From the NCBI GenBank assembly GCA_001600695.1, contig BCKQ01000007.1:316713-380712 (forward strand): a stretch of 64,000 nucleotides of DNA. The letters are read 5' to 3'. Made by a program: the position numbers and the translations under genes. This DNA is from Ascoidea asiatica JCM 7603. Its lineage: Eukaryota > Fungi > Ascomycota. Of this stretch, positions 1 through 64,000 are shown one piece after another (the first letter of the stretch is position 1; every line of letters begins with the position of its first letter). Below the pieces are notes generated by a model, which ran no database searches, had not been told where the DNA came from, and was given only the letters and a program-made list of their open reading frames with translations.

Positions 1-3000
1 CCATTTTTTAATGATATTACAATAAATTGAAAATTTGGTCCAGCATTTTTACTTATATAATTTGCAATTTTTGAAACATTTGCATTATCTAATGCTGCAT
101 CAACTTCATCTAAAACAAAAAATGGTGATGGTTGAAAAGAATGAATTGCAAATAATAATGCTAATGCTGCAATGGTTTTTTCTCCTCCTGATAATAATTC
201 CATATCTCTAAATCTTTTCATTGGTGGCATTGCATGATATTTAATACCATAATTATATGGTTCATATTCATCTTCTAATGTTAAATAAGCTGATCCACCT
301 GATGGTGAAGCTTTTGATTTTGTTAAATCTTTATATATTGAATCAATTTTTGATGATATATGATTAAATGCTTTTAAAAATAATTCAATTCTTTTATCTT
401 TAATATCATTAAATTCTTTTGCAATTGAATTTTCTGTTTGTCTAGTTTGTTGATGTTCTTTTTCTACATTTTTTAATCTTTTTTCAACTTCTTCTAATCT
501 AGCTATAGCTTTTGTATTTGGTGAAAGATTTTCTAATTCTTCATTAATTTCAGAAATATTATCATTAAATCTATTTTCAATATTAGGATCTGTATTATCT
601 TTTAAATTTTCATCTAAATCTGTATAATCAACTTTAATTGATTCTGAAATTTGAATTATATCAGGAACTTCTTCATTTTCATCTTCTTCATCTTCTTCTC
701 CAATTGGTAAAGAATCTAAAGAACCTTCAAGTAAATCAATTTCAATATTTTCTATTTTACATGATTTTAATATATTTATACGATTTATTACTTCTTTTTC
801 AATATCTTCTTCAATATTAAAACATTTTCTTTTTAATGATTCATATTTTTCTCGTAATTCTATTGCATTCTCTTCAGTTGTTTTTGAAACAAGTAATTTA
901 CTTTGTAATTCTTTTTCTAAAGAAGCTAAATCAGATGATAAAACTTCAATTTCAGATTCTAATAAATCAATTTCTTCTTCTATCTCTTCTTTTTCTTTTT
1001 CTAATTCTTCTAAATTTTTATCATATTCTTCTTTAGATTTTTTAACTTTTTCTATACGTTGATTTGTTTCTTCTAATCTTTCATTTTCAAAATTTAATTT
1101 ATTTTCTATAGTTGTAATTTGTTTTGTTATTTTTGCTTTTTCTAAAGCTCTATTTCTAATTAAAGCACCATGAGTCTTTTCATATTCATCAATACCTTCT
1201 TTTAAATTATATTTTATACAAAATGATGAATAAATTTCTTCTTGAAGTTTAGAAATTTTACTTATTTGATCTTTAATTTTTAAATTTATTGATTCTAATT
1301 GATTTTTTTTAATATCATCAATTTTTTTAATAATTTTTTCTGAAAGAATATCATTTGATTGATATTTAAGTTGCATTTCACAATCATTTATATTTCTTTT
1401 AATTTCAGAAATTGAAGTTCTTTGAAGTGGAATTGTATTTTCTAAATCAACTATATCATCTAATAATTTTTTTTCTGTTAAATCATTTGGTTTTTTATTA
1501 TTTAAAGAATTTAATTGATTTATAAGATTATCTTTTTTATAAATTAATTCATTAAATTCTTGTTTATCCCATCTTTGTTTTTTTTTATCATTACCAGATG
1601 TACCACCAGTCATTAAACCAGATTTATGAATTATTGAACCATCAATAGTTACAACTTTTGTAGAAATATTTTTTTCCCAACGTACAATTTTTGCAATTTC
1701 CATATTATCACAAACTATTGAATCATTACAAGAATATTGAATTGCTCTTTCTAAAATTGGATCAAATTCTAAAATATCTATTATAGGTTTTGCATTTGGA
1801 TGAATATGACGAAAATTTTGATTTGGAGGTTTTGATTCAATAAAATCTAAAGGTATAAAAGAAGCAACACCAGCTCTTTGTTCTTTAAGATAAGAAATAC
1901 ATTGAGTTGCAATTGATAAAGTATCAACAATAATTGAATCAAAATTTTTACCAAGAGCTGTAGAAACTGCAATTTCATATTTTTTTTGTCTTGGTTTACA
2001 TAAATCTGAAATTAAACCTCTTACACCAGGAAATAATCTTTTTAAATTTGAAATATTTTCTCTTAATTTTCTTTCTCTATTTGATTCTCTTTGATTTGAA
2101 TTTAAAATATCTAATTTTATTAAAATATCTTTTAATTTTGAATTAATTTCAAATTCTTTTGAAATATATAATTCTTTTTCATTTCTAAATGATTCAAGTT
2201 TTAATTTTTTTTCATTTAAATTTTTTTTTATTAATGAAAATTGAATATTTAAATCAGATAATGAATTAATAAAATTAAATTTATTTAAATTTAATGAATT
2301 TATTCTAATTTCTATAATTTCTTTTTGTTTTAATAAATTATCTAATTGATTTTGTAAATTATTTTTTTCAATTAATAATTGTGATAAATTTTCTTCAAAA
2401 TCAGCACCTGAATTTAATAAAAATTTTGATCTTAATATTTCATAATCTTTTTGACCTTGAATTGATAAATTTGAAGAAATTTGAAATTTATTAATATTTT
2501 CAATAAAATTTTTTTTAAAAATATTTTTAATTAAATTTAATTGATTTTTTAATAAAATTATTGAATTATTTTGAAAATTTAAATCATTATTTAAATCTCT
2601 AATTCTATTATTAAATTGAATTAATTTAATTTTTATTAAATTAATTTTTGCAAAAATTGGTAATAAATTATTTTTTTTAAAATTTAAATTATTTTTTTTT
2701 AAAATTATTTTTCTTTTAAATTTTTCAATATTTAAATTATCTTTTTTAAATTGTAAATTTAAAATATTTAAAGTTGAATCTTCTTTAAATAAATTTAATT
2801 TTAAATTATTTAAAAAAATTTTTTTATTATTTAAATTTAAATATAAATTTTTTTTATTAAATTCAGAAATATTTAATTTCCATAAATTAAATTGTTTTAT
2901 TAAATTTTTTTTTAAAAATAATTTATTTTTAAAATTTTTAAATTCTAATTTTTGTTCTTTATATTGTTTTAATTCTTTTAATAAAATTTTTTTTAATTCA

Positions 3001-3851
3001 AAAAATGAATTTGTTTTATCATGAGCTAAATCTTGATTTTTTTTTAAATTATTATAAATAAATTTAAAATTTATTGAACCTGAAATATTTTCAATTAAAT
3101 TTGATAAATCATTTGAAGATTGAGAAGCAATTTTTTCAATATCACCTTGAAATACTAAAAAATTTCTTGCTTTTAATAAAATATTTTGAGATTTTAAAAA
3201 TTTAGAATATTGTAAAAAATTTACAAAATTATTATTAATTTTATAAATTGAATTACCTTTTAAAGATATTGATCTTTTTAAATTATAAATTAAATTATCA
3301 TCATTTTGATAAATTGCCATAACATAAGCTTTTGTTGGATCTTTTGAATCTTTGTTTGGATCATTTGAATGTTTTTTTGATTTCTTTGATTTCTTTGATT
3401 TCTTTGAAGTCTTTGAAGTCTTTTGAGATTTTAATTTTCTTTTTCTCTGAGTTGGATTAAAAGTTTGAGAATCAGATTCAGATTCAGAATCAGATTCAGA
3501 ATCAGATTCAGATTCAGATTGTGATTGTGATTGTGATTCAACTTCTATTTCAGAATCTGAATTTAAATTTGAATTTGAATTTGAATTTGAATTTGAATTT
3601 GAATCTGAATTTAAATCATTTGTAATTGAGAGATCTAAGATTCTACCTCTATAAATTAAATCTTTTAAATGATTTGATCTTAAATGATTTGAACGTACAC
3701 CTAATACAAAAGAAATTGCATCCATCATATTTGATTTTCCAGAACCATTTGGACCAATAATACTTGTAAAAAAAGAATTACCAAATTTTATATTTGTTTT
3801 ACCTTTATAAGATTTAAAATTATATAATTCTAAACCAATTAATCTACCCAT
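1..3851 (-). CDS. SMC1: Cohesin ATPase subunit Smc1 (3' end lies outside the window)
   Basis: ATG at 3851 reads MGRLIGLELYNFKSYKG, then Walker A IIGPNGSGKSNMMDAISFVLG. Hinge region reads FPGVRGLISDLCKP. Signature LSGGEK, Walker B PFFVLDEVDAALDNANV and QFIVISLKN lie near position 1 in the same frame. Missing from the ORF track because there is no stop inside the window. Confidence 0.97.
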   Translation of the reverse strand, partial: MGRLIGLELYNFKSYKGKTNIKFGNSFFTSIIGPNGSGKSNMMDAISFVLGVRSNHLRSNHLKDLIYRGRILDLSITNDLNSDSNSNSNSNSNSNLNSDSEIEVESQSQSQSESESDSESDSESESDSQTFNPTQRKRKLKSQKTSKTSKKSKKSKKSKKHSNDPNKDSKDPTKAYVMAIYQNDDNLIYNLKRSISLKGNSIYKINNNFVNFLQYSKFLKSQNILLKARNFLVFQGDIEKIASQSSNDLSNLIENISGSINFKFIYNNLKKNQDLAHDKTNSFFELKKILLKELKQYKEQKLEFKNFKNKLFLKKNLIKQFNLWKLNISEFNKKNLYLNLNNKKIFLNNLKLNLFKEDSTLNILNLQFKKDNLNIEKFKRKIILKKNNLNFKKNNLLPIFAKINLIKIKLIQFNNRIRDLNNDLNFQNNSIILLKNQLNLIKNIFKKNFIENINKFQISSNLSIQGQKDYEILRSKFLLNSGADFEENLSQLLIEKNNLQNQLDNLLKQKEIIEIRINSLNLNKFNFINSLSDLNIQFSLIKKNLNEKKLKLESFRNEKELYISKEFEINSKLKDILIKLDILNSNQRESNRERKLRENISNLKRLFPGVRGLISDLCKPRQKKYEIAVSTALGKNFDSIIVDTLSIATQCISYLKEQRAGVASFIPLDFIESKPPNQNFRHIHPNAKPIIDILEFDPILERAIQYSCNDSIVCDNMEIAKIVRWEKNISTKVVTIDGSIIHKSGLMTGGTSGNDKKKQRWDKQEFNELIYKKDNLINQLNSLNNKKPNDLTEKKLLDDIVDLENTIPLQRTSISEIKRNINDCEMQLKYQSNDILSEKIIKKIDDIKKNQLESINLKIKDQISKISKLQEEIYSSFCIKYNLKEGIDEYEKTHGALIRNRALEKAKITKQITTIENKLNFENERLEETNQRIEKVKKSKEEYDKNLEELEKEKEEIEEEIDLLESEIEVLSSDLASLEKELQSKLLVSKTTEENAIELREKYESLKRKCFNIEEDIEKEVINRINILKSCKIENIEIDLLEGSLDSLPIGEEDEEDENEEVPDIIQISESIKVDYTDLDENLKDNTDPNIENRFNDNISEINEELENLSPNTKAIARLEEVEKRLKNVEKEHQQTRQTENSIAKEFNDIKDKRIELFLKAFNHISSKIDSIYKDLTKSKASPSGGSAYLTLEDEYEPYNYGIKYHAMPPMKRFRDMELLSGGEKTIAALALLFAIHSFQPSPFFVLDEVDAALDNANVSKIANYISKNAGPNFQFIVISLKN
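3464..3612 (-). repeat. Hexamer microsatellites (GATTCA/GAATCA)n and (TTTGAA)n encoding an SE/NS-rich insertion in the Smc1 head
   Basis: Tandem hexamers seen directly, in frame within SMC1. Confidence 0.85.
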
Positions 3852-4194
3852 TTTTAACGGTAAGTATATAAGTAATTAAGTAAGTAAGTAATGAATGAAT
3901 TGAGAATAATGAATGTTTTATGTTATTGGTATTGGAATAGGAATAGGAAGTATTAAATCTTTTTAGATTCTTTCATTATTTTATTATTAGTTTTGTATTC
4001 AATTGATTAATATAATATAATGTAATATTAATACTAAAGCAGTAATTTAGATATTTATTATGAGTTTTATTCATAATTTATCAAATTACGTGTTTTATTA
4101 TTGTAAAATTGTGGTTTGTTGTTGTTGTTATTGTTGTTGTTATTGTTGTTGTTTTAAGGGTAAGCGATTACGTAATAAAAATGAAAATGAAATA

Positions 4195-4203
4195 TTTTCG
4201 CGT
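4195..4203 (-). promoter_or_regulatory. MCB/SCB-type G1/S element (ACGCGAAAA) upstream of SMC1
   Basis: TTTTCGCGT on the plus strand, ~350 bp upstream of the SMC1 ATG. Cohesin genes are typically G1/S (MBF) regulated in yeasts. Confidence 0.5.
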
Positions 4204-5121
4204 GTTGAGATCCATCACTATGGTCTCAATTTGAACAGAACGAAGAAAGAAGAAAGAAGAAAGAAGAAAGAAGCAGACTCAGACTCAGACTCAGATTGTA
4301 TTACTGCTGCTGTATTACTGCTGCTGTATTATTACTGTATTAGTAGTAGGGTACTGTATTAGTAGTAGTAGTAGTATAACTCGATTGTTGACTGAGAGAG
4401 AGAAGAGTGAAGAAAGAGAGAAGAGCACAGGTGTGTAGTGCAAAGTCACATGACTGGCACTGACTAGTACTGATATATATATTACATTGGGAATGGGAAA
4501 GTAAATGGAAACAATTCTCATATACTCTATTAAAATACTAATTCAATTCATTTCATTTCAATTCAATCTAAGTCAAGTCAATTCAATTCAATTTTGATTA
4601 TTAATGAATATGAAAAGTATTAGTAAAAGAAATAACATCATTAATAATTATAATAATAACATTAAAAGAAATTGAAATAAAGGGCTTTAAATACTTTAAA
4701 TACTAGAAATACTAGAAATACTAGAAATACTATAGAGACTATAGAGACTATAGAGACTTGAAAGACACCATATTCATTATATTTATACTAATTATCTTAA
4801 TCTTCTCATATTATACATATTATATACATATTATATACATATTATATACATATTGTATACATATTATATATAAGACAGTATATTATATTATATATTATAT
4901 ATTATCTCATTACTATTAGAAGTGTAAGTGTAAGTGTCTATCAAGTTTATAAATACTTCTTTTATTACATTATTAAGTAACAATAATATATACAATTATA
5001 TCCATAATCTTCATCACTTACATAATATCATTCAATCAATCACTTAATCACTTAATCACTCAATCACTCAATCAATTACTTATATTCAGTCTTTCTTTTA
5101 ATCAAATAATCAAATAAAAAT

Positions 5122-5127
5122 ATGATA

Positions 5128-5158
<31 letters not shown>

Positions 5159-7443
5159 GTCAATTAACTACATTACAAAAAGCTCATATAAATAATAATA
5201 ATAATAATACTGAAATGTTAGCAAATGGTAATACTTATATCTCAAAACAAAAACAAAAATGGACTGATTTAATACCTCCAATGCCTGTAGCTCAAGATAC
5301 AACTTATAATAGATCTTCAATTCATCCAGAAACTACAAATAACTTATCAAATACTTTAACTTCTAACTCTTCAAATAACAACAACAATAATAATACCGCC
5401 AATAACAATAACTTAACAACTGTTCAAACAATTCCGGCAAAAAGAAAAAATAATAAAATTTGTGCAAGTTGTGGAGAAATTATTAATGATAAATTTGTTA
5501 GAGCTTTAGGTAAAGTTTATCATATTCAATGTTTTATTTGTAATGATTGTAATAAACCATGTTCTGAAAGATTTTTTCCATTAGATATAATTAATGAAAA
5601 AACTGGAATAATAATTCAAATTCCATTATGTGAATATCATTATTTTAAAAGATTAGATTTAATTTGTTTTAATTGTAATAATTCTTTAAAAGCTTCTTAT
5701 ATTTCTGCTTTAAATCATAAATATCATTTAAATCATTTTACTTGTGAAATTTGTAATAAAATTTTTGAAACAAATGAATCTTTTTATGAATATAATAATA
5801 AAATTTTTTGTCATTATCATTATTCAATAAATTTTGCTTCTCATTGTGAAGGTTGTAATTCTTCAATTTTAAAACAATTTATTGCAGTTTTAAGAGGTGG
5901 TAAAAATCAAAAATGGCATCCAGAATGTTATATGATTAATAAATTTTGGAATGTTTCAATTTTATCAAATTCAATTTCTATTCATAATATTAAAATTAAA
6001 AATAAATTAATTTTAAAAAATTTTAATTTATTTAATACTTATAATGATTTATTACCTGAAGAATTATTTGATATTGAAAATATAATGGAATTAACTGTAA
6101 CTAGAATTTGGCAAATTTTATCTTCTTTTGAAGAATCAACTGCTTCTTCAATCTCAAATATGTTACAATATGCTTCAAATGGTAATAAATTATTTGGTTT
6201 AAATTCTGCTGCAATTTTTGTATTAAAAATTGAAAAATTATTTAAAGCTATAGATTCTGTAAATAATTTAAAAGATAAATATAAAATTTTAAATCCAGAT
6301 AAAGATATTGATGAAGAAATTTATAATATTAATAATTTACAATTAAATTTATCTCCAAAAACTCCAAAACGTTCTCATTCAAAAGCAAATACTTTAAATT
6401 TTGATATTACCAATAATAATATTAATAATAATAATAATATTAATAATAATAATAATAATAATAACTTAAGTCCAAATTCAATTCAAGTTTCAAATAACAA
6501 CAACAATAATAATAATATAACTCATCAACAACAAAATTCAATACAAACTTCTATACAATCTCAACTTCAATTACAAAATGTTAAAAAAAAACAAAAAAAA
6601 TTATGTTTAAAAAAAGAACCAAGAAATTTAACTGCAAAATTAATGTCATATTTAGGTTTATTAACAAAAAAATCAAAAGATGTTGGTTCAAAAGAATTTT
6701 CAAAAAATTTATTATCTTTAGTAACTGGTTTAGCTCATTATTTAAAATTAATTTTAAGATATGGTATACAATCCGCAATTGAATATAATAAATTAGTTAA
6801 TTCAAATGATGGTACTGATAAATTCTTAAGAGAAGTTGCTGCTCATGATGATATTCAAACTGATGATCCATATTCTCATTTAAATATTTCAGTAAAATCA
6901 ACTGATTTATGTTCTTTTTGTAATAAAAGTATTGAAGATTCTTGTATACAATTTAAACCATTAAATTTAAGATGGCATTTTCATTGTTTTCATTGTTATA
7001 ATTGTCAAAATTCATTTATTGAAAAACATGAAATCTCTCAAAAATTTTTATTTAATAAATCTGATAATTCAATATTATGTGATGAATGTGGTTGTAATTT
7101 TCCAGAAGCTGTACCTGGTTTTACAATTATTTCTAATTTATTACAATTAATTTTTATATTATCAATTGCTTTAGTACGTTCAAAGGCTTTTATAAAAGGT
7201 AGAATGAGTAGATCTTCACAAAATAATAAAAATATAAATAATATTAATGAAAATTTAAATCAAGAAGATCCTATATTTAATAAAACAATTGCTGATATTA
7301 AAAGATTAAATTCAAAAAGACAAAATAATAGATTATCAACTTCTGCTACTGGTAGTATTAGAAAATCTCATATTGTTGATTTACCACATCCAAGTAAAGC
7401 AGGTCTTGGTAATTCAAATGAAATTAATTCTCCTAAATTAAAT

Positions 7444-7479
<36 letters not shown>

Positions 7480-8940
7480 TTAGCAAGATCTACAACTCTA
7501 AAAATTGAAGAAGATCCTTCAAATGGTCCTCCAAATATTGGTGATAGTAATTTAGATAAAACTTATGATCTTTTGAAAAATGAAAAATCCTTAAGATTAG
7601 ATGATATTCCAAGAATTGTTGCTGCAGAACAAACAAGAGAACAAAGACCAAATGCATTTAGACATCATAAAACAACAGGTTCTAATTTACCACAACCTAA
7701 AAATATTATGCAAGTTGGTAGAAAACCAGTAACAGGTAATGATTATCAAAAAGATATAACTTTAATGGAAAAAGGTAAATATTATTCTGAATTAACAGAT
7801 GAAGAACATTTTATTTTAAGACATATAGCAGTTTGTGTTTTATATGATTCTCTTACAAAATATAATAATAATCATGATAAAATAACAAAAGAACAAATTT
7901 TAGAAAAAATACCTCAGAGGAAGCAACAATCATTCTGGGGAAAATTAATTGGTGGAAATAATAAAAAAAATAAAATCTCAAAAGTTTTTGGAGAATTACT
8001 TGAAGATTTAACTGATAAATATGGAATTGAATCAACTCAAGGTGTTGGACCTGAAAAATTACGTATACCAGTTTTTATAGATGATTGTGTTATTGCTTTA
8101 CATCAAATGGATATGTCAATTGAAGGTATTTTTAGAAAAAATGGTAATATAAAAAGATTAAGAGAATTAACAGAAATGGTTGATAAAGATCCAGAAAAAA
8201 TGCCAGATTTTATGAATGAAAATCCTGTTCAATTAGCTGCATTAATGAAAAAATTCTTACGTGAAATGCCGGATCCTTTATTAACATTTCAATTATATGA
8301 TGTTTGGATTTTATCACAAAGATTTGAAAGTCAAGTTTTAAAGAAAAAAATTTTAAAAATTGTTTATTGTTTATTACCAAAATGTAATAGAGATGTTGTT
8401 GAAGTTCTTTTCTTTTTCTGGAGTTGGGTTGCATCATTTGCTCATATAGATGAAGAAACAGGATCTAAAATGGATGCACATAATTTATCAACAGTTTTAG
8501 CACCAAATATTTTGTATGATAAACCATCAACAGTTCCTAAACAAAGTTCAGGAAATGCATTAGCAGATAATGCCGAAGCTGGTGATGCATATTTTCTTGC
8601 AATTGAAGTTGTTAATGTACTAATTGAATCTCAAGATGAATTTTGTACAGTTCCACCATATATTTGGGCAATTTATAAAAAATGTGGATTTGATAATCCA
8701 AATAAAAAATATTCTGAAGCTTATTCAAAAGAAATTGTTAATATCATTGATAGATTTATAAAAGATTCACCAAGTATATTGCATTCTACATTATATGATG
8801 ATAATAATGATGATGATTATGTTATAGACGCTTCAGATGTTTTAGATAATAGAGGACTTAGTCATTCAGCAACAATAGTTAAAAAAGTTGAAGTACAACA
8901 AAACTCTCCCGGTGTTCGTGGAGATATAGACATGGAATGA
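5122..8940 (+). CDS. LRG1: LIM-domain Rho GTPase-activating protein
   Basis: Tandem N-terminal LIM zinc fingers (CASC..H..C..C), a further central LIM, and a C-terminal RhoGAP with arginine finger EGIFRKNGN, NPVQLAALMKKFLREMPDPL and DEETGSKMDAHNL. Confidence 0.93.
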
Positions 8941-10018
8941 AGTTTTATTTTTAATCACTTTTTTTCTCTTTTTTTTTTATAATTATAATCTTTTTTTTTT
9001 CTCATTTACAATTTTGACATTTTAATTTTCAATTTTCAATTTTTTTCAGCTTTTTTTCAATTTTTAACTTCTAATCTTCAGTTTTTCAATTTTCAATTTT
9101 CAGTTTTCAGTTTTCAGTTTCAGTTTTTTGATTTTCAATTTTCAGTTTTTAATTTTTTAGTTTTTAATTTCTAGTTCTAGTTTCAAAGTTACTTTCAATT
9201 TTGAATTGAGTTTTATTTTCTTAAATTATTTTTTTCATTCTCTGGTTAATTCTTTTATTTATTCTATTATTGAGTTAAGTTTGATTCTTATTTTTTATTA
9301 AAACTTTTATTTTGCTTATTATTTTATTTTAAGGGGATGCATTTGAGTTTAGAATCATTACTTCTCAAAAATATATCGGATGCTTTTTTTATTATTTTCA
9401 TTGCTTCCTGCGTGTGAAAGAAAATAAGTTATAAAGGACAGTTGGATTTAATATATTTTATTTATTTGTGTATGTATTGTATAGTTTTAGTTTTTTCAAT
9501 CTTTTTTAATTTTTGTTCTTATTGAAATATTATAATTGAAAACTTTTTGGTTAATAAAAAGGTATGATATTTGTAAATAAATCCAAATAACATTTAATCA
9601 ATATTCTAATTTTCTATTTCTTTAGGCTTTGAACCTAAAATTAAAGAACCGAACAAGGTTTAGGTTTGAATCCGTATTCTAAAAATAGGTCAGCATCGGA
9701 ATAGGATTCGGAAACCTAAATAATCCGTACAAACACATCCTTAAACTTCCGGGCCCATTTCATTGGCCTTTTTCTGGATTTTTATTTCAAATTGTCCTTA
9801 GGCATTTGATTTAAAAAGAAACAAGAAGAAGAATAAGAAAGAGAAGAATAAGAATAACAAGCAAAAAAACAGGATATACTAGTGGCAGAGAATTACAGTT
9901 TACTCAAACGCAAGAGTTATGTGGATTCTAAAAACACTGATTATAAATTATTTTAAAGGAAAACTATCAAGAACTAAAGTACTGTAGTGATTTCATTTAT
10001 CTGTTACTACTATTGTAT

Positions 10019-12028
10019 ATGGGTTCTGTAAGAAAAAGGACAAGAAGCAGGACAATTACTCCAAAACTCACAAATGGTGGAAATGAAAATTCTAACTTAT
10101 TGATTAACTCGTATATAAGAAAACCTGAAAATGATGTTCCAATTTATCGATACAATGAATTTCAATTTGAAAAATTTCGTGATACTCAAAAATTCAATTC
10201 AAATAAATCATCATCTTTGGATATAGAGATGATTTCCATTGATTCTCATTCGGAATCTGAATCTGGATCAGATCCGAGAAAAGCTCAATTAATAGAAGAA
10301 TTGGATGATGAGATAATTATTCAAAAAGTTGTAAATATTTCAAACGATAATCTTGAAATTTTTAATAAAACTCCAGAGAGTAAAATTTCAATTAAAAGAG
10401 GTTCCTTTACTTCTGAAATCACTAATGAATTCAAATTCGAATCCGTGCTTCCTTTTTCCTCAAATAATGACATTGATGACTTGGATTTCAAAGAATCAAA
10501 AGAAATGAAAACTTCCCAAGATTTTTCTTTACATGAAACATTTGATGATTCCAAGATTATCAATGAAATTCTTCAAAATGATTTAGTAGAAAATAATAAA
10601 CTTGAAGTTGTTGAAAATGAAAAATCAATTTCAAATTCTAAGAAAGTGAGGATAAAAAGAAAAATATCAAAAAAGACCTCCAGTGTTAAAAAATTTAGAA
10701 AAAATCCAATTCCATGGTTTAAAATATTAGAATTTGATAAAATTAAAATTGCAGTTGATGCATTTTGTTTTTGTGAAAATAAATCAATAAATAAATATTT
10801 TTTAAGTCATTTTCATGCAGATCATTATATGGGATTAACAAAAGATTTAGATAATTGTGTTTTTGAAAATGGTTTAATTTACTGTACACAAATTACAAAA
10901 AATTTAATAGAATTAAAGTATAATATAATTCAAGAAGAAAGAATAATTGTTTTAAATTTCAATGAAAAAGTTGAAATTGAAAAAAATTTATTTGTTACAA
11001 CCTTATCTGCAAATCATTGTCCTGGTTCTTCAATATTTCTATTTGAATATTATTTCAATGATAATTATAATGACGATAAGTGTTATAGAGTCTTACATAC
11101 TGGAGATTTTAGAGTTAATAAAAAAATGATTGAATATTTTTTAAATAACAAAATTAAGTTGAATAAAGTTTATTTAGATACAACTTATTTAAATCCATTA
11201 TATTCATTTCCAAAACAAGAAAAAGTAATTGAAACTACTGGAATTTTTATAAATCAATTAAATAATCAGGAAATATTCAAAAATTTTTTAAAACAAAAAA
11301 AGATTATTGATTTTTTTCCAAATTTATTAAATAAAAAAGGAAGTAATATCAAGAAAAAGTATTTAATAGTTATTGGAACTTATACTTTAGGTAAAGAAAG
11401 ATTAGCTATTGAAATTTGTAAAAAATTAAAAAGTAAATTATATTCACCAAATTATAAAATTAAAATTTTAAATCAATTTATTAATGAAATTGATATTGAA
11501 ATAAGTAATGATCCAAATCTTTGTCAAGTTCATTTAATTCCATTAAGACAATTGAAAATTGAAAATTTATATGAATATTCAAAAAAATTTGAAAATTATT
11601 TTGATAAAACTATTGCAATTATTCCAACAGGTTGGACATTTGATAATAGATTTAAGAAATTATCAATCCCAGAAGATTCAAATGGGTTACAAGATTATTT
11701 AATTAGTAAATTAAGTGAAAATAAAAATATAATAAAAAATGAAGATGAAAGTAAGGAACAAATTATCTCAAATGATAATGAAAATACTAATATTTTTTCA
11801 ATTGAAAATCTAAAAAAACAATTCAATCCTAATAAGCCAGTTAATATTTATAAAGTTCCATATTCTGAACATTCTTCTTTCAGAGAGTTAGCATTTTTTA
11901 TTATGTTATTAGATATTGACGAAGTAATACCAACTGTTAATATGCATAAAATGGATGAAATGAATAAATGGATAGAACAATGGAAAATCTTAGGAAACAA
12001 GAATATCTTTTCTCTTGACGATTTCTGA
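10019..12028 (+). CDS. PSO2: DNA cross-link repair nuclease Pso2/Snm1 (metallo-beta-lactamase/beta-CASP)
   Basis: FLSHFHADHYMGL, ANHCPGS, LHTGDFR, VYLDTTY, GTYTLGKE, PTGW and VPYSEHSSF motifs. First ATG is at 10019; the track start at 10013 is TTG. Confidence 0.93.
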   Translation: MGSVRKRTRSRTITPKLTNGGNENSNLLINSYIRKPENDVPIYRYNEFQFEKFRDTQKFNSNKSSSLDIEMISIDSHSESESGSDPRKAQLIEELDDEIIIQKVVNISNDNLEIFNKTPESKISIKRGSFTSEITNEFKFESVLPFSSNNDIDDLDFKESKEMKTSQDFSLHETFDDSKIINEILQNDLVENNKLEVVENEKSISNSKKVRIKRKISKKTSSVKKFRKNPIPWFKILEFDKIKIAVDAFCFCENKSINKYFLSHFHADHYMGLTKDLDNCVFENGLIYCTQITKNLIELKYNIIQEERIIVLNFNEKVEIEKNLFVTTLSANHCPGSSIFLFEYYFNDNYNDDKCYRVLHTGDFRVNKKMIEYFLNNKIKLNKVYLDTTYLNPLYSFPKQEKVIETTGIFINQLNNQEIFKNFLKQKKIIDFFPNLLNKKGSNIKKKYLIVIGTYTLGKERLAIEICKKLKSKLYSPNYKIKILNQFINEIDIEISNDPNLCQVHLIPLRQLKIENLYEYSKKFENYFDKTIAIIPTGWTFDNRFKKLSIPEDSNGLQDYLISKLSENKNIIKNEDESKEQIISNDNENTNIFSIENLKKQFNPNKPVNIYKVPYSEHSSFRELAFFIMLLDIDEVIPTVNMHKMDEMNKWIEQWKILGNKNIFSLDDF

Positions 12029-12608
12029 GTATCGAATATTATTTAATTTTTATTATCAATAAGTCAGTCAATCAATCTCTTTCAACCCATAATCATTCAA
12101 AGGTTTATATTCTATTATAATGAAATATTTCAATATATATTCAAATATCAAAGTGGTATAACCTCAAGATAAAAATAGAAGAATTCACGTCCTGAATATT
12201 GGCATGTAATGTCCAATTTGTTGTCCCCGTCCTATTCTTCGATTAGCCACATTTTAGCTGTTTTCAGTGGCGTTCTTGTCCCGTGACTGTTTTGATTGGT
12301 AATCAGCCATTTTTCAATTTCTATTTCTATTTTTTTTTTAAAAGAAGGTCAACCGCTGACAATGCCAAAGCAAACCAAATTGGGATATTTTTAATATTGT
12401 CAATTAAATATCAACTAATTATCGAATAGTGATTATATTTTAAAATTGTTTATGTTAATATTTGGTATTAAGTATTCATTTACTCAAGTTCCTAGTCATA
12501 TAAGTATAGATATTATTATTCATCATTGTTCATTTCAATTTATGAAAAGTTTTAACTTAAATTGAACTAGATAAAAAGTTCATCACTATTTAAAAAAAAA
12601 CATCGAAA

Positions 12609-15600
12609 ATGAAACAAAGAGTAACAGCTTTAGATTTAAAGATCTTAGCAAAAGAAATTTCTCCAGAAATTGTTTCTTATAGATTACAAAATATATATTC
12701 AATTGAAAATTCAAAATCTTTTATATTAAAATTCTCAAAACCAGATTCCAAAAAATTATTATTTATTGATTCAGGTTCAAAAATATTTTTAACAAAATTT
12801 GAAAGAAATATTGCTTCTGAACCAAATAATTTTATAATTAAATTAAGAAAACATCTAAAATCAAAAAGATTAACTAATTTCAATCAATTATTAAATGATA
12901 GAATTTTAATTTTAGAATTTTCTGATGGTTTATATTATTTAATTTTTGAATTTTTTTCAGCAGGTAATATAATTCTATTAAATAGTGATAAAAAAATTAT
13001 ATCTTTATTAAGATCAGTTAAATTAAAAAATTATTCCGTAAATGAATTTTATCAACCTTTGATAAACCATGATTTAAAAAATAATATAGATTCAATAAAA
13101 TTTAATTACTTAGATAAAATTATTCATAAAAAAGATGAAATTTTAAATTTATTAAAATCCGAAGAGAAAAATTCAATTATTAAAAAAAATTCAATTGAAT
13201 TTCAAAAATTATCTGAAAAGGAAAAGAAAAAATCTCAAATTTCAATTCATAAATTATTTTTTAATAAATTTCCATATCTTTCCTCTGATTTATTCTTAAA
13301 AAATTTTCAAAAATTCGATCCTGATTTTAAATCAAATATTTCTTTTTTAAATTATTTATCAAATGATGATTTAAATCTTTTAGATTCAAAATTAAATAAT
13401 CTTTTAAATGTTCTAAATAATTCCGAAGATGAGTTTTTTAATTTAATTTCATCAAATAAAATTGACTCATATATTGTAATGAAAAATAATCCTCTATATG
13501 AGATTCCAGAAAAAAAACAAGAACCAGAAAAGGATGAAGATGAAGATAAAGATCAAAGTAAAGAAACAGATGAAGATGAAATTGATATTACAAATCCAAA
13601 ATTTATTTACGAAACTTTTCATCCATTTTTACCAGTTTTAAAAAATGATAAAGATTATAAATTAAAAAAATTCATCAATTATAATTCATGTATTGATGAA
13701 TTTTTCTCAAAAAGTAAATTAATTAGAAATAATATTATAATTCAAAATCAAAAAGAAAATTTAAATAAAAAATTAAAATCAATAGAAAATGATAATTTAA
13801 GTAAAATTGTTCAATTAGATGAAAAAGCTTTATTAAATAAATTAAAAGCTGATACAATTATTTTTAATTCAAATATTGTTACTAATTGTATAATAATTAT
13901 TAATCAATTTTTAAAACAATCAATGGATTGGGAAAATCTTTCAAAATTAGTTGAATTAGAGAAAAAAAATAAAAATTCAATTGCAATTTATATTCATTCT
14001 TTAAATTTAAAAGAAAATAAAATTAATTTAATCTTACCAAATGTTGAATATAATAATGACAAAGATAATAAATCATCTGATTTAGAATCTGATTCTGAAT
14101 CTAATTCTAATTCTGATTCACATTCTGATTTAGAGTCTGACTTTGAAAATGATTCAGATTCCGATGATGAATCAAATAAAAAGAGCAAAAACAATAATAA
14201 TAAAAGTATAAATGAAAATAAACATTCTAAAATTAAAGATTTAATAATTTCAATTGATTTATCACTTTCATCATTTGCAAATGCAACAAATTATTATTCA
14301 ACAAAAAAATCATTAACAGAGAAAAAAGATAAAACGAGTAAAATATCTTCACTTGCACTTAAAAATGCATCAAAAAAAATTGATTCATCATTAAGAAAAA
14401 AAGTTGAATTAAATGAAAAATCATTATTAATAAGAAAAATTAGATCAAAATTTTGGTTTGAGAAATTTTTTTTCTTTTTCACAAGTGATAATTGTTTATG
14501 TATTGCAGGTAAAGATATTAATCAAATTGATATGATTTATTATAAATATTTTAATTCAAATACAGATTATTTTGTTAATTCCGATTTAGATAATTCTTTA
14601 AAAGTTTTTATTAAAAATCCATATAAAAATTGTGAAATATCTCCAACATCATTATATCAAGCTGGTCAATTTTCTGTAAGTACATCAAAAGCTTGGGATA
14701 ATAAAATGAGTGTATCTGCATGGTGGTGTAAAGGTAAAGATATAAGTAAAAGAGATTTTGATGGTAGTTTAGTTAATCCTGGAATGATAATTGTTAAAGA
14801 TGATAAAAAAAATTTCATGCCACCAACTGGTAAATTTGATATGGGATTTGGATTTTTATGGGTCATTGAAGATTCTAGTTCAAAAAAAATTCGATTAAAA
14901 AGAGAAGAAGAATCTGGATTAAAATTAACTGATAAAATCTCGGATATTGATATAAAAGAATATCCAAATAATGATGAAGATACAATAAAAGGAAATGAAC
15001 AAAAAGTGAATGAAATTCATAATGAAAATTCAACTTCTAATGGTAATGGTATAGAAAATACCAATGGAAATAGTAATAATAGCAATATTAACAATACCAA
15101 TAGTCGTATGAATTTTAATATGATTAATCAAACGAAATCTAAAGTTAAACAAAAACAAAAACAAGTAAGAGGTAAAAAAAATAAAATGAAAAAACTTAAG
15201 TATGCAGATCAAGATGAAGAAGAAAGGAGATTAAAATTACAAGCACTTGGTGTTTTAAAACAAGTTGAAGAAAATAAAAAAAAAGATGATGATGATGAAA
15301 AAGTAATTGAAAATGAAATTGATATTAAAAATAAACTAAAAGAGGAAAAGAAAAGAATTCATGAAGAAAATTTAATGAAAAAATATATGAAAGTGACTCC
15401 AAAAGAAAATCAAAAAGAAAACACTGAAGAAAAAGAGGAAAGCATTGAAGAAATGGAAAATGATAATGAATTGGATGATAATGAGTTAGATGGAGAAGAA
15501 GATTTAGAAAAGATTAATAAAGCTATAAATCATTTAGAAATCCTTGATAATCTTTTACCAAAAGTTAATTTATCATCAGATAAAATTATTGATTGTATTG

Positions 15601-16010
15601 CAATTTTTGCTCCGTGGAATGCATTAAACAAATATAAATATAAAGTTAAAATTATTCAAGGTAATAATAAAGTTGGAAAAACAGTAAATGAAATAATTCA
15701 TCAATTTTTAAGTAGGAAAGTAAATAAAATTCAAAATTTAAATAAGAATGAAAATGAAAATGATAATGGACTTATAAATAAAACGGAGAATGGAGAAGAG
15801 AAACTTGCTAGTGAAAATGATGAAAGTAAGATAAATAAAACTGATGATAGTAATAATGAATTGGATTTTGATTTAGATTTTATTAAAGAACATGAAATTT
15901 TGAAATCATTAAAGCAAAATGACTTAATTTCAGTAATTACAGTGAAGAAACTAAAAGCAGCTGGTGGGAATAACGATAAAAAGTTTAAGAAAAAGGGATC
16001 TAGAAGATAG
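12609..16010 (+). CDS. RQC2: Ribosome quality control subunit Rqc2/Tae2 (NEMF)
   Basis: MKQRVTALDL, KLRKHLKSKRL, DRILILEF, EFFSAGNIIL, FWFEKFFFF, VRGKKNKMKKLKYADQDEEER and APWNALNKYKYKVK. The D9 and D98/R99-equivalent residues are present. Confidence 0.95.
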   Translation: MKQRVTALDLKILAKEISPEIVSYRLQNIYSIENSKSFILKFSKPDSKKLLFIDSGSKIFLTKFERNIASEPNNFIIKLRKHLKSKRLTNFNQLLNDRILILEFSDGLYYLIFEFFSAGNIILLNSDKKIISLLRSVKLKNYSVNEFYQPLINHDLKNNIDSIKFNYLDKIIHKKDEILNLLKSEEKNSIIKKNSIEFQKLSEKEKKKSQISIHKLFFNKFPYLSSDLFLKNFQKFDPDFKSNISFLNYLSNDDLNLLDSKLNNLLNVLNNSEDEFFNLISSNKIDSYIVMKNNPLYEIPEKKQEPEKDEDEDKDQSKETDEDEIDITNPKFIYETFHPFLPVLKNDKDYKLKKFINYNSCIDEFFSKSKLIRNNIIIQNQKENLNKKLKSIENDNLSKIVQLDEKALLNKLKADTIIFNSNIVTNCIIIINQFLKQSMDWENLSKLVELEKKNKNSIAIYIHSLNLKENKINLILPNVEYNNDKDNKSSDLESDSESNSNSDSHSDLESDFENDSDSDDESNKKSKNNNNKSINENKHSKIKDLIISIDLSLSSFANATNYYSTKKSLTEKKDKTSKISSLALKNASKKIDSSLRKKVELNEKSLLIRKIRSKFWFEKFFFFFTSDNCLCIAGKDINQIDMIYYKYFNSNTDYFVNSDLDNSLKVFIKNPYKNCEISPTSLYQAGQFSVSTSKAWDNKMSVSAWWCKGKDISKRDFDGSLVNPGMIIVKDDKKNFMPPTGKFDMGFGFLWVIEDSSSKKIRLKREEESGLKLTDKISDIDIKEYPNNDEDTIKGNEQKVNEIHNENSTSNGNGIENTNGNSNNSNINNTNSRMNFNMINQTKSKVKQKQKQVRGKKNKMKKLKYADQDEEERRLKLQALGVLKQVEENKKKDDDDEKVIENEIDIKNKLKEEKKRIHEENLMKKYMKVTPKENQKENTEEKEESIEEMENDNELDDNELDGEEDLEKINKAINHLEILDNLLPKVNLSSDKIIDCIAIFAPWNALNKYKYKVKIIQGNNKVGKTVNEIIHQFLSRKVNKIQNLNKNENENDNGLINKTENGEEKLASENDESKINKTDDSNNELDFDLDFIKEHEILKSLKQNDLISVITVKKLKAAGGNNDKKFKKKGSRR

Positions 16011-16473
16011 AATTTAATTTTAGACAGTTTATATAATCATTTAATTGATAACTTTTGTACCAAAAGCACCAAAACCACCAAAAACATCAAAATCACCGAA
16101 AAGAAACGAAAAAAATTCCGAGTACGGATTGTGCTTTTCTAAATATCCTGAGCACGGATAAATGGTTTCCTGCATCAGCCTTTGAAATCCAAAACGGGAA
16201 ATAATTTAAAAAGGCTAGTGAATGGCTAGTATCCGTTTAATGGTTTGTAACATCCGTACCTTTCCAGATGCGGAAAAAGCTGACTTTGGTCGCAGCACGC
16301 GCAGAGTCTGAAGTTTCTGAACCCACACCAAAATAGCAAGAAGCAGGAGCAGTAACTTAATAAGCACTTAACTAGCACTGAGCCAAAACGCATCAAACAT
16401 AAAACATCAAAGACCTAAGAGCAAATAAATATTTATATATTTGATAAGTAATAAGAGATATAAGAAATAAAGG

Positions 16474-16529
16474 TATAAGATATAAGATATAAGATATAAG
16501 ATATAAGATATAAGATATAAGATATAAGA
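16474..16529 (+). repeat. (TATAAGA)x8 tandem heptamer
   Basis: Eight perfect copies counted in the RQC2-CDC4 intergenic region. Confidence 0.9.
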
Positions 16530-17038
16530 AACAGGATACAAGCTATATGATAATATATATCATCTCTTTTAGCTCCTACCTAATTCTTTGTTTAGTACTT
16601 TTGGCTTCCAAAGAAATATTCAAAACAATATTATTTATTTTCAATAAAAGTCATATTCTTGTATTTTGATCTCTTTGTCTTTTCAAACTTCATTCCAATA
16701 ATCCAATATATTCAAAAACTTAACTACTTAAGACTAACTAAAAAGAAATCATTTTCAAAATATCTACATTATTTCGTTTTCTTTATCCTAGGAATCGTTA
16801 ACTCTATTCATATTTGTTGATTTTTGAAATTGATATTTAATTATTTACTTTAAGTTTCATTCACTATTTTACACAAACTAAATACCCTTCAATAATAATT
16901 CATTAAACTATCACAAATATTAATCATCTTTATATTTATTTGGTTTAAAACTAGTCATTTTCATCTATTCATCTTCCTTTCTTTGATATCTTCATCATAA
17001 AGATCTAAAAAAACTTCTCTCATTCAAATATAAACAAA

Positions 17039-20000
17039 ATGTCAAATTCAAATGATAACTCAAATGATAACTCAAATGATAACTCAAATGACATTTCAAA
17101 AGATATTTCATCCGATGATTTAAAGGATATAATGACTAATTACAAACCAAATGAATTTCCTTTATTAGAAGTTAATCCTCCATATATATTCTCAAACTCA
17201 ATTTCTAATTCAAATTCAAATTCTAATATAAATTCAAATTCAAATTCCCCTGTTTTAAATTCAAATTCCCCTGTTTTAAATTCAAATTCTTCAAATTCTA
17301 CAACTTCAAATACAAACTCCTCAAATACAATATTAATCTCAACTTTACAAAATTTTAAACTTGAAAATAATTTAAATAAAAAATATTCAAAACTGTCTTT
17401 AGTTTCTTCAAAAAATGATAATAACAATACTAATAACAATAGTTCCACTACTACAAATTTTTCAAATGATATTGAGATGTTATCTGATAATCAACCAAGT
17501 TCTGCTGATTCCAATATTAGTATTCCTTCTTTACCTTCATTAAATTCTTTAATTTCTGATAATAGCTATAGTAATATTGTAAATCGTAATAATACTAACC
17601 GTATGATAAATCATTCAAGATTAGTTAGAAAAAGAAATTTAGATTATATGTCTTTGAATAATAATAATAATAACAATAATAGCATTATCAATGATAATCA
17701 TGATAATCATTTTGATAACTCCATGAATACCAGCGTTAATAATCATTTTAATAATTTTAAATCAATTGGCGGTTATTTAAATTATCCTTCCAATAATATA
17801 AGCAATATTAATAATATTGGATCAAATGAGAGTATAAATACTAACAGTATTAATGAAGATAATAATCTTGATTATTTCTTCTCTTCAAACTCAAATTCAA
17901 ATTCAAATTCTCGTTTAAAAAGAAGATTAATTCTGGATCATGTATCAAATAAATGTAAATTCATTAATCAAATCAAATCTTCAAATGATAATAATATTAA
18001 TACTATTAATAATTCAAATAATATTCAAATTAGATTTCCAAATATTGTAAAAGATAAAATTATTTCAAATCCAATCTTAAATCAAATAGCTCCTTTAGAT
18101 AATCAATTAAGTTCTTCAATTGAAAAAAATAACAATAATAGTACTTCTAATCCTTCTATTATAACTACCACAAATACTCTCAATGTTTCCAATAATGCAA
18201 GTAACATCATTACTAATAATTCTAATGAAAATGATATAAATTCTTCAAATGATGATAATGAAATTTATAATCAATTACCTTTGCCTTCTCCAACTGCTTC
18301 TCCAATTCAATCCACAACTGAAGATGAAGATGAAAATCCAAATTCGAATATATTATTTAATCGTAGATCAATAATTAAAAATCAAGGTAGATCTCAACAA
18401 CCTTCTCATTATTCCTTAAATAATTCAACTAAAAATAATAATAATAATAATTACAGCCATAATAATAATAATAATAATAATAATCATAATAGTAACTTTA
18501 TTCAAAGTGATGAAAGTTTATTATTTTCTTCCTTATTGAAAAAAATCTCCCATAATAAAAATTCAAATGAAATAACGTATTATATTAATCATTTATATTC
18601 TTTATTGTCTGAAAATCAAAAAAATCAACTAATTTACTCCAATTTACAAAATATTAATCGGTCTTCGTTATCTTGTTTATGTAATTTATTAAAAGATAAT
18701 TTAAAAATTGATATAATTTCAAATTTTCCAAATGAAATAAGTTCTAAAATTTTAGGACTTTTAGATCATAAAAGTTTAACTATATGTCAGTTTGTTTGTA
18801 AAAAATGGTGTATGATAGTTAATAATAACGAAGAAATTTGGAAAAATTTATTATTAAATGATAAATTAATTACAAATTTAAATGAAATTCAAAAAGATTT
18901 AAATGGTAAAAAAGAATTATTAGATAAATGGTATTCAATAAATTTTGATGCAATTTATAATAATTATAAATTAAATCCAACTGATTTAGATATCAAATTA
19001 AAATTTGAAATGTTCAAACCAAATTATTATAAATTAGTTTATAAAAAAAGAAAATATATTAATTCAAACTGGTTAAATCCAAACTATAAACCACAAAGAA
19101 TTTCTGTTCAAGGAAATGATAATAATGTTGTTACTTGTTTACAATTTGATGATGATAAAATTATAACTGGTGCTGATGATAAATTAATTCAAATTTATGA
19201 TACTAAAACTGGTGCTTTAAGAAAAACCCTAAAAGGTCATGATGGTGGAGTTTGGGCTTTACAATATATTGGAAATACTTTAGTAAGTGGTTCAACTGAT
19301 AGATCAATAAGAGTTTGGGATATTGACAAAGGTATCTGTACTCATATTTTAAAAGGTCATACTTCAACTGTTAGATGTCTTAATATTATGATACCTACAA
19401 AAGATGGATTAGATGATAGGCGTGAGGATGTTATATTCCCTCCTACATTTTTACTTGTCACTGGTTCTAGGGATTGCCATTTGAATTTATGGGAATTACC
19501 TTTAGCTGAAGAACCTTCAACTTCTGAAAAGGAAAATATGGAAGAATCTTATCAACCTGAATTAATAAAAACAGAAGAATCGGATATCGTTGTAAAAATT
19601 GAAGATGAAGATTCTGCTATGAATATTGCAGAAGATGAAGAAGTTGCCCAAGAACCTGAAGAATGGTTAGGACAACCTGAAGAAATCATTAAAACTAGCA
19701 AACATTTCTTTGCAACTTTACAAGGACATGAAAGTTCAGTTAGATGTTTAGCTTCCTATGGTAGAACAATAGTTTCAGGATCATATGATAAAACTGTTAG
19801 AGTATGGGATGCTTCGGCTTTAGTATGTAAACATGTTCTCAGAGGTCATCTGGATAGAGTATATTCTGTGGTCATAGATCATAAAAGAAATAGATGTTTA
19901 TCTGGTTCAATGGATTCTACTGTAAGAGTTTGGGATTTGGAAACAGGTGCTTGTCTAAAAACATTATATGGGCATAATGCCTTGGTGGGTTTATTGAATC

Positions 20001-20323
20001 TTTCTAATGATTTCCTTATCAGTGCAGCAGCCGATGCAACAATGAGAGTTTGGTCTCCAGATAATTACAAATTGAAATGTATTTTAGAAAAGCATGAAGC
20101 TGCAATTACTTGCTTCCAAAGTGATGATACAAGAGTTGTTTCTGGATCAAACAACCTCATAATGTGGAATGCAATAACTGGAGAAAAAGTTAGAGAATTA
20201 TTGGATGATACAAGTGGCGTATGGCAGATTAGATTTGATTATAAAACATGTATTGCTGCTGTTCAAAGAACAGTTGGGGATACAGATAAAACTTTTGTCG
20301 AGATTTTTCGGTTTGATAAATGA
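17039..20323 (+). CDS. CDC4: SCF F-box/WD40 substrate adaptor Cdc4
   Basis: LPSPTASP motif, F-box DIISNFPNEISSKIL, and WD40 repeats VVTCLQFDDDKIITGADD, GHDGGVWAL, GHTSTVRCL. Long Asn-rich N-terminus. Confidence 0.95.
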   Translation: MSNSNDNSNDNSNDNSNDISKDISSDDLKDIMTNYKPNEFPLLEVNPPYIFSNSISNSNSNSNINSNSNSPVLNSNSPVLNSNSSNSTTSNTNSSNTILISTLQNFKLENNLNKKYSKLSLVSSKNDNNNTNNNSSTTTNFSNDIEMLSDNQPSSADSNISIPSLPSLNSLISDNSYSNIVNRNNTNRMINHSRLVRKRNLDYMSLNNNNNNNNSIINDNHDNHFDNSMNTSVNNHFNNFKSIGGYLNYPSNNISNINNIGSNESINTNSINEDNNLDYFFSSNSNSNSNSRLKRRLILDHVSNKCKFINQIKSSNDNNINTINNSNNIQIRFPNIVKDKIISNPILNQIAPLDNQLSSSIEKNNNNSTSNPSIITTTNTLNVSNNASNIITNNSNENDINSSNDDNEIYNQLPLPSPTASPIQSTTEDEDENPNSNILFNRRSIIKNQGRSQQPSHYSLNNSTKNNNNNNYSHNNNNNNNNHNSNFIQSDESLLFSSLLKKISHNKNSNEITYYINHLYSLLSENQKNQLIYSNLQNINRSSLSCLCNLLKDNLKIDIISNFPNEISSKILGLLDHKSLTICQFVCKKWCMIVNNNEEIWKNLLLNDKLITNLNEIQKDLNGKKELLDKWYSINFDAIYNNYKLNPTDLDIKLKFEMFKPNYYKLVYKKRKYINSNWLNPNYKPQRISVQGNDNNVVTCLQFDDDKIITGADDKLIQIYDTKTGALRKTLKGHDGGVWALQYIGNTLVSGSTDRSIRVWDIDKGICTHILKGHTSTVRCLNIMIPTKDGLDDRREDVIFPPTFLLVTGSRDCHLNLWELPLAEEPSTSEKENMEESYQPELIKTEESDIVVKIEDEDSAMNIAEDEEVAQEPEEWLGQPEEIIKTSKHFFATLQGHESSVRCLASYGRTIVSGSYDKTVRVWDASALVCKHVLRGHLDRVYSVVIDHKRNRCLSGSMDSTVRVWDLETGACLKTLYGHNALVGLLNLSNDFLISAAADATMRVWSPDNYKLKCILEKHEAAITCFQSDDTRVVSGSNNLIMWNAITGEKVRELLDDTSGVWQIRFDYKTCIAAVQRTVGDTDKTFVEIFRFDK

Positions 20324-20687
20324 ATATTAAATAAAATAAATTATATTGTATATTTTTTTTTTTCAATTCTTATTCTTCAATTCTTATTTTTATTTTCAAA
20401 TATAACCAAAAAGCTTTTGAGCAAATTAGCTAATGATTTTCTTTATCATTCATTCTTATATATAATATAGTTTTCACTCTATTCATTCAGTTTTATTCAA
20501 TAATTTATAGTCAATTTTTAATGTATAAAATCAAAAATAGGTTTATTTAATTCAATTTTGTTAAAATATAAGTTTTTTTTTCATTGGAACTAATTTTTTG
20601 TATGAAATGAGCAAAGAAAAGTTCTAAATTTTGAGCGCAATTAAGAAACACTGATAATTTCATTGATACTTAAAATCAAATGTTTAG

Positions 20688-22229
20688 TTAGGTCTTTGTC
20701 TTATATTTGAAAGCTCTGAAGTAAGTTAAACCTCTAAGATAACCTAAAAGAATATTTGAAATGAAAATCCAAATAATAAAAGTTAACAAACCAATCAGCA
20801 AAGCTTTAAACCCCAAAGGATCAATCAATGAATTAACAATACTACCTAAAGTTTCAGCACCGATGCTAGAAGAATAATAAAGAGAATTGATATCTTTGTT
20901 TATACATTTGGACCATTTTAGACAATCTTCTTCCATAGCTGGAACAATAAGACTAGGGTCACAATTATTTTCAATATAATTTCTTTGACATATTGAAGCT
21001 TTTAAAATCAAATCATCTAATTTATCTTGCAATTTAAAAGAAATTTCGTCTTTTATTGTTGAATAAAATTTAACTATTAAATAAATAATAACTGAACTAG
21101 TTAAGATATTTACAAATAGCTGTAAATATGATGATAAAATATATGGTAAAAATCTTTTTTGATCCAAATTATATTCTGGTTTAGTATTACACAGGCCATC
21201 ATTATTTGAAAAATTATTATTGATATTGCTTGTAAATTCATTTTCAAATTGATTTATACGAAAAGGAGAATTATTTGGAGTTGATTGAATTAAAGAAGGG
21301 GAAGAATTATAATAATAGTGATTGTGAACAAGAACAGTTGGAGAATTTAGTATAGAATTATTTGCAAAAGTAGAATTTGAATCTGAATCTAAATTTAAAC
21401 TTAAATTTAAATTTGATTCATTGTTTGAATCAATAATTGAATTATCATTTTTTGAAATTGATTTCAAATTTAAATCATCTATTCTTTTTTGTATTACTGA
21501 TTTTAATTCTTGTTTTTCCGGTGAATTAAATAAAGTATTTGTTTTTGCAGCTAATTTCATACCTAATAAAGTTGGAGTAAATAAAGTTTTTGTTGTATTA
21601 ATAATTGAAGATAATGTTGAATTATTGATTGAATTATCAAAAGAATTATTTATTGATTTATCTATTGAGTTATCTAATATTTTATGGGAAAATTTATTAC
21701 TTATATCTTTAATAGATTGATCAACTGGAATTTTTAAGAATTTATTCGAGGTTTCACTAATATCTTTATTTTTTAATAATGAATCTTTTTTCTTTTCCAA
21801 TATTTCTATTGAATTCGAATCTTTTATTGGCTTTTCCAGAGGTATATGTATTGAATCTTCTAGTTCAATCTCATTTAACAGATTGGAGGTTCCAAGTAAA
21901 TTGACGTTCAGGTTGTTGGAAGAAAAACTTCCATTTTCTTTTCCATTTTCATTTTCATTTTCTTTTTTATTTATATTCTCTTCTGCAGTATTGTTGATAA
22001 TATTTTCAGACTCAAGAGAAATTGTGCTATGAGATTCATTGATGATATTATCACTTGAAGTGTTTTTATTTCTTAATATATTACTATACTCATTATGAAG
22101 GGAAGAAAGAAACTCATTAGAAGAATTATCATCATCATCATTATTACTGTTTTTATTATCTTTTTCTATTGAAATTTTAGTTAAATTTATCAAATCATCA
22201 GAAGAATTTGTATTTGATGATAAATCCAT
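20688..22229 (-). CDS. BRL1: Brl1/Brr6-family nuclear envelope protein
   Basis: LPYILSSYLQLFVN transmembrane segment, four-Cys luminal motif CQRNYIENNC..PAMEEDCLKWSKC, then a second transmembrane segment. BRL1 versus BRR6 is judged only from the long N-terminus. Confidence 0.82.
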   Translation of the reverse strand: MDLSSNTNSSDDLINLTKISIEKDNKNSNNDDDDNSSNEFLSSLHNEYSNILRNKNTSSDNIINESHSTISLESENIINNTAEENINKKENENENGKENGSFSSNNLNVNLLGTSNLLNEIELEDSIHIPLEKPIKDSNSIEILEKKKDSLLKNKDISETSNKFLKIPVDQSIKDISNKFSHKILDNSIDKSINNSFDNSINNSTLSSIINTTKTLFTPTLLGMKLAAKTNTLFNSPEKQELKSVIQKRIDDLNLKSISKNDNSIIDSNNESNLNLSLNLDSDSNSTFANNSILNSPTVLVHNHYYYNSSPSLIQSTPNNSPFRINQFENEFTSNINNNFSNNDGLCNTKPEYNLDQKRFLPYILSSYLQLFVNILTSSVIIYLIVKFYSTIKDEISFKLQDKLDDLILKASICQRNYIENNCDPSLIVPAMEEDCLKWSKCINKDINSLYYSSSIGAETLGSIVNSLIDPLGFKALLIGLLTFIIWIFISNILLGYLRGLTYFRAFKYKTKT

Positions 22230-22407
22230 CTTTCAATTGATAATAAAATTATAAAATAGGTTCGAATTTGGTTATTTTTAATCGAAAAAACTGAGTGATT
22301 GAATGAATCTCAAAATTAATCAAGAATAGAATTTAAAAAGTATTGTATTTATTTATTTCGACTACTCAACAAAAATGTAAACAAAGCTAACTTTTAATTT
22401 AGATTCC

Positions 22408-22415
22408 AGTCACGT
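22408..22415 (+). promoter_or_regulatory. Cbf1/CDEI-type site GTCACGTG
   Basis: Exact RTCACRTG match upstream of BRL1. A second copy lies on the minus strand at 23849-23856. Confidence 0.5.
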
Positions 22416-24005
22416 GTTTGTTCTATTTTTTTTTTTTTTTCATCGAAAAACTTTAATTTTAATTTCACAAGAACCTTTCAAATGTGCAAAAAAAGAAGAA
22501 TAATTTATTAATGATTTCTGATTTTAATTGGAAGTAGGTTGAAGCTGTTATCATAAAAAACGTACTCTCATCATTGAAAGAAGAAAGAAAATGGAAATCT
22601 AAATAATAATAATAATAATAAGGCATCTGTTTCTAATTGGTGTAATAAATATTTATTTATTAATTATTATTTCTTATTTATTTAACTATTTCTTATTTCA
22701 CCCAAAAAAATATTAAAAAAGCAGGGATAATAAAAGAATTGAATGTCTTTCCATTTTTTTTCTATTTAATACTCTTGATTCAATATTTGGTTACCGAAAT
22801 TCTCCTCAATAGTGTTTAAGTGCATAGTCTCCAGTGAAGAAGAAAAACATATTATCAAATAAAATATATATCAGTGAAATCAATAAGAACTATTATTGAG
22901 GTAAATATAATTATGGCAGTCAAAACAATAAATAAACATTCTTTACTTTCTTATGGTCGAAAGTAAGTTTAATCACAGCCCCCCTCTGATGGGCGAATAC
23001 TATCATGGTACTACAGTATAATTGTAGAAGTTACTCAATTATGGCTCGGTACATCAGTTTCATTTTAAAATAGATATGCTTATTTTTTTGTGGTTTTTTT
23101 TCATGTAATTTATATTTTAAAAATCAGTATTACATACTCTAAAACGCAATTTTTTATAATTTATTTCATCATTTCGAACTTCAAATACAACGGTTTGATT
23201 GTTATACAAAATACCAAGTTTCATTAGAACTTTTATTGAAATAATGTATGTAATAATATTTTTTTTGTTCAGGTCCAAGAGATATGAATTGAATGAAAAT
23301 TTAAGTATATTATGCATTTAAACTAATTGTTTTGATACTAAATTTTGTAGCGAAACATATTAAAAGTATTTCCTCAAAGATATTCGATAAGAAATCATTT
23401 TGAACCAAAAAAAAACCATTCTTAATTCAAAAAGATTTCTAGTTAAATTTGAATTTTTTAGGTTCTGGGATGCAATCTAAACAGGGATTCATACAGAAGC
23501 TACAAAAATACAAAACTCTAAATAGTAAACCCAAAACTCAAAACTATGAACACCACACCTTAAAAAGCAGCCAAGCAAAAATCCCATTTCTACTTAATTT
23601 ATCCACGGGGTCTTTTTCAAATTTCTAATCTTAAGCTAATCAAAGCCAGTTTTGATTGGATTGAATTTCTGGGCCGGTTTAAAGATGCCCATAAAAAACC
23701 AAAAATTAATAAATGGGCCCAATTTAGTTTTGTAACTGTTAAAATTGTTTTCATTTATTTTACTTTTTCTTTTTATGCTTTTTCAGGCAATTATTATTTC
23801 TTTATTTTTATTTCTTTTAAGTTTAATTCAAATATATTTCAACTATTACACGTGACTTAGTTTTTTTTATATTGAATGTTGGTTGTTCAATGTATGTGTT
23901 GTCAGTTGTTGTTGCTCGTTGTCAAAAATATTTGAGTTAACCTTTTTCTTAATTTATTTTCTTTTCCTTCAGTCACTAATATTACTAAAATTACTTCAAT
24001 TAAAA

Positions 24006-24395
24006 ATGGATCCCCCACCAACTTATTTTCAAGCAACAAATGTTGAATTTGCCTTTACTCCCTTACTGGTTGGTAGCCAATTGGAAGAATCAATTAAAAA
24101 AAAAGCATTAATTCCAAAACGTTGGGTAAAAAATAAAGATAATTTACCAGTTCAAATGAAAAAGAAATTAGATAATCTCCTTTTAAAATGCTGTGAAGAA
24201 CCATATTTGTATCAAAAAAATGACTCAACATAAGTGAAATTGATTACCATACTATTAAGGAATAATCCAATTGGTTTATCCTTTAAAAATTCGGCTTGGC
24301 TGTTAGAAAGTTATAATGTTAATTATAGCTCTGAATATTTACGCCGTTACTACAAAGGTACTAAAAATAAAAAGTGCAAAATTAGGACTAATTGA
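24006..24395 (+). pseudogene. Small interrupted ORF with a C-terminal helix-turn-helix-like segment (possible transposase DNA-binding relic)
   Basis: ATG in AAAAATG context at 24006 and in-frame TAA at 24231-24233. The frame stays open to TGA 24393-24395, reading VKLITILLRNNPIGLSFKNSAWLLESYNVNYSSEYLRRYYKG. Confidence 0.4.
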
Positions 24396-27300
24396 CATTT
24401 CAGGTGATGAACAAAATTAATTGTCCTATGTACACAAAACTATATAAATATGTCTGTTTTTGTCTACAGTTTTTTTCATTTTTATATATTTTTGAAATTA
24501 TCGAGTTTTATATTTACTATTTTACATATATTAATACATAATATTTATTATTAATCTAATTATAATATTGACCTCATTTTTCATTATCTGTGATAATTTT
24601 TAAACTAAAACAACTTAATTTATTCCATTATGTCTCATGAATCCCGACAGTAACTGACCCTCAAACAAAAATATGGCCCCGAAAAATAGTAGTTTCCCAT
24701 TCTAGAAAACATGAACCCGCAAACACAAAGTCCCTCAAATTAGCTTCAAAGCCGCAAAAAGCGGCCCACGCTCATTTTAACAGGTTTTTTTTTTAATTAG
24801 GACAAGCAAATCTGCAATTTATGGGTATAGCTTACTGCAGATCTCTCATATGATAGCAGATTTTTTCGCAGGTGTTTTATGATTCTGTGATAATTTTGAA
24901 AATATATTAAGATATTTGATACTGTCTTTTCTTTGTTTCTTCATTCAAGTTTCTATGTGTAATAGTCAATATTAAGTAATTCATAATCACTATATATTTG
25001 TATAGTGCCTGTTTATGTCAATAATTTAAGTATATTTCCAATGGATATTCAATCGTACTTTTGAATACCAGAGTATTAATAGACTTAATTAAATATTTGG
25101 AATAATGAAAATTGTATCACTATTCACTTTAGAATCATTTAGATTATTTATGAAAGTAATTCAAGTTAATTAAAAAAGAGCAAGCAATATAATAAATTTA
25201 AATTTTTATCAGACAAAAACCGAGGCAGTAGTAAATATTTTTGAAATTCTTTTCTCAGACCTAGTTTTTCTGATAACAAAAATTGAATTTGAGATTGAAA
25301 TTAAAATTGAAATTGAATCGATTTTAATTTCGGTTAGATAAGTATTCATTTGAGATTTTTTTTTAAACTTTTTGAAAAATTTGAGTATTAATGAAAACGC
25401 CCAAATGTATCATCATCATTAAAAAAATATCATTTTTTATCACATTTAATGGTAAGTTTTACAAATAAGTAGTGATAATTTAGAATAAGTTTGAAATAGG
25501 AAACAAAAACTAATTAAAGAAGAAAAGAAAATTATAGTTATCATAGATTTTGAAAAGGCACAAATAGAAATTATTAAGCTTTTTCATTTATGATTTAAAA
25601 TTAATACTATTATACATTTATAATTTGGATTTTTCAAAGTTTGAAAAACAAGCAAAACAAAACAGAAAAAAATATGTTTGGAACGTGAGATTTAAAAAGC
25701 CAAAATTACTCAATTAGATTTTTTTTCTTCTCAAAATATATTTTTAATATTGGATTTGAAAAATTTGTAGACTTGAATATCATTATTGAATAATCACCTG
25801 AATCAAGGAAACTTATTTCAGGGCACGATTACGAATTTTTTTTTTTAAATTTACTAACATTTAGTTAGCTGCCTAGCTCGCTTGAATAAAACCTTCGTAA
25901 TTACTAATAAGAGACATATCTAATTTCCTTAAATCTATTTTTGTGGTTTAATTTTTTTTTTATTTCTAAATTATTTTTTTTATTTTAAAAATCAGGCAAA
26001 TTTCTTCAAGTTATATTGTTTGATTATTTAGTCTGCATTACTAGTAATTTTATACTTTTTATTATTCTACTAATACTATCGGTGCAGTACTTTTTTAGTA
26101 CTATACCGGTACTATACTAGTAATATTACAAGATAAAACAGAATTTCGCAAATGTTCGTAAAGATTTTCAGATAGGCCTAGGCTAATTTTTAATTGTTTC
26201 AAATGTTTTGAGAATAATTTGTTAATAATTTGTGAATAATTGATGAATAGTTTATGAATACGTTCTAAATACTTGTGAATACGTTATGAATATTATATGA
26301 TATCATATTTTAACAAAATTTAAATTAATCATGAACAATCAAATCACTAAAGTTACGAGATTTCAAACCGCATAACATTTAAAAGTTTATTCTAAACATA
26401 AAGCATAACTCAAAACCTTGATTAAATTTAAATTTTTTTAATAAACTTTAAAACTTCTAGTTTTAATTTTTTGATATTAATATAATGATATGAATATTAG
26501 GCGACAATCAAATGAAAGAAAGAAAAGAAAAGAAAAAAAACATTTCATTATACATACTTTCATTGTAGCATAACAATTCTAATAGTATTTCTAGTACCAT
26601 TACTTCATTTGTATCATTTTCTATAAAAAAAATTATAAAATTCTACTCAAAGCTTGGAATATCATTTGCATAGATGTTTAAGCCCTCTATGTTAAACAAA
26701 TTTTATATATTATATTGTCAATCTTCGATATTTAATTGCCGAATAAAATTAGTATCATTTTTTTTTAACGTGCTTTCTTATACAAGAGTAATATATGGTA
26801 CGGAGTAGAGTCTAAAATTTTTCAAACTAATTTGTAATGTATGAAACTTAGGTAAAAATCTCCTATTTTGATTAGTTTTTTATGAATTTTTTTTTTTTTC
26901 TTCTTTTATTTTTAATAGTGAAAAATTCAAAACACTTGATCTGTGTTCAGAGTGCGATACACAAGTAAAAATAAAATAAAATATGAACCTACGAATGTGA
27001 ATATGTATATTTCCTTTAAACGGTTTAAATATTTTTATCTCCTTTTTTTTTTATTGGTGGTGAATAATTTTTTTTTTTTGATTTAAGAATGAGTGAATAA
27101 AAAAAAATAATTTGGATATGTCATTATCAATAGAGGAATTTAAAAGGTTTTAAATCAGGCGTTTGAAGATAAGTATTTAAAGACAAATAACTATTGTTAA
27201 ATAATGATTATGTTTATTAGGAAGCTAACGTTGAAAAAAGTTGACTGAAGATAGTTGTAAGAATAAAAATAAAAACTAGAGTAATAAAAATAAGCAAAAA

Positions 27301-27792
27301 AAAAAGTTATTTTCTAACTTTTAAAAAAAAATTGGGCATTTTGAAGAATAATAACTTTAGTTGTAGATTGTAATTAACCACGGATAATTTAACAATCATT
27401 TGTTTAAGTTTATTAATAGTAGATATAAGATTTGAGGTGGTTCACATTATAGTTTGACAATTGTATTTTTAGCTCTTGCTTACCTGCTTGGCTTGGCTCT
27501 AGATGGCAGCGGTGTGGCACAAGGCTCAGAGAGCATAGCGAAGTGTATGCATGATGTGGGTAGCTGGAGTTCAAGCAGAGATGTACACACCAGGTTATGC
27601 AAGTATGAAGATCTGATTATTCTTATTTGGATCCGCTATGAATCTGCTAAAGTACCAATATATTATTTGATATTGTTTAATTAATGTAATAAATTATTAA
27701 TAATTATTAATAATTATTAAATTTAATTAAATATTATTAATAAACTAAATTATTGATTAATTCGCTTAATTTAATTCGTGTACGTGATTTAA

Positions 27793-27799
27793 TTACCCG
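27793..27799 (+). promoter_or_regulatory. Reb1-type site TTACCCG
   Basis: Exact match to the S. cerevisiae Reb1 core. No adjacent gene, so function is unverified. Confidence 0.3.
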
Positions 27800-30700
27800 A
27801 ATTTTAGAAAAATTAAATGTTTCTTAAACTCGGAAATTCCCTTCATACAGGTAAAAATACCCTATACCCGGTACTATATATTTTTTTTGTTTCAATTAAA
27901 AGTATGCTAATTTTTATTTTATCTTTAGAAGAAAAAAAAGAAAAAGCAAAAAAAAAAAAACTGAGCAAATAAAACCAAATTAGGTCAATGGAAATAAATA
28001 TTTAAAAAATAAAAATTGTATCATAAATTTATTATTTTTGAGAAAAAAAATTTTAAATTTGTAATTTGTTGTAACAAATTAGAATATAGAATTTCTCTTG
28101 AATTAGAAATTTAAGATATTTATGAAAATTGTTTCATTTTTTGTTTTTCTGCCATATTAAAAATTTGAGATATTGTTAAAAATTGGAAGAGAATCGAGTA
28201 AGAAAATAAAATAACCTTTGAAATGTATTCAAATATAAGAACAGAGCTTGGTTTTAATTATAACAATATAAACCTTAATAGAATTGAAAATTAGGAATTA
28301 GGAATTAGGAATTAGGAATTGGAATTTGGAATCTGGAAATACCAATTATAACTTGAGCAGCCTAGATTACATTTTTTTAATTGAATATCTTAAAGAATTC
28401 TCGGCAAAAGTAGTTTGAAGTGGAGTATTTCATCTTAATTTCATTTGAATTTCAAATTAATAAGTAAATATTTCTTAAATGAGGAATCTAATTTATGTGA
28501 AAAAGAATGAAATTGAAAACGTATTTGAATGTTTAAAGGCAGTACTAAATATTAAAAAGAAAAAAGAAGAATGAAGCAAAGAATGATTTGAAGAATTTAC
28601 TTAATTAAGAAACGGCTTCTGAAATTCAATTTATTGATTATCAATAAGAATCGAAAGACAAAAATGTATAAAAATATGTATAGTACCACTAGAAAATGTT
28701 TAATACTATATAGAATTAGCTGATATAACAGGTGATAGAAGTGGAACAGAAGAATTAACTGCTGTTCCAGAGAGCACTGCGTGACAATTTTAGATCAAGT
28801 AAGCATTAATTGGACATTAATTTAGATTAATTAAAAAGTAATTAAGAATCAATCAAATATAAATTTCTGTTCATGGATTATTATTAATTAATTCATTAAT
28901 TGATTGATTCTCAATAAGATTATATTTTATTACATTTTCAATGTAATTAATGGCAAATTATAAAATTGAGTTAAAAATAAATCTGGAGATAATTCAATTC
29001 AATTAACACGGTATCAATTATTGCTAATTAGAATCCAATTAGAATTTAATTAGAATTCAATTATTGCTAATTAGAATCTATTAAGGTTATATTACAATCA
29101 GCTGAAATCTCCTAAATAGGATAAATTCTGAATTTGGTTAATCTTGTTTTATGGTCCATCCATTATTGTATTTCATAAAGTTATTTAGATTATTATTATT
29201 ATTTGCTGTATAATATTAAATATTATATTATGCTACACTGGGTAATATGTGTATATTGAGTACCGCATTATTTGTGGGCCAGACCGCTGCGGAGGGGGCT
29301 AGAGCGTAAGTCCTGTCCCGCCCATGAGATTGAAGCATCCATTCTACTCTACTCTACTACTACTACTAATACTAATATTGGTAACAATGCCAAAAAGACC
29401 AGGACAAAACAATCTCAAAATTAGGAAATGGAAATTTTCTGTTAGCCAGGAATTGCATTACAAATTTAGTTTTTTTTTTTCTATTTTTTGTAATATTATC
29501 ATATTTATCTACAAACATTTCATGTTTTTAAACATAATTTGGAGTAAATGCCCTTAATAATCTGAAAATTGTGAAAAATTTGATCAACCTAATTTGAGAT
29601 AAATATTTCATTCACTCCCAATTCTTTTATATTTCAAAATTATTTTATAATCGAATATCCCATTATCTTATTTTTATGCTATTCTAGTTTTTCACTCAGA
29701 TTTCAATGTATTTTTATCCATTTTCTCTGTAGAAATAAAGCAAGCTATCTCCATGTATTTCATTCATTTTTTTTTGTGAAGATGTATGAAGTGATCTGAT
29801 TCGGTTCAGAAAAGTGGTAATTTGCAGAACATAACACCACCTTGACATAGTCAACTTATCATAACTTAACAATATTAGATTTTCCTAAGTTTTCTTATAT
29901 TTTCTTATATTTTCTTAAATTTTTCAACTTTAGTCAAATTTTCTTAAACTTTTTTCTATATTTTTCAAAATTTTTCTAAAAGTTTTCTGAAGTTATCCTG
30001 AGATTTGCTATGATTTTCTATGATTGTCTGTTCATTTCCTACCAATAAATGTCTACTTCTTGAGAAGATTGACTTCATTCAACCTCAATCACCGCCTAAA
30101 ATTGGTTAACTAAATAGCACTATTATTATTATTCCAGTAATATTCCATTATTATTTTGTAATTTCATTATTATTTATTACAATTTTATTAATAATTAATA
30201 ATTCATCAATATTCAATTATTACAAACTTTATAACTAAGATTATTTTCAAATTATCTTATCCCCAATAAAATTATGATAAATCATAAAAATTTATTTGAA
30301 TCCATTTAAAATTGCAGCACATTCTTTCTCAATATCTAAATCCATCCATTAATATCTTTTATCAATATATTACATTAATATATTGTTATATTATTACATT
30401 ATTATATTATTATATAGAAATACATCTATATTTCAGTATAATATTATAATAATATATAATAATACTGATACTTTGCTATTAGTTACTGGCTACTTTTACT
30501 TTTACTACCTTTATATCTCCGTACCAGTACACAAGTATACCAACACCACTACCAATACTAAATTACTGCTAATTTGCTACTAATTTAATACCACTGAGCA
30601 AACTGAAAATTATTAAATTTCTTATTTCAAACCATCAAATAATATCTTTTTATTCACCAGATAATTTTCATAAAAATACTAAACTAAAAGTTAATATCAA

Positions 30701-31304
30701 CTATTAATTATTAATATCAATATCTATATCAATATCAATATTATTTAACAAAACTTCAAATATCACTCACTATATTCTTGTATATTATATTAAACTTATC
30801 AAATCATCATCTTATTCAAAAACGTTAAAGTTCATAAAGAATAGAAGAACTTTTTAAAATAAGAATTTAAAAATTAAATATCTAAAAATCCTTATTTATA
30901 TTTGTATTTATATTTATATTTATGATATTTGTTTTTATCAATATTCCTTAATTCAAATACTTCATCTAATATTCTCCTCACATATATATTATTATTCATT
31001 ATTGTTCTTATTATTATTATTAGTATTAGTATATTATTTTCATCATCCTTATCCTTTTTTTCAACAAAATTCAATCTTTCATTATAATATTCATTTTATT
31101 TCTTGAACCCCCTTGATAATATCAATATTTAATAAAAATTTTCACTTTATAATATTATAATTTATTCAAAATACTTCTTTTAAATTCAAATTATATTAAA
31201 TTTTTTTAATTCATTTTGTACTATAAACTTATTTTTTATGTTATAAATTATATTTCAATTAAAATTTATTAATCTTTTTTCATTTTTTATATAAATTTTA
31301 ATTA

Positions 31305-32479
31305 ATGTATTCAAATAATAATCAAATTAATCAACTTAATTACAAAAATAAAATAAAAAATATTAATATCAATAATAATATCAATAATAATATGTTCAAA
31401 AATTCTGAAAATGATATTAATGATCCTGATATAGCTGAAATTTCAGATTCTTCAAATGATCCCATCTCAAATAAATCCAAAAATTTAAATAATAATAATA
31501 ATAATAATAAAGAACAACAACAAGAAAATGAAAATGATATTGTCTCTGATAATGATGATAATGAAGATGAAAATGAAGATGATATAATCGAAGATAGTGA
31601 TAATAATACTAATAATACTCCTACTATTACAAAAACAACTAACAATAATAACAATAATAAGACTGATACTAAGACTAATAACAAAACTAACTCAATTCAC
31701 AATCGAAATAATAATATAAACAGACTTGACCCTACTCGGCTTACATCTTATAATCAAGCAAATCTATCAGAAGATAATGATGACACTGATGATAGTGATG
31801 AAGAAGATTTACACCATTCTAGTCATAGGCGATTAACTAGAAATCCTCCACATAGTAGATATTCTAATTATGATTCAATAAAAAAAAATAATCTAACTAA
31901 TAATAATTCAAATAAAATATCAAATTTCTCAAAAAATAATAATTCAAATTTTAATCAAAATGGTTTCTCAAGTACCCAAGTTTGTTCTCCTATTCCATCT
32001 CAATCTCAATCTAGATCTCAATCACAGTCTTCAATTAATTCTCTTTCGAATTCTCTTTCGAATTCTCACTCCAATTCTCAAAGCAATTCTCAAAGTAATT
32101 CAAGATCAAATTCAAAATTTTCAAATTCTTTAAATAATCAGCAATATATACATGCTAATCAAAATTTCATTAATCAAAGTAATCAAATTAATCAAAATAA
32201 TAATCAAAATAATAATCAAAATAATAATCAAAATAATAATCAAAATAATAATCAAAATAATAATCAAAATAATAATCAAAATAATAATCAAAATAATAAT
32301 CAAAACAATCAAAGTAATCAACATACTTTAATGAGCTCTCAGATGAATTCATCATTAGTGAAGGAAAGTCAAGAAACTATTAGCTTACCCCCTTCTCAAC
32401 AAACAAGTTTCGCAAACGTATCACCAGGAGTGAAATTTCCCAGAAGCAACAACAATATTAACCACAGCAATACTATTCC

Positions 32480-32554
<75 letters not shown>

Positions 32555-35500
32555 TATTCATAATAATGAAAATATTTTTGGTAATTTTAATATTGACTCT
32601 ATTGGTATAGGTAGTCAGATGAATGCTTCTGATTTAGCCTTAATGTTCCCAAACACACTACCTGAAAATAATATCCCATCATCTTTATCTAGAATAAGTC
32701 AAAATAAATTTAATGAATCATCGCCATTAATACATCAACCTTTACCGAATAGAAATATGAATAATATGAGCAATATCAATAATCACCAAAATATGAACAT
32801 TAATCCTCCCAATTTACCAGTACTAAAAACTTCCAAAAGTTTAACCCTTTCACAACAGTTAAGAAAAGAAGGTCACTTAAAACCAACTCATTCAACTAAA
32901 TTAAGAGACCCAGAAACTTTGATTGAAATTGATGATCTTAAAAAATACAAAGGTAAAACAACAAGAGTAAGTTGGTCAAATATTGATGATACTCTATTTC
33001 TTAAATTTACAGTTGGTGCATATGTTTCAAAAGATGAAAAAATAAAGGGTTGGCCTTATATTATTGACTCACTTGTAAGATATAATGTGGAAAGGAATGC
33101 CAGACAATGTAGAGATAGAATTCGTTTATTAATAAAGAGATTAAAAAAGTGTATAGATGAATACTATAAAATGAAAGCAAGAAGTCTCACTTTACCTTCT
33201 TCAAAACCTCAACAATTCAAAGAAGCTATTCCAAATTATAATGGAAATTTTTTACCTTGGAACTTATTGTGCAGTCTTTATATAATTTCCAAACAATACT
33301 TTACTGATCATCCCACTAACATTTCAAAAAATTCTAAATCTAGTAATAATTTTCCTGGTTCAAATGCAATTTCTGCCTTTGAAGAACTAAGAAATATTGA
33401 AATTCCAGAACTACAATGTTTATTATCTTGTTACAGTAAAATAAAACAATCTGAAGTTGATGATATTCAAGCTTTGTATAATTCTGGAAATCTACTTGAG
33501 TTTAATAATGTAATAAATTATATTGGGCTGTTCGATTCAAATGGAAACGAAATCAATGCAATTAAGAGAAATGAATTGGTGGATAAGATACTCAATAATA
33601 CAAATTTAATTTCTTCTAGTCCACCAAAGAATATTAACAACTTTAATCAACCAAATGGTATTAAAATTTCTAGCTCTGAGAGACCAAAAGATAGCACTAT
33701 TATTCAAAATATTGCAGTCTCAGAATCTCAAATTCACCCTCGATTACTTCCTCATCCACAATCTCATATTGCTTCTCATGCTCCCACTCTGATTCCTATT
33801 CAAATACCTGTTAAAAGGCCTATTCAAATGCCTACTGGCACCTCTTCTCAAGCTCCTTTTCTTATTTCTCCTAGAATTCCTTTTCAAAACCCCTCTCAAG
33901 AACCATTCCAAGCTATAGAAAGACCAGAATCTTCTCCAAATATAGGAACTCAAATGGATGCTATTAATTTTGATTATGATGATGAAAATAATGACGATAT
34001 TGAAGAAATCAATTCAAAGAAAATGAATGAAATGTATCAGCTGCAGACTGGAAATGATAACTCGGGCAAATTGCGAAATGCAAATACAGAGAGGAACACA
34101 AATGGCTTGAAAGGCCAAATTAAAAAACATATGGAAATTATAAACACGCCTAATGGTCTTCATTTAAATAAAAAAATAAAGTCAAATGCTTTTAAAAAAA
34201 GATATACAATCGATATCAATTCGGAAAAAGATGAATTCAACAATGAAGATGATTTCAATAGCAAAGATTGTAATCAAAAATATCTCAATAAAATTTTCAG
34301 CAGAATGAATAATATGCAGGACCAGATTTTAACATTTTTTTCTAATAATGATCAAAATAAACTCTTAGATGCAATTTTGAATCTTACCAATGAATTAAAA
34401 ACTTCACGGTCCTCCATGGAGAATGTACTTTTTGAAATAAAAACTATCCTTAGCTCAACCAATTCGTCTTTAAAAGGAGAGTTCACACGGGTTCTGAATA
34501 ATATGAATGATGATAAGAAAAAAGAAACTTTTAAATCTAACAATTCAGATACTTCATTGTTATCGAAAGCTTCCAATGATATATCTGATTCTAGCAATTT
34601 GAATACTTTGTCGGAATCCAGAATCTCAGATTTGAATGCAACCCAAAATGTGACTAAATTAGATAATATGACAAGCAGAGTCTCTGTATTAGATAAGGTC
34701 ATTTCAGATAAAAGTGAGAATAGAAGTGCTATGAATAAAATTTCATCAAATAAAGAGAATTCTGTTCATAGAAAACCTTCGAGAAAGATAAAGGAAAGTC
34801 CTAAAAATGTAATTGAAAGCAAAACTAAAAATGCTAATTTTAATCCAAGGACAGTTAGCATATCTCCAACGAATAGTAATGATAAAAATACATCTAATAA
34901 TAAATTTCTTGCTAAAAGCCGTTCAAATAACAAAATAAAAAATACCAAATATGGAAAAATAAAAAGTCCAGTGAATTCTGCTGATAATGGAGCTAATGCT
35001 GTTAATTTTAGTAATAAAAATGATAGCAAATATAATTTGAATAAAGATGATAAAACAGTAAACGCTTTCAATAATGGTACTTCTATTGTGAATAATGGGT
35101 TTGAGGTTTCTTCGAGTTCTTACAATGGAATTTCTGCAACACCAAATCAAATAAAAAATATAAATGATCAGGAAATAGTTCAACAGAACAAGAAAACACC
35201 AGTTTTAGATCAATTGCAATCCTCATCAATTTCAACCCAGACTAATATTCAGAATCAGCAACAGACTTTGGCTCAAAAACGCTCTCAACCCCAGCAACTA
35301 ACACCTGCTCAAAAACGTCAGCAACTTCAACAATCTACACAAACTAACAAAACTCGTTATTTTATAGAAAAGGGTCCTCAAATGAATTTAGTTTCAGCAG
35401 ATCCGAATTCAAAAGATATGATTGATATGAACAATCTTATAAATATGAATTTAGCTGAAATTAACATAGGTCCTATAAATAATCCTGATATCAATAATGA

Positions 35501-36695
35501 AAACAATTATCAAATTATGAATGGTTTGGGCATATCTGGAATGGACAATATAATAAATATAGATGAGGATAGTATAAATAATTTCAATGCCGTTTCTAAT
35601 TTGAATATAGATTCAAATGGTATGTCTAATACTAATAATATGAATAGTATTAGTATGAATAATATAAATGATATTAATGACATGGGTAATATGAATAATG
35701 TTAATAATGTGAGTAGAATCGGTAATGCCAAGAGTATAAACACTATTGGTAATGTAAGTACTATGGGAAATGTAAGAAATTTGGGAAATATGGGTGACAT
35801 GAATAATATGAACAACATAAACAATATGAACAATATGAACAACATAAATAATACGAATAATATGAGCAATATGAGCAACATGAATAATATAAAAAATTTG
35901 AATGGTATGAAGAATATCAATTCAATAAATAACTTAGGCACTATGGGTAATATAAACAATGTGAATAATATAGGCAACATGAACAATTTGAACAATTTGA
36001 ACGATATGAACAGTTTAAACGATTTAAACGGTATGAACAATGTGAACAATATTAACAATATGAATAGTGTGAATAATATGAGGAATATGAATATGAACAT
36101 AGGCATGAACATGAACATGAATATGAATATGAATAATATTAATAGTATGAATAATATAAATAACAATGTGGGAAATATAGAAAATTTCAATAATATCAAT
36201 GATATTACTAATATGAATAATTTGAATGATATAAATCCTATTGCTTTAGATTTGAACGGTACAAATATGATTAATATGACCAATAATAATACCAACAATA
36301 ATCCTAGTAATAATCCTAATAATAATAATCCAAATAATAATCCAAATAATAATTCAAATAATAATTCAAATAATCCTAATACCAATATAAGTTCTAATAA
36401 CTCTTCAAATGTTCAGTTGCCTCTAGGGCATCGAAATAGTCATCAGTTTTCACCTGCAAATTCCATTCCACTTTCTTCATCGGTACAACACTTTCAACAA
36501 CAGCAGCAACAGCAACAACAACAGGATTTGCGATTAAATCCCCAGCAGGTAATACATTATAATATGTCAGGAAGCCCTATTGAACAGCGACCTCAGCGAC
36601 CTCAGCAAATGCAACCACAACAGCAGCAGCAACAACAGCAAACTCTACAGCAGCAACACACACAACTTAATTCGAATGGGTTTTTCTATGGTTAA
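31305..36695 (+). CDS. Large Asn/Gln-rich protein with a Myb/SANT-like (trihelix-type) DNA-binding domain; putative transcription regulator
   Basis: 1796-aa ORF. Segment RVSWSNIDDTLFL..GWPYIIDSL..RNARQCRDRIRLLIKRLKK (~32964-33150) has Myb/SANT-like W..W..R..QCRD spacing. The rest is mostly low complexity. Confidence 0.75.
32193..32300 (+). repeat. (CAAAATAATAAT)x9 coding repeat (QNNN)
   Basis: Nine perfect 12-mers in frame. Confidence 0.9.
32481..32549 (+). repeat. (AAT)x23 poly-Asn microsatellite
   Basis: Perfect trinucleotide run in frame. Confidence 0.9.
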
Positions 36696-37308
36696 ATTTT
36701 AGTTAATTGTCATTCCTTTTGAGATTGAATTTCTTACTGCTAGTGCTTTGTGACAAATAATCTATTTTTCTATTCGACTATCTAAAGCATTATTTCTACA
36801 TAAAAGGGTGGGATTTATATGTTATATAAAAAAGGTCCTATCTTTCTGTAACTAAACCAAAATCAATTTCAAATTTTGAATCAAAAAACTTTCAAAGAGT
36901 AATTATACTACTCCAATTCTGACAACTTTTTTTTTCTCTATCTCATTTTTATCCTTTTTTTTCTTTTCCTATATTTTCACCGGTTAGCTTTTATATGTTA
37001 TTTGTATTCTTTTTTCATTCATTTCAGTTCTTTGTCTTATTGCTCTTATCATTAAATTTAAATTTACAACTTCACTTTTTCATTTTAGTTAAGATTTTGA
37101 TTTCATTTGTATATTGTTTGTTTCTCAATAAAAATTTCATGCATTTATGCTTTTATTATTTAATCAACTTCAATTTAACAATCAATCTATTATGTAATTA
37201 AATAATATTTGAGTTCTTGCTCAGATAAAAGATTAGAATTTATTCTGTGTTTATAAATTTAGCTCGGATTACTGAAAAAACCCTTTGTTTACGTTAAATC
37301 GAATTCTG

Positions 37309-37332
37309 CCCAAAAAGGGACAAATGTAAACA
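37309..37332 (+). promoter_or_regulatory. Composite Mcm1-forkhead (CLB2-cluster type) element
   Basis: CCCAAAAAGGG (CC-N6-GG) followed 6 nt later by GTAAACA. Extra forkhead cores at 37286-37292 (reverse) and ~37389-37395. Confidence 0.6.
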
Positions 37333-37670
37333 CTCTGTTTGTGTGCGATTTTCAGAACTCCCAGCAAAGTGCGTGAGAAATCGATGAAGTAAACAGAAAA
37401 ACTACCAAAAAGCATATTCAATGAAACTATTAAATAGAGAAAATAGTGAAAACGAGCTTGATATATTACTCTGAAAAAGGTTAAAAAGAAAGAAAAATTA
37501 ATAATCGTTATTTCTAATCATTTATTATAATCATTTATTATAATCTCGATAATTAAGAGTTTGAAATTCAGAAAAAAATAAATCTTAAAGTGTCAGTTTT
37601 AACGGCAAGATATTTTTAAAACATTTTACTACGTTAATATTTTCATACAATAGCGTTTTTATTTAGGGCA

Positions 37671-38963
37671 ATGAAGCAATCATTGGAGTTTTCAAATTAT
37701 ATTCAAACTCCAGAGCAAGGATATGGTTCAGAGATTAGCTCAATATTTCCTAATGAACTTATCAAGGATAAGTTTCAACCAAAAAGGCAAAATATAAAGG
37801 ATACTTTTTATAATGATAAGAATATATCAGAGGAATTAATTGTATTAGATTCAAGTATAAATAGAAATATCAATCAAAATATGATTTCTGAAATGAATTC
37901 AAGAATAGAACAGTCAAATAACGAAATTCGTTCAAAGAGACCCCCTTCAACGCCATTAACTCCAAGTTTAATTAAGCAAAATATACTTAAGAAAAATAAA
38001 ATTGAGTCTAATAGTTCAATAAATCCCAAAAGAAATCTAAAAAATATGATGTTAATGATCAAAATAGATGAAGCAGATAACTCGTCATCATCAGCTTCTC
38101 CATCTTCATCATCCTCAAATTCTAGTGATGATTCCATACGAGAAATTGCAAATGAAGAAGAGCATGAATTAAAATTAAGATTACAACAAGAAGAAAATGA
38201 TAAGTTGAATGATATAAGTTCACTATCTATTGTTGATATTGATGATGACGATGAATATATAATGAATAAGAAAAATAAAAATAATAATAATAGAAATATT
38301 AATAACAACATTTTGGACTCTGATTTTCCCATTCATAAAAGTTTCAAAAGTATACAAATTAATAAATTACTTTCAAATAATTTCAATGATAGTACAGTAT
38401 CAGAACAAAATTCAATATTAAACATACGTTCTGGAATGAAAGAAGCAATGAAAACTATTCAAAAAGAGAAATCTATTTTAGGAACTACTTTAAAAAATGA
38501 AAATAATAAAATCAATAATAATAGTGAAGAAAATAAAACAGATAAAAAAAATCATTTAGCAGTAAATAAAAGCACTTCAAACATATCAATTAATAATTCT
38601 GAATCAATATTGTATGAATATGACTATGATGATGATGATGTTGATGATGAAGAGTATAATCCAAATTTTGGAAGCAAAAACGATAGTCTATTAAATTCTC
38701 ATAATGGTAGTATTAATTCCAGTAATCCTTCGTCAATAATGAGTTATAATGATAATTCAAATAAAAATGAGGAATTTATTTTTAATTATGATTTAAGTTC
38801 AAGTTTAAGTGAAATTGATATTGATATAGATAATAGAGAAGTTGAATTTCAAATAAGTAAAATTAATAGTGAGATTGAATTACAATCAAGAAGTAAGAAA
38901 ATTCATAGTATGGAAACAGTAATTGATTTTCTAGAAATGGAGAGATCATTTGAAAATACTTAA
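37671..38963 (+). CDS. Uncharacterised acidic Ser/Asn-rich protein
   Basis: 430-aa ORF with coding-like composition and S/T-P sites (STPLTPS). No domain recognised. Confidence 0.7.
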   Translation: MKQSLEFSNYIQTPEQGYGSEISSIFPNELIKDKFQPKRQNIKDTFYNDKNISEELIVLDSSINRNINQNMISEMNSRIEQSNNEIRSKRPPSTPLTPSLIKQNILKKNKIESNSSINPKRNLKNMMLMIKIDEADNSSSSASPSSSSSNSSDDSIREIANEEEHELKLRLQQEENDKLNDISSLSIVDIDDDDEYIMNKKNKNNNNRNINNNILDSDFPIHKSFKSIQINKLLSNNFNDSTVSEQNSILNIRSGMKEAMKTIQKEKSILGTTLKNENNKINNNSEENKTDKKNHLAVNKSTSNISINNSESILYEYDYDDDDVDDEEYNPNFGSKNDSLLNSHNGSINSSNPSSIMSYNDNSNKNEEFIFNYDLSSSLSEIDIDIDNREVEFQISKINSEIELQSRSKKIHSMETVIDFLEMERSFENT

Positions 38964-39214
38964 GTTTTTGGAAGAAATATTCAATTTTAATTTTTAACTT
39001 TTTTGTTTGTTTGATACCTTTTGTCTAAATTATGTTTTGTATGCTGATATTTTTTGATTTTGATTTTGATTTTCTTTTTTTTGTTTTTCCTAAATTTTAT
39101 TTGTATACATTTTACTTTAGATGAAGATAAAAATTACTGTTTTTTAATTTTTTTTTTTGTATATTTTTCGTATCATTTATTTCTATTATAATTCTGTATA
39201 ATTCTATATAAATT

Positions 39215-40420
39215 CTATTCTAGCAATTGTAAAATTTTTCCCATAGAATCAAATAAATCTCTAGCAGAAATTCTATCTTTTGATTCATATATTACCATTT
39301 TAAGAAAAATATTTTCAAATTGATTAAGAATTAAATCTTTATTACTTTTATTAATTTTGGAATTCGGATCATTAACATCATCAAATAATTTCGGTAAGAA
39401 TTCGGAAATTGAAAATCTTGGATAAACTATAAAATTGAAATATTTAAAAGATAAAGAGTCTCTCATTTCAGGCCATGAATTGATATCGGGTGTACCAAAA
39501 GATTTGAAGATATTTGAAATTAATTGTAAATCACTTGAAGCTACATTTTCTTCGGTTTCATTACTTGAATTTAAATCAAAATTTGAAATTTTTGAAGATA
39601 ATAATATTGGGATTGAATCCAATGAAAATAAAGTTGTAATAATTATTGCTAAGGACCAAATATCTATTGGAGTTGAATAATTTTTTAAAGATAATATTAT
39701 TTCCGGAGCTTTATAAATTGAAGTTGAAACATCAAGATATTTGTTATCACTGGATTCTTTAACATTTGAATTTATATATTTTGAAGAATTTGGGAAGTAA
39801 GAAATTCCATAATCACCAAGTATATATTTTTCTAATATTGAATCATAAAATATATTTTCAGGCTTAATATCTCTATGAATAATTTGATTTGAGTGTAAGA
39901 AATTCAAAGCATTCGAAATATCTTTTATAACTTTAAAAGATTCATTGATTGGTAAAGTATTTTGATAAGTAATAGTATAATAATCTTTAAATATATCATT
40001 ATTATTATTCAATAATGAATTTGTAGTTAAATCATTAATATAATTCAAATTTCTATTTTTATTTTTAGACTTTTTTTTAATACAATTATTTGTTATAATT
40101 TGTTTTAAAGTAAATTCATAATATGGAAAAACTAAAACTAATTCTTCATTTAAAGTATCGTAATAATGATTTAATAATTTTAAAGAATTTTCAGTCAATG
40201 AATTTTTTGAAAATGAATTGATTAAATTAAGTATTTTTATTTCAATTTTTGAATTATGTGGAGGCTTTTCAAATGATAAATCAATAACTTTTAATGCAAC
40301 AATTGAATTATTTTTTGAATTTATTGCTTTATAAACATCAGAACAAAAACCACCCGAAATTCTAACTTTATCAATATAAATATCTTTTTCATGATTATTT
40401 TGATTGAAATTCGAACTCAT
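39215..40420 (-). CDS. CAK1: CDK-activating kinase Cak1
   Basis: Kinase lacking a canonical GxGxxG, with EKPPHNSKIEIKIL (cf. Cak1 PPHNAKFE), IIHRDIKPEN, DYGISY and DVSTSIYKAPE. First ATG is at 40420; the track start is TTG. Confidence 0.88.
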   Translation of the reverse strand: MSSNFNQNNHEKDIYIDKVRISGGFCSDVYKAINSKNNSIVALKVIDLSFEKPPHNSKIEIKILNLINSFSKNSLTENSLKLLNHYYDTLNEELVLVFPYYEFTLKQIITNNCIKKKSKNKNRNLNYINDLTTNSLLNNNNDIFKDYYTITYQNTLPINESFKVIKDISNALNFLHSNQIIHRDIKPENIFYDSILEKYILGDYGISYFPNSSKYINSNVKESSDNKYLDVSTSIYKAPEIILSLKNYSTPIDIWSLAIIITTLFSLDSIPILLSSKISNFDLNSSNETEENVASSDLQLISNIFKSFGTPDINSWPEMRDSLSFKYFNFIVYPRFSISEFLPKLFDDVNDPNSKINKSNKDLILNQFENIFLKMVIYESKDRISARDLFDSMGKILQLLE

Positions 40421-41156
40421 TATATAATTGATGGATTGATCTATTGATTTATTGATTAATTTATAAGATTTGAAGTTGAATTGATTCCTATTTTGATTAT
40501 TCTTTTGTTTCTTCTTCTTGTTCTTTTGAATCAGATTCAAATTCCTTTAAATATTTCAAAATCTGCTCTTTTGACGCATTGGCGGTTCAGTGCTTTGTTT
40601 ACACTTCAACGAGGTTATTTTCCGAGATGAGATCAGAATAAAGGGTGCCGTTTTAGCCTTGAAAGTGGACTTTAAAAAAGTTCTCAGTCCGAGGCTGTTT
40701 TCTTTGTGTTTGGTAAAGAAGATTGAAATTGTCACGAGTGCTGCGAAAGTTGTCAGTTGAAAATCAGTTAAGTTACATTTGTAATGTTTACTTGCAAGAA
40801 GAGCACGTGTCTGGCTATTAAATTTAAGATAAACAACCACATAAAGGCTGGTTATCTTGCAAACTAAAGTGACACAGCCACAATTTAAACCAAAAAGGGA
40901 AATGTATACTAACATTAAATTTAGTACTGGAGATATCTTTATAAACAAAGGATAGAGAAAGATACTGATTCAAGATATAATATCAGAGATATCAGTACAG
41001 TACTTTAATCAATCAAGTATCACTTGAATAAAAGCTTTAGAACCAGTACAAAACAAAGCTTTGAAGACTACAAGTTTAATTTATTTAAACCTAATCTTCT
41101 TTATTTTTCAACTGTCAAAACCATTATTGAACTTTTTTAAATCAACAATATTAAAA

Positions 41157-42389
41157 ATGGGATTGTTTTCAAACGATATTCAAAAGCCAATCTCAAAAAA
41201 ACATTTAGAAACTATAGCAAATATTCTCAAAAAGGGTAAAGATGCAAAAGTTATAGTAATGGTTGGAGCAGGGATTTCGGCAACTTCTGATGGAAAACCT
41301 TTAATTCCAGATTTTAGATCTCCAGGTGGTGTATTTGATAATCTTGATAAATTTAATCTACCATATCCTGAAGCTGCTTTTGAGATTGATTATTTTAAGA
41401 AAAATCCATATCCTTTTTATAATCTTTGTAAAAATTTACATCCTTTAATAAGTCTTAAAAAACCAACAAGATTTCATTATTTTTTATATTTAATCTCTGT
41501 TAAAAATAATTTAAAAAGATTATATTCTCAAAATATTGATGGTTTAGAAATTAATGCTGGAATAAAAAGAGATAAAATTATTTTAGCTCATGGTTCTTTT
41601 GAATCAAATAATTGTATAAAATGTAAAAAAAAATATAATAATAATTTGATTATTAATTCAATTAAAAAGAATCTACCTTTATATTGTACTGATAAAAATT
41701 GTAATGGTTTAATCAAACCATCCATTGTATTTTATGGAGAAAATTTACCCGAAATCTTTTATGAATCGATTGATCATGATTTCAATGATGATGATATAGA
41801 TTTAGCTTTAGTTGCTGGAACTTCATTAGCTGTATATCCTTTTGCTTCATTACCTTCAAAAACAACTAAAAATTGTCAAAGAGTTTTAATCAATAATCAA
41901 AATGTTGGAGATTTCAAAAGATATCCAAGAAAAAAAGATATAAAAATTATCAATGATTGTGATCTATTTGCTAACGAAATTTCTTCATTATTAGGTTGGA
42001 AAAAGGAGCTTGATGATTTAGTTAATTCTAAAGTTATTGTCAATTTATCTAATAATGATGATATTGATGATATCGATGGTCTTGAAAATGCTCTTGCTTC
42101 TCTTGATGTCAATGCTCCAGATAGCCAAATTGATTCTACTCCAGAACCTAATGAAAAAGTTATTCTGAATCTGAAATCCGAATCAATAACCCAATCAATT
42201 ATTCAATCAACTACTCAATCAGTCACTCAATCAATAACCGAAGTTGAAATTAAATTTGAAGAAACGCTGATTTTAAATCAATCAGAAGAATCTACTCCAG
42301 ACAAGTCTAATAAGAAATCTACTTCAGACAATAAAAAAACAGATAAGAAACCTATCAATAAAAACAAGAAACCAATAAAAAAAGAGTAA
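41157..42389 (+). CDS. HST2: Class I sirtuin NAD-dependent deacetylase, Hst2/SIRT2-like
   Basis: VMVGAGIS..IPDFRSPG, NLPYPEAAF, YSQNIDGLE, AHGSF, Zn ribbon CIKC..CTDKNC, KPSIVFYGE and GTSLAVYPFASLP. ATG in AAAAATG context at 41157. Confidence 0.9.
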   Translation: MGLFSNDIQKPISKKHLETIANILKKGKDAKVIVMVGAGISATSDGKPLIPDFRSPGGVFDNLDKFNLPYPEAAFEIDYFKKNPYPFYNLCKNLHPLISLKKPTRFHYFLYLISVKNNLKRLYSQNIDGLEINAGIKRDKIILAHGSFESNNCIKCKKKYNNNLIINSIKKNLPLYCTDKNCNGLIKPSIVFYGENLPEIFYESIDHDFNDDDIDLALVAGTSLAVYPFASLPSKTTKNCQRVLINNQNVGDFKRYPRKKDIKIINDCDLFANEISSLLGWKKELDDLVNSKVIVNLSNNDDIDDIDGLENALASLDVNAPDSQIDSTPEPNEKVILNLKSESITQSIIQSTTQSVTQSITEVEIKFEETLILNQSEESTPDKSNKKSTSDNKKTDKKPINKNKKPIKKE

Positions 42390-42676
42390 ATTTTTGAAAA
42401 GATCAAATTCTATGATATATTTTACTTTTATAATTAAGCGCCCACACAAATGACTAATTTCTTCTTTCTTTTATATATATCATTAACTGACATTAAGCGC
42501 CAACTTAACTTTTTCTTTCTACTTCTCTATTTTATACTCTTTACTTTTAACTTGTTATTTCTCTATTGTTTTATATTTATATCCGCTTTCTTTTTCTTTA
42601 TTTTATTCAATCTAATTGTATTTTATTAAATCTCTATATATATATATATATTCACTCATTAATAATCTTTATAAAA

Positions 42677-45600
42677 ATGAATTCATTCATATCAATGAAC
42701 TCTTCTCAATCAAGAAGTATAGGAACCTCAAGACCCACAAGAACTACAAGAACTTCAAGAATTTCTAAAAACTCAACTAAGCCAATTCATTCAACTTTTA
42801 ACCCATATACTCCCTCAACAACGAGAGCTTCAACTACAAGAATTTCAACAACAGCAACTACAATTTCAACTGCAAGATTGCAATTACCTTATAATCCAAA
42901 TTCAACAAAAATTATTTGCTCAATTAATGAATCAAAAGGTATTTCCTCAAATATTGGTATTTGCTTTTTAAATTTTGGAACTTCTGAACTTATATTATCA
43001 AATATTCAAGATTCTCAAACTTTTGTTAGAACTATTCATAAAATTAATATTTTTAAACCAGATGAAATTTTAGTTCCATCAAACTTATTAGGCTCAAAAT
43101 TTAAAAGTTTAAAAAATTCAAATACATCAAATTCTTTTTCTTCTACAGTTATTAATGATTCAAAACTAATTTCAATTATTAAATCAAATATTAATTTAAA
43201 TAATTGTAAAATTATTGGTATTCAACCAAAATTGTTCAATCCTTCAAATGGTTTAAATCAAATTAAAAATTATGCTTTTGAAAAAGATTTCAATTACTTG
43301 AATTCAGAATTATCAAATAAACCAATTTTATTAGGTTCTGTTCATGCAATTTTAAATTATATGAAAAATTCCACAACTTGCCAAATTCTTTTTGGTAGTT
43401 TAAGAATAGCTTATAAGCCTTGTGAAAGTACAATGTTAATAGATTCAAAATCAATAAATTCTTTAGAATTAATTAATAATTCAATTGATGATAAATTTGG
43501 TATGTCTTTATTTAAATTTTTAAATAATACTGTAACTAAAATGGGTCAAAGAGTGTTAAGAACAAATATTTTACAGCCTTTAACTGATCATCAAAGTATT
43601 AAATATAGATTAGAATCTGTTCATGAATTAATTACTAAAGATAATTCTTTAACTGAAATAAGAAGTATTTTAAGAACTGCACAAGATTTTGATCGTCTAT
43701 TTACTTCAGTATGAATAAAAACCTATTATAAATATTAATGTTACATATATGAAGTGAAAAATATAATTATACTAACTTTTTTTCTTTTTTCTTAATGTTG
43801 TCAGCTAATTATGAATCCCAAAAATCCAACTACCGCAACTTCAGATCAGAAGATCAATAATATAATATTGCTAAAACAAGCTATTTCAGTAGCTATTGAT
43901 ATATATCATGCTTTAGATGATTTTTCATCAATGCTTTTAGTTGAAATAAAAGAAATTTGCGGTAATACAGATATTTTATCTGTAAGAGACTTAATAAATG
44001 AGTATATTAATGAGGATTGTAATTGGGCAAAAACACCTTTAGATTTAAGAAATCAGAAATGCTATGCTGTAAAAGCTGGTAAAAATGGATTATTGGATAT
44101 CTCAAGACAATTATATAAAAGTATAATTGACGATGTTATTGCTTTGGTTGAAAAATTGGCTGCAGAACATGAATTAGATCTTGATTATAAGTTTGATTCT
44201 ATTAGAGGTTTTTTCATCAGAATAAAAAAAACTTCTGCTATCAAAATGTCTGAACTTCCATCAATATTTATAAATAAAGTCGATAAGAAGAAATTTATTG
44301 AATGTACTACTATGGCGATTGTCAAATGTAATTCTAGGTTAAATGATTCTTTGGCCGAAATTATTTTGATGTCAGATAATATAGTAGATGAAGTTCTTGA
44401 AAAGGTAAAATTATTCATTTCAACATTATTTATGGTAGCAGAAGGTTTGGCCATACTAGATCTTTTGTCTTGTTTTGCTTTCAATGCAAAAATGGCTAAG
44501 GTAAATTACACTTGCCCAGAAATATTTGATAAGTTAATTCTCAAATCAAGCAGACATCCGATTTTAGAAACTACCCTTGATCATGATTTTGTTCCAAATG
44601 ATATATATTCTGTTAATAATACCTCAACAGTCCAAATTATTACAGGAGGTATGTTTCTTACTTAAAATTCAATTTTGAAAGTTATAAGATTTTTTAATAA
44701 ACTAACCGTAAAATCAGCTAATATGAGTGGAAAATCAGTGATTTTAAGGCAAGTTGCTCTTTTAGTCATAATGGCCCAAATTGGTTCTTTGTAAGTTTTC
44801 CCTAAAAACCTTTATTATCTTGTTTATTAAATCTAATTTCTAATTCTAACATATAAAATTCTATAAAAAAAAGTGTACCTGCTGACTATGCAATGTTTCC
44901 AGTTTTTGAATCATTGAATGCAAGAATTTGTTCCGATAATATGCAAATAAATTCTTCATCTTTCACTTCAGAAATGAGAGAAATGGCTTACATTATCGAA
45001 GAAGTTAATGAAAAATCATTAGTAATTATTGATGAACTTGGACGCGGCTCTAGTATATCTGATGGATTTGCAATATCTCTTGCAATTAGTGAATATTTAA
45101 TAGAAACTGGAGCTACGGTATTTATGTCAACTCATTTCCATGATATTCCAAGGATTCTCAAAAATAAGCCTGGAGTTGTACAATTGAATATGAGTTGTGA
45201 TTTAAATGGAAATGATTTATCAATGCATTATAAAGCTATTAGTGGTACTGCAAGTTTAAAAAACTATGGTGTAAAGTTATTGAAATCGCTTGGAATTTTA
45301 CCTGATGAAATTATAGAATTTGCAATTGAAATAGGTGAAAAACTGGTTGCTTCAAGAAAAAGAAACAATGACGAGCCAGTAGATTTATCAATAATTAGAC
45401 AAAGGAAATTGATACTTAGTTTATATGAAAGTTTGAAGCATATGGCTTCTGTTTATAAAGTAAATGAATCCGATCCTGTTCTTATCAGGGTTTTAGAAGA
45501 TATGCAAGATCAATTTGCTGATGAAATGTCAAATAATATGTCAATGATTGGTACCAAAGATCAAAATGATATATCTTTAGTTGAAAAGAATGCAAACGTT

Positions 45601-45777
45601 CTTGATAAAGAGGATAGAGATTTGAATCATATAAGTCAAGGTGAAAATATAGTGACTAAAACTACAGATAATTTCAATTTAGATATTCAAAATCAACTAA
45701 AAGAAACTGGTCTAACTGGTCAAACTAGGGGTAACGAAAATAATGAAAATGATGAAAATCAAAATCAAATTGAATGA
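42677..45777 (+). CDS. MSH4: Meiotic MutS homolog Msh4; exons 42677-43708, 43805-44648, 44718-44790, 44874-45777
   Basis: DSQTFVRTIHK and TKMGQRVLRTNILQP motifs. Splicing restores Walker A ITGANMSGKS and MAQIGSFVPADYA, followed by SSSFTSEMREMAYI, IIDELGRGSS and STHF. Introns: 43709-43804 (GTATGA..TACTAAC..CAG), 44649-44717 (GTATGT..AACTAAC..CAG), 44791-44873 (GTAAGT..TTCTAAC..AAG). Confidence 0.93.
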
Positions 45778-46288
45778 AATTTTGTAGATAAATTTAGCCT
45801 TTGATATAAGAATTTAAAAATTAATATATGCTTTTCACCTTTTTTATTTCATTAATTTTTACATTTTTTTTTTTTTTATTTTGAAGTTGATATTAAAATA
45901 AAATTATAATACCAGAAGTAAATTTTGTTCAAAAATTTTAGATTTTTAAACAAAATAAAAAAATCCCAACAAAAAACATTAAGCTAAATAAAAAGACTGA
46001 AGCGATTTAAAAATAGTACGATTGAAGAAGATAAATAAAGAAAATAATTAAAAAAATAAAACAGATTATAAAAGTGACTGAATTTAATAGGAAAAATAAA
46101 TAATAAGAAATAAGCTTTATTTTTTTTTTGAAGATGGTATCATATAAAGATATAATTAAATAATTACTCAAAAGCTCTTAATAACAAAAAACAAACCAAA
46201 ATGTAGATAGAAATTAAACGTATCAATCAATATAATAAAAAAAACAAGATAGGGAAAGGTTTGCCAAATAATAAAAATAATTTTAAAA

Positions 46289-47923
46289 TTAATATTCTTC
46301 TTCAAAATTAGAATCCATTGAAACTTCTTCATAATCTTTTTCTAAAGCAGCTAAATCTTCTCTTGCTTCAGCAAATTCACCTTCTTCCATACCTTCACCG
46401 ACATACCAATGAACAAAAGCTCTTTTATTATACATTAAATCGAATTTTGAGTCCAATCTAGTCCAAGCTTCAGCAATTGCAGTTGTATTTGATAACATAC
46501 AAACAGCTCTACTTGCTTTTGCTAATTCACCACCAGGTACATATTGAGGAGGTTGGAAACAAATACCAATTTTAAAACCAGTTGGACACCAATCAACCAT
46601 TTGCATAACTTTTTTAGATTTAATTGAAGCAACAGCTTGTTGAACATCACGATTAACAACATCACCTCTATATAATAAACAAGTTGCCATATATTTACCT
46701 AATCTTGGATCACATTTAACCATTTGATTAGTTGGTTCTAAACAAGCATTAGTAATTTCTTGAACAGAATTTGATTCATGATAGGCTTTTGCAGCAGAAT
46801 GAACAGGAGCATAAGAAACTAAAGGAAAATGAATTCTTGGATAAGGTACTAAATTTGTTTGAAATTCATTTAAATCAACATTTAAAGAACCTGAAAATCT
46901 TAAGGAAGCAGTAACAGAAGAAACAACTTGAGCAATCATTCTATTTAAATTTTCATAACTTGGTCTTGAAATATCTAAATTACGACGACACATATCATAA
47001 ATTGCTTCATTATCAACCATAAAAGTACAATCAGAATGTTCTAAAGTTGTATGAGTTGTTAAAACAGCATTATAAGGTTCAACAACAGAAGTTGAAACTT
47101 GTGGAGCAGGATAAACAGCAAATTCTAATTTTGATTTTTTACCATAATCTATTGATAATTGTTCTAATAATAAAGCACCAAAACCAGAACCAGTACCACC
47201 ACCAAAAGAATGAGTAAAAAGGAAACCTTGTAAACCACCACAACTATCAGCAACTTTTCTAATTCTATCCATAACTTGATCAATTAATTCTTTACCAACG
47301 GTGTAATGACCTCTTGCATAATTATTTGCAGCATCTTCTTTACCAGTTATTAATTGTTCAGGATGAAAAAGTTGACGATAAGGACCATTTCTAACTTCAT
47401 CAACAACATTTGGTTCTAAATCTGCATAAACAGTTCTTGGAACATATTTACCAGAACCAGTTTCACTAAAAAAAGTTGAAAAACTTTCATCACCGGCAGG
47501 ATGAGTAACACCTGGAGCTAAAAGACCATCAGGCAGAATACCATGTTCAAGACAATATAATTCCCAACATGAATTACCAATTTGACAACCGGCTAAAAAT
47601 AATAAAAAAAAAATATAAATAGAAAATTTAATAGTTAGAATATAACCGCTGATTACATATATGATTGAAATAAATTGAAAAAAGATTAGAATATAATAAC
47701 ATACCTTGACCGACTAAAATAATAGATTAAATAAATGAAAAAAACAAATGAAAAATATATTCAAATGTTTTTAGAAAAAAATAAGTTAGTAAATTGATTG
47801 ATTGATTTATTTAATAAATAAACAAAAAGGAAAATAAATGATAATAAAGATAACAATAATAACAATAATAACAATAATAACGATTAATTAATACATACCA
47901 TTTATACTAATAACTTCTCTCAT
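46289..47923 (-). CDS. TUB1: Alpha-tubulin; exons 47923-47899, 47713-47705 (9 nt), 47592-46289
   Basis: Spliced product reads [29 protein letters not shown], with GGGTGSG and C-terminal EEEY. Introns: 47898-47714 (GTATGT..TACTAAC..TAG) and 47704-47593 (GTATGT..TTCTAAC..TAG). Confidence 0.97.
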
Positions 47924-48390
47924 TATGATATAAATTGATTGATAATATAGATTGATTAATGATTTGATATAGTATAATATAAAATGATTTGAATAAATGA
48001 TATATTTAATTATATATAAATATGAGATATAAATATATTGATTGAAGAGAATTAAATAATAGGATACAATAAGCAATAATCAAAGAAAACAAGAATTAAT
48101 CAAATAAGAAATAAATTAGAAATTGAATTGAAGTTGTTATTGATTTGATTTGATTTGATTTAGATATTGAATTAAAAGAAGAAAAAGGGAAAAAAAGAGA
48201 TACAAAAGAATAAAATTGAATAGGTTTAAGAGTTAAAGAGTTAAAGAAGAAGTGAGAATTCAGAATTCTTCAATTGTTGAATTGAGAATTGTTTGTTTTT
48301 ATGCTTTCTTTTTTGACTTCTACAGAAAAATAAACAAACATGTGGTTCAGCGCATTCCACGGTATGGTGTGATTCAGTAGTGCGTTATAA

Positions 48391-48532
48391 TTACCTTTTC
48401 AGGTAACATGATTTGACGGTGGTTGCCTAATTTGATAAATCTCAAACTAATAATTACATAAGTAGTAGTATTTTAATTAATAATGGTGGTTATTTGGTGA
48501 ATGATCTGAGACGCGGTGTGCCCAATCGGGCA
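48391..48532. promoter_or_regulatory. Mcm1-type palindromic sites upstream of TUB1
   Basis: TTACCTTTTCAGGTAA (48391-48406) and TGCCCAATCGGGCA (48519-48532), both CC-N6-GG with palindromic flanks. Confidence 0.55.
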
Positions 48533-48866
48533 TGTACGTACTGGATCAAGGAATACTCCTATTTACTAATCGGGCAGTTGGAAAATATTATTAGTATTTA
48601 ATATTTAATATTGAATATTTAATATTTAATATTTAATATTTAATATTAAAAATTAAATATTTTATGTCTTTAAATTACAATGAAGTGAAGTAATCTTGAA
48701 AAGAAAAAATAATAATATGACAATGGTTAAAGATGGAGTCAATTCAAGTGAGTTTAATGTAATAAAGGAGAAATAAACGAGACATAAACGAAGATTAAAT
48801 GATTTTATTGAATTTTTATCGAATTTTTATTGAATTATTTTATATTACATATGAAGGAAAGTTAAG

Positions 48867-49730
48867 TTAAGAAGAAGAATCCTCTTGATTATGATTAAGT
48901 GTACCAAGAGCTTGTATAATATCAGCAAGTTTAGCTTGTAAAACATCTAAACCTCTAGTTACAATATGTTCTGGACTTATAGAACCAACAGTTTCAACAT
49001 CAAAATAAAAAGTATCTGGACTTGCTTTATAATTAAATTTATCATCAATATTTGAAGGTTCTTCCCATTTACAATTTTCACTTTTTGGCCATTCTTGTAA
49101 TGGATCATCTTCATACCAATAATAAGTATGTTTTAATTTATTCCAAGGATCATATTCAAAAGCAATTGCAGAACATGGAGACCATTTTGCATGTTCTTTT
49201 GAAATACCTTTTTTTGCAATACATCTAACTTTTAATTCTTGATCTTTTCTTAATTTACAAATTAAAACTCCATTACCATTATTATTATTATTTGAATTAT
49301 TTGAATCATTTAAATAATTAGAATTATTAATTACAGGAATACCTAATTTTGCAGAACCACCAGAAGTTACCATTAAATCTCTTGAATAAATACTCATAAA
49401 TGAAGATTCTCCAGTACATTTTGCATCTAAAGTTAAAATTACACTACATTTATCACAATATTGATCACAAGTACAATCTCTTGTATATAATAAATTTTTA
49501 ATATTTTCACTATTTAAAGGTACAAGACCTAATCTATGAGCAATAAATTCATCAGCTAATACAGTTGTATTTGATTCAATTTCAACTAAATCTATTGCTA
49601 ATGTTGGTACTTCACAAAGCATTACTCTTCTTAAAGAATTTGCAACAGATAAATCAACATCTTTTAAAACAAAATTAACATGTTCACTATTAACATCTCT
49701 TATAGTTACTTTTGGTCCTTCTTCACTCAT
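48867..49730 (-). CDS. RPB3: RNA polymerase II subunit Rpb3
   Basis: [45 protein letters not shown] and [14 protein letters not shown]. Confidence 0.97.
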
Positions 49731-50430
49731 ATTTATTTGAACTTAAACTTCAATATATATTCTATATATTCTATAATTATTTCAATTGATTCAAGATTGT
49801 TGTTTCCATTTCATTTTCCACTTCCACTTCATTTTCAATTACAATTTCTGTTTCTACTGTTATTATTATTATTATTTTATTTTTCACCAACGGCAAAACA
49901 ACCGCACAACGGATTTTAGTTCCGTCCCCGGATAAAATGTTTTTTAAGTAGTCCACAGATATGGTCTCACTTTCACTACTTCACCAGCCACACCTCGCCC
50001 ACACCTTACTCACACCACAACCTGATACTCGCTTTCCATTTTCTCACTTTCTTACTCCTTTTCCTGTTTTCCTCTTTTTTCTTTTATCACACTCGCTTCA
50101 GCTCGATCTCTGGGGAAGGAAGGAAATATTTATTGTCAGTGCTAATTTCAACAGGCTTTAACAGACCTTCACACTTTAACACCTGCTGACTAAAAGTCAC
50201 TGTGTTTGCTTACTCCACATTTATCATTCTTAGCTTTATTTAATATCTCATACTAATTTCATGCGATTCAATATTTCATTCTCCTTCTTTTCATACTAAT
50301 TACCAGTATAAATATAAATATAAATATAAATATAAATACAAATAACAATCAATTTCTTATCAAATACTATTCAAATCAAATCGTATCAAACCAATTAATC
50401 AATTAGTCAATTACTCTGTTAATTATCAAA

Positions 50431-50964
50431 ATGAAAGTTGCTTTATTAGGTGCTTCTACACAAATTGGACAATCATTATCTTTATTATTGAAATTGAATT
50501 CAAATATAAATGAATTATATTTATATGATAATAATAATTCAATAGGTATTGGAAAAGATTTATCACATATTAATACATCTTGTAAAATTATTAGTTTTGA
50601 AAAGAATCATTCTAGTGACTCCTCTAAATTTATTAATTTTTTAAGAAAATCAAATATTATCATAATTATAAATGAAAAAAATAATTTAAGAAATTTAGTT
50701 AACTTGATTTCAATTAATAATAATTGTAAATTATTAATTATCTCAAATAATAATCTTCAAATTATTGATAATGAATTTATCAATCTTAAAGATAGTAATA
50801 ATAATAAACTAATAGATTTCAATAATGAAAATGAATGTTTGAATCTATCATTGGCTTATGAAGCTTATGATTTTATTCAAAATTTAAATCTCAATAATGA
50901 TAATGATAATGATAGTGACAATTATAATGAAAATTATGATAATTTTTATACAAGTAAATTATAA
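50431..50964 (+). CDS. Internally deleted malate-dehydrogenase-like protein with PTS1 (SKL); probable degenerate MDH3 positional ortholog
   Basis: MKVALLGASTQIGQSLSLLLK, ELYLYD, GIGKDLSHINT, LLIISN and LSLAYEAYDF match MDH segments in order. Ends YTSKL; only 177 aa. Confidence 0.8.
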   Translation: MKVALLGASTQIGQSLSLLLKLNSNINELYLYDNNNSIGIGKDLSHINTSCKIISFEKNHSSDSSKFINFLRKSNIIIIINEKNNLRNLVNLISINNNCKLLIISNNNLQIIDNEFINLKDSNNNKLIDFNNENECLNLSLAYEAYDFIQNLNLNNDNDNDSDNYNENYDNFYTSKL

Positions 50965-51074
50965 TAAATGATTAATACGATGATTGAAGGTGAAAATAAT
51001 AATTGTAGTAGTAAAAGAAATAGTAATAGTAGTAATAATAGTAGTAATAGTAATAGTAAGTATATAAAAAGATT

Positions 51075-51132
51075 ACATAAATGAACATAAATGAACATAA
51101 TTGAACATAATTAAACATAATTGAACATAATT
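51075..51132 (+). repeat. Degenerate 10-mer tandem repeat (ACATAAWTRA), ~6 copies
   Basis: Seen directly between the convergent MDH-like and GSK3 genes. Confidence 0.8.
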
Positions 51133-51317
51133 AGATAATTAAAAGTAATTTAAAGATAAATTTTTTAATAAAAAAAACAAATAAAATTGATAAAAATTGA
51201 TAAAATTAATAAAAACATATGAAAAAATATGAAAATATATGAAAATATATAAGAATATATAAGAATGATTAATATAATATGAAAATAATATACTATATAT
51301 AAATACATATATAATTA

Positions 51318-52802
51318 TTATATTTTATTTAAATTTGGAATAAAAATATTTTTCAAATATAAATTATTTTTTAATTCATAATCTGTAAAATCAAATAAAT
51401 TTGGTACATTAATATATTCTAATTTATCTTGATATAAACTGATAACTTGATTTAAATTTAAATATTTATTAGTATTATTATTGATATTATTATTTATAAT
51501 AGGAATGTTATTATTATTATTATTATGATTATGATTATTATGATTTCCTGAATTTAATAAAGGTATTGGATAATAATTATCTAATAAATTTCTAAAATTT
51601 GGTAATTTGAAATTATAATTTTTTTGTAAAATTGCAAAATCTCTTAATTCATTGAAAAAATCCAATGATAAAGAATCTAAAGCAGAAATTCTTTCAATTG
51701 GAGAATAATCTAAAAATCTTGACAAAATTTTTATTGTTGAATCATCTATTATATAATTTCTAGTTATACTTGAATGATTATTATTATTATTATTAGAACT
51801 TTGCTGATTATTATTACTATTATTATTACTATTATTATTACTATTATTATTATATTTGTTTAAAACTTTTAATAATGGAATTGGTTTAATTTGTGGAAAT
51901 TTATGATCCATATAAGATGGATTCATTGCTTTAATTTGATTTCTATTTGGAGTACCTAAAACTTTAATAATTTCAACTAATTGATCAATACCACTTTCAC
52001 CAGGAAATAAAGGATGACCTAAAATTAATTCTGACATTACACAACCAACAGACCAAATATCAATTTTAGTTGTATAATTTATTGAACCAAAAATTAATTC
52101 TGGAGCTCTATAATATCTTGAACAAATATATGAAACATTTGGTTCATTTAAATTTAAAATTTTTGCACTACCAAAATCACATAATTTTAATTCTAAAGTA
52201 AATGGATTAATTAAAAGATTTTGTGGTTTAATATCTCTATGACAAATTTTTTTTAAATGAATAAAATTTAAAGCTCTTAATAATTGATAAATATAAATTT
52301 TAATTTCAATTAAAGGTAAATTAAATTTTTTAATTAAATAATAATGAGAAGTTTTATAAATTGTTTCAGGTATAAATTCAAGAATTAAATTTAAATAAAT
52401 TTCATCATTATTTGAATTTGAATAATAAAAATATTTTAAATTTATAATATTTTTATGATTATTAATTAATTTCATAATTTGTAATTCTCTATTTTTAAAT
52501 CTTTTATCTTGTAAAACTCTTTTAACAGCACAAATTTCATTAGATTCAATAATTTTTGTTTTAAATACAATTCCAAAACTTCCATGACCAACCATTTGAG
52601 AATTTGTATAAGTTATACGTTTCATTTCACCAGTATGACCATCTTGAACCTGTTCAGTTATTAAATCATTTGAATTTTCAATACTTATATTATTATTATT
52701 ACTATTATTTATATTATTGGTATTATTATTTATGATATTATTCATTGAATTTATATTGTTATTATTGTTAATATTGTTAATATTGTTATTATCTGAAGAC
52801 AT
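51318..52802 (-). CDS. RIM11: GSK-3 family kinase (Rim11/Mrk1 type)
   Basis: [55 protein letters not shown] and [20 protein letters not shown]. Confidence 0.9.
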
Positions 52803-54580
52803 TAGCTTAAATAAATAAGTTAATGTCCTTAATAAATAAAAATAGAGTCTAAAAAACTGATTATAGATATTTATATATATATATGATTATATATTATATT
52901 ATATTATATTATATTATATTATATTGTATTATATTGTATTGAATGATATTAAGCAATTAATTGATTGAATATGGCTGAGATTTAAAGATTGAATATGAAT
53001 TTAATACGTAAGGAATATAAATTTATAAGTAAATAACAAGATCTTATTTTATATTATATGCTTATTTTATATTATATATTGTTTTATTATATTGAATTAC
53101 TCGTTAATTAGTCTGCAACTAGTATTAAATGATCAAATAATGATTGTTTCACTGTTAATTGAATGATTTATTGAAGTTTTAATGATATAAATAGTGAAAT
53201 GATATTAAATGATATTAAATGATATGAGATTGATATTTAATAGGATAAATAATAATAGGATAATCAGATCTTGATAGAATAAAATAAAGTAATAATGGTA
53301 GTAGTAGTAAGGGTAGTAGTATTGGTGGTATTCCCTACAGAAGCCAGCTGAGTGACAATCCCAGGCCCAGAAATCCACTCCAGCAAATGATCAATCGCAG
53401 CATTTTATTCTGTAAGGAAACTGCTCTGCATACTGAAGAAACTGAACCTTAGGGAATAACAGCCCTCGGAGTGTGGCGTGTGTGCGTGTGTGTTGTGTGG
53501 GGTGGGTCACCTGCCGCACAGGGACAGGGCTCGCCAGGGATCAGTGCACAACATTAGGACACCCAGGGACTCGCTGCATCCCCAGCCATTTGATTCATCA
53601 AAATTATCTTCTTTTCTTGCTTCTGCTGTTTCTGGTGCTAGAGGTGCTTGTGGGTTTGTGACTCTGGTGTTCTGTTCTGGTGTTCGTGTCCTGATGGTAA
53701 TGGTAATCGCTTTTAATTAGACGCGCTTTTTCTTCCATGGATCCTTGTATTTCTCTGATTTCTTTCTCTTTGCGAGCCCTTGTTCCTATTTCTATCTCCT
53801 TGTTCTACAACAGTGGCAATGTTGCACCCTTTTTAGCGTTGCTTGTTCTCGTGTTCTCCATTTTCTCCATATTCATGCGCCTCTTCTTGCACTTCTTTCC
53901 CCAGATTATTCCGCCACTTTTTCACATATTTTTATTTAGAAGTTTCCTATTTGGTACTAACCTTGTTACTTAATCTTTTAATTTCACCTTCTTTACGTAT
54001 CATAAACAATATTAAAGATAATTCAAGATAGTCAGCCAGATACTCGATTAATATAAAAGGCTTTCATTTCCTCAATTATTAAAAAGAATATAAATCAATC
54101 AACCAACAATCAATGAAAATGTGTTTGTAATGGAAGAAAGACACCAATTTGGTTAGAAACAAAATTAGAATATCCTTTCAATTGGATATCAATAATTACC
54201 TTTAAATAATATTAAAATATCTCTATAATAATGTATATTACTTTCGATATCTTTCCATAGAAAAGTTGAAATAATAATTTTGCCAATCAAATATGATAAC
54301 CAGATAGAATGAGACCTCTTCACAGGCTATTTTTCACAATTTCAGTTTTTTTCATAAATTCACTCTATAAATTGTATTTAGTCTCGTTAAATTCACATTT
54401 CATTTCAATTTAAAAGTTTCCTATTTTGTAATATATTAAATAATTTAGATACAAACTAAATATAAATCATATATTTTACATATCTTTATATATATATATT
54501 AATGTCCTTATTTTTCTTCTTTAATTTTTTTTTTTTCTTAATAAAAAAACTTCAATTAAAACTTATTAATTGAGTTTAAA

Positions 54581-57500
54581 ATGAGTAATATCATTCCAAA
54601 TAATGATAGTAGTAAAAATAAAGGAAATTTAGTAACTAAATCTAAAAAAAAACTACTTTCAAAATTGAAAACAAAAATATCCAAAAATGAAAATGATAAT
54701 GAAATTGATTATAAAAAAAATCCATTTGAGAATATTGAAAATATTAATAATTTACAAATAGATTTAAATAATAATCAAAATGTTTCTTTGAATTATTCAA
54801 TTTCTTTACCAAATCCAAATATTTTATCTAATCAAATTTTATCAAATATTTTTAAAAATTTTATAAATATAAATATAAATAATAATTCAATTATATATAA
54901 TTCTTTAAATGAATTATTGGCTTTCATCAATATTGATTCAAATTTTATTCATATAAATAATTTTAATTTTAAAATTTCTTGGTTTAAAATTTTTAATAAA
55001 TTTATAATTCATGATTCATTACAAATTAAAGTAATTACAACAAACATTCAATTCAAATTATTATATTTATTTAAATTAAATTCAATGTCAATAAAAAGTT
55101 TGGAAATTTATTTTTTACCAATTTTAATTTTAAATAATTTTAACTCAATTGATTCAATTTCAGATCAAATTAAATCTAATTTATCTTGTTATTATGATTT
55201 AAATTCATCCTTAATAAATTATAAATCTGAAATTCTTTATTTAATTTATGATATATTATTTATACAAGATTATAATACTTTATCAAATGAAAATGCTTTA
55301 AAAAATTTTAATTCAAGAAAAATTAAACATTATAATTTAATCAATAGTTCTTTAAATTTATTAAATTATTGGGTTTCATTATTATTAAAAGATTTTAAAA
55401 ATTCAGAAAATTTATAGATCTTAAAAATTATTTTAAATAAAATTTTTTCAAAAAAATATTTTTATAATTTAATAATTTTAAAAAATTTAAACAACTTTGA
55501 TATAAATGATTTAAAATTAAATTTTATTAACTTATTAATTTCAAATAATAATTTAATTTTAATTGATTTATTTGAAAATACTTCAAAAATTTTCAAATAT
55601 TTAATTGAAAAATATTTTAATTTTTTAAACTCTTTAAATTTCCCTTTAAATTCAAATTTAATAAAACCTTCACTTAATTTTTTGATTCAAATTAATAGGA
55701 TTTCAAAAGGAAATGCTTTTAATGTTTTCAATAAAAAAAATAACAACAATATTATTAATTTAAAAATTTTAAAAAATTCAATTATAAACTTTTTGAAATT
55801 TGCTTCTTCTCAAAATAATTTATCATATTATTCTTTAATTGAAGATTTATTATTAATTAATAATTTTAATCCAATTATAATAGATTATAATTCCATTCTG
55901 GATTTTAATTTTTATATAAATGAAATAAATTTAATCAATAATGATTGCGATAAAGAAAATAATTTTAATTTTTCTTTAAATTTATTCTTAAGTAAGATTT
56001 TAAATAAATTTTATTATAATTTTCATATTAAACCAATTTCAAATAATGGAAATATAAATATTTCTGAACTTAATTCTTTAAATTCCCCTTTAAAAGATTA
56101 TTTAATAAATATTTTAAGTTCTATTAATTTCAAAATTATTATAATTGATAATATTTTCAAAAATTTAAATTCTTCTGAAATATCTAATTTATTTAATGAA
56201 CTTTCAAATCAAACTTTTTACTCTAATTCAAACTCTTCAATCTTCAATCAATCGAGCAATATTATCAGCGAATATAATAAAAATGAAAGTAAATTTTCAA
56301 ATTTTACTTATAATTTTTTAAATGTATTAAATTTAAATAATCAATCAGATTTATTAAAAAAATTATTATTAAGCTCTATTGAAACTGTGAATGATTCTTT
56401 ATATATATTAAATACTGATTATAATGTACTTTCTGATAAAATTATTATAATAACTCAATTTATTAGTTTAAATTTAATAAATTTCAAAGATATAATTAAA
56501 ACTTTTCTAAATACGGATTTACAACGTTTGCTAACTTACAATCTCAATTCAACTATTTTCAGATTAATTGCTTCTTTTATTTTAAATCAAAACTTTTTTG
56601 ATCCTATAATTGTGCATTTATTATTAAATAAAATTACTGTTAATTGCCAAAATTTATTAGAAGTGAATAACAATTCTGAGATTATAAGTCAAAATAATAA
56701 TCCCGATTTATTTTTTTCTTTTTTAAAAATTTTATCAAAAACAAATTTAAATGAAAAAATTGCCAATTCTAAAGATGAAAGTTTCTACAAATATCTATTA
56801 AAAATTTGTAGAAACTTTGATTTCATTCAAGAACAATCAGATAAATTTATTATATTAGAATTTATAGATTGTGATCTATATTTGGTGCTATTACAGAGAT
56901 CTGTACTATTTATAAAAGAAGAATGTTTAACAGTTAAGATAGATAAACTTTCAAATAAAGAATTTTTAATTAAAGGATTATCTAGTTTTAAAAGTGATGA
57001 TTACCTTTTGAGTTATTTTCTATTTATTTGGAAGGCTATAGGATCCGGAAAAATTGATAACAAACTTCAACCAGCTTTAAACTTTATTGAGATATTGAAT
57101 TCCCTTGATGATCTTCCTTATTTATATAAAGTATCTTTGGAAAATTATATAAAATCACTTTCCTTAAATCATTGCTTTAAAGAAACTCTATCCAATATTA
57201 TTAAAGTTATAAATCCAAAATTCTTTGAGAAACTACTACCAAATAATGATCAATGGAATGAAATTATCCAACAAAGTGCAAAAGAAGTTTGTATTCCAAA
57301 TTTGTTGATATCAAATCCTATGGAAGCGGGGTTTTCTTTGGTTAAAATTACAAATACTTCACTTAGTAATTCTGGTTTAGTTTCCAATATGAAAATTTCA
57401 GTATTTTATTTGAATTTATACTCTCTTTTAAAGAACAAGTCCAAAAATCTCACCATTTCTATTGTATATCTAGCTATAATGAGCGAGTTATTTCAGGATT

Positions 57501-59629
57501 ATATATTTTTAAACGAATTTACAGAAAATGAGTTTAGTATTTTTAGGAGTTTTAAAAAGGAAATTTTATTTTTATTATACCGGTGTCATAAAAATGAAAC
57601 TTTTAAAAATATTTATGATATTTTAACGAATCATCAACCAACTATTTCTAATGGAGGTGGTAATAGTTTATGCTTTCAAGTTATAAAGAGAATATCCGAT
57701 TATTCTATAAGTAGTTTTTACTTTGGTAGAATTTTTGTGCTTTTGTTGAACGATATGGCAGAAGAATGGACTCTTAAAGACCTTTTAATAATTAACATGG
57801 ACATAATGTTAGTAATTGCTTCAGAAAACCCTGGACTATTTTCTTCTTTTATAAAGGGGATAAAAAAATTTATTCCAAGAGATTTTTTTGATACTTTGAG
57901 AAATTTTTATGCGGACCAAATTGTATCAGTTTTAGATGCTACAAATAAGCAAAAGCAAGTATTAACAAATATGATTTTGTTAAATATTTTAATTGGTGAC
58001 AAAAATCTTATAAAAGCAAATGAGCATCGTTTCTTAGCACAAAAGAATATATTCTTACTAATTGAGAAATTATGTGATTGGACCAAAGAAAATCTGTTTT
58101 CCTATTTGATTAGAGTTCAGACACTAATATTTACTGAAAATTTTTTTGTACATTCAGAAGGTAAAAACCAACAAATATCTTTATTTGTTTTGGGAATTGA
58201 TTTATGTAGGGATAGTCTTGAGAATTTCGAAAGAAAGGTTCAAAATAAGCTTGATAATATCGAATTATTTTATTTCATACTAAAATTACTTGTGTCGTTG
58301 AGCAGTAAAAGGGAGACATATATTGAAATCTGGAATCAAAAAAATGGGTTTTCTTTATATAACCAAGTGTTTGAAATATTATTAATGGGTTTAAAAGAAA
58401 AAAAAAATATTGGCCCAATATTATTATGTAATGAAAAGTGCTGTGAATTGTTTCAAGATGTTCCTGTAAATTTTTTCAGGGAAAATATAGTTGTTTCAGG
58501 AACTTTACTTCATTCAAATTATATTTCAATTCAAAGAATTGGAGCTAGAATATGTCATATGTCAATACCTGAAAGCCAAGAAAATTTAAAAAAGATGGTT
58601 GAAATAAGTGATGAAAAGCTTGAACACAATAAATCCATTAGTCTTCCTGCATATTTAATTAACAATATCAGTGATGGGCCTCAGGAACTTTTTGGAGTTG
58701 ATGTAAATAAGAAATTGATGAAATATCTATGGAGTTGGTTATTAATCATGGATTATTTTCAAATTTCCAATAATAAAATCCAATCTATCTATCTAAGACA
58801 ATTTTTTGATCAAAACGGATCGGTGTTAATCGAAAATTTATTAAACTTTATCTGTGAAAAAATAGAGTTTTCAGACGTTTATATATCATCATCATTTGAG
58901 AATGAAATTGACATTGAAGATATTAAAAATTATCAAATTTTGTGTTGCTCATATGAAAATAGTTCTGATTTCAGAAATGAAAGTAAAGCTTTACTAGCTC
59001 ATTTATATTTGTTATGCCTTCAAATTTTTGAACATCAATCAAGGGAATTCTATTCCAAAATTACAAATTCTCCTTTGAAAATAGGAATTGAAACATTCAC
59101 CAAAAATTTGCTAACTCCCATTATTTTGGATAAGAAACTCGATAAGACTAAAGAACAATTTGAACTATATTCTCCAGCTTCTAGCAAGGATATAGATGCA
59201 AATGTTAATGTGGATAAAAACTTAAAAGAAATTCAATATAATGGCTCTTGTGCAGAACAGAATATACTGATTACATTCAAACTCCCCGAGTCTTATCCCT
59301 TGGGGATTATAAAGATTGAAGAGTTAAACAATCTGGATTTTCCTTCGAATGACTTAAAAGAATTGATAACTCGAACGAATGACTTTCTAAATAAGACAAA
59401 TGGCTCAATTGTTGAAGCACTAAAAATGGTTAATGGGGAAATCATGACAAATTTAGTCGAATCATGTTCCATATGTTTTTTTCCTATGAAAGATGGTGAG
59501 CAACTGCATTGTGGTACTTGTTTGACTTGTAAACACAAATTCCATTTACAGTGTTTGCAAAAATGGTTTGATAGTTCTCATAGAAAAAGTTGTCCTCTTT
59601 GTAGGTCTTTGACTGGATTTACATCATAA
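54581..59629 (+). CDS. RKR1: Listerin/Ltn1 (Rkr1)-like E3 ligase, copy A; one reading frame interrupted by a single TAG at 55415-55417 (pseudogene, readthrough or sequence error)
   Basis: The two track ORFs (54581, 55682) share a frame, and the 88 codons between them are open. N-terminus VSLNYSISLPNP, SWFKIFNKFIIHD, NTLSNE resembles the Ltn1 NTD. Also YLWSWLLIMDYF, RWD FKLPESYPL, NGSIVEAL and C4HC3 RING CSIC..CLTCKHKFHLQCLQKWF..CPLCRS. Orthology versus paralogy is uncertain. Confidence 0.85.
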
Positions 59630-60533
59630 ACATCAAAATGGATTTTAGAGCATAAAATTAATAAGTTTTAAATTTTTGATTTCACCATAATAATTTCATT
59701 TCTTTTTTTATCTTTTTTTTTTTTATCACATTCTATCCAACAATCAAAGATTTTTTTTTTTATATGAATGAATATCCAATACTTGTTATTTTACTTATCC
59801 AAGACCGTAATAAATCATTACAGTAGAGTTGCAACAGCGTACTCAAAACTGAAAATAAAAATAAATCCTGAAGCCAGGACAAGGATGTCCTATATTTATA
59901 GTCAACGTCCTGAGTTGCTAGTACGTGTCCGTGAATCAGAGTTCTGGCTCTCAAATGAAAGCAGTGATCAGCATTTATCCGAGTTGCAATTCACAAGCAA
60001 TAAAAGTAAGGTGCTTTACATATTCATAATAAATAGAATTGCTAAAACAATGTATTTCAGGGAATCAAAGCAACCTTTCAAAATAGTAAAAAATATAGCT
60101 GCTCAAAAAGAAGACAATTGGAATTTTCAATACAATGTGTCTTTATTATAAATTAGAGGAAACACACCTTATTGGCTGAGTTGAGTAACACTATTGCTTT
60201 TCATGTTCATTGCTATAAAAATAATGAAATTTTAATACATTAAAAGCAAATATAGAGAATATTTACAATCAATGAAAAAAAGTATATCAAAAGGGGATTT
60301 TTCCCCTAGAAAATTTTCAAAATCAAAATTATTAAGTGCTTTAATTATATCATTAAATTTTGTTAAGTTTTTAATTTCTTTAACAATAATTTTTTTCATT
60401 TTCAATATATAAAAATCTGATAATCATATTAATTATCCTCAAATTTCTTTATAAATTCATTTAGTGATAAAGAATAAATAGAAAATTCAGTCATAAACAA
60501 AATCAAAAATAATCATTTCTGAAACTAACAAAC

Positions 60534-63500
60534 ATGATAAGCTCAGAGTTAATAAATAATAAATGCCTTTTCAAAGTCGTTAATCAACTTTCAAATAAAG
60601 ACGATAAAAGCAAACTTGAAGGATTAGAAAATTTAATTAGGCTAATAACCACTGCAAATAATAATGAGGCTTTTACAGAACAAGAGACGAGTATATATAA
60701 TGATAATTCGCAAGAACTTAATCATCATACCGTTCAAGAGAACACTGTAACTTTAAAAGATATGAAAAATTCCAATTTCGTAGAATTTTGGATTAAAACT
60801 TATTTTATCTTATCTGGAGATGATAATCTATTAATCAGGTCTTCTTCAAATAAAGCCCAATATAAATTAATGAGTTTATATCATAGTGCTTATATTCATA
60901 ATCCGTCTAAATATTTCTTATCCAGACTACTTTTAAGTTTATTTACAACGGAAAAAAAAGAATTTTGTGAAATTGGTTTAAATTTACAAGCATTCTTTGG
61001 TCGTTTCCCATTAACTTTGCAAAGCCCTTTGATCGAATTTCAATATCAAGTTCAAAAATTAGTTTCTAAAATTATTTCTAATAACACTTTATCTGTTCTA
61101 TCAATTGAAGAATCTGCTGATCTTGATAATGGAATGATAAAATCCTATAACAGACTCTATGCTGCTATTCAATTATTCAAGTTTTTGATTTTAGATTTGA
61201 AAAGGGAATACACAATTCAATTGACTGGAGGATTAATGATATTACATTCAATTATACTCAACAAAGAATTCTTGGATATTTTATTCCTTGGAGATTTATA
61301 CAACTGTCAGTGTAATTTAATCAAAATTGATCTTATAGAGCTATTAATTTCCGACAATAGTTATATTTTGATTCATATGTACGAATACGATTCAGATATT
61401 TTCCTTCATTTAGTTAAAAATACTTTTAAGTTAATGTCTTTGATTAAAGATACCAATGATCCTTATTTAATGTTAAATAGCAGTTTAACTATGCATGTTC
61501 TTCAATTGTTAACTCGATTAAATAAAGTAACAAAAACTGATTCTTTCAATATTTATAATGTTAAAATTGATAATTATTGCAACTCCAATAAAATAGAAAA
61601 ATACAAAAAACATAATCAGTTTGACCTTTTAACACTATTTTCAAATAAATCAATTAACTCATCGATAGATGAATTAAAAAAATTTTTTGAAATTAGTGAA
61701 AACGAATATTATTCAATTGATACTTTAAAAGAGCTTATAAATTGTGACTTAACTGAGTTCAAAGAAAAAATTTATTTTTTAGTAAAGGAAGATTTACATA
61801 TGTTTTTAAACTGGAATTTTTTCTCTATCATTTTTGAGATTTCCAGTTCCTTTATTCGATATGAAAATTTTGATGATCCATCTTTAATTTTTATGATATT
61901 AAATAATCTATCATTGAAACTGATTGCTTTATCAGAGTCTAAAGAGATAGAGTTTTTAGAAAGATCACCTAATTCTAGGGATCTATTTTTATTACTTTTG
62001 AGCTCTTTAAAAGAATCAAAACTGAAAACTAATTCAAATATTTCGGACACCATTGTTTTTATAAGAACCTTTTCAAACTTATGTGAAATATACTACTCAA
62101 AAATTGGTGTTGCCAAAATAAATGACAATGCAGAAAATATGGCAAAGAGAGATGATGTTAAAATTACTGATTATGAATTATATTTCTCAATTTTGCATAA
62201 AGAAGTAGCTGAATTGGGCCAATATTTCGATCAATTTAAAAGCTATAATAATATTAATAATAATCTTTCGAAAAATGAATTACTAAAAACAATTGGTGAT
62301 ACAATGTCTTTGAAATTTTTTAATAGTTTATGGAATCATTTATCAAGTAAAGATAATGAAGAAATTTCTTTAGCATTCATTAAAACTTTAAATTCTCTTG
62401 AGGAAATGCCATACGTCTATGAGTTGCTTTTACATAATTTTATTTTCTCTCTTTGCTTGAATGAAAATTTCAACCAAGCTCTACTAAACCTAACCCACGT
62501 TATAAAACCTGAATTTTTGGTAAAAATGCTATTAAATGAAAATCAGTGGATTGAAATTATAAAAGTTAGTAGTGATAAGTATGTTGATACAAGGTTGTTT
62601 ATATCTGATTCTCTGAATACCAGAATTCTTTTAAAAAATGAGTACTTTATTGACAATGATTTATCTCATTCAACTAATAGTTTAAAACTTTCCATATTTT
62701 ATTTAAAATTGATTGACTTCTTAGAGTCTCAAAATAAATATCAAACATCTGATTTTGAAATCTTATCTCTCTCGGTGATGAGTGAAATATGTCAAGATTA
62801 TGGCTTTTTAAACGATTGTGATGAATGTGAATTGAAAGTTATAAAAAATTTTAAAGATGATTGTTTAACATTGCTGAATGAAAATGTTGAAAAAACATCA
62901 ATTATCAAATTTTGTGATGAGATAATAAATCCCCCAGAAGCAAATAATGTTCTTCATGAAAAGTTAAATTTAATTCAATATATAATCAGGAAAATTGATG
63001 ATAAATCTGTACTTAGCTTTTATTTCTTAAGAGTTTTGGTCTCAAGTTTCCAGAATTTAAAAACTGATTTTAACTTAGATATTAATTTAGAAAATTTTAT
63101 GGAAAAAGTCTTTGAAAGACCAATAATATTTTCAGCTTGTATAAGTTTGTTCAAAAAAGTTATGGATAAAGATCATTTGATTGAATTATTGAATAATTTA
63201 GTTTCAAAATTAATCAATCTTGAAAGTATTTCAGATATTTTAGAGAAAGGAAAAATTATTTTAGTTATGTTAAATAATTTACTCCAAAATAATTCATCCA
63301 CAGAAATAAATGGATTTTCGTTAATACCACTAAATCAATTAACAATATTGATGAATAAAGTTAATGATTGGATTAAAGTTTTTTCAGATGAAATATTTTT
63401 GGAAGAAAATGATTCATTTTTAATGGAATTACTTTTTTTTAGTACAGGATCATTTAGAAATTCAAAAATTTTTAAAAGTATTGAAGCTTCAGAAAATGAT

Positions 63501-64000
63501 GAAAATACTGATGTTCAAAATGAATTGAATTCATGTGGATTAAAGTTATGTGAATCTTGTTTTGTGATTATACTTTCAAGATTTAGAAATGATAAAAAGC
63601 CAATTGGAATATATTACTCTACATTAAAACTATTTTCATTATTACAAAAAATAAAATATGGTAATAATGAAGATAACAATAATATTTGTAAAATTGAAAG
63701 GAATATATATACTTTAAATTTTAAAATTTTGATTAGTAGAATATCAGAGAATGAAAACAATCAAGCAATTTTAAAATGTAATAGATTATGTATTGAAATT
63801 TTTGATAAATTTCCTACAGACATTTACAAATTTGATATATGCTATGTACTTAAGTTACTTGATTCAAATCATATGTCAATTCAACAAATCGGAGGTAGAA
63901 TGTGTTATAAAATATTAAAAAAAATTCGAGAAATTCTTAATGATAATAGAGGATTCTTAGATGATATTTTACGTAAATTTCATAGAGATTTAACTGATAA
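60534..64000 (+). CDS. Listerin/Ltn1-like protein, copy B (tandem paralog; runs off the window end)
   Basis: I translated an open frame from ATG 60534 to 64000. It aligns to copy A: LNSLEEMPYVY vs LNSLDDLPYLY, ENQWIEII vs NDQWNEII, VMSEICQDYGFLN vs IMSELFQDYIFLN, LLDSNHMSIQQIGGRMC vs LLHSNYISIQRIGARIC. Absent from the ORF track. The true start may be an upstream exon. Confidence 0.88.
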   Translation, partial: MISSELINNKCLFKVVNQLSNKDDKSKLEGLENLIRLITTANNNEAFTEQETSIYNDNSQELNHHTVQENTVTLKDMKNSNFVEFWIKTYFILSGDDNLLIRSSSNKAQYKLMSLYHSAYIHNPSKYFLSRLLLSLFTTEKKEFCEIGLNLQAFFGRFPLTLQSPLIEFQYQVQKLVSKIISNNTLSVLSIEESADLDNGMIKSYNRLYAAIQLFKFLILDLKREYTIQLTGGLMILHSIILNKEFLDILFLGDLYNCQCNLIKIDLIELLISDNSYILIHMYEYDSDIFLHLVKNTFKLMSLIKDTNDPYLMLNSSLTMHVLQLLTRLNKVTKTDSFNIYNVKIDNYCNSNKIEKYKKHNQFDLLTLFSNKSINSSIDELKKFFEISENEYYSIDTLKELINCDLTEFKEKIYFLVKEDLHMFLNWNFFSIIFEISSSFIRYENFDDPSLIFMILNNLSLKLIALSESKEIEFLERSPNSRDLFLLLLSSLKESKLKTNSNISDTIVFIRTFSNLCEIYYSKIGVAKINDNAENMAKRDDVKITDYELYFSILHKEVAELGQYFDQFKSYNNINNNLSKNELLKTIGDTMSLKFFNSLWNHLSSKDNEEISLAFIKTLNSLEEMPYVYELLLHNFIFSLCLNENFNQALLNLTHVIKPEFLVKMLLNENQWIEIIKVSSDKYVDTRLFISDSLNTRILLKNEYFIDNDLSHSTNSLKLSIFYLKLIDFLESQNKYQTSDFEILSLSVMSEICQDYGFLNDCDECELKVIKNFKDDCLTLLNENVEKTSIIKFCDEIINPPEANNVLHEKLNLIQYIIRKIDDKSVLSFYFLRVLVSSFQNLKTDFNLDINLENFMEKVFERPIIFSACISLFKKVMDKDHLIELLNNLVSKLINLESISDILEKGKIILVMLNNLLQNNSSTEINGFSLIPLNQLTILMNKVNDWIKVFSDEIFLEENDSFLMELLFFSTGSFRNSKIFKSIEASENDENTDVQNELNSCGLKLCESCFVIILSRFRNDKKPIGIYYSTLKLFSLLQKIKYGNNEDNNNICKIERNIYTLNFKILISRISENENNQAILKCNRLCIEIFDKFPTDIYKFDICYVLKLLDSNHMSIQQIGGRMCYKILKKIREILNDNRGFLDDILRKFHRDLTD

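What the first reader, a model, noticed from the sequence alone, without database searches (positions are those of the whole stretch)
50431..50964. Catalytically gutted mini-MDH keeping the dimer interface and a PTS1: candidate peroxisomal piggyback adaptor
Seen: an intact 177-aa ORF with strong AAAATG context and terminal SKL. MDH segments stay colinear, but the nucleotide loop is altered (GASTQIG for GAAGGIG). The substrate loop (AGVPRKPGMTRDDL-type), catalytic Asp (TxLD..R) and His (GGH) segments are absent. Best conserved are GQSLSLLLK, KDLSH and LSLAY. Established: these are MDH dimer-interface helices (E. coli MDH D45 in DLSH and S226 in ATLSM). S. cerevisiae peroxisomal MDH3 ends in SKL, lies next to the GSK3 gene MRK1 as here, and co-imports Mdh2 by piggybacking. 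Inference: this gene may have lost catalysis and been kept as an import adaptor or regulator that heterodimerises with an active MDH.
Basis: partly seen in the sequence, partly recalled or inferred. Interest (0 to 1): 0.8.

Follow-up and report, generated by a model that had tools for sequence, protein, structure and literature searches.

The report
Truncated, catalytically dead MDH3 keeping SKL
In a very AT-rich budding yeast, the gene in the peroxisomal malate dehydrogenase (MDH3) position has shrunk to a 177-residue protein that cannot be an enzyme but keeps the MDH pairing helices and a peroxisomal SKL tag, so it may ferry or regulate the intact cytosolic MDH; this is untested.

Summary
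Window 50431-50964 (+) is an intact 177-codon ORF ending in SKL, and it reads identically in contigs from two independent studies.

- **What remains of MDH:** residues 1-80 are clearly MDH, and yeast Mdh3 is the best match by sequence and by fold. A second, colinear remnant at residues 125-153 matches the GSATLSMAY helix.
- **What is lost:** the glycine motif is altered (GASTQIG). The substrate loop, the catalytic Asp/Arg/His and the whole Ldh_1_C domain are absent.
- **Position:** the ORF sits beside the GSK3 kinase gene, as full-length MDH3 does in Ascoidea rubescens and Kazachstania naganishii.
- **Rest of the genome:** two mitochondrial-type MDHs and one cytosolic-type MDH with no targeting signal. 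There is no other PTS1-bearing MDH.
- **Signs of selection:** the frame is open at 17% GC, codon usage looks like real genes, and the first 57 residues are almost as conserved as in working MDHs while the rest has diverged strongly.
- **Pairing model:** a complex model places the protein on the cytosolic MDH through the canonical dimer interface (score 0.93, best control 0.00). This may reflect memory of solved MDH dimers.

No ortholog, transcript or peptide could be found. The adaptor idea is therefore plausible (about 0.3-0.45) but unproven. A slowly decaying relic remains a serious rival.

The parts
50431..50964 (+). 177-codon ORF (with stop): truncated, non-catalytic MDH3-position gene
   Evidence: ORF listing and sequence. 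Contigs from two studies are identical. GC is 17%, there are no in-frame stops against 8-49 in the other frames, and P(open) is about 2e-9. The codon-frame score is 0.755 bits per codon against a mean of 0.64 for long ORFs in the window.
50431..50670 (+). Residues 1-80: conserved N-terminal Rossmann core (strands A to D, helices B and C) homologous to MDH
   Evidence: Pfam Ldh_1_N; PDB 5zi2 MDH3, E 3.8e-13; 84 bits against an MDH HMM. Mean identity over residues 1-57 is 52%, against 56-63% among functional MDHs.
50449..50469 (+). Residues 7-13, GASTQIG: altered dinucleotide-binding glycine motif (G10T, G11Q)
   Evidence: Alignment to 14 MDHs in which these columns are 100% and 86% Gly.
50470..50496 (+). 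Residues 14-22, QSLSLLLKL: helix B, predicted dimer-interface element
   Evidence: Conserved columns are kept. Interface residues 14-15, 17-19 and 21-22 in the complex model.
50536..50580 (+). Residues 36-50, including GIGKDLSHINT: helix C, predicted dimer-interface element (D43 = E. coli MDH D45)
   Evidence: Conserved columns are kept. These are the lowest-error contacts of the complex model, involving D43, S45, H46 and I47. The role of D45 is described in PMC10902853.
50803..50889 (+). Residues 125-153: remnant of the GSATLSMAYAGYKF helix (LSLAY; S140 = E. coli S226). Residues 135-144 are in the predicted interface.
   Evidence: Second HMM hit that 0 of 1000 shuffles reach. L139, S140 and A142 fall on invariant columns. 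Interface residues 135-140 and 142-144. AF2 models a helix at 135-157.
50953..50961 (+). Residues 175-177, SKL: canonical PTS1 tripeptide at the end of a low-confidence (probably disordered) tail
   Evidence: Sequence. The tail, residues 156-177, has pLDDT below 50. It is the only one of 24 ORFs of 100 aa or more in the window with a PTS1-type end.
49910..49930 (+). Match to the S. cerevisiae oleate-response-element consensus CGGN3TNAN9-12CCG in the RPB3/mini-MDH intergenic region (a lead only)
   Evidence: It is the only match in the 64-kb window. About 0.23 are expected in the window, and P is about 0.003 for this 700-bp spacer. There are no matches at the malate synthase, ACOX or PEX14 loci.
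50307..50337 (+). Five tandem TATAAAT units 94-124 bp upstream of the ATG (candidate TATA region)
   Evidence: Sequence and regex scan.
51318..52802 (-). GSK3-family kinase gene, convergent neighbour: the synteny marker for the MDH3 position
   Evidence: 65.7% identical to the A. rubescens GSK3 gene that lies just downstream of that species' MDH3-clade gene. 52.9% identical to the kinase downstream of K. naganishii MDH3.
48867..49730 (-). RPB3 gene, divergent upstream neighbour sharing the 700-bp spacer
   Evidence: Best hits are RPB3 proteins, 61% identical to A. rubescens.

Best explanation
This is the lineage's MDH3 (peroxisomal malate dehydrogenase) gene, reduced to a non-catalytic protein that selection still keeps open.

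It retains a compact Rossmann-like domain (residues 1 to about 130), one long helix (135-157) and a flexible Asn/Asp-rich tail ending in the PTS1 tripeptide SKL. It cannot oxidise malate. The substrate loop, the Asp/Arg/His catalytic residues and the whole C-terminal domain are gone, and the NAD-binding glycine motif is altered.

The parts that are kept are the three helices that make most of the MDH dimer interface (helix B, helix C and the ATLSM helix) plus the PTS1. The most likely mode of action is therefore pairing with the genome's only extramitochondrial full-length MDH. That MDH is 363 aa, ends in DLL and has no targeting signal. The pair would then be recognised by Pex5 through the single SKL and imported into peroxisomes. 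This would be piggyback import as shown for Mdh2 on Mdh3 in S. cerevisiae, but with a dead carrier.

Shown: the gene anatomy, the catalytic losses, the synteny, and the absence of another PTS1-bearing MDH.

Inferred: selection, expression, binding, import, and any effect on the partner's activity. The pairing could instead tune or inhibit the partner.
For: Anatomy and losses.

MDH3 position:
- The ORF is adjacent to GSK3, as are the full-length MDH3-clade genes of A. rubescens and K. naganishii.
- The best solved match by sequence and by fold is yeast MDH3.

Selection-like signals:
- 177 open codons at 17% GC, against 8-49 stops in the other frames.
- Codon-frame score like real genes in both halves.
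- Residues 1-57 are 52% identical to MDHs on average, against 56-63% among working MDHs. The whole-protein branch is about ten times the median.
- Within the first 47 residues the only radical changes at conserved columns are the two cofactor glycines.
- Conserved interface columns are kept 14 of 24, against 18 of 66 for the others (Fisher p = 0.012).

Need for a carrier:
- The 363-aa MDH ends in DLL followed by TAA TAA.
- No other MDH domain exists in the genome.
- ACOX, a Fox2-like gene, two malate synthases and PEX14 are present.

Pairing model:
- ipSAE is 0.93 in three runs and the best of 3 controls is 0.00.
- In calibration the mark was reached by 51 of 78 solved complexes and 2 of 108 mismatched pairs.
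- Partner pLDDT is 69 and the runs agree in at least 85% of contacts.
- The interface is residues 14-22, 36-50 and 135-144, with D43 against the partner's L242/S243.

Precedent: Mdh2-Mdh3 piggybacking (PMC7758625).
Against: - No transcript or peptide evidence: no RNA run holds the locus.
- No ortholog of the short form in 5.8 billion clustered proteins, 1.84 billion representatives or JGI metagenome contigs. Conservation across species and dN/dS could not be tested.
- The complex score may only reflect the model's memory of solved MDH dimers. It cannot tell a heterodimer from a homodimer.
- The protein lacks two of the partner-side interface segments (equivalents of 152-162 and 178-182), so the real interface would be smaller.
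- Asn-codon-rich low-complexity sequence is intrinsically poor in in-frame stops, which weakens the open-frame argument.
- E. coli MDH loses activity when its dimer is broken (PMC10902853), and inactive MDH subunits can poison oligomers (PMC5919072). Pairing might therefore inhibit rather than ferry.
- Other peroxisomal enzymes here carry non-canonical ends (TKL, VKL, IDL), so the PTS1 rules in this species are not established.
Confidence: 0.42

Rival explanations
1. It is a decaying relic. After peroxisomal MDH activity became dispensable (for example, replaced by another NADH shuttle), the MDH3 gene lost large internal pieces in frame and is drifting. The ORF, the SKL and the N-terminal similarity are leftovers with no present function.
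For: - About half of the protein is deleted and the whole-protein branch is extremely long (6.9 against a median of 0.72).
- There is no ortholog of the short form anywhere and no expression evidence.
- 40 of the 177 residues are Asn. Asn-rich AAT-type sequence resists in-frame stops.
- S. cerevisiae has a second peroxisomal NAD shuttle (PMC5605654, listed).
Against: - The divergence is strongly uneven. Residues 1-57 are nearly as conserved as in working MDHs while the rest is almost unrecognisable. Neutral drift long enough to erase the rest should also have erased the N-terminus and broken the frame at 17% GC, where the chance of a stop is 0.107 per codon.
- The codon-frame signal is gene-like in both halves.
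- A canonical SKL has survived loss of about 90 C-terminal residues.
Confidence: 0.25
2. It is a functional, non-catalytic peroxisomal protein that works without a full-length MDH partner. Examples would be a homodimer, or a Rossmann-like module that binds a nucleotide or another peroxisomal protein. The MDH-interface helices would then be conserved simply because they are the structural core of the fold.
For: - The model shows a complete six-strand Rossmann-type domain (pLDDT 73, pTM 0.74). ESMFold2 gives pLDDT 69 without an alignment.
- D33 at the end of strand B (the adenosine-ribose ligand position) is kept.
- The interface helices are also the most conserved part of all MDHs, so their retention is not specific proof of heterodimerisation.
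Against: - The glycine motif needed for dinucleotide binding is the one element of the first 47 residues that was radically changed.
- The isolated ATLSM-helix remnant has no role in the Rossmann core, yet it is kept and lies in the predicted interface.
Confidence: 0.18
3. It is a negative regulator. By forming defective heterodimers it lowers the activity or stability of the 363-aa MDH (a dominant-negative subunit), and the SKL serves only to clear the complex into peroxisomes or is incidental.
For: - MDH activity depends on the dimer: the E. coli D45Y monomer is 14,000-fold less active (PMC10902853).
- Inactive subunits can inactivate P. falciparum MDH assemblies (PMC5919072).
- The predicted interface is the canonical one but incomplete on the short protein's side.
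Against: There is no precedent for such regulation of yeast MDH that I know of (from memory). Retention of a canonical PTS1 fits import better than inhibition. Nothing here measures activity.
Confidence: 0.1
4. It is an artefact: a chance ORF or a mis-assembly, not a gene.
For: None beyond the lack of annotation and expression data.
Against: - Contigs from two studies are identical.
- MDH homology is significant.
- The longest open run in 5000 shuffles is 96 codons, against 177 observed.
- No MDH remnants lie in other frames and there is no room for further exons.
Confidence: 0.02

Closest known systems
S. cerevisiae Mdh3 (peroxisomal malate dehydrogenase; PDB 5zi2-5zi4) and the Mdh2-on-Mdh3 piggyback import (PMC7758625)
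   Same: - It is the best sequence and fold match.
- Both have a C-terminal SKL-type PTS1.
- Both lie next to a GSK3-family kinase gene. This was checked in K. naganishii MDH3 and A. rubescens; for S. cerevisiae itself it rests on memory.
- The dimer-interface residues are conserved, and the predicted heterodimer with a PTS1-less MDH leaves the C-terminus free.
   Different: Mdh3 is a full-length (about 343 aa), active enzyme. Here about half of the protein is missing, including the substrate loop, the catalytic Asp/Arg/His and the Ldh_1_C domain, and the glycine motif is changed. The carrier would therefore be purely structural. Gene orientation relative to GSK3 is convergent rather than tandem.
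Ascoidea rubescens malate dehydrogenase XP_020044640.1 (P0122, 333 aa)
   Same: It is the positional counterpart: it lies immediately upstream of the GSK3 ortholog, which is 65.7% identical to the window's kinase. It falls in the PTS1-bearing MDH3 clade (support 99/97). It gives the longest alignment to the short protein (residues 1-119).
   Different: It is full length, with the catalytic D, R and H and both domains intact. Its substrate loop is divergent (AGIGRSSSDISRDELF) and it ends in THL, not a canonical PTS1.
Other piggyback imports into peroxisomes (Pnc1 with Gpd1, SOD1 with CCS, LDH subunits with a read-through LDHBx); recalled from memory, not tested here
   Same: A protein without a targeting signal enters peroxisomes bound to a partner that carries one.
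   Different: In those cases the carrier is itself an active enzyme or chaperone. A carrier that is a truncated pseudoenzyme of the cargo's own family has not been described in the library searched: 0 papers hold 'pseudoenzyme', 'piggyback' and 'peroxisom' together.

Membership tests
Active NAD-dependent malate dehydrogenase (LDH/MDH superfamily, Pfam Ldh_1_N + Ldh_1_C) | Ldh_1_N NAD-binding domain | tested here: inconclusive
   Only profile positions 1-56 of 141 match (residues 1-54, 31.2 bits, cut-off 27). The fold model keeps a full Rossmann-type sheet.
Active NAD-dependent malate dehydrogenase (LDH/MDH superfamily, Pfam Ldh_1_N + Ldh_1_C) | Glycine-rich dinucleotide-binding motif GxxGxxG | tested here: not met
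   GASTQIG: G10T and G11Q, at columns that are 100% and 86% Gly in 14 MDHs.
Active NAD-dependent malate dehydrogenase (LDH/MDH superfamily, Pfam Ldh_1_N + Ldh_1_C) | Mobile substrate loop with the two substrate-binding arginines (PRKPGMTRDDL) | tested here: not met
   The aligned residues are E82, L89 and N91, and most of the loop is deleted.
Active NAD-dependent malate dehydrogenase (LDH/MDH superfamily, Pfam Ldh_1_N + Ldh_1_C) | Catalytic Asp/Arg (TLDxxR) and His (GGH) and the Ldh_1_C domain | tested here: not met
   The D column holds N134. The R and GGH columns fall in a gap. There is no Ldh_1_C hit in the protein or at the locus.
Peroxisomal MDH3 orthogroup of budding yeasts | Conserved position next to the GSK3-family kinase gene | tested here: met
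   It is adjacent to GSK3 here. The same adjacency holds for MDH3-clade genes in A. rubescens and K. naganishii. The orientation differs. It is not universal: Saccharomycopsis and P0138 lie next to a mitochondrial-carrier gene instead.
Peroxisomal MDH3 orthogroup of budding yeasts | Phylogenetic placement inside the PTS1-bearing MDH3 clade | tested here: inconclusive
   The branch length is 6.9 changes per column and the row cannot be placed. The MDH3 clade itself is supported at 99/97.
PTS1 cargo of Pex5 | C-terminal tripeptide [SAC][KRH][LM] on an accessible tail | tested here: met
   It ends in SKL. The tail, residues 156-177, has pLDDT below 50.
PTS1 cargo of Pex5 | Pex5 binding and peroxisomal localisation | not testable with these tools
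   This needs microscopy, fractionation or a binding assay. PEX14, ACOX and a Fox2-like gene show that the organelle exists.
MDH piggyback pair (Mdh2-Mdh3 type) | Carrier keeps the MDH dimer interface and is predicted to pair with the cargo | tested here: met
   D43, S45, H46, L139, S140 and A142 are kept. ipSAE is 0.93 against a best control of 0.00; the mark was reached by 51 of 78 solved complexes and 2 of 108 mismatched pairs; partner pLDDT is 69 and at least 85% of contacts are shared between runs. This may reflect memory of solved MDH dimers.
MDH piggyback pair (Mdh2-Mdh3 type) | Cargo MDH has no targeting signal of its own | tested here: met
   The 363-aa MDH starts directly at MKVTV, ends in IDLL, and is followed by TAA TAA with no read-through extension.
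MDH piggyback pair (Mdh2-Mdh3 type) | Carrier-dependent, Pex5-dependent co-import of the cargo | not testable with these tools
   This needs genetics and imaging.

The most novel reading that the evidence does not exclude
A dedicated pseudoenzyme import adaptor. A peroxisomal MDH has been stripped of catalysis and of half its length, and survives only as a dimerisation module plus PTS1. One catalytic MDH gene could then serve both cytosol and peroxisome, with the split set by how much adaptor is made.
Probability: 0.3. Interest if true: 0.8.

Novelty: new variant of a known kind. Interest (0 to 1): 0.55.

Why it matters
Piggyback import is known only between working proteins. A carrier reduced to an interface and a tag would be a natural minimal adaptor. 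It would show that a pseudoenzyme can be retained purely for targeting, and it would give a compact natural design for sending an untagged enzyme into peroxisomes. It would also define experimentally how much of the MDH interface is enough for stable pairing. If it turns out to be a relic, it is still a clear snapshot of how an enzyme gene erodes in an extremely AT-rich genome.

Tried and rejected
- **Short-form orthologs.** The word-indexed search of 5.8 billion clusters found none at E <= 0.01. The exhaustive HMMER search of 1.84 billion representatives had a best E of 3.9e-10, and nearly all hits matched only the first 50-90 residues (longest: A. rubescens P0122, query residues 1-119). The JGI metagenome contigs gave none. 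The ESM Atlas returned only full-length MDH clusters.
- **Exact look-up.** Neither this protein nor its neighbours are in the 15-billion-protein collection.
- **Close relatives.** RPB3 is at most 64% identical to any database protein, and the GSK3 kinase domain at most 75%. No close species is available, so dN/dS was not possible.
- **Expression.** The run search found only three DNA runs of organism A and no RNA run.
- **A. rubescens RPB3 locus.** It has no MDH remnant, and its nearby kinase is not GSK3.
- **Hidden exons or frameshifted remnants.** None in 49731-51318.
- **Second GSK3/MDH3 locus from a duplication.** The next kinase paralog is only 47% identical, and there is no further MDH domain.
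- **Read-through or cryptic PTS1 on the 363-aa MDH.** None.
- **Phylogenetic placement of the short protein.** Uninformative because of the long branch.
- **ORE element as evidence of oleate control.** There is a single hit upstream, but none at other peroxisomal gene loci. It is kept as a lead only.

Full report
**Observation**

Window 50431-50964 (+) is an intact ORF of 177 codons. It starts at the first in-frame ATG (TCAAAATG) and ends ...YTSKL then TAA. The open frame extends only 8 codons upstream of that ATG.

Logan contigs from two studies (X1 from 2016, X3 from 2023) cover 50354-50994 with no differences and no gaps.

**What remains of MDH**

- Pfam Ldh_1_N matches residues 1-54 only (E 2.5e-7).
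- The best solved relative is 5zi2, E 3.8e-13 over residues 1-61.
- Foldseek on an AlphaFold2 model ranks yeast MDH3 (5zi4, 5zi2) first. The model has pLDDT 73.4 and pTM 0.74.
- An HMM built from 14 full-length MDHs gives 84 bits for residues 1-80.
- The same HMM gives a second, colinear hit: residues 125-153 against profile positions 217-245, the DEVVKAKxGAGSATLSMAYAGYKF region. None of 1000 shuffles reaches its score.
- Residues 62-115 are not significant alone. They do align colinearly (LLIISN..N on LVISNPVN) and are modelled as the remaining strands and helices of a Rossmann sheet.
- No MDH remnant lies in another frame, and there is no room for more exons between RPB3 and GSK3.

**What is lost**

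Ninety alignment columns are conserved at 80% or more in the 14 full-length MDHs. Against these:

- G10 and G11 of the GxxGxxG motif are T and Q.
- The loop arginines are E82 and L89.
- The catalytic Asp column holds N134.
- The Arg and Gly-Gly-His columns lie in a gap of about 85 columns.
- About 90 C-terminal residues are missing.
- No Ldh_1_C domain is detectable in the protein or at the locus.

Malate dehydrogenase activity is excluded, and NAD binding is probably impaired.

**Genomic and evolutionary context**

- The genome (G000, 20.3 Mb, about 23% GC) is a budding yeast with no close sequenced relative in the protein collections. RPB3 is at most 64% identical to any database protein, and the GSK3 kinase domain at most 75%.
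- The ORF lies between RPB3 (divergent) and a GSK3-family kinase gene (convergent).
- In Ascoidea rubescens, a full-length MDH (P0122, XP_020044640.1, 333 aa) lies immediately upstream of the GSK3 ortholog, which is 65.7% identical to the window's kinase.
- In Kazachstania naganishii, the annotated MDH3 (ending in AKL) is likewise followed by a GSK3-family kinase.
- P0122 falls in a supported clade (99/97) of PTS1-bearing yeast MDHs.
- The short protein cannot be placed on the tree, because its branch is 6.9 changes per column against a median of 0.72. Its assignment to MDH3 therefore rests on position, the SKL end and the best solved match.

The genome holds only three other MDH genes:

| Gene(s) | Type | Length | C-terminus |
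|---|---|---|---|
| L001 and L003 | mitochondrial-type paralogs | 340 aa each | QKK, SKA |
| L002 | cytosolic-type | 363 aa | IDLL, then TAA TAA |

The cytosolic-type MDH has no N-terminal extension and no read-through extension.

Peroxisomes and beta-oxidation are present: one acyl-CoA oxidase, a Fox2-like gene, two malate synthases and PEX14.

**Is it still a gene?**

There is no direct evidence. No RNA run holds the locus and no ortholog allows dN/dS. The indirect evidence favours selection:

1. At 17% GC the chance of a stop is 0.107 per codon. That gives P of about 2e-9 for 177 open codons. The other five frames carry 8-49 stops, and 5000 shuffles never exceed 96 open codons.
2. A codon-frame log-odds score trained on 18 long ORFs of the window is 0.755 bits per codon in frame. 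The mean for real ORFs is 0.64, and the best of six frames in intergenic DNA is at most 0.33. Both halves of the ORF score positive.
3. Divergence is very uneven. Residues 1-57 average 52% identity to MDHs, against 56-63% among working enzymes, while the remainder is almost unrecognisable.
4. Within the first 47 residues, 22 of 26 conserved columns are kept. The only radical changes are the two cofactor glycines.
5. A canonical SKL survives at the end of a fast-evolving, low-confidence tail. It is the only PTS1-type ending among 24 ORFs of 100 aa or more in the window.

One caveat applies. Asn-rich AAT-type sequence is naturally poor in in-frame stops, and 40 of the 177 residues are Asn.

**Mechanism**

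The three best-kept elements are the helices that form most of the MDH dimer interface:

- GQSLSLLLK, residues 13-21;
- GIGKDLSHINT, residues 39-49;
- LSLAY, residues 139-143.

In E. coli MDH, D45 of one subunit lies against S226 of the other, and D45Y breaks the dimer (PMC10902853). The equivalents here, D43 and S140, are conserved.

Conserved interface columns are kept 14 of 24, against 18 of 66 for the other conserved columns (Fisher p = 0.012). This is confounded by the N-terminal position of most interface columns.

The complex model with the 363-aa MDH gave the following:

- ipSAE was 0.93, 0.92 and 0.93 in three runs, and the best of 3 controls was 0.00.
- In calibration the mark was reached by 51 of 78 solved complexes and 2 of 108 mismatched pairs.
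- Partner pLDDT was 69, and the runs shared at least 85% of contacts.
- The interface was residues 14-22, 36-50 and 135-144. The lowest-error contacts were D43 to I47 against the partner's L242, S243 and A246.

This shows likeness to the canonical MDH dimer. It may come from memory of solved dimers. It does not show that this copy binds, and it does not distinguish a heterodimer from a homodimer.

In S. cerevisiae, Mdh2 reaches peroxisomes by binding Mdh3, and a single PTS1 suffices (PMC7758625). The most economical reading here is the same process with a dead carrier: the short protein pairs with the PTS1-less 363-aa MDH and Pex5 imports the pair.

**Rivals**

- A slowly decaying relic.
- A partner-independent peroxisomal function of the Rossmann-like module.
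- A dominant-negative regulator. Inactive subunits can poison MDH assemblies (PMC5919072).

**A lead on regulation**

The only match in the 64-kb window to the S. cerevisiae oleate-response-element consensus lies at 49910-49930, in the spacer upstream of the ORF. P is about 0.003 for that spacer. The malate synthase, ACOX and PEX14 loci show none, so it is not evidence of oleate control in this species.

**Verdict**

The thing is a truncated, catalytically dead MDH3-position gene that keeps interface helices and a PTS1.

| Claim | Probability |
|---|---|
| It is a selected gene | about 0.7-0.75 |
| It acts through pairing with full-length MDH | about 0.4 |
| It is specifically an import adaptor | about 0.3 |

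It is a new variant of a known kind (piggyback import, pseudoenzymes), known so far from one genome and from computation only.

Noticed in passing
window 49910-49930: The single match in the 64-kb window to the S. cerevisiae oleate-response-element consensus lies in the GC-richer RPB3/mini-MDH spacer. There are no such matches at the malate synthase, ACOX or PEX14 loci of the same genome.
   Followed up: partly
L013:6001-7002 (Ascoidea rubescens P0122): The A. rubescens MDH3-clade gene beside GSK3 has a divergent substrate loop (AGIGRSSSDISRDELF in place of AGVPRKPGMTRDDLF), a long branch (1.82) and ends in THL rather than a canonical PTS1. Constraint on MDH3 may be loosening in more than one lineage.
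   Followed up: partly
P0136 (Logan-derived protein, 341 aa): This is a full-length MDH-like protein with an N-terminal extension and degenerate catalytic positions: PYKPNMAQSRLF in the loop and NATGLR in place of TLDxxR. It may be another non-catalytic MDH in an unidentified eukaryote.
   Followed up: no
L001 and L003 (G000 contigs C19 and C8); L014 and L015 (C6 and C4): The genome carries two mitochondrial-type MDH paralogs (95% identical over the first 57 aligned residues) and two malate synthases. It has only one MDH3-position gene and no close GSK3 duplicate, so any duplication is partial or old.
   Followed up: partly
L014, L015, L025: The usual PTS1 enzymes have non-canonical ends here: the malate synthases end in IDL and TKL, and the Fox2-like protein ends in VKL. 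The truncated MDH, by contrast, has a textbook SKL.
   Followed up: no
window 51075-51270: The 350-bp spacer between the convergent mini-MDH and GSK3 genes is filled with short tandem repeats (ACATAAWTGA units, AAAATTGAT units, ATATGAAAA/ATATAAGAAT units).
   Followed up: no
window 49890-50200: The promoter spacer is markedly richer in G+C and in C/T runs than the flanking coding DNA. This is the reverse of the usual pattern, in a genome where coding GC3 is 3-10%.
   Followed up: no
L010 and L011: In Saccharomycopsis crataegensis and in the unnamed yeast carrying P0138, the PTS1-bearing MDH lies convergent with a mitochondrial-carrier-family gene, not next to GSK3. The MDH3-GSK3 adjacency is therefore not universal in budding yeasts.
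   Followed up: partly
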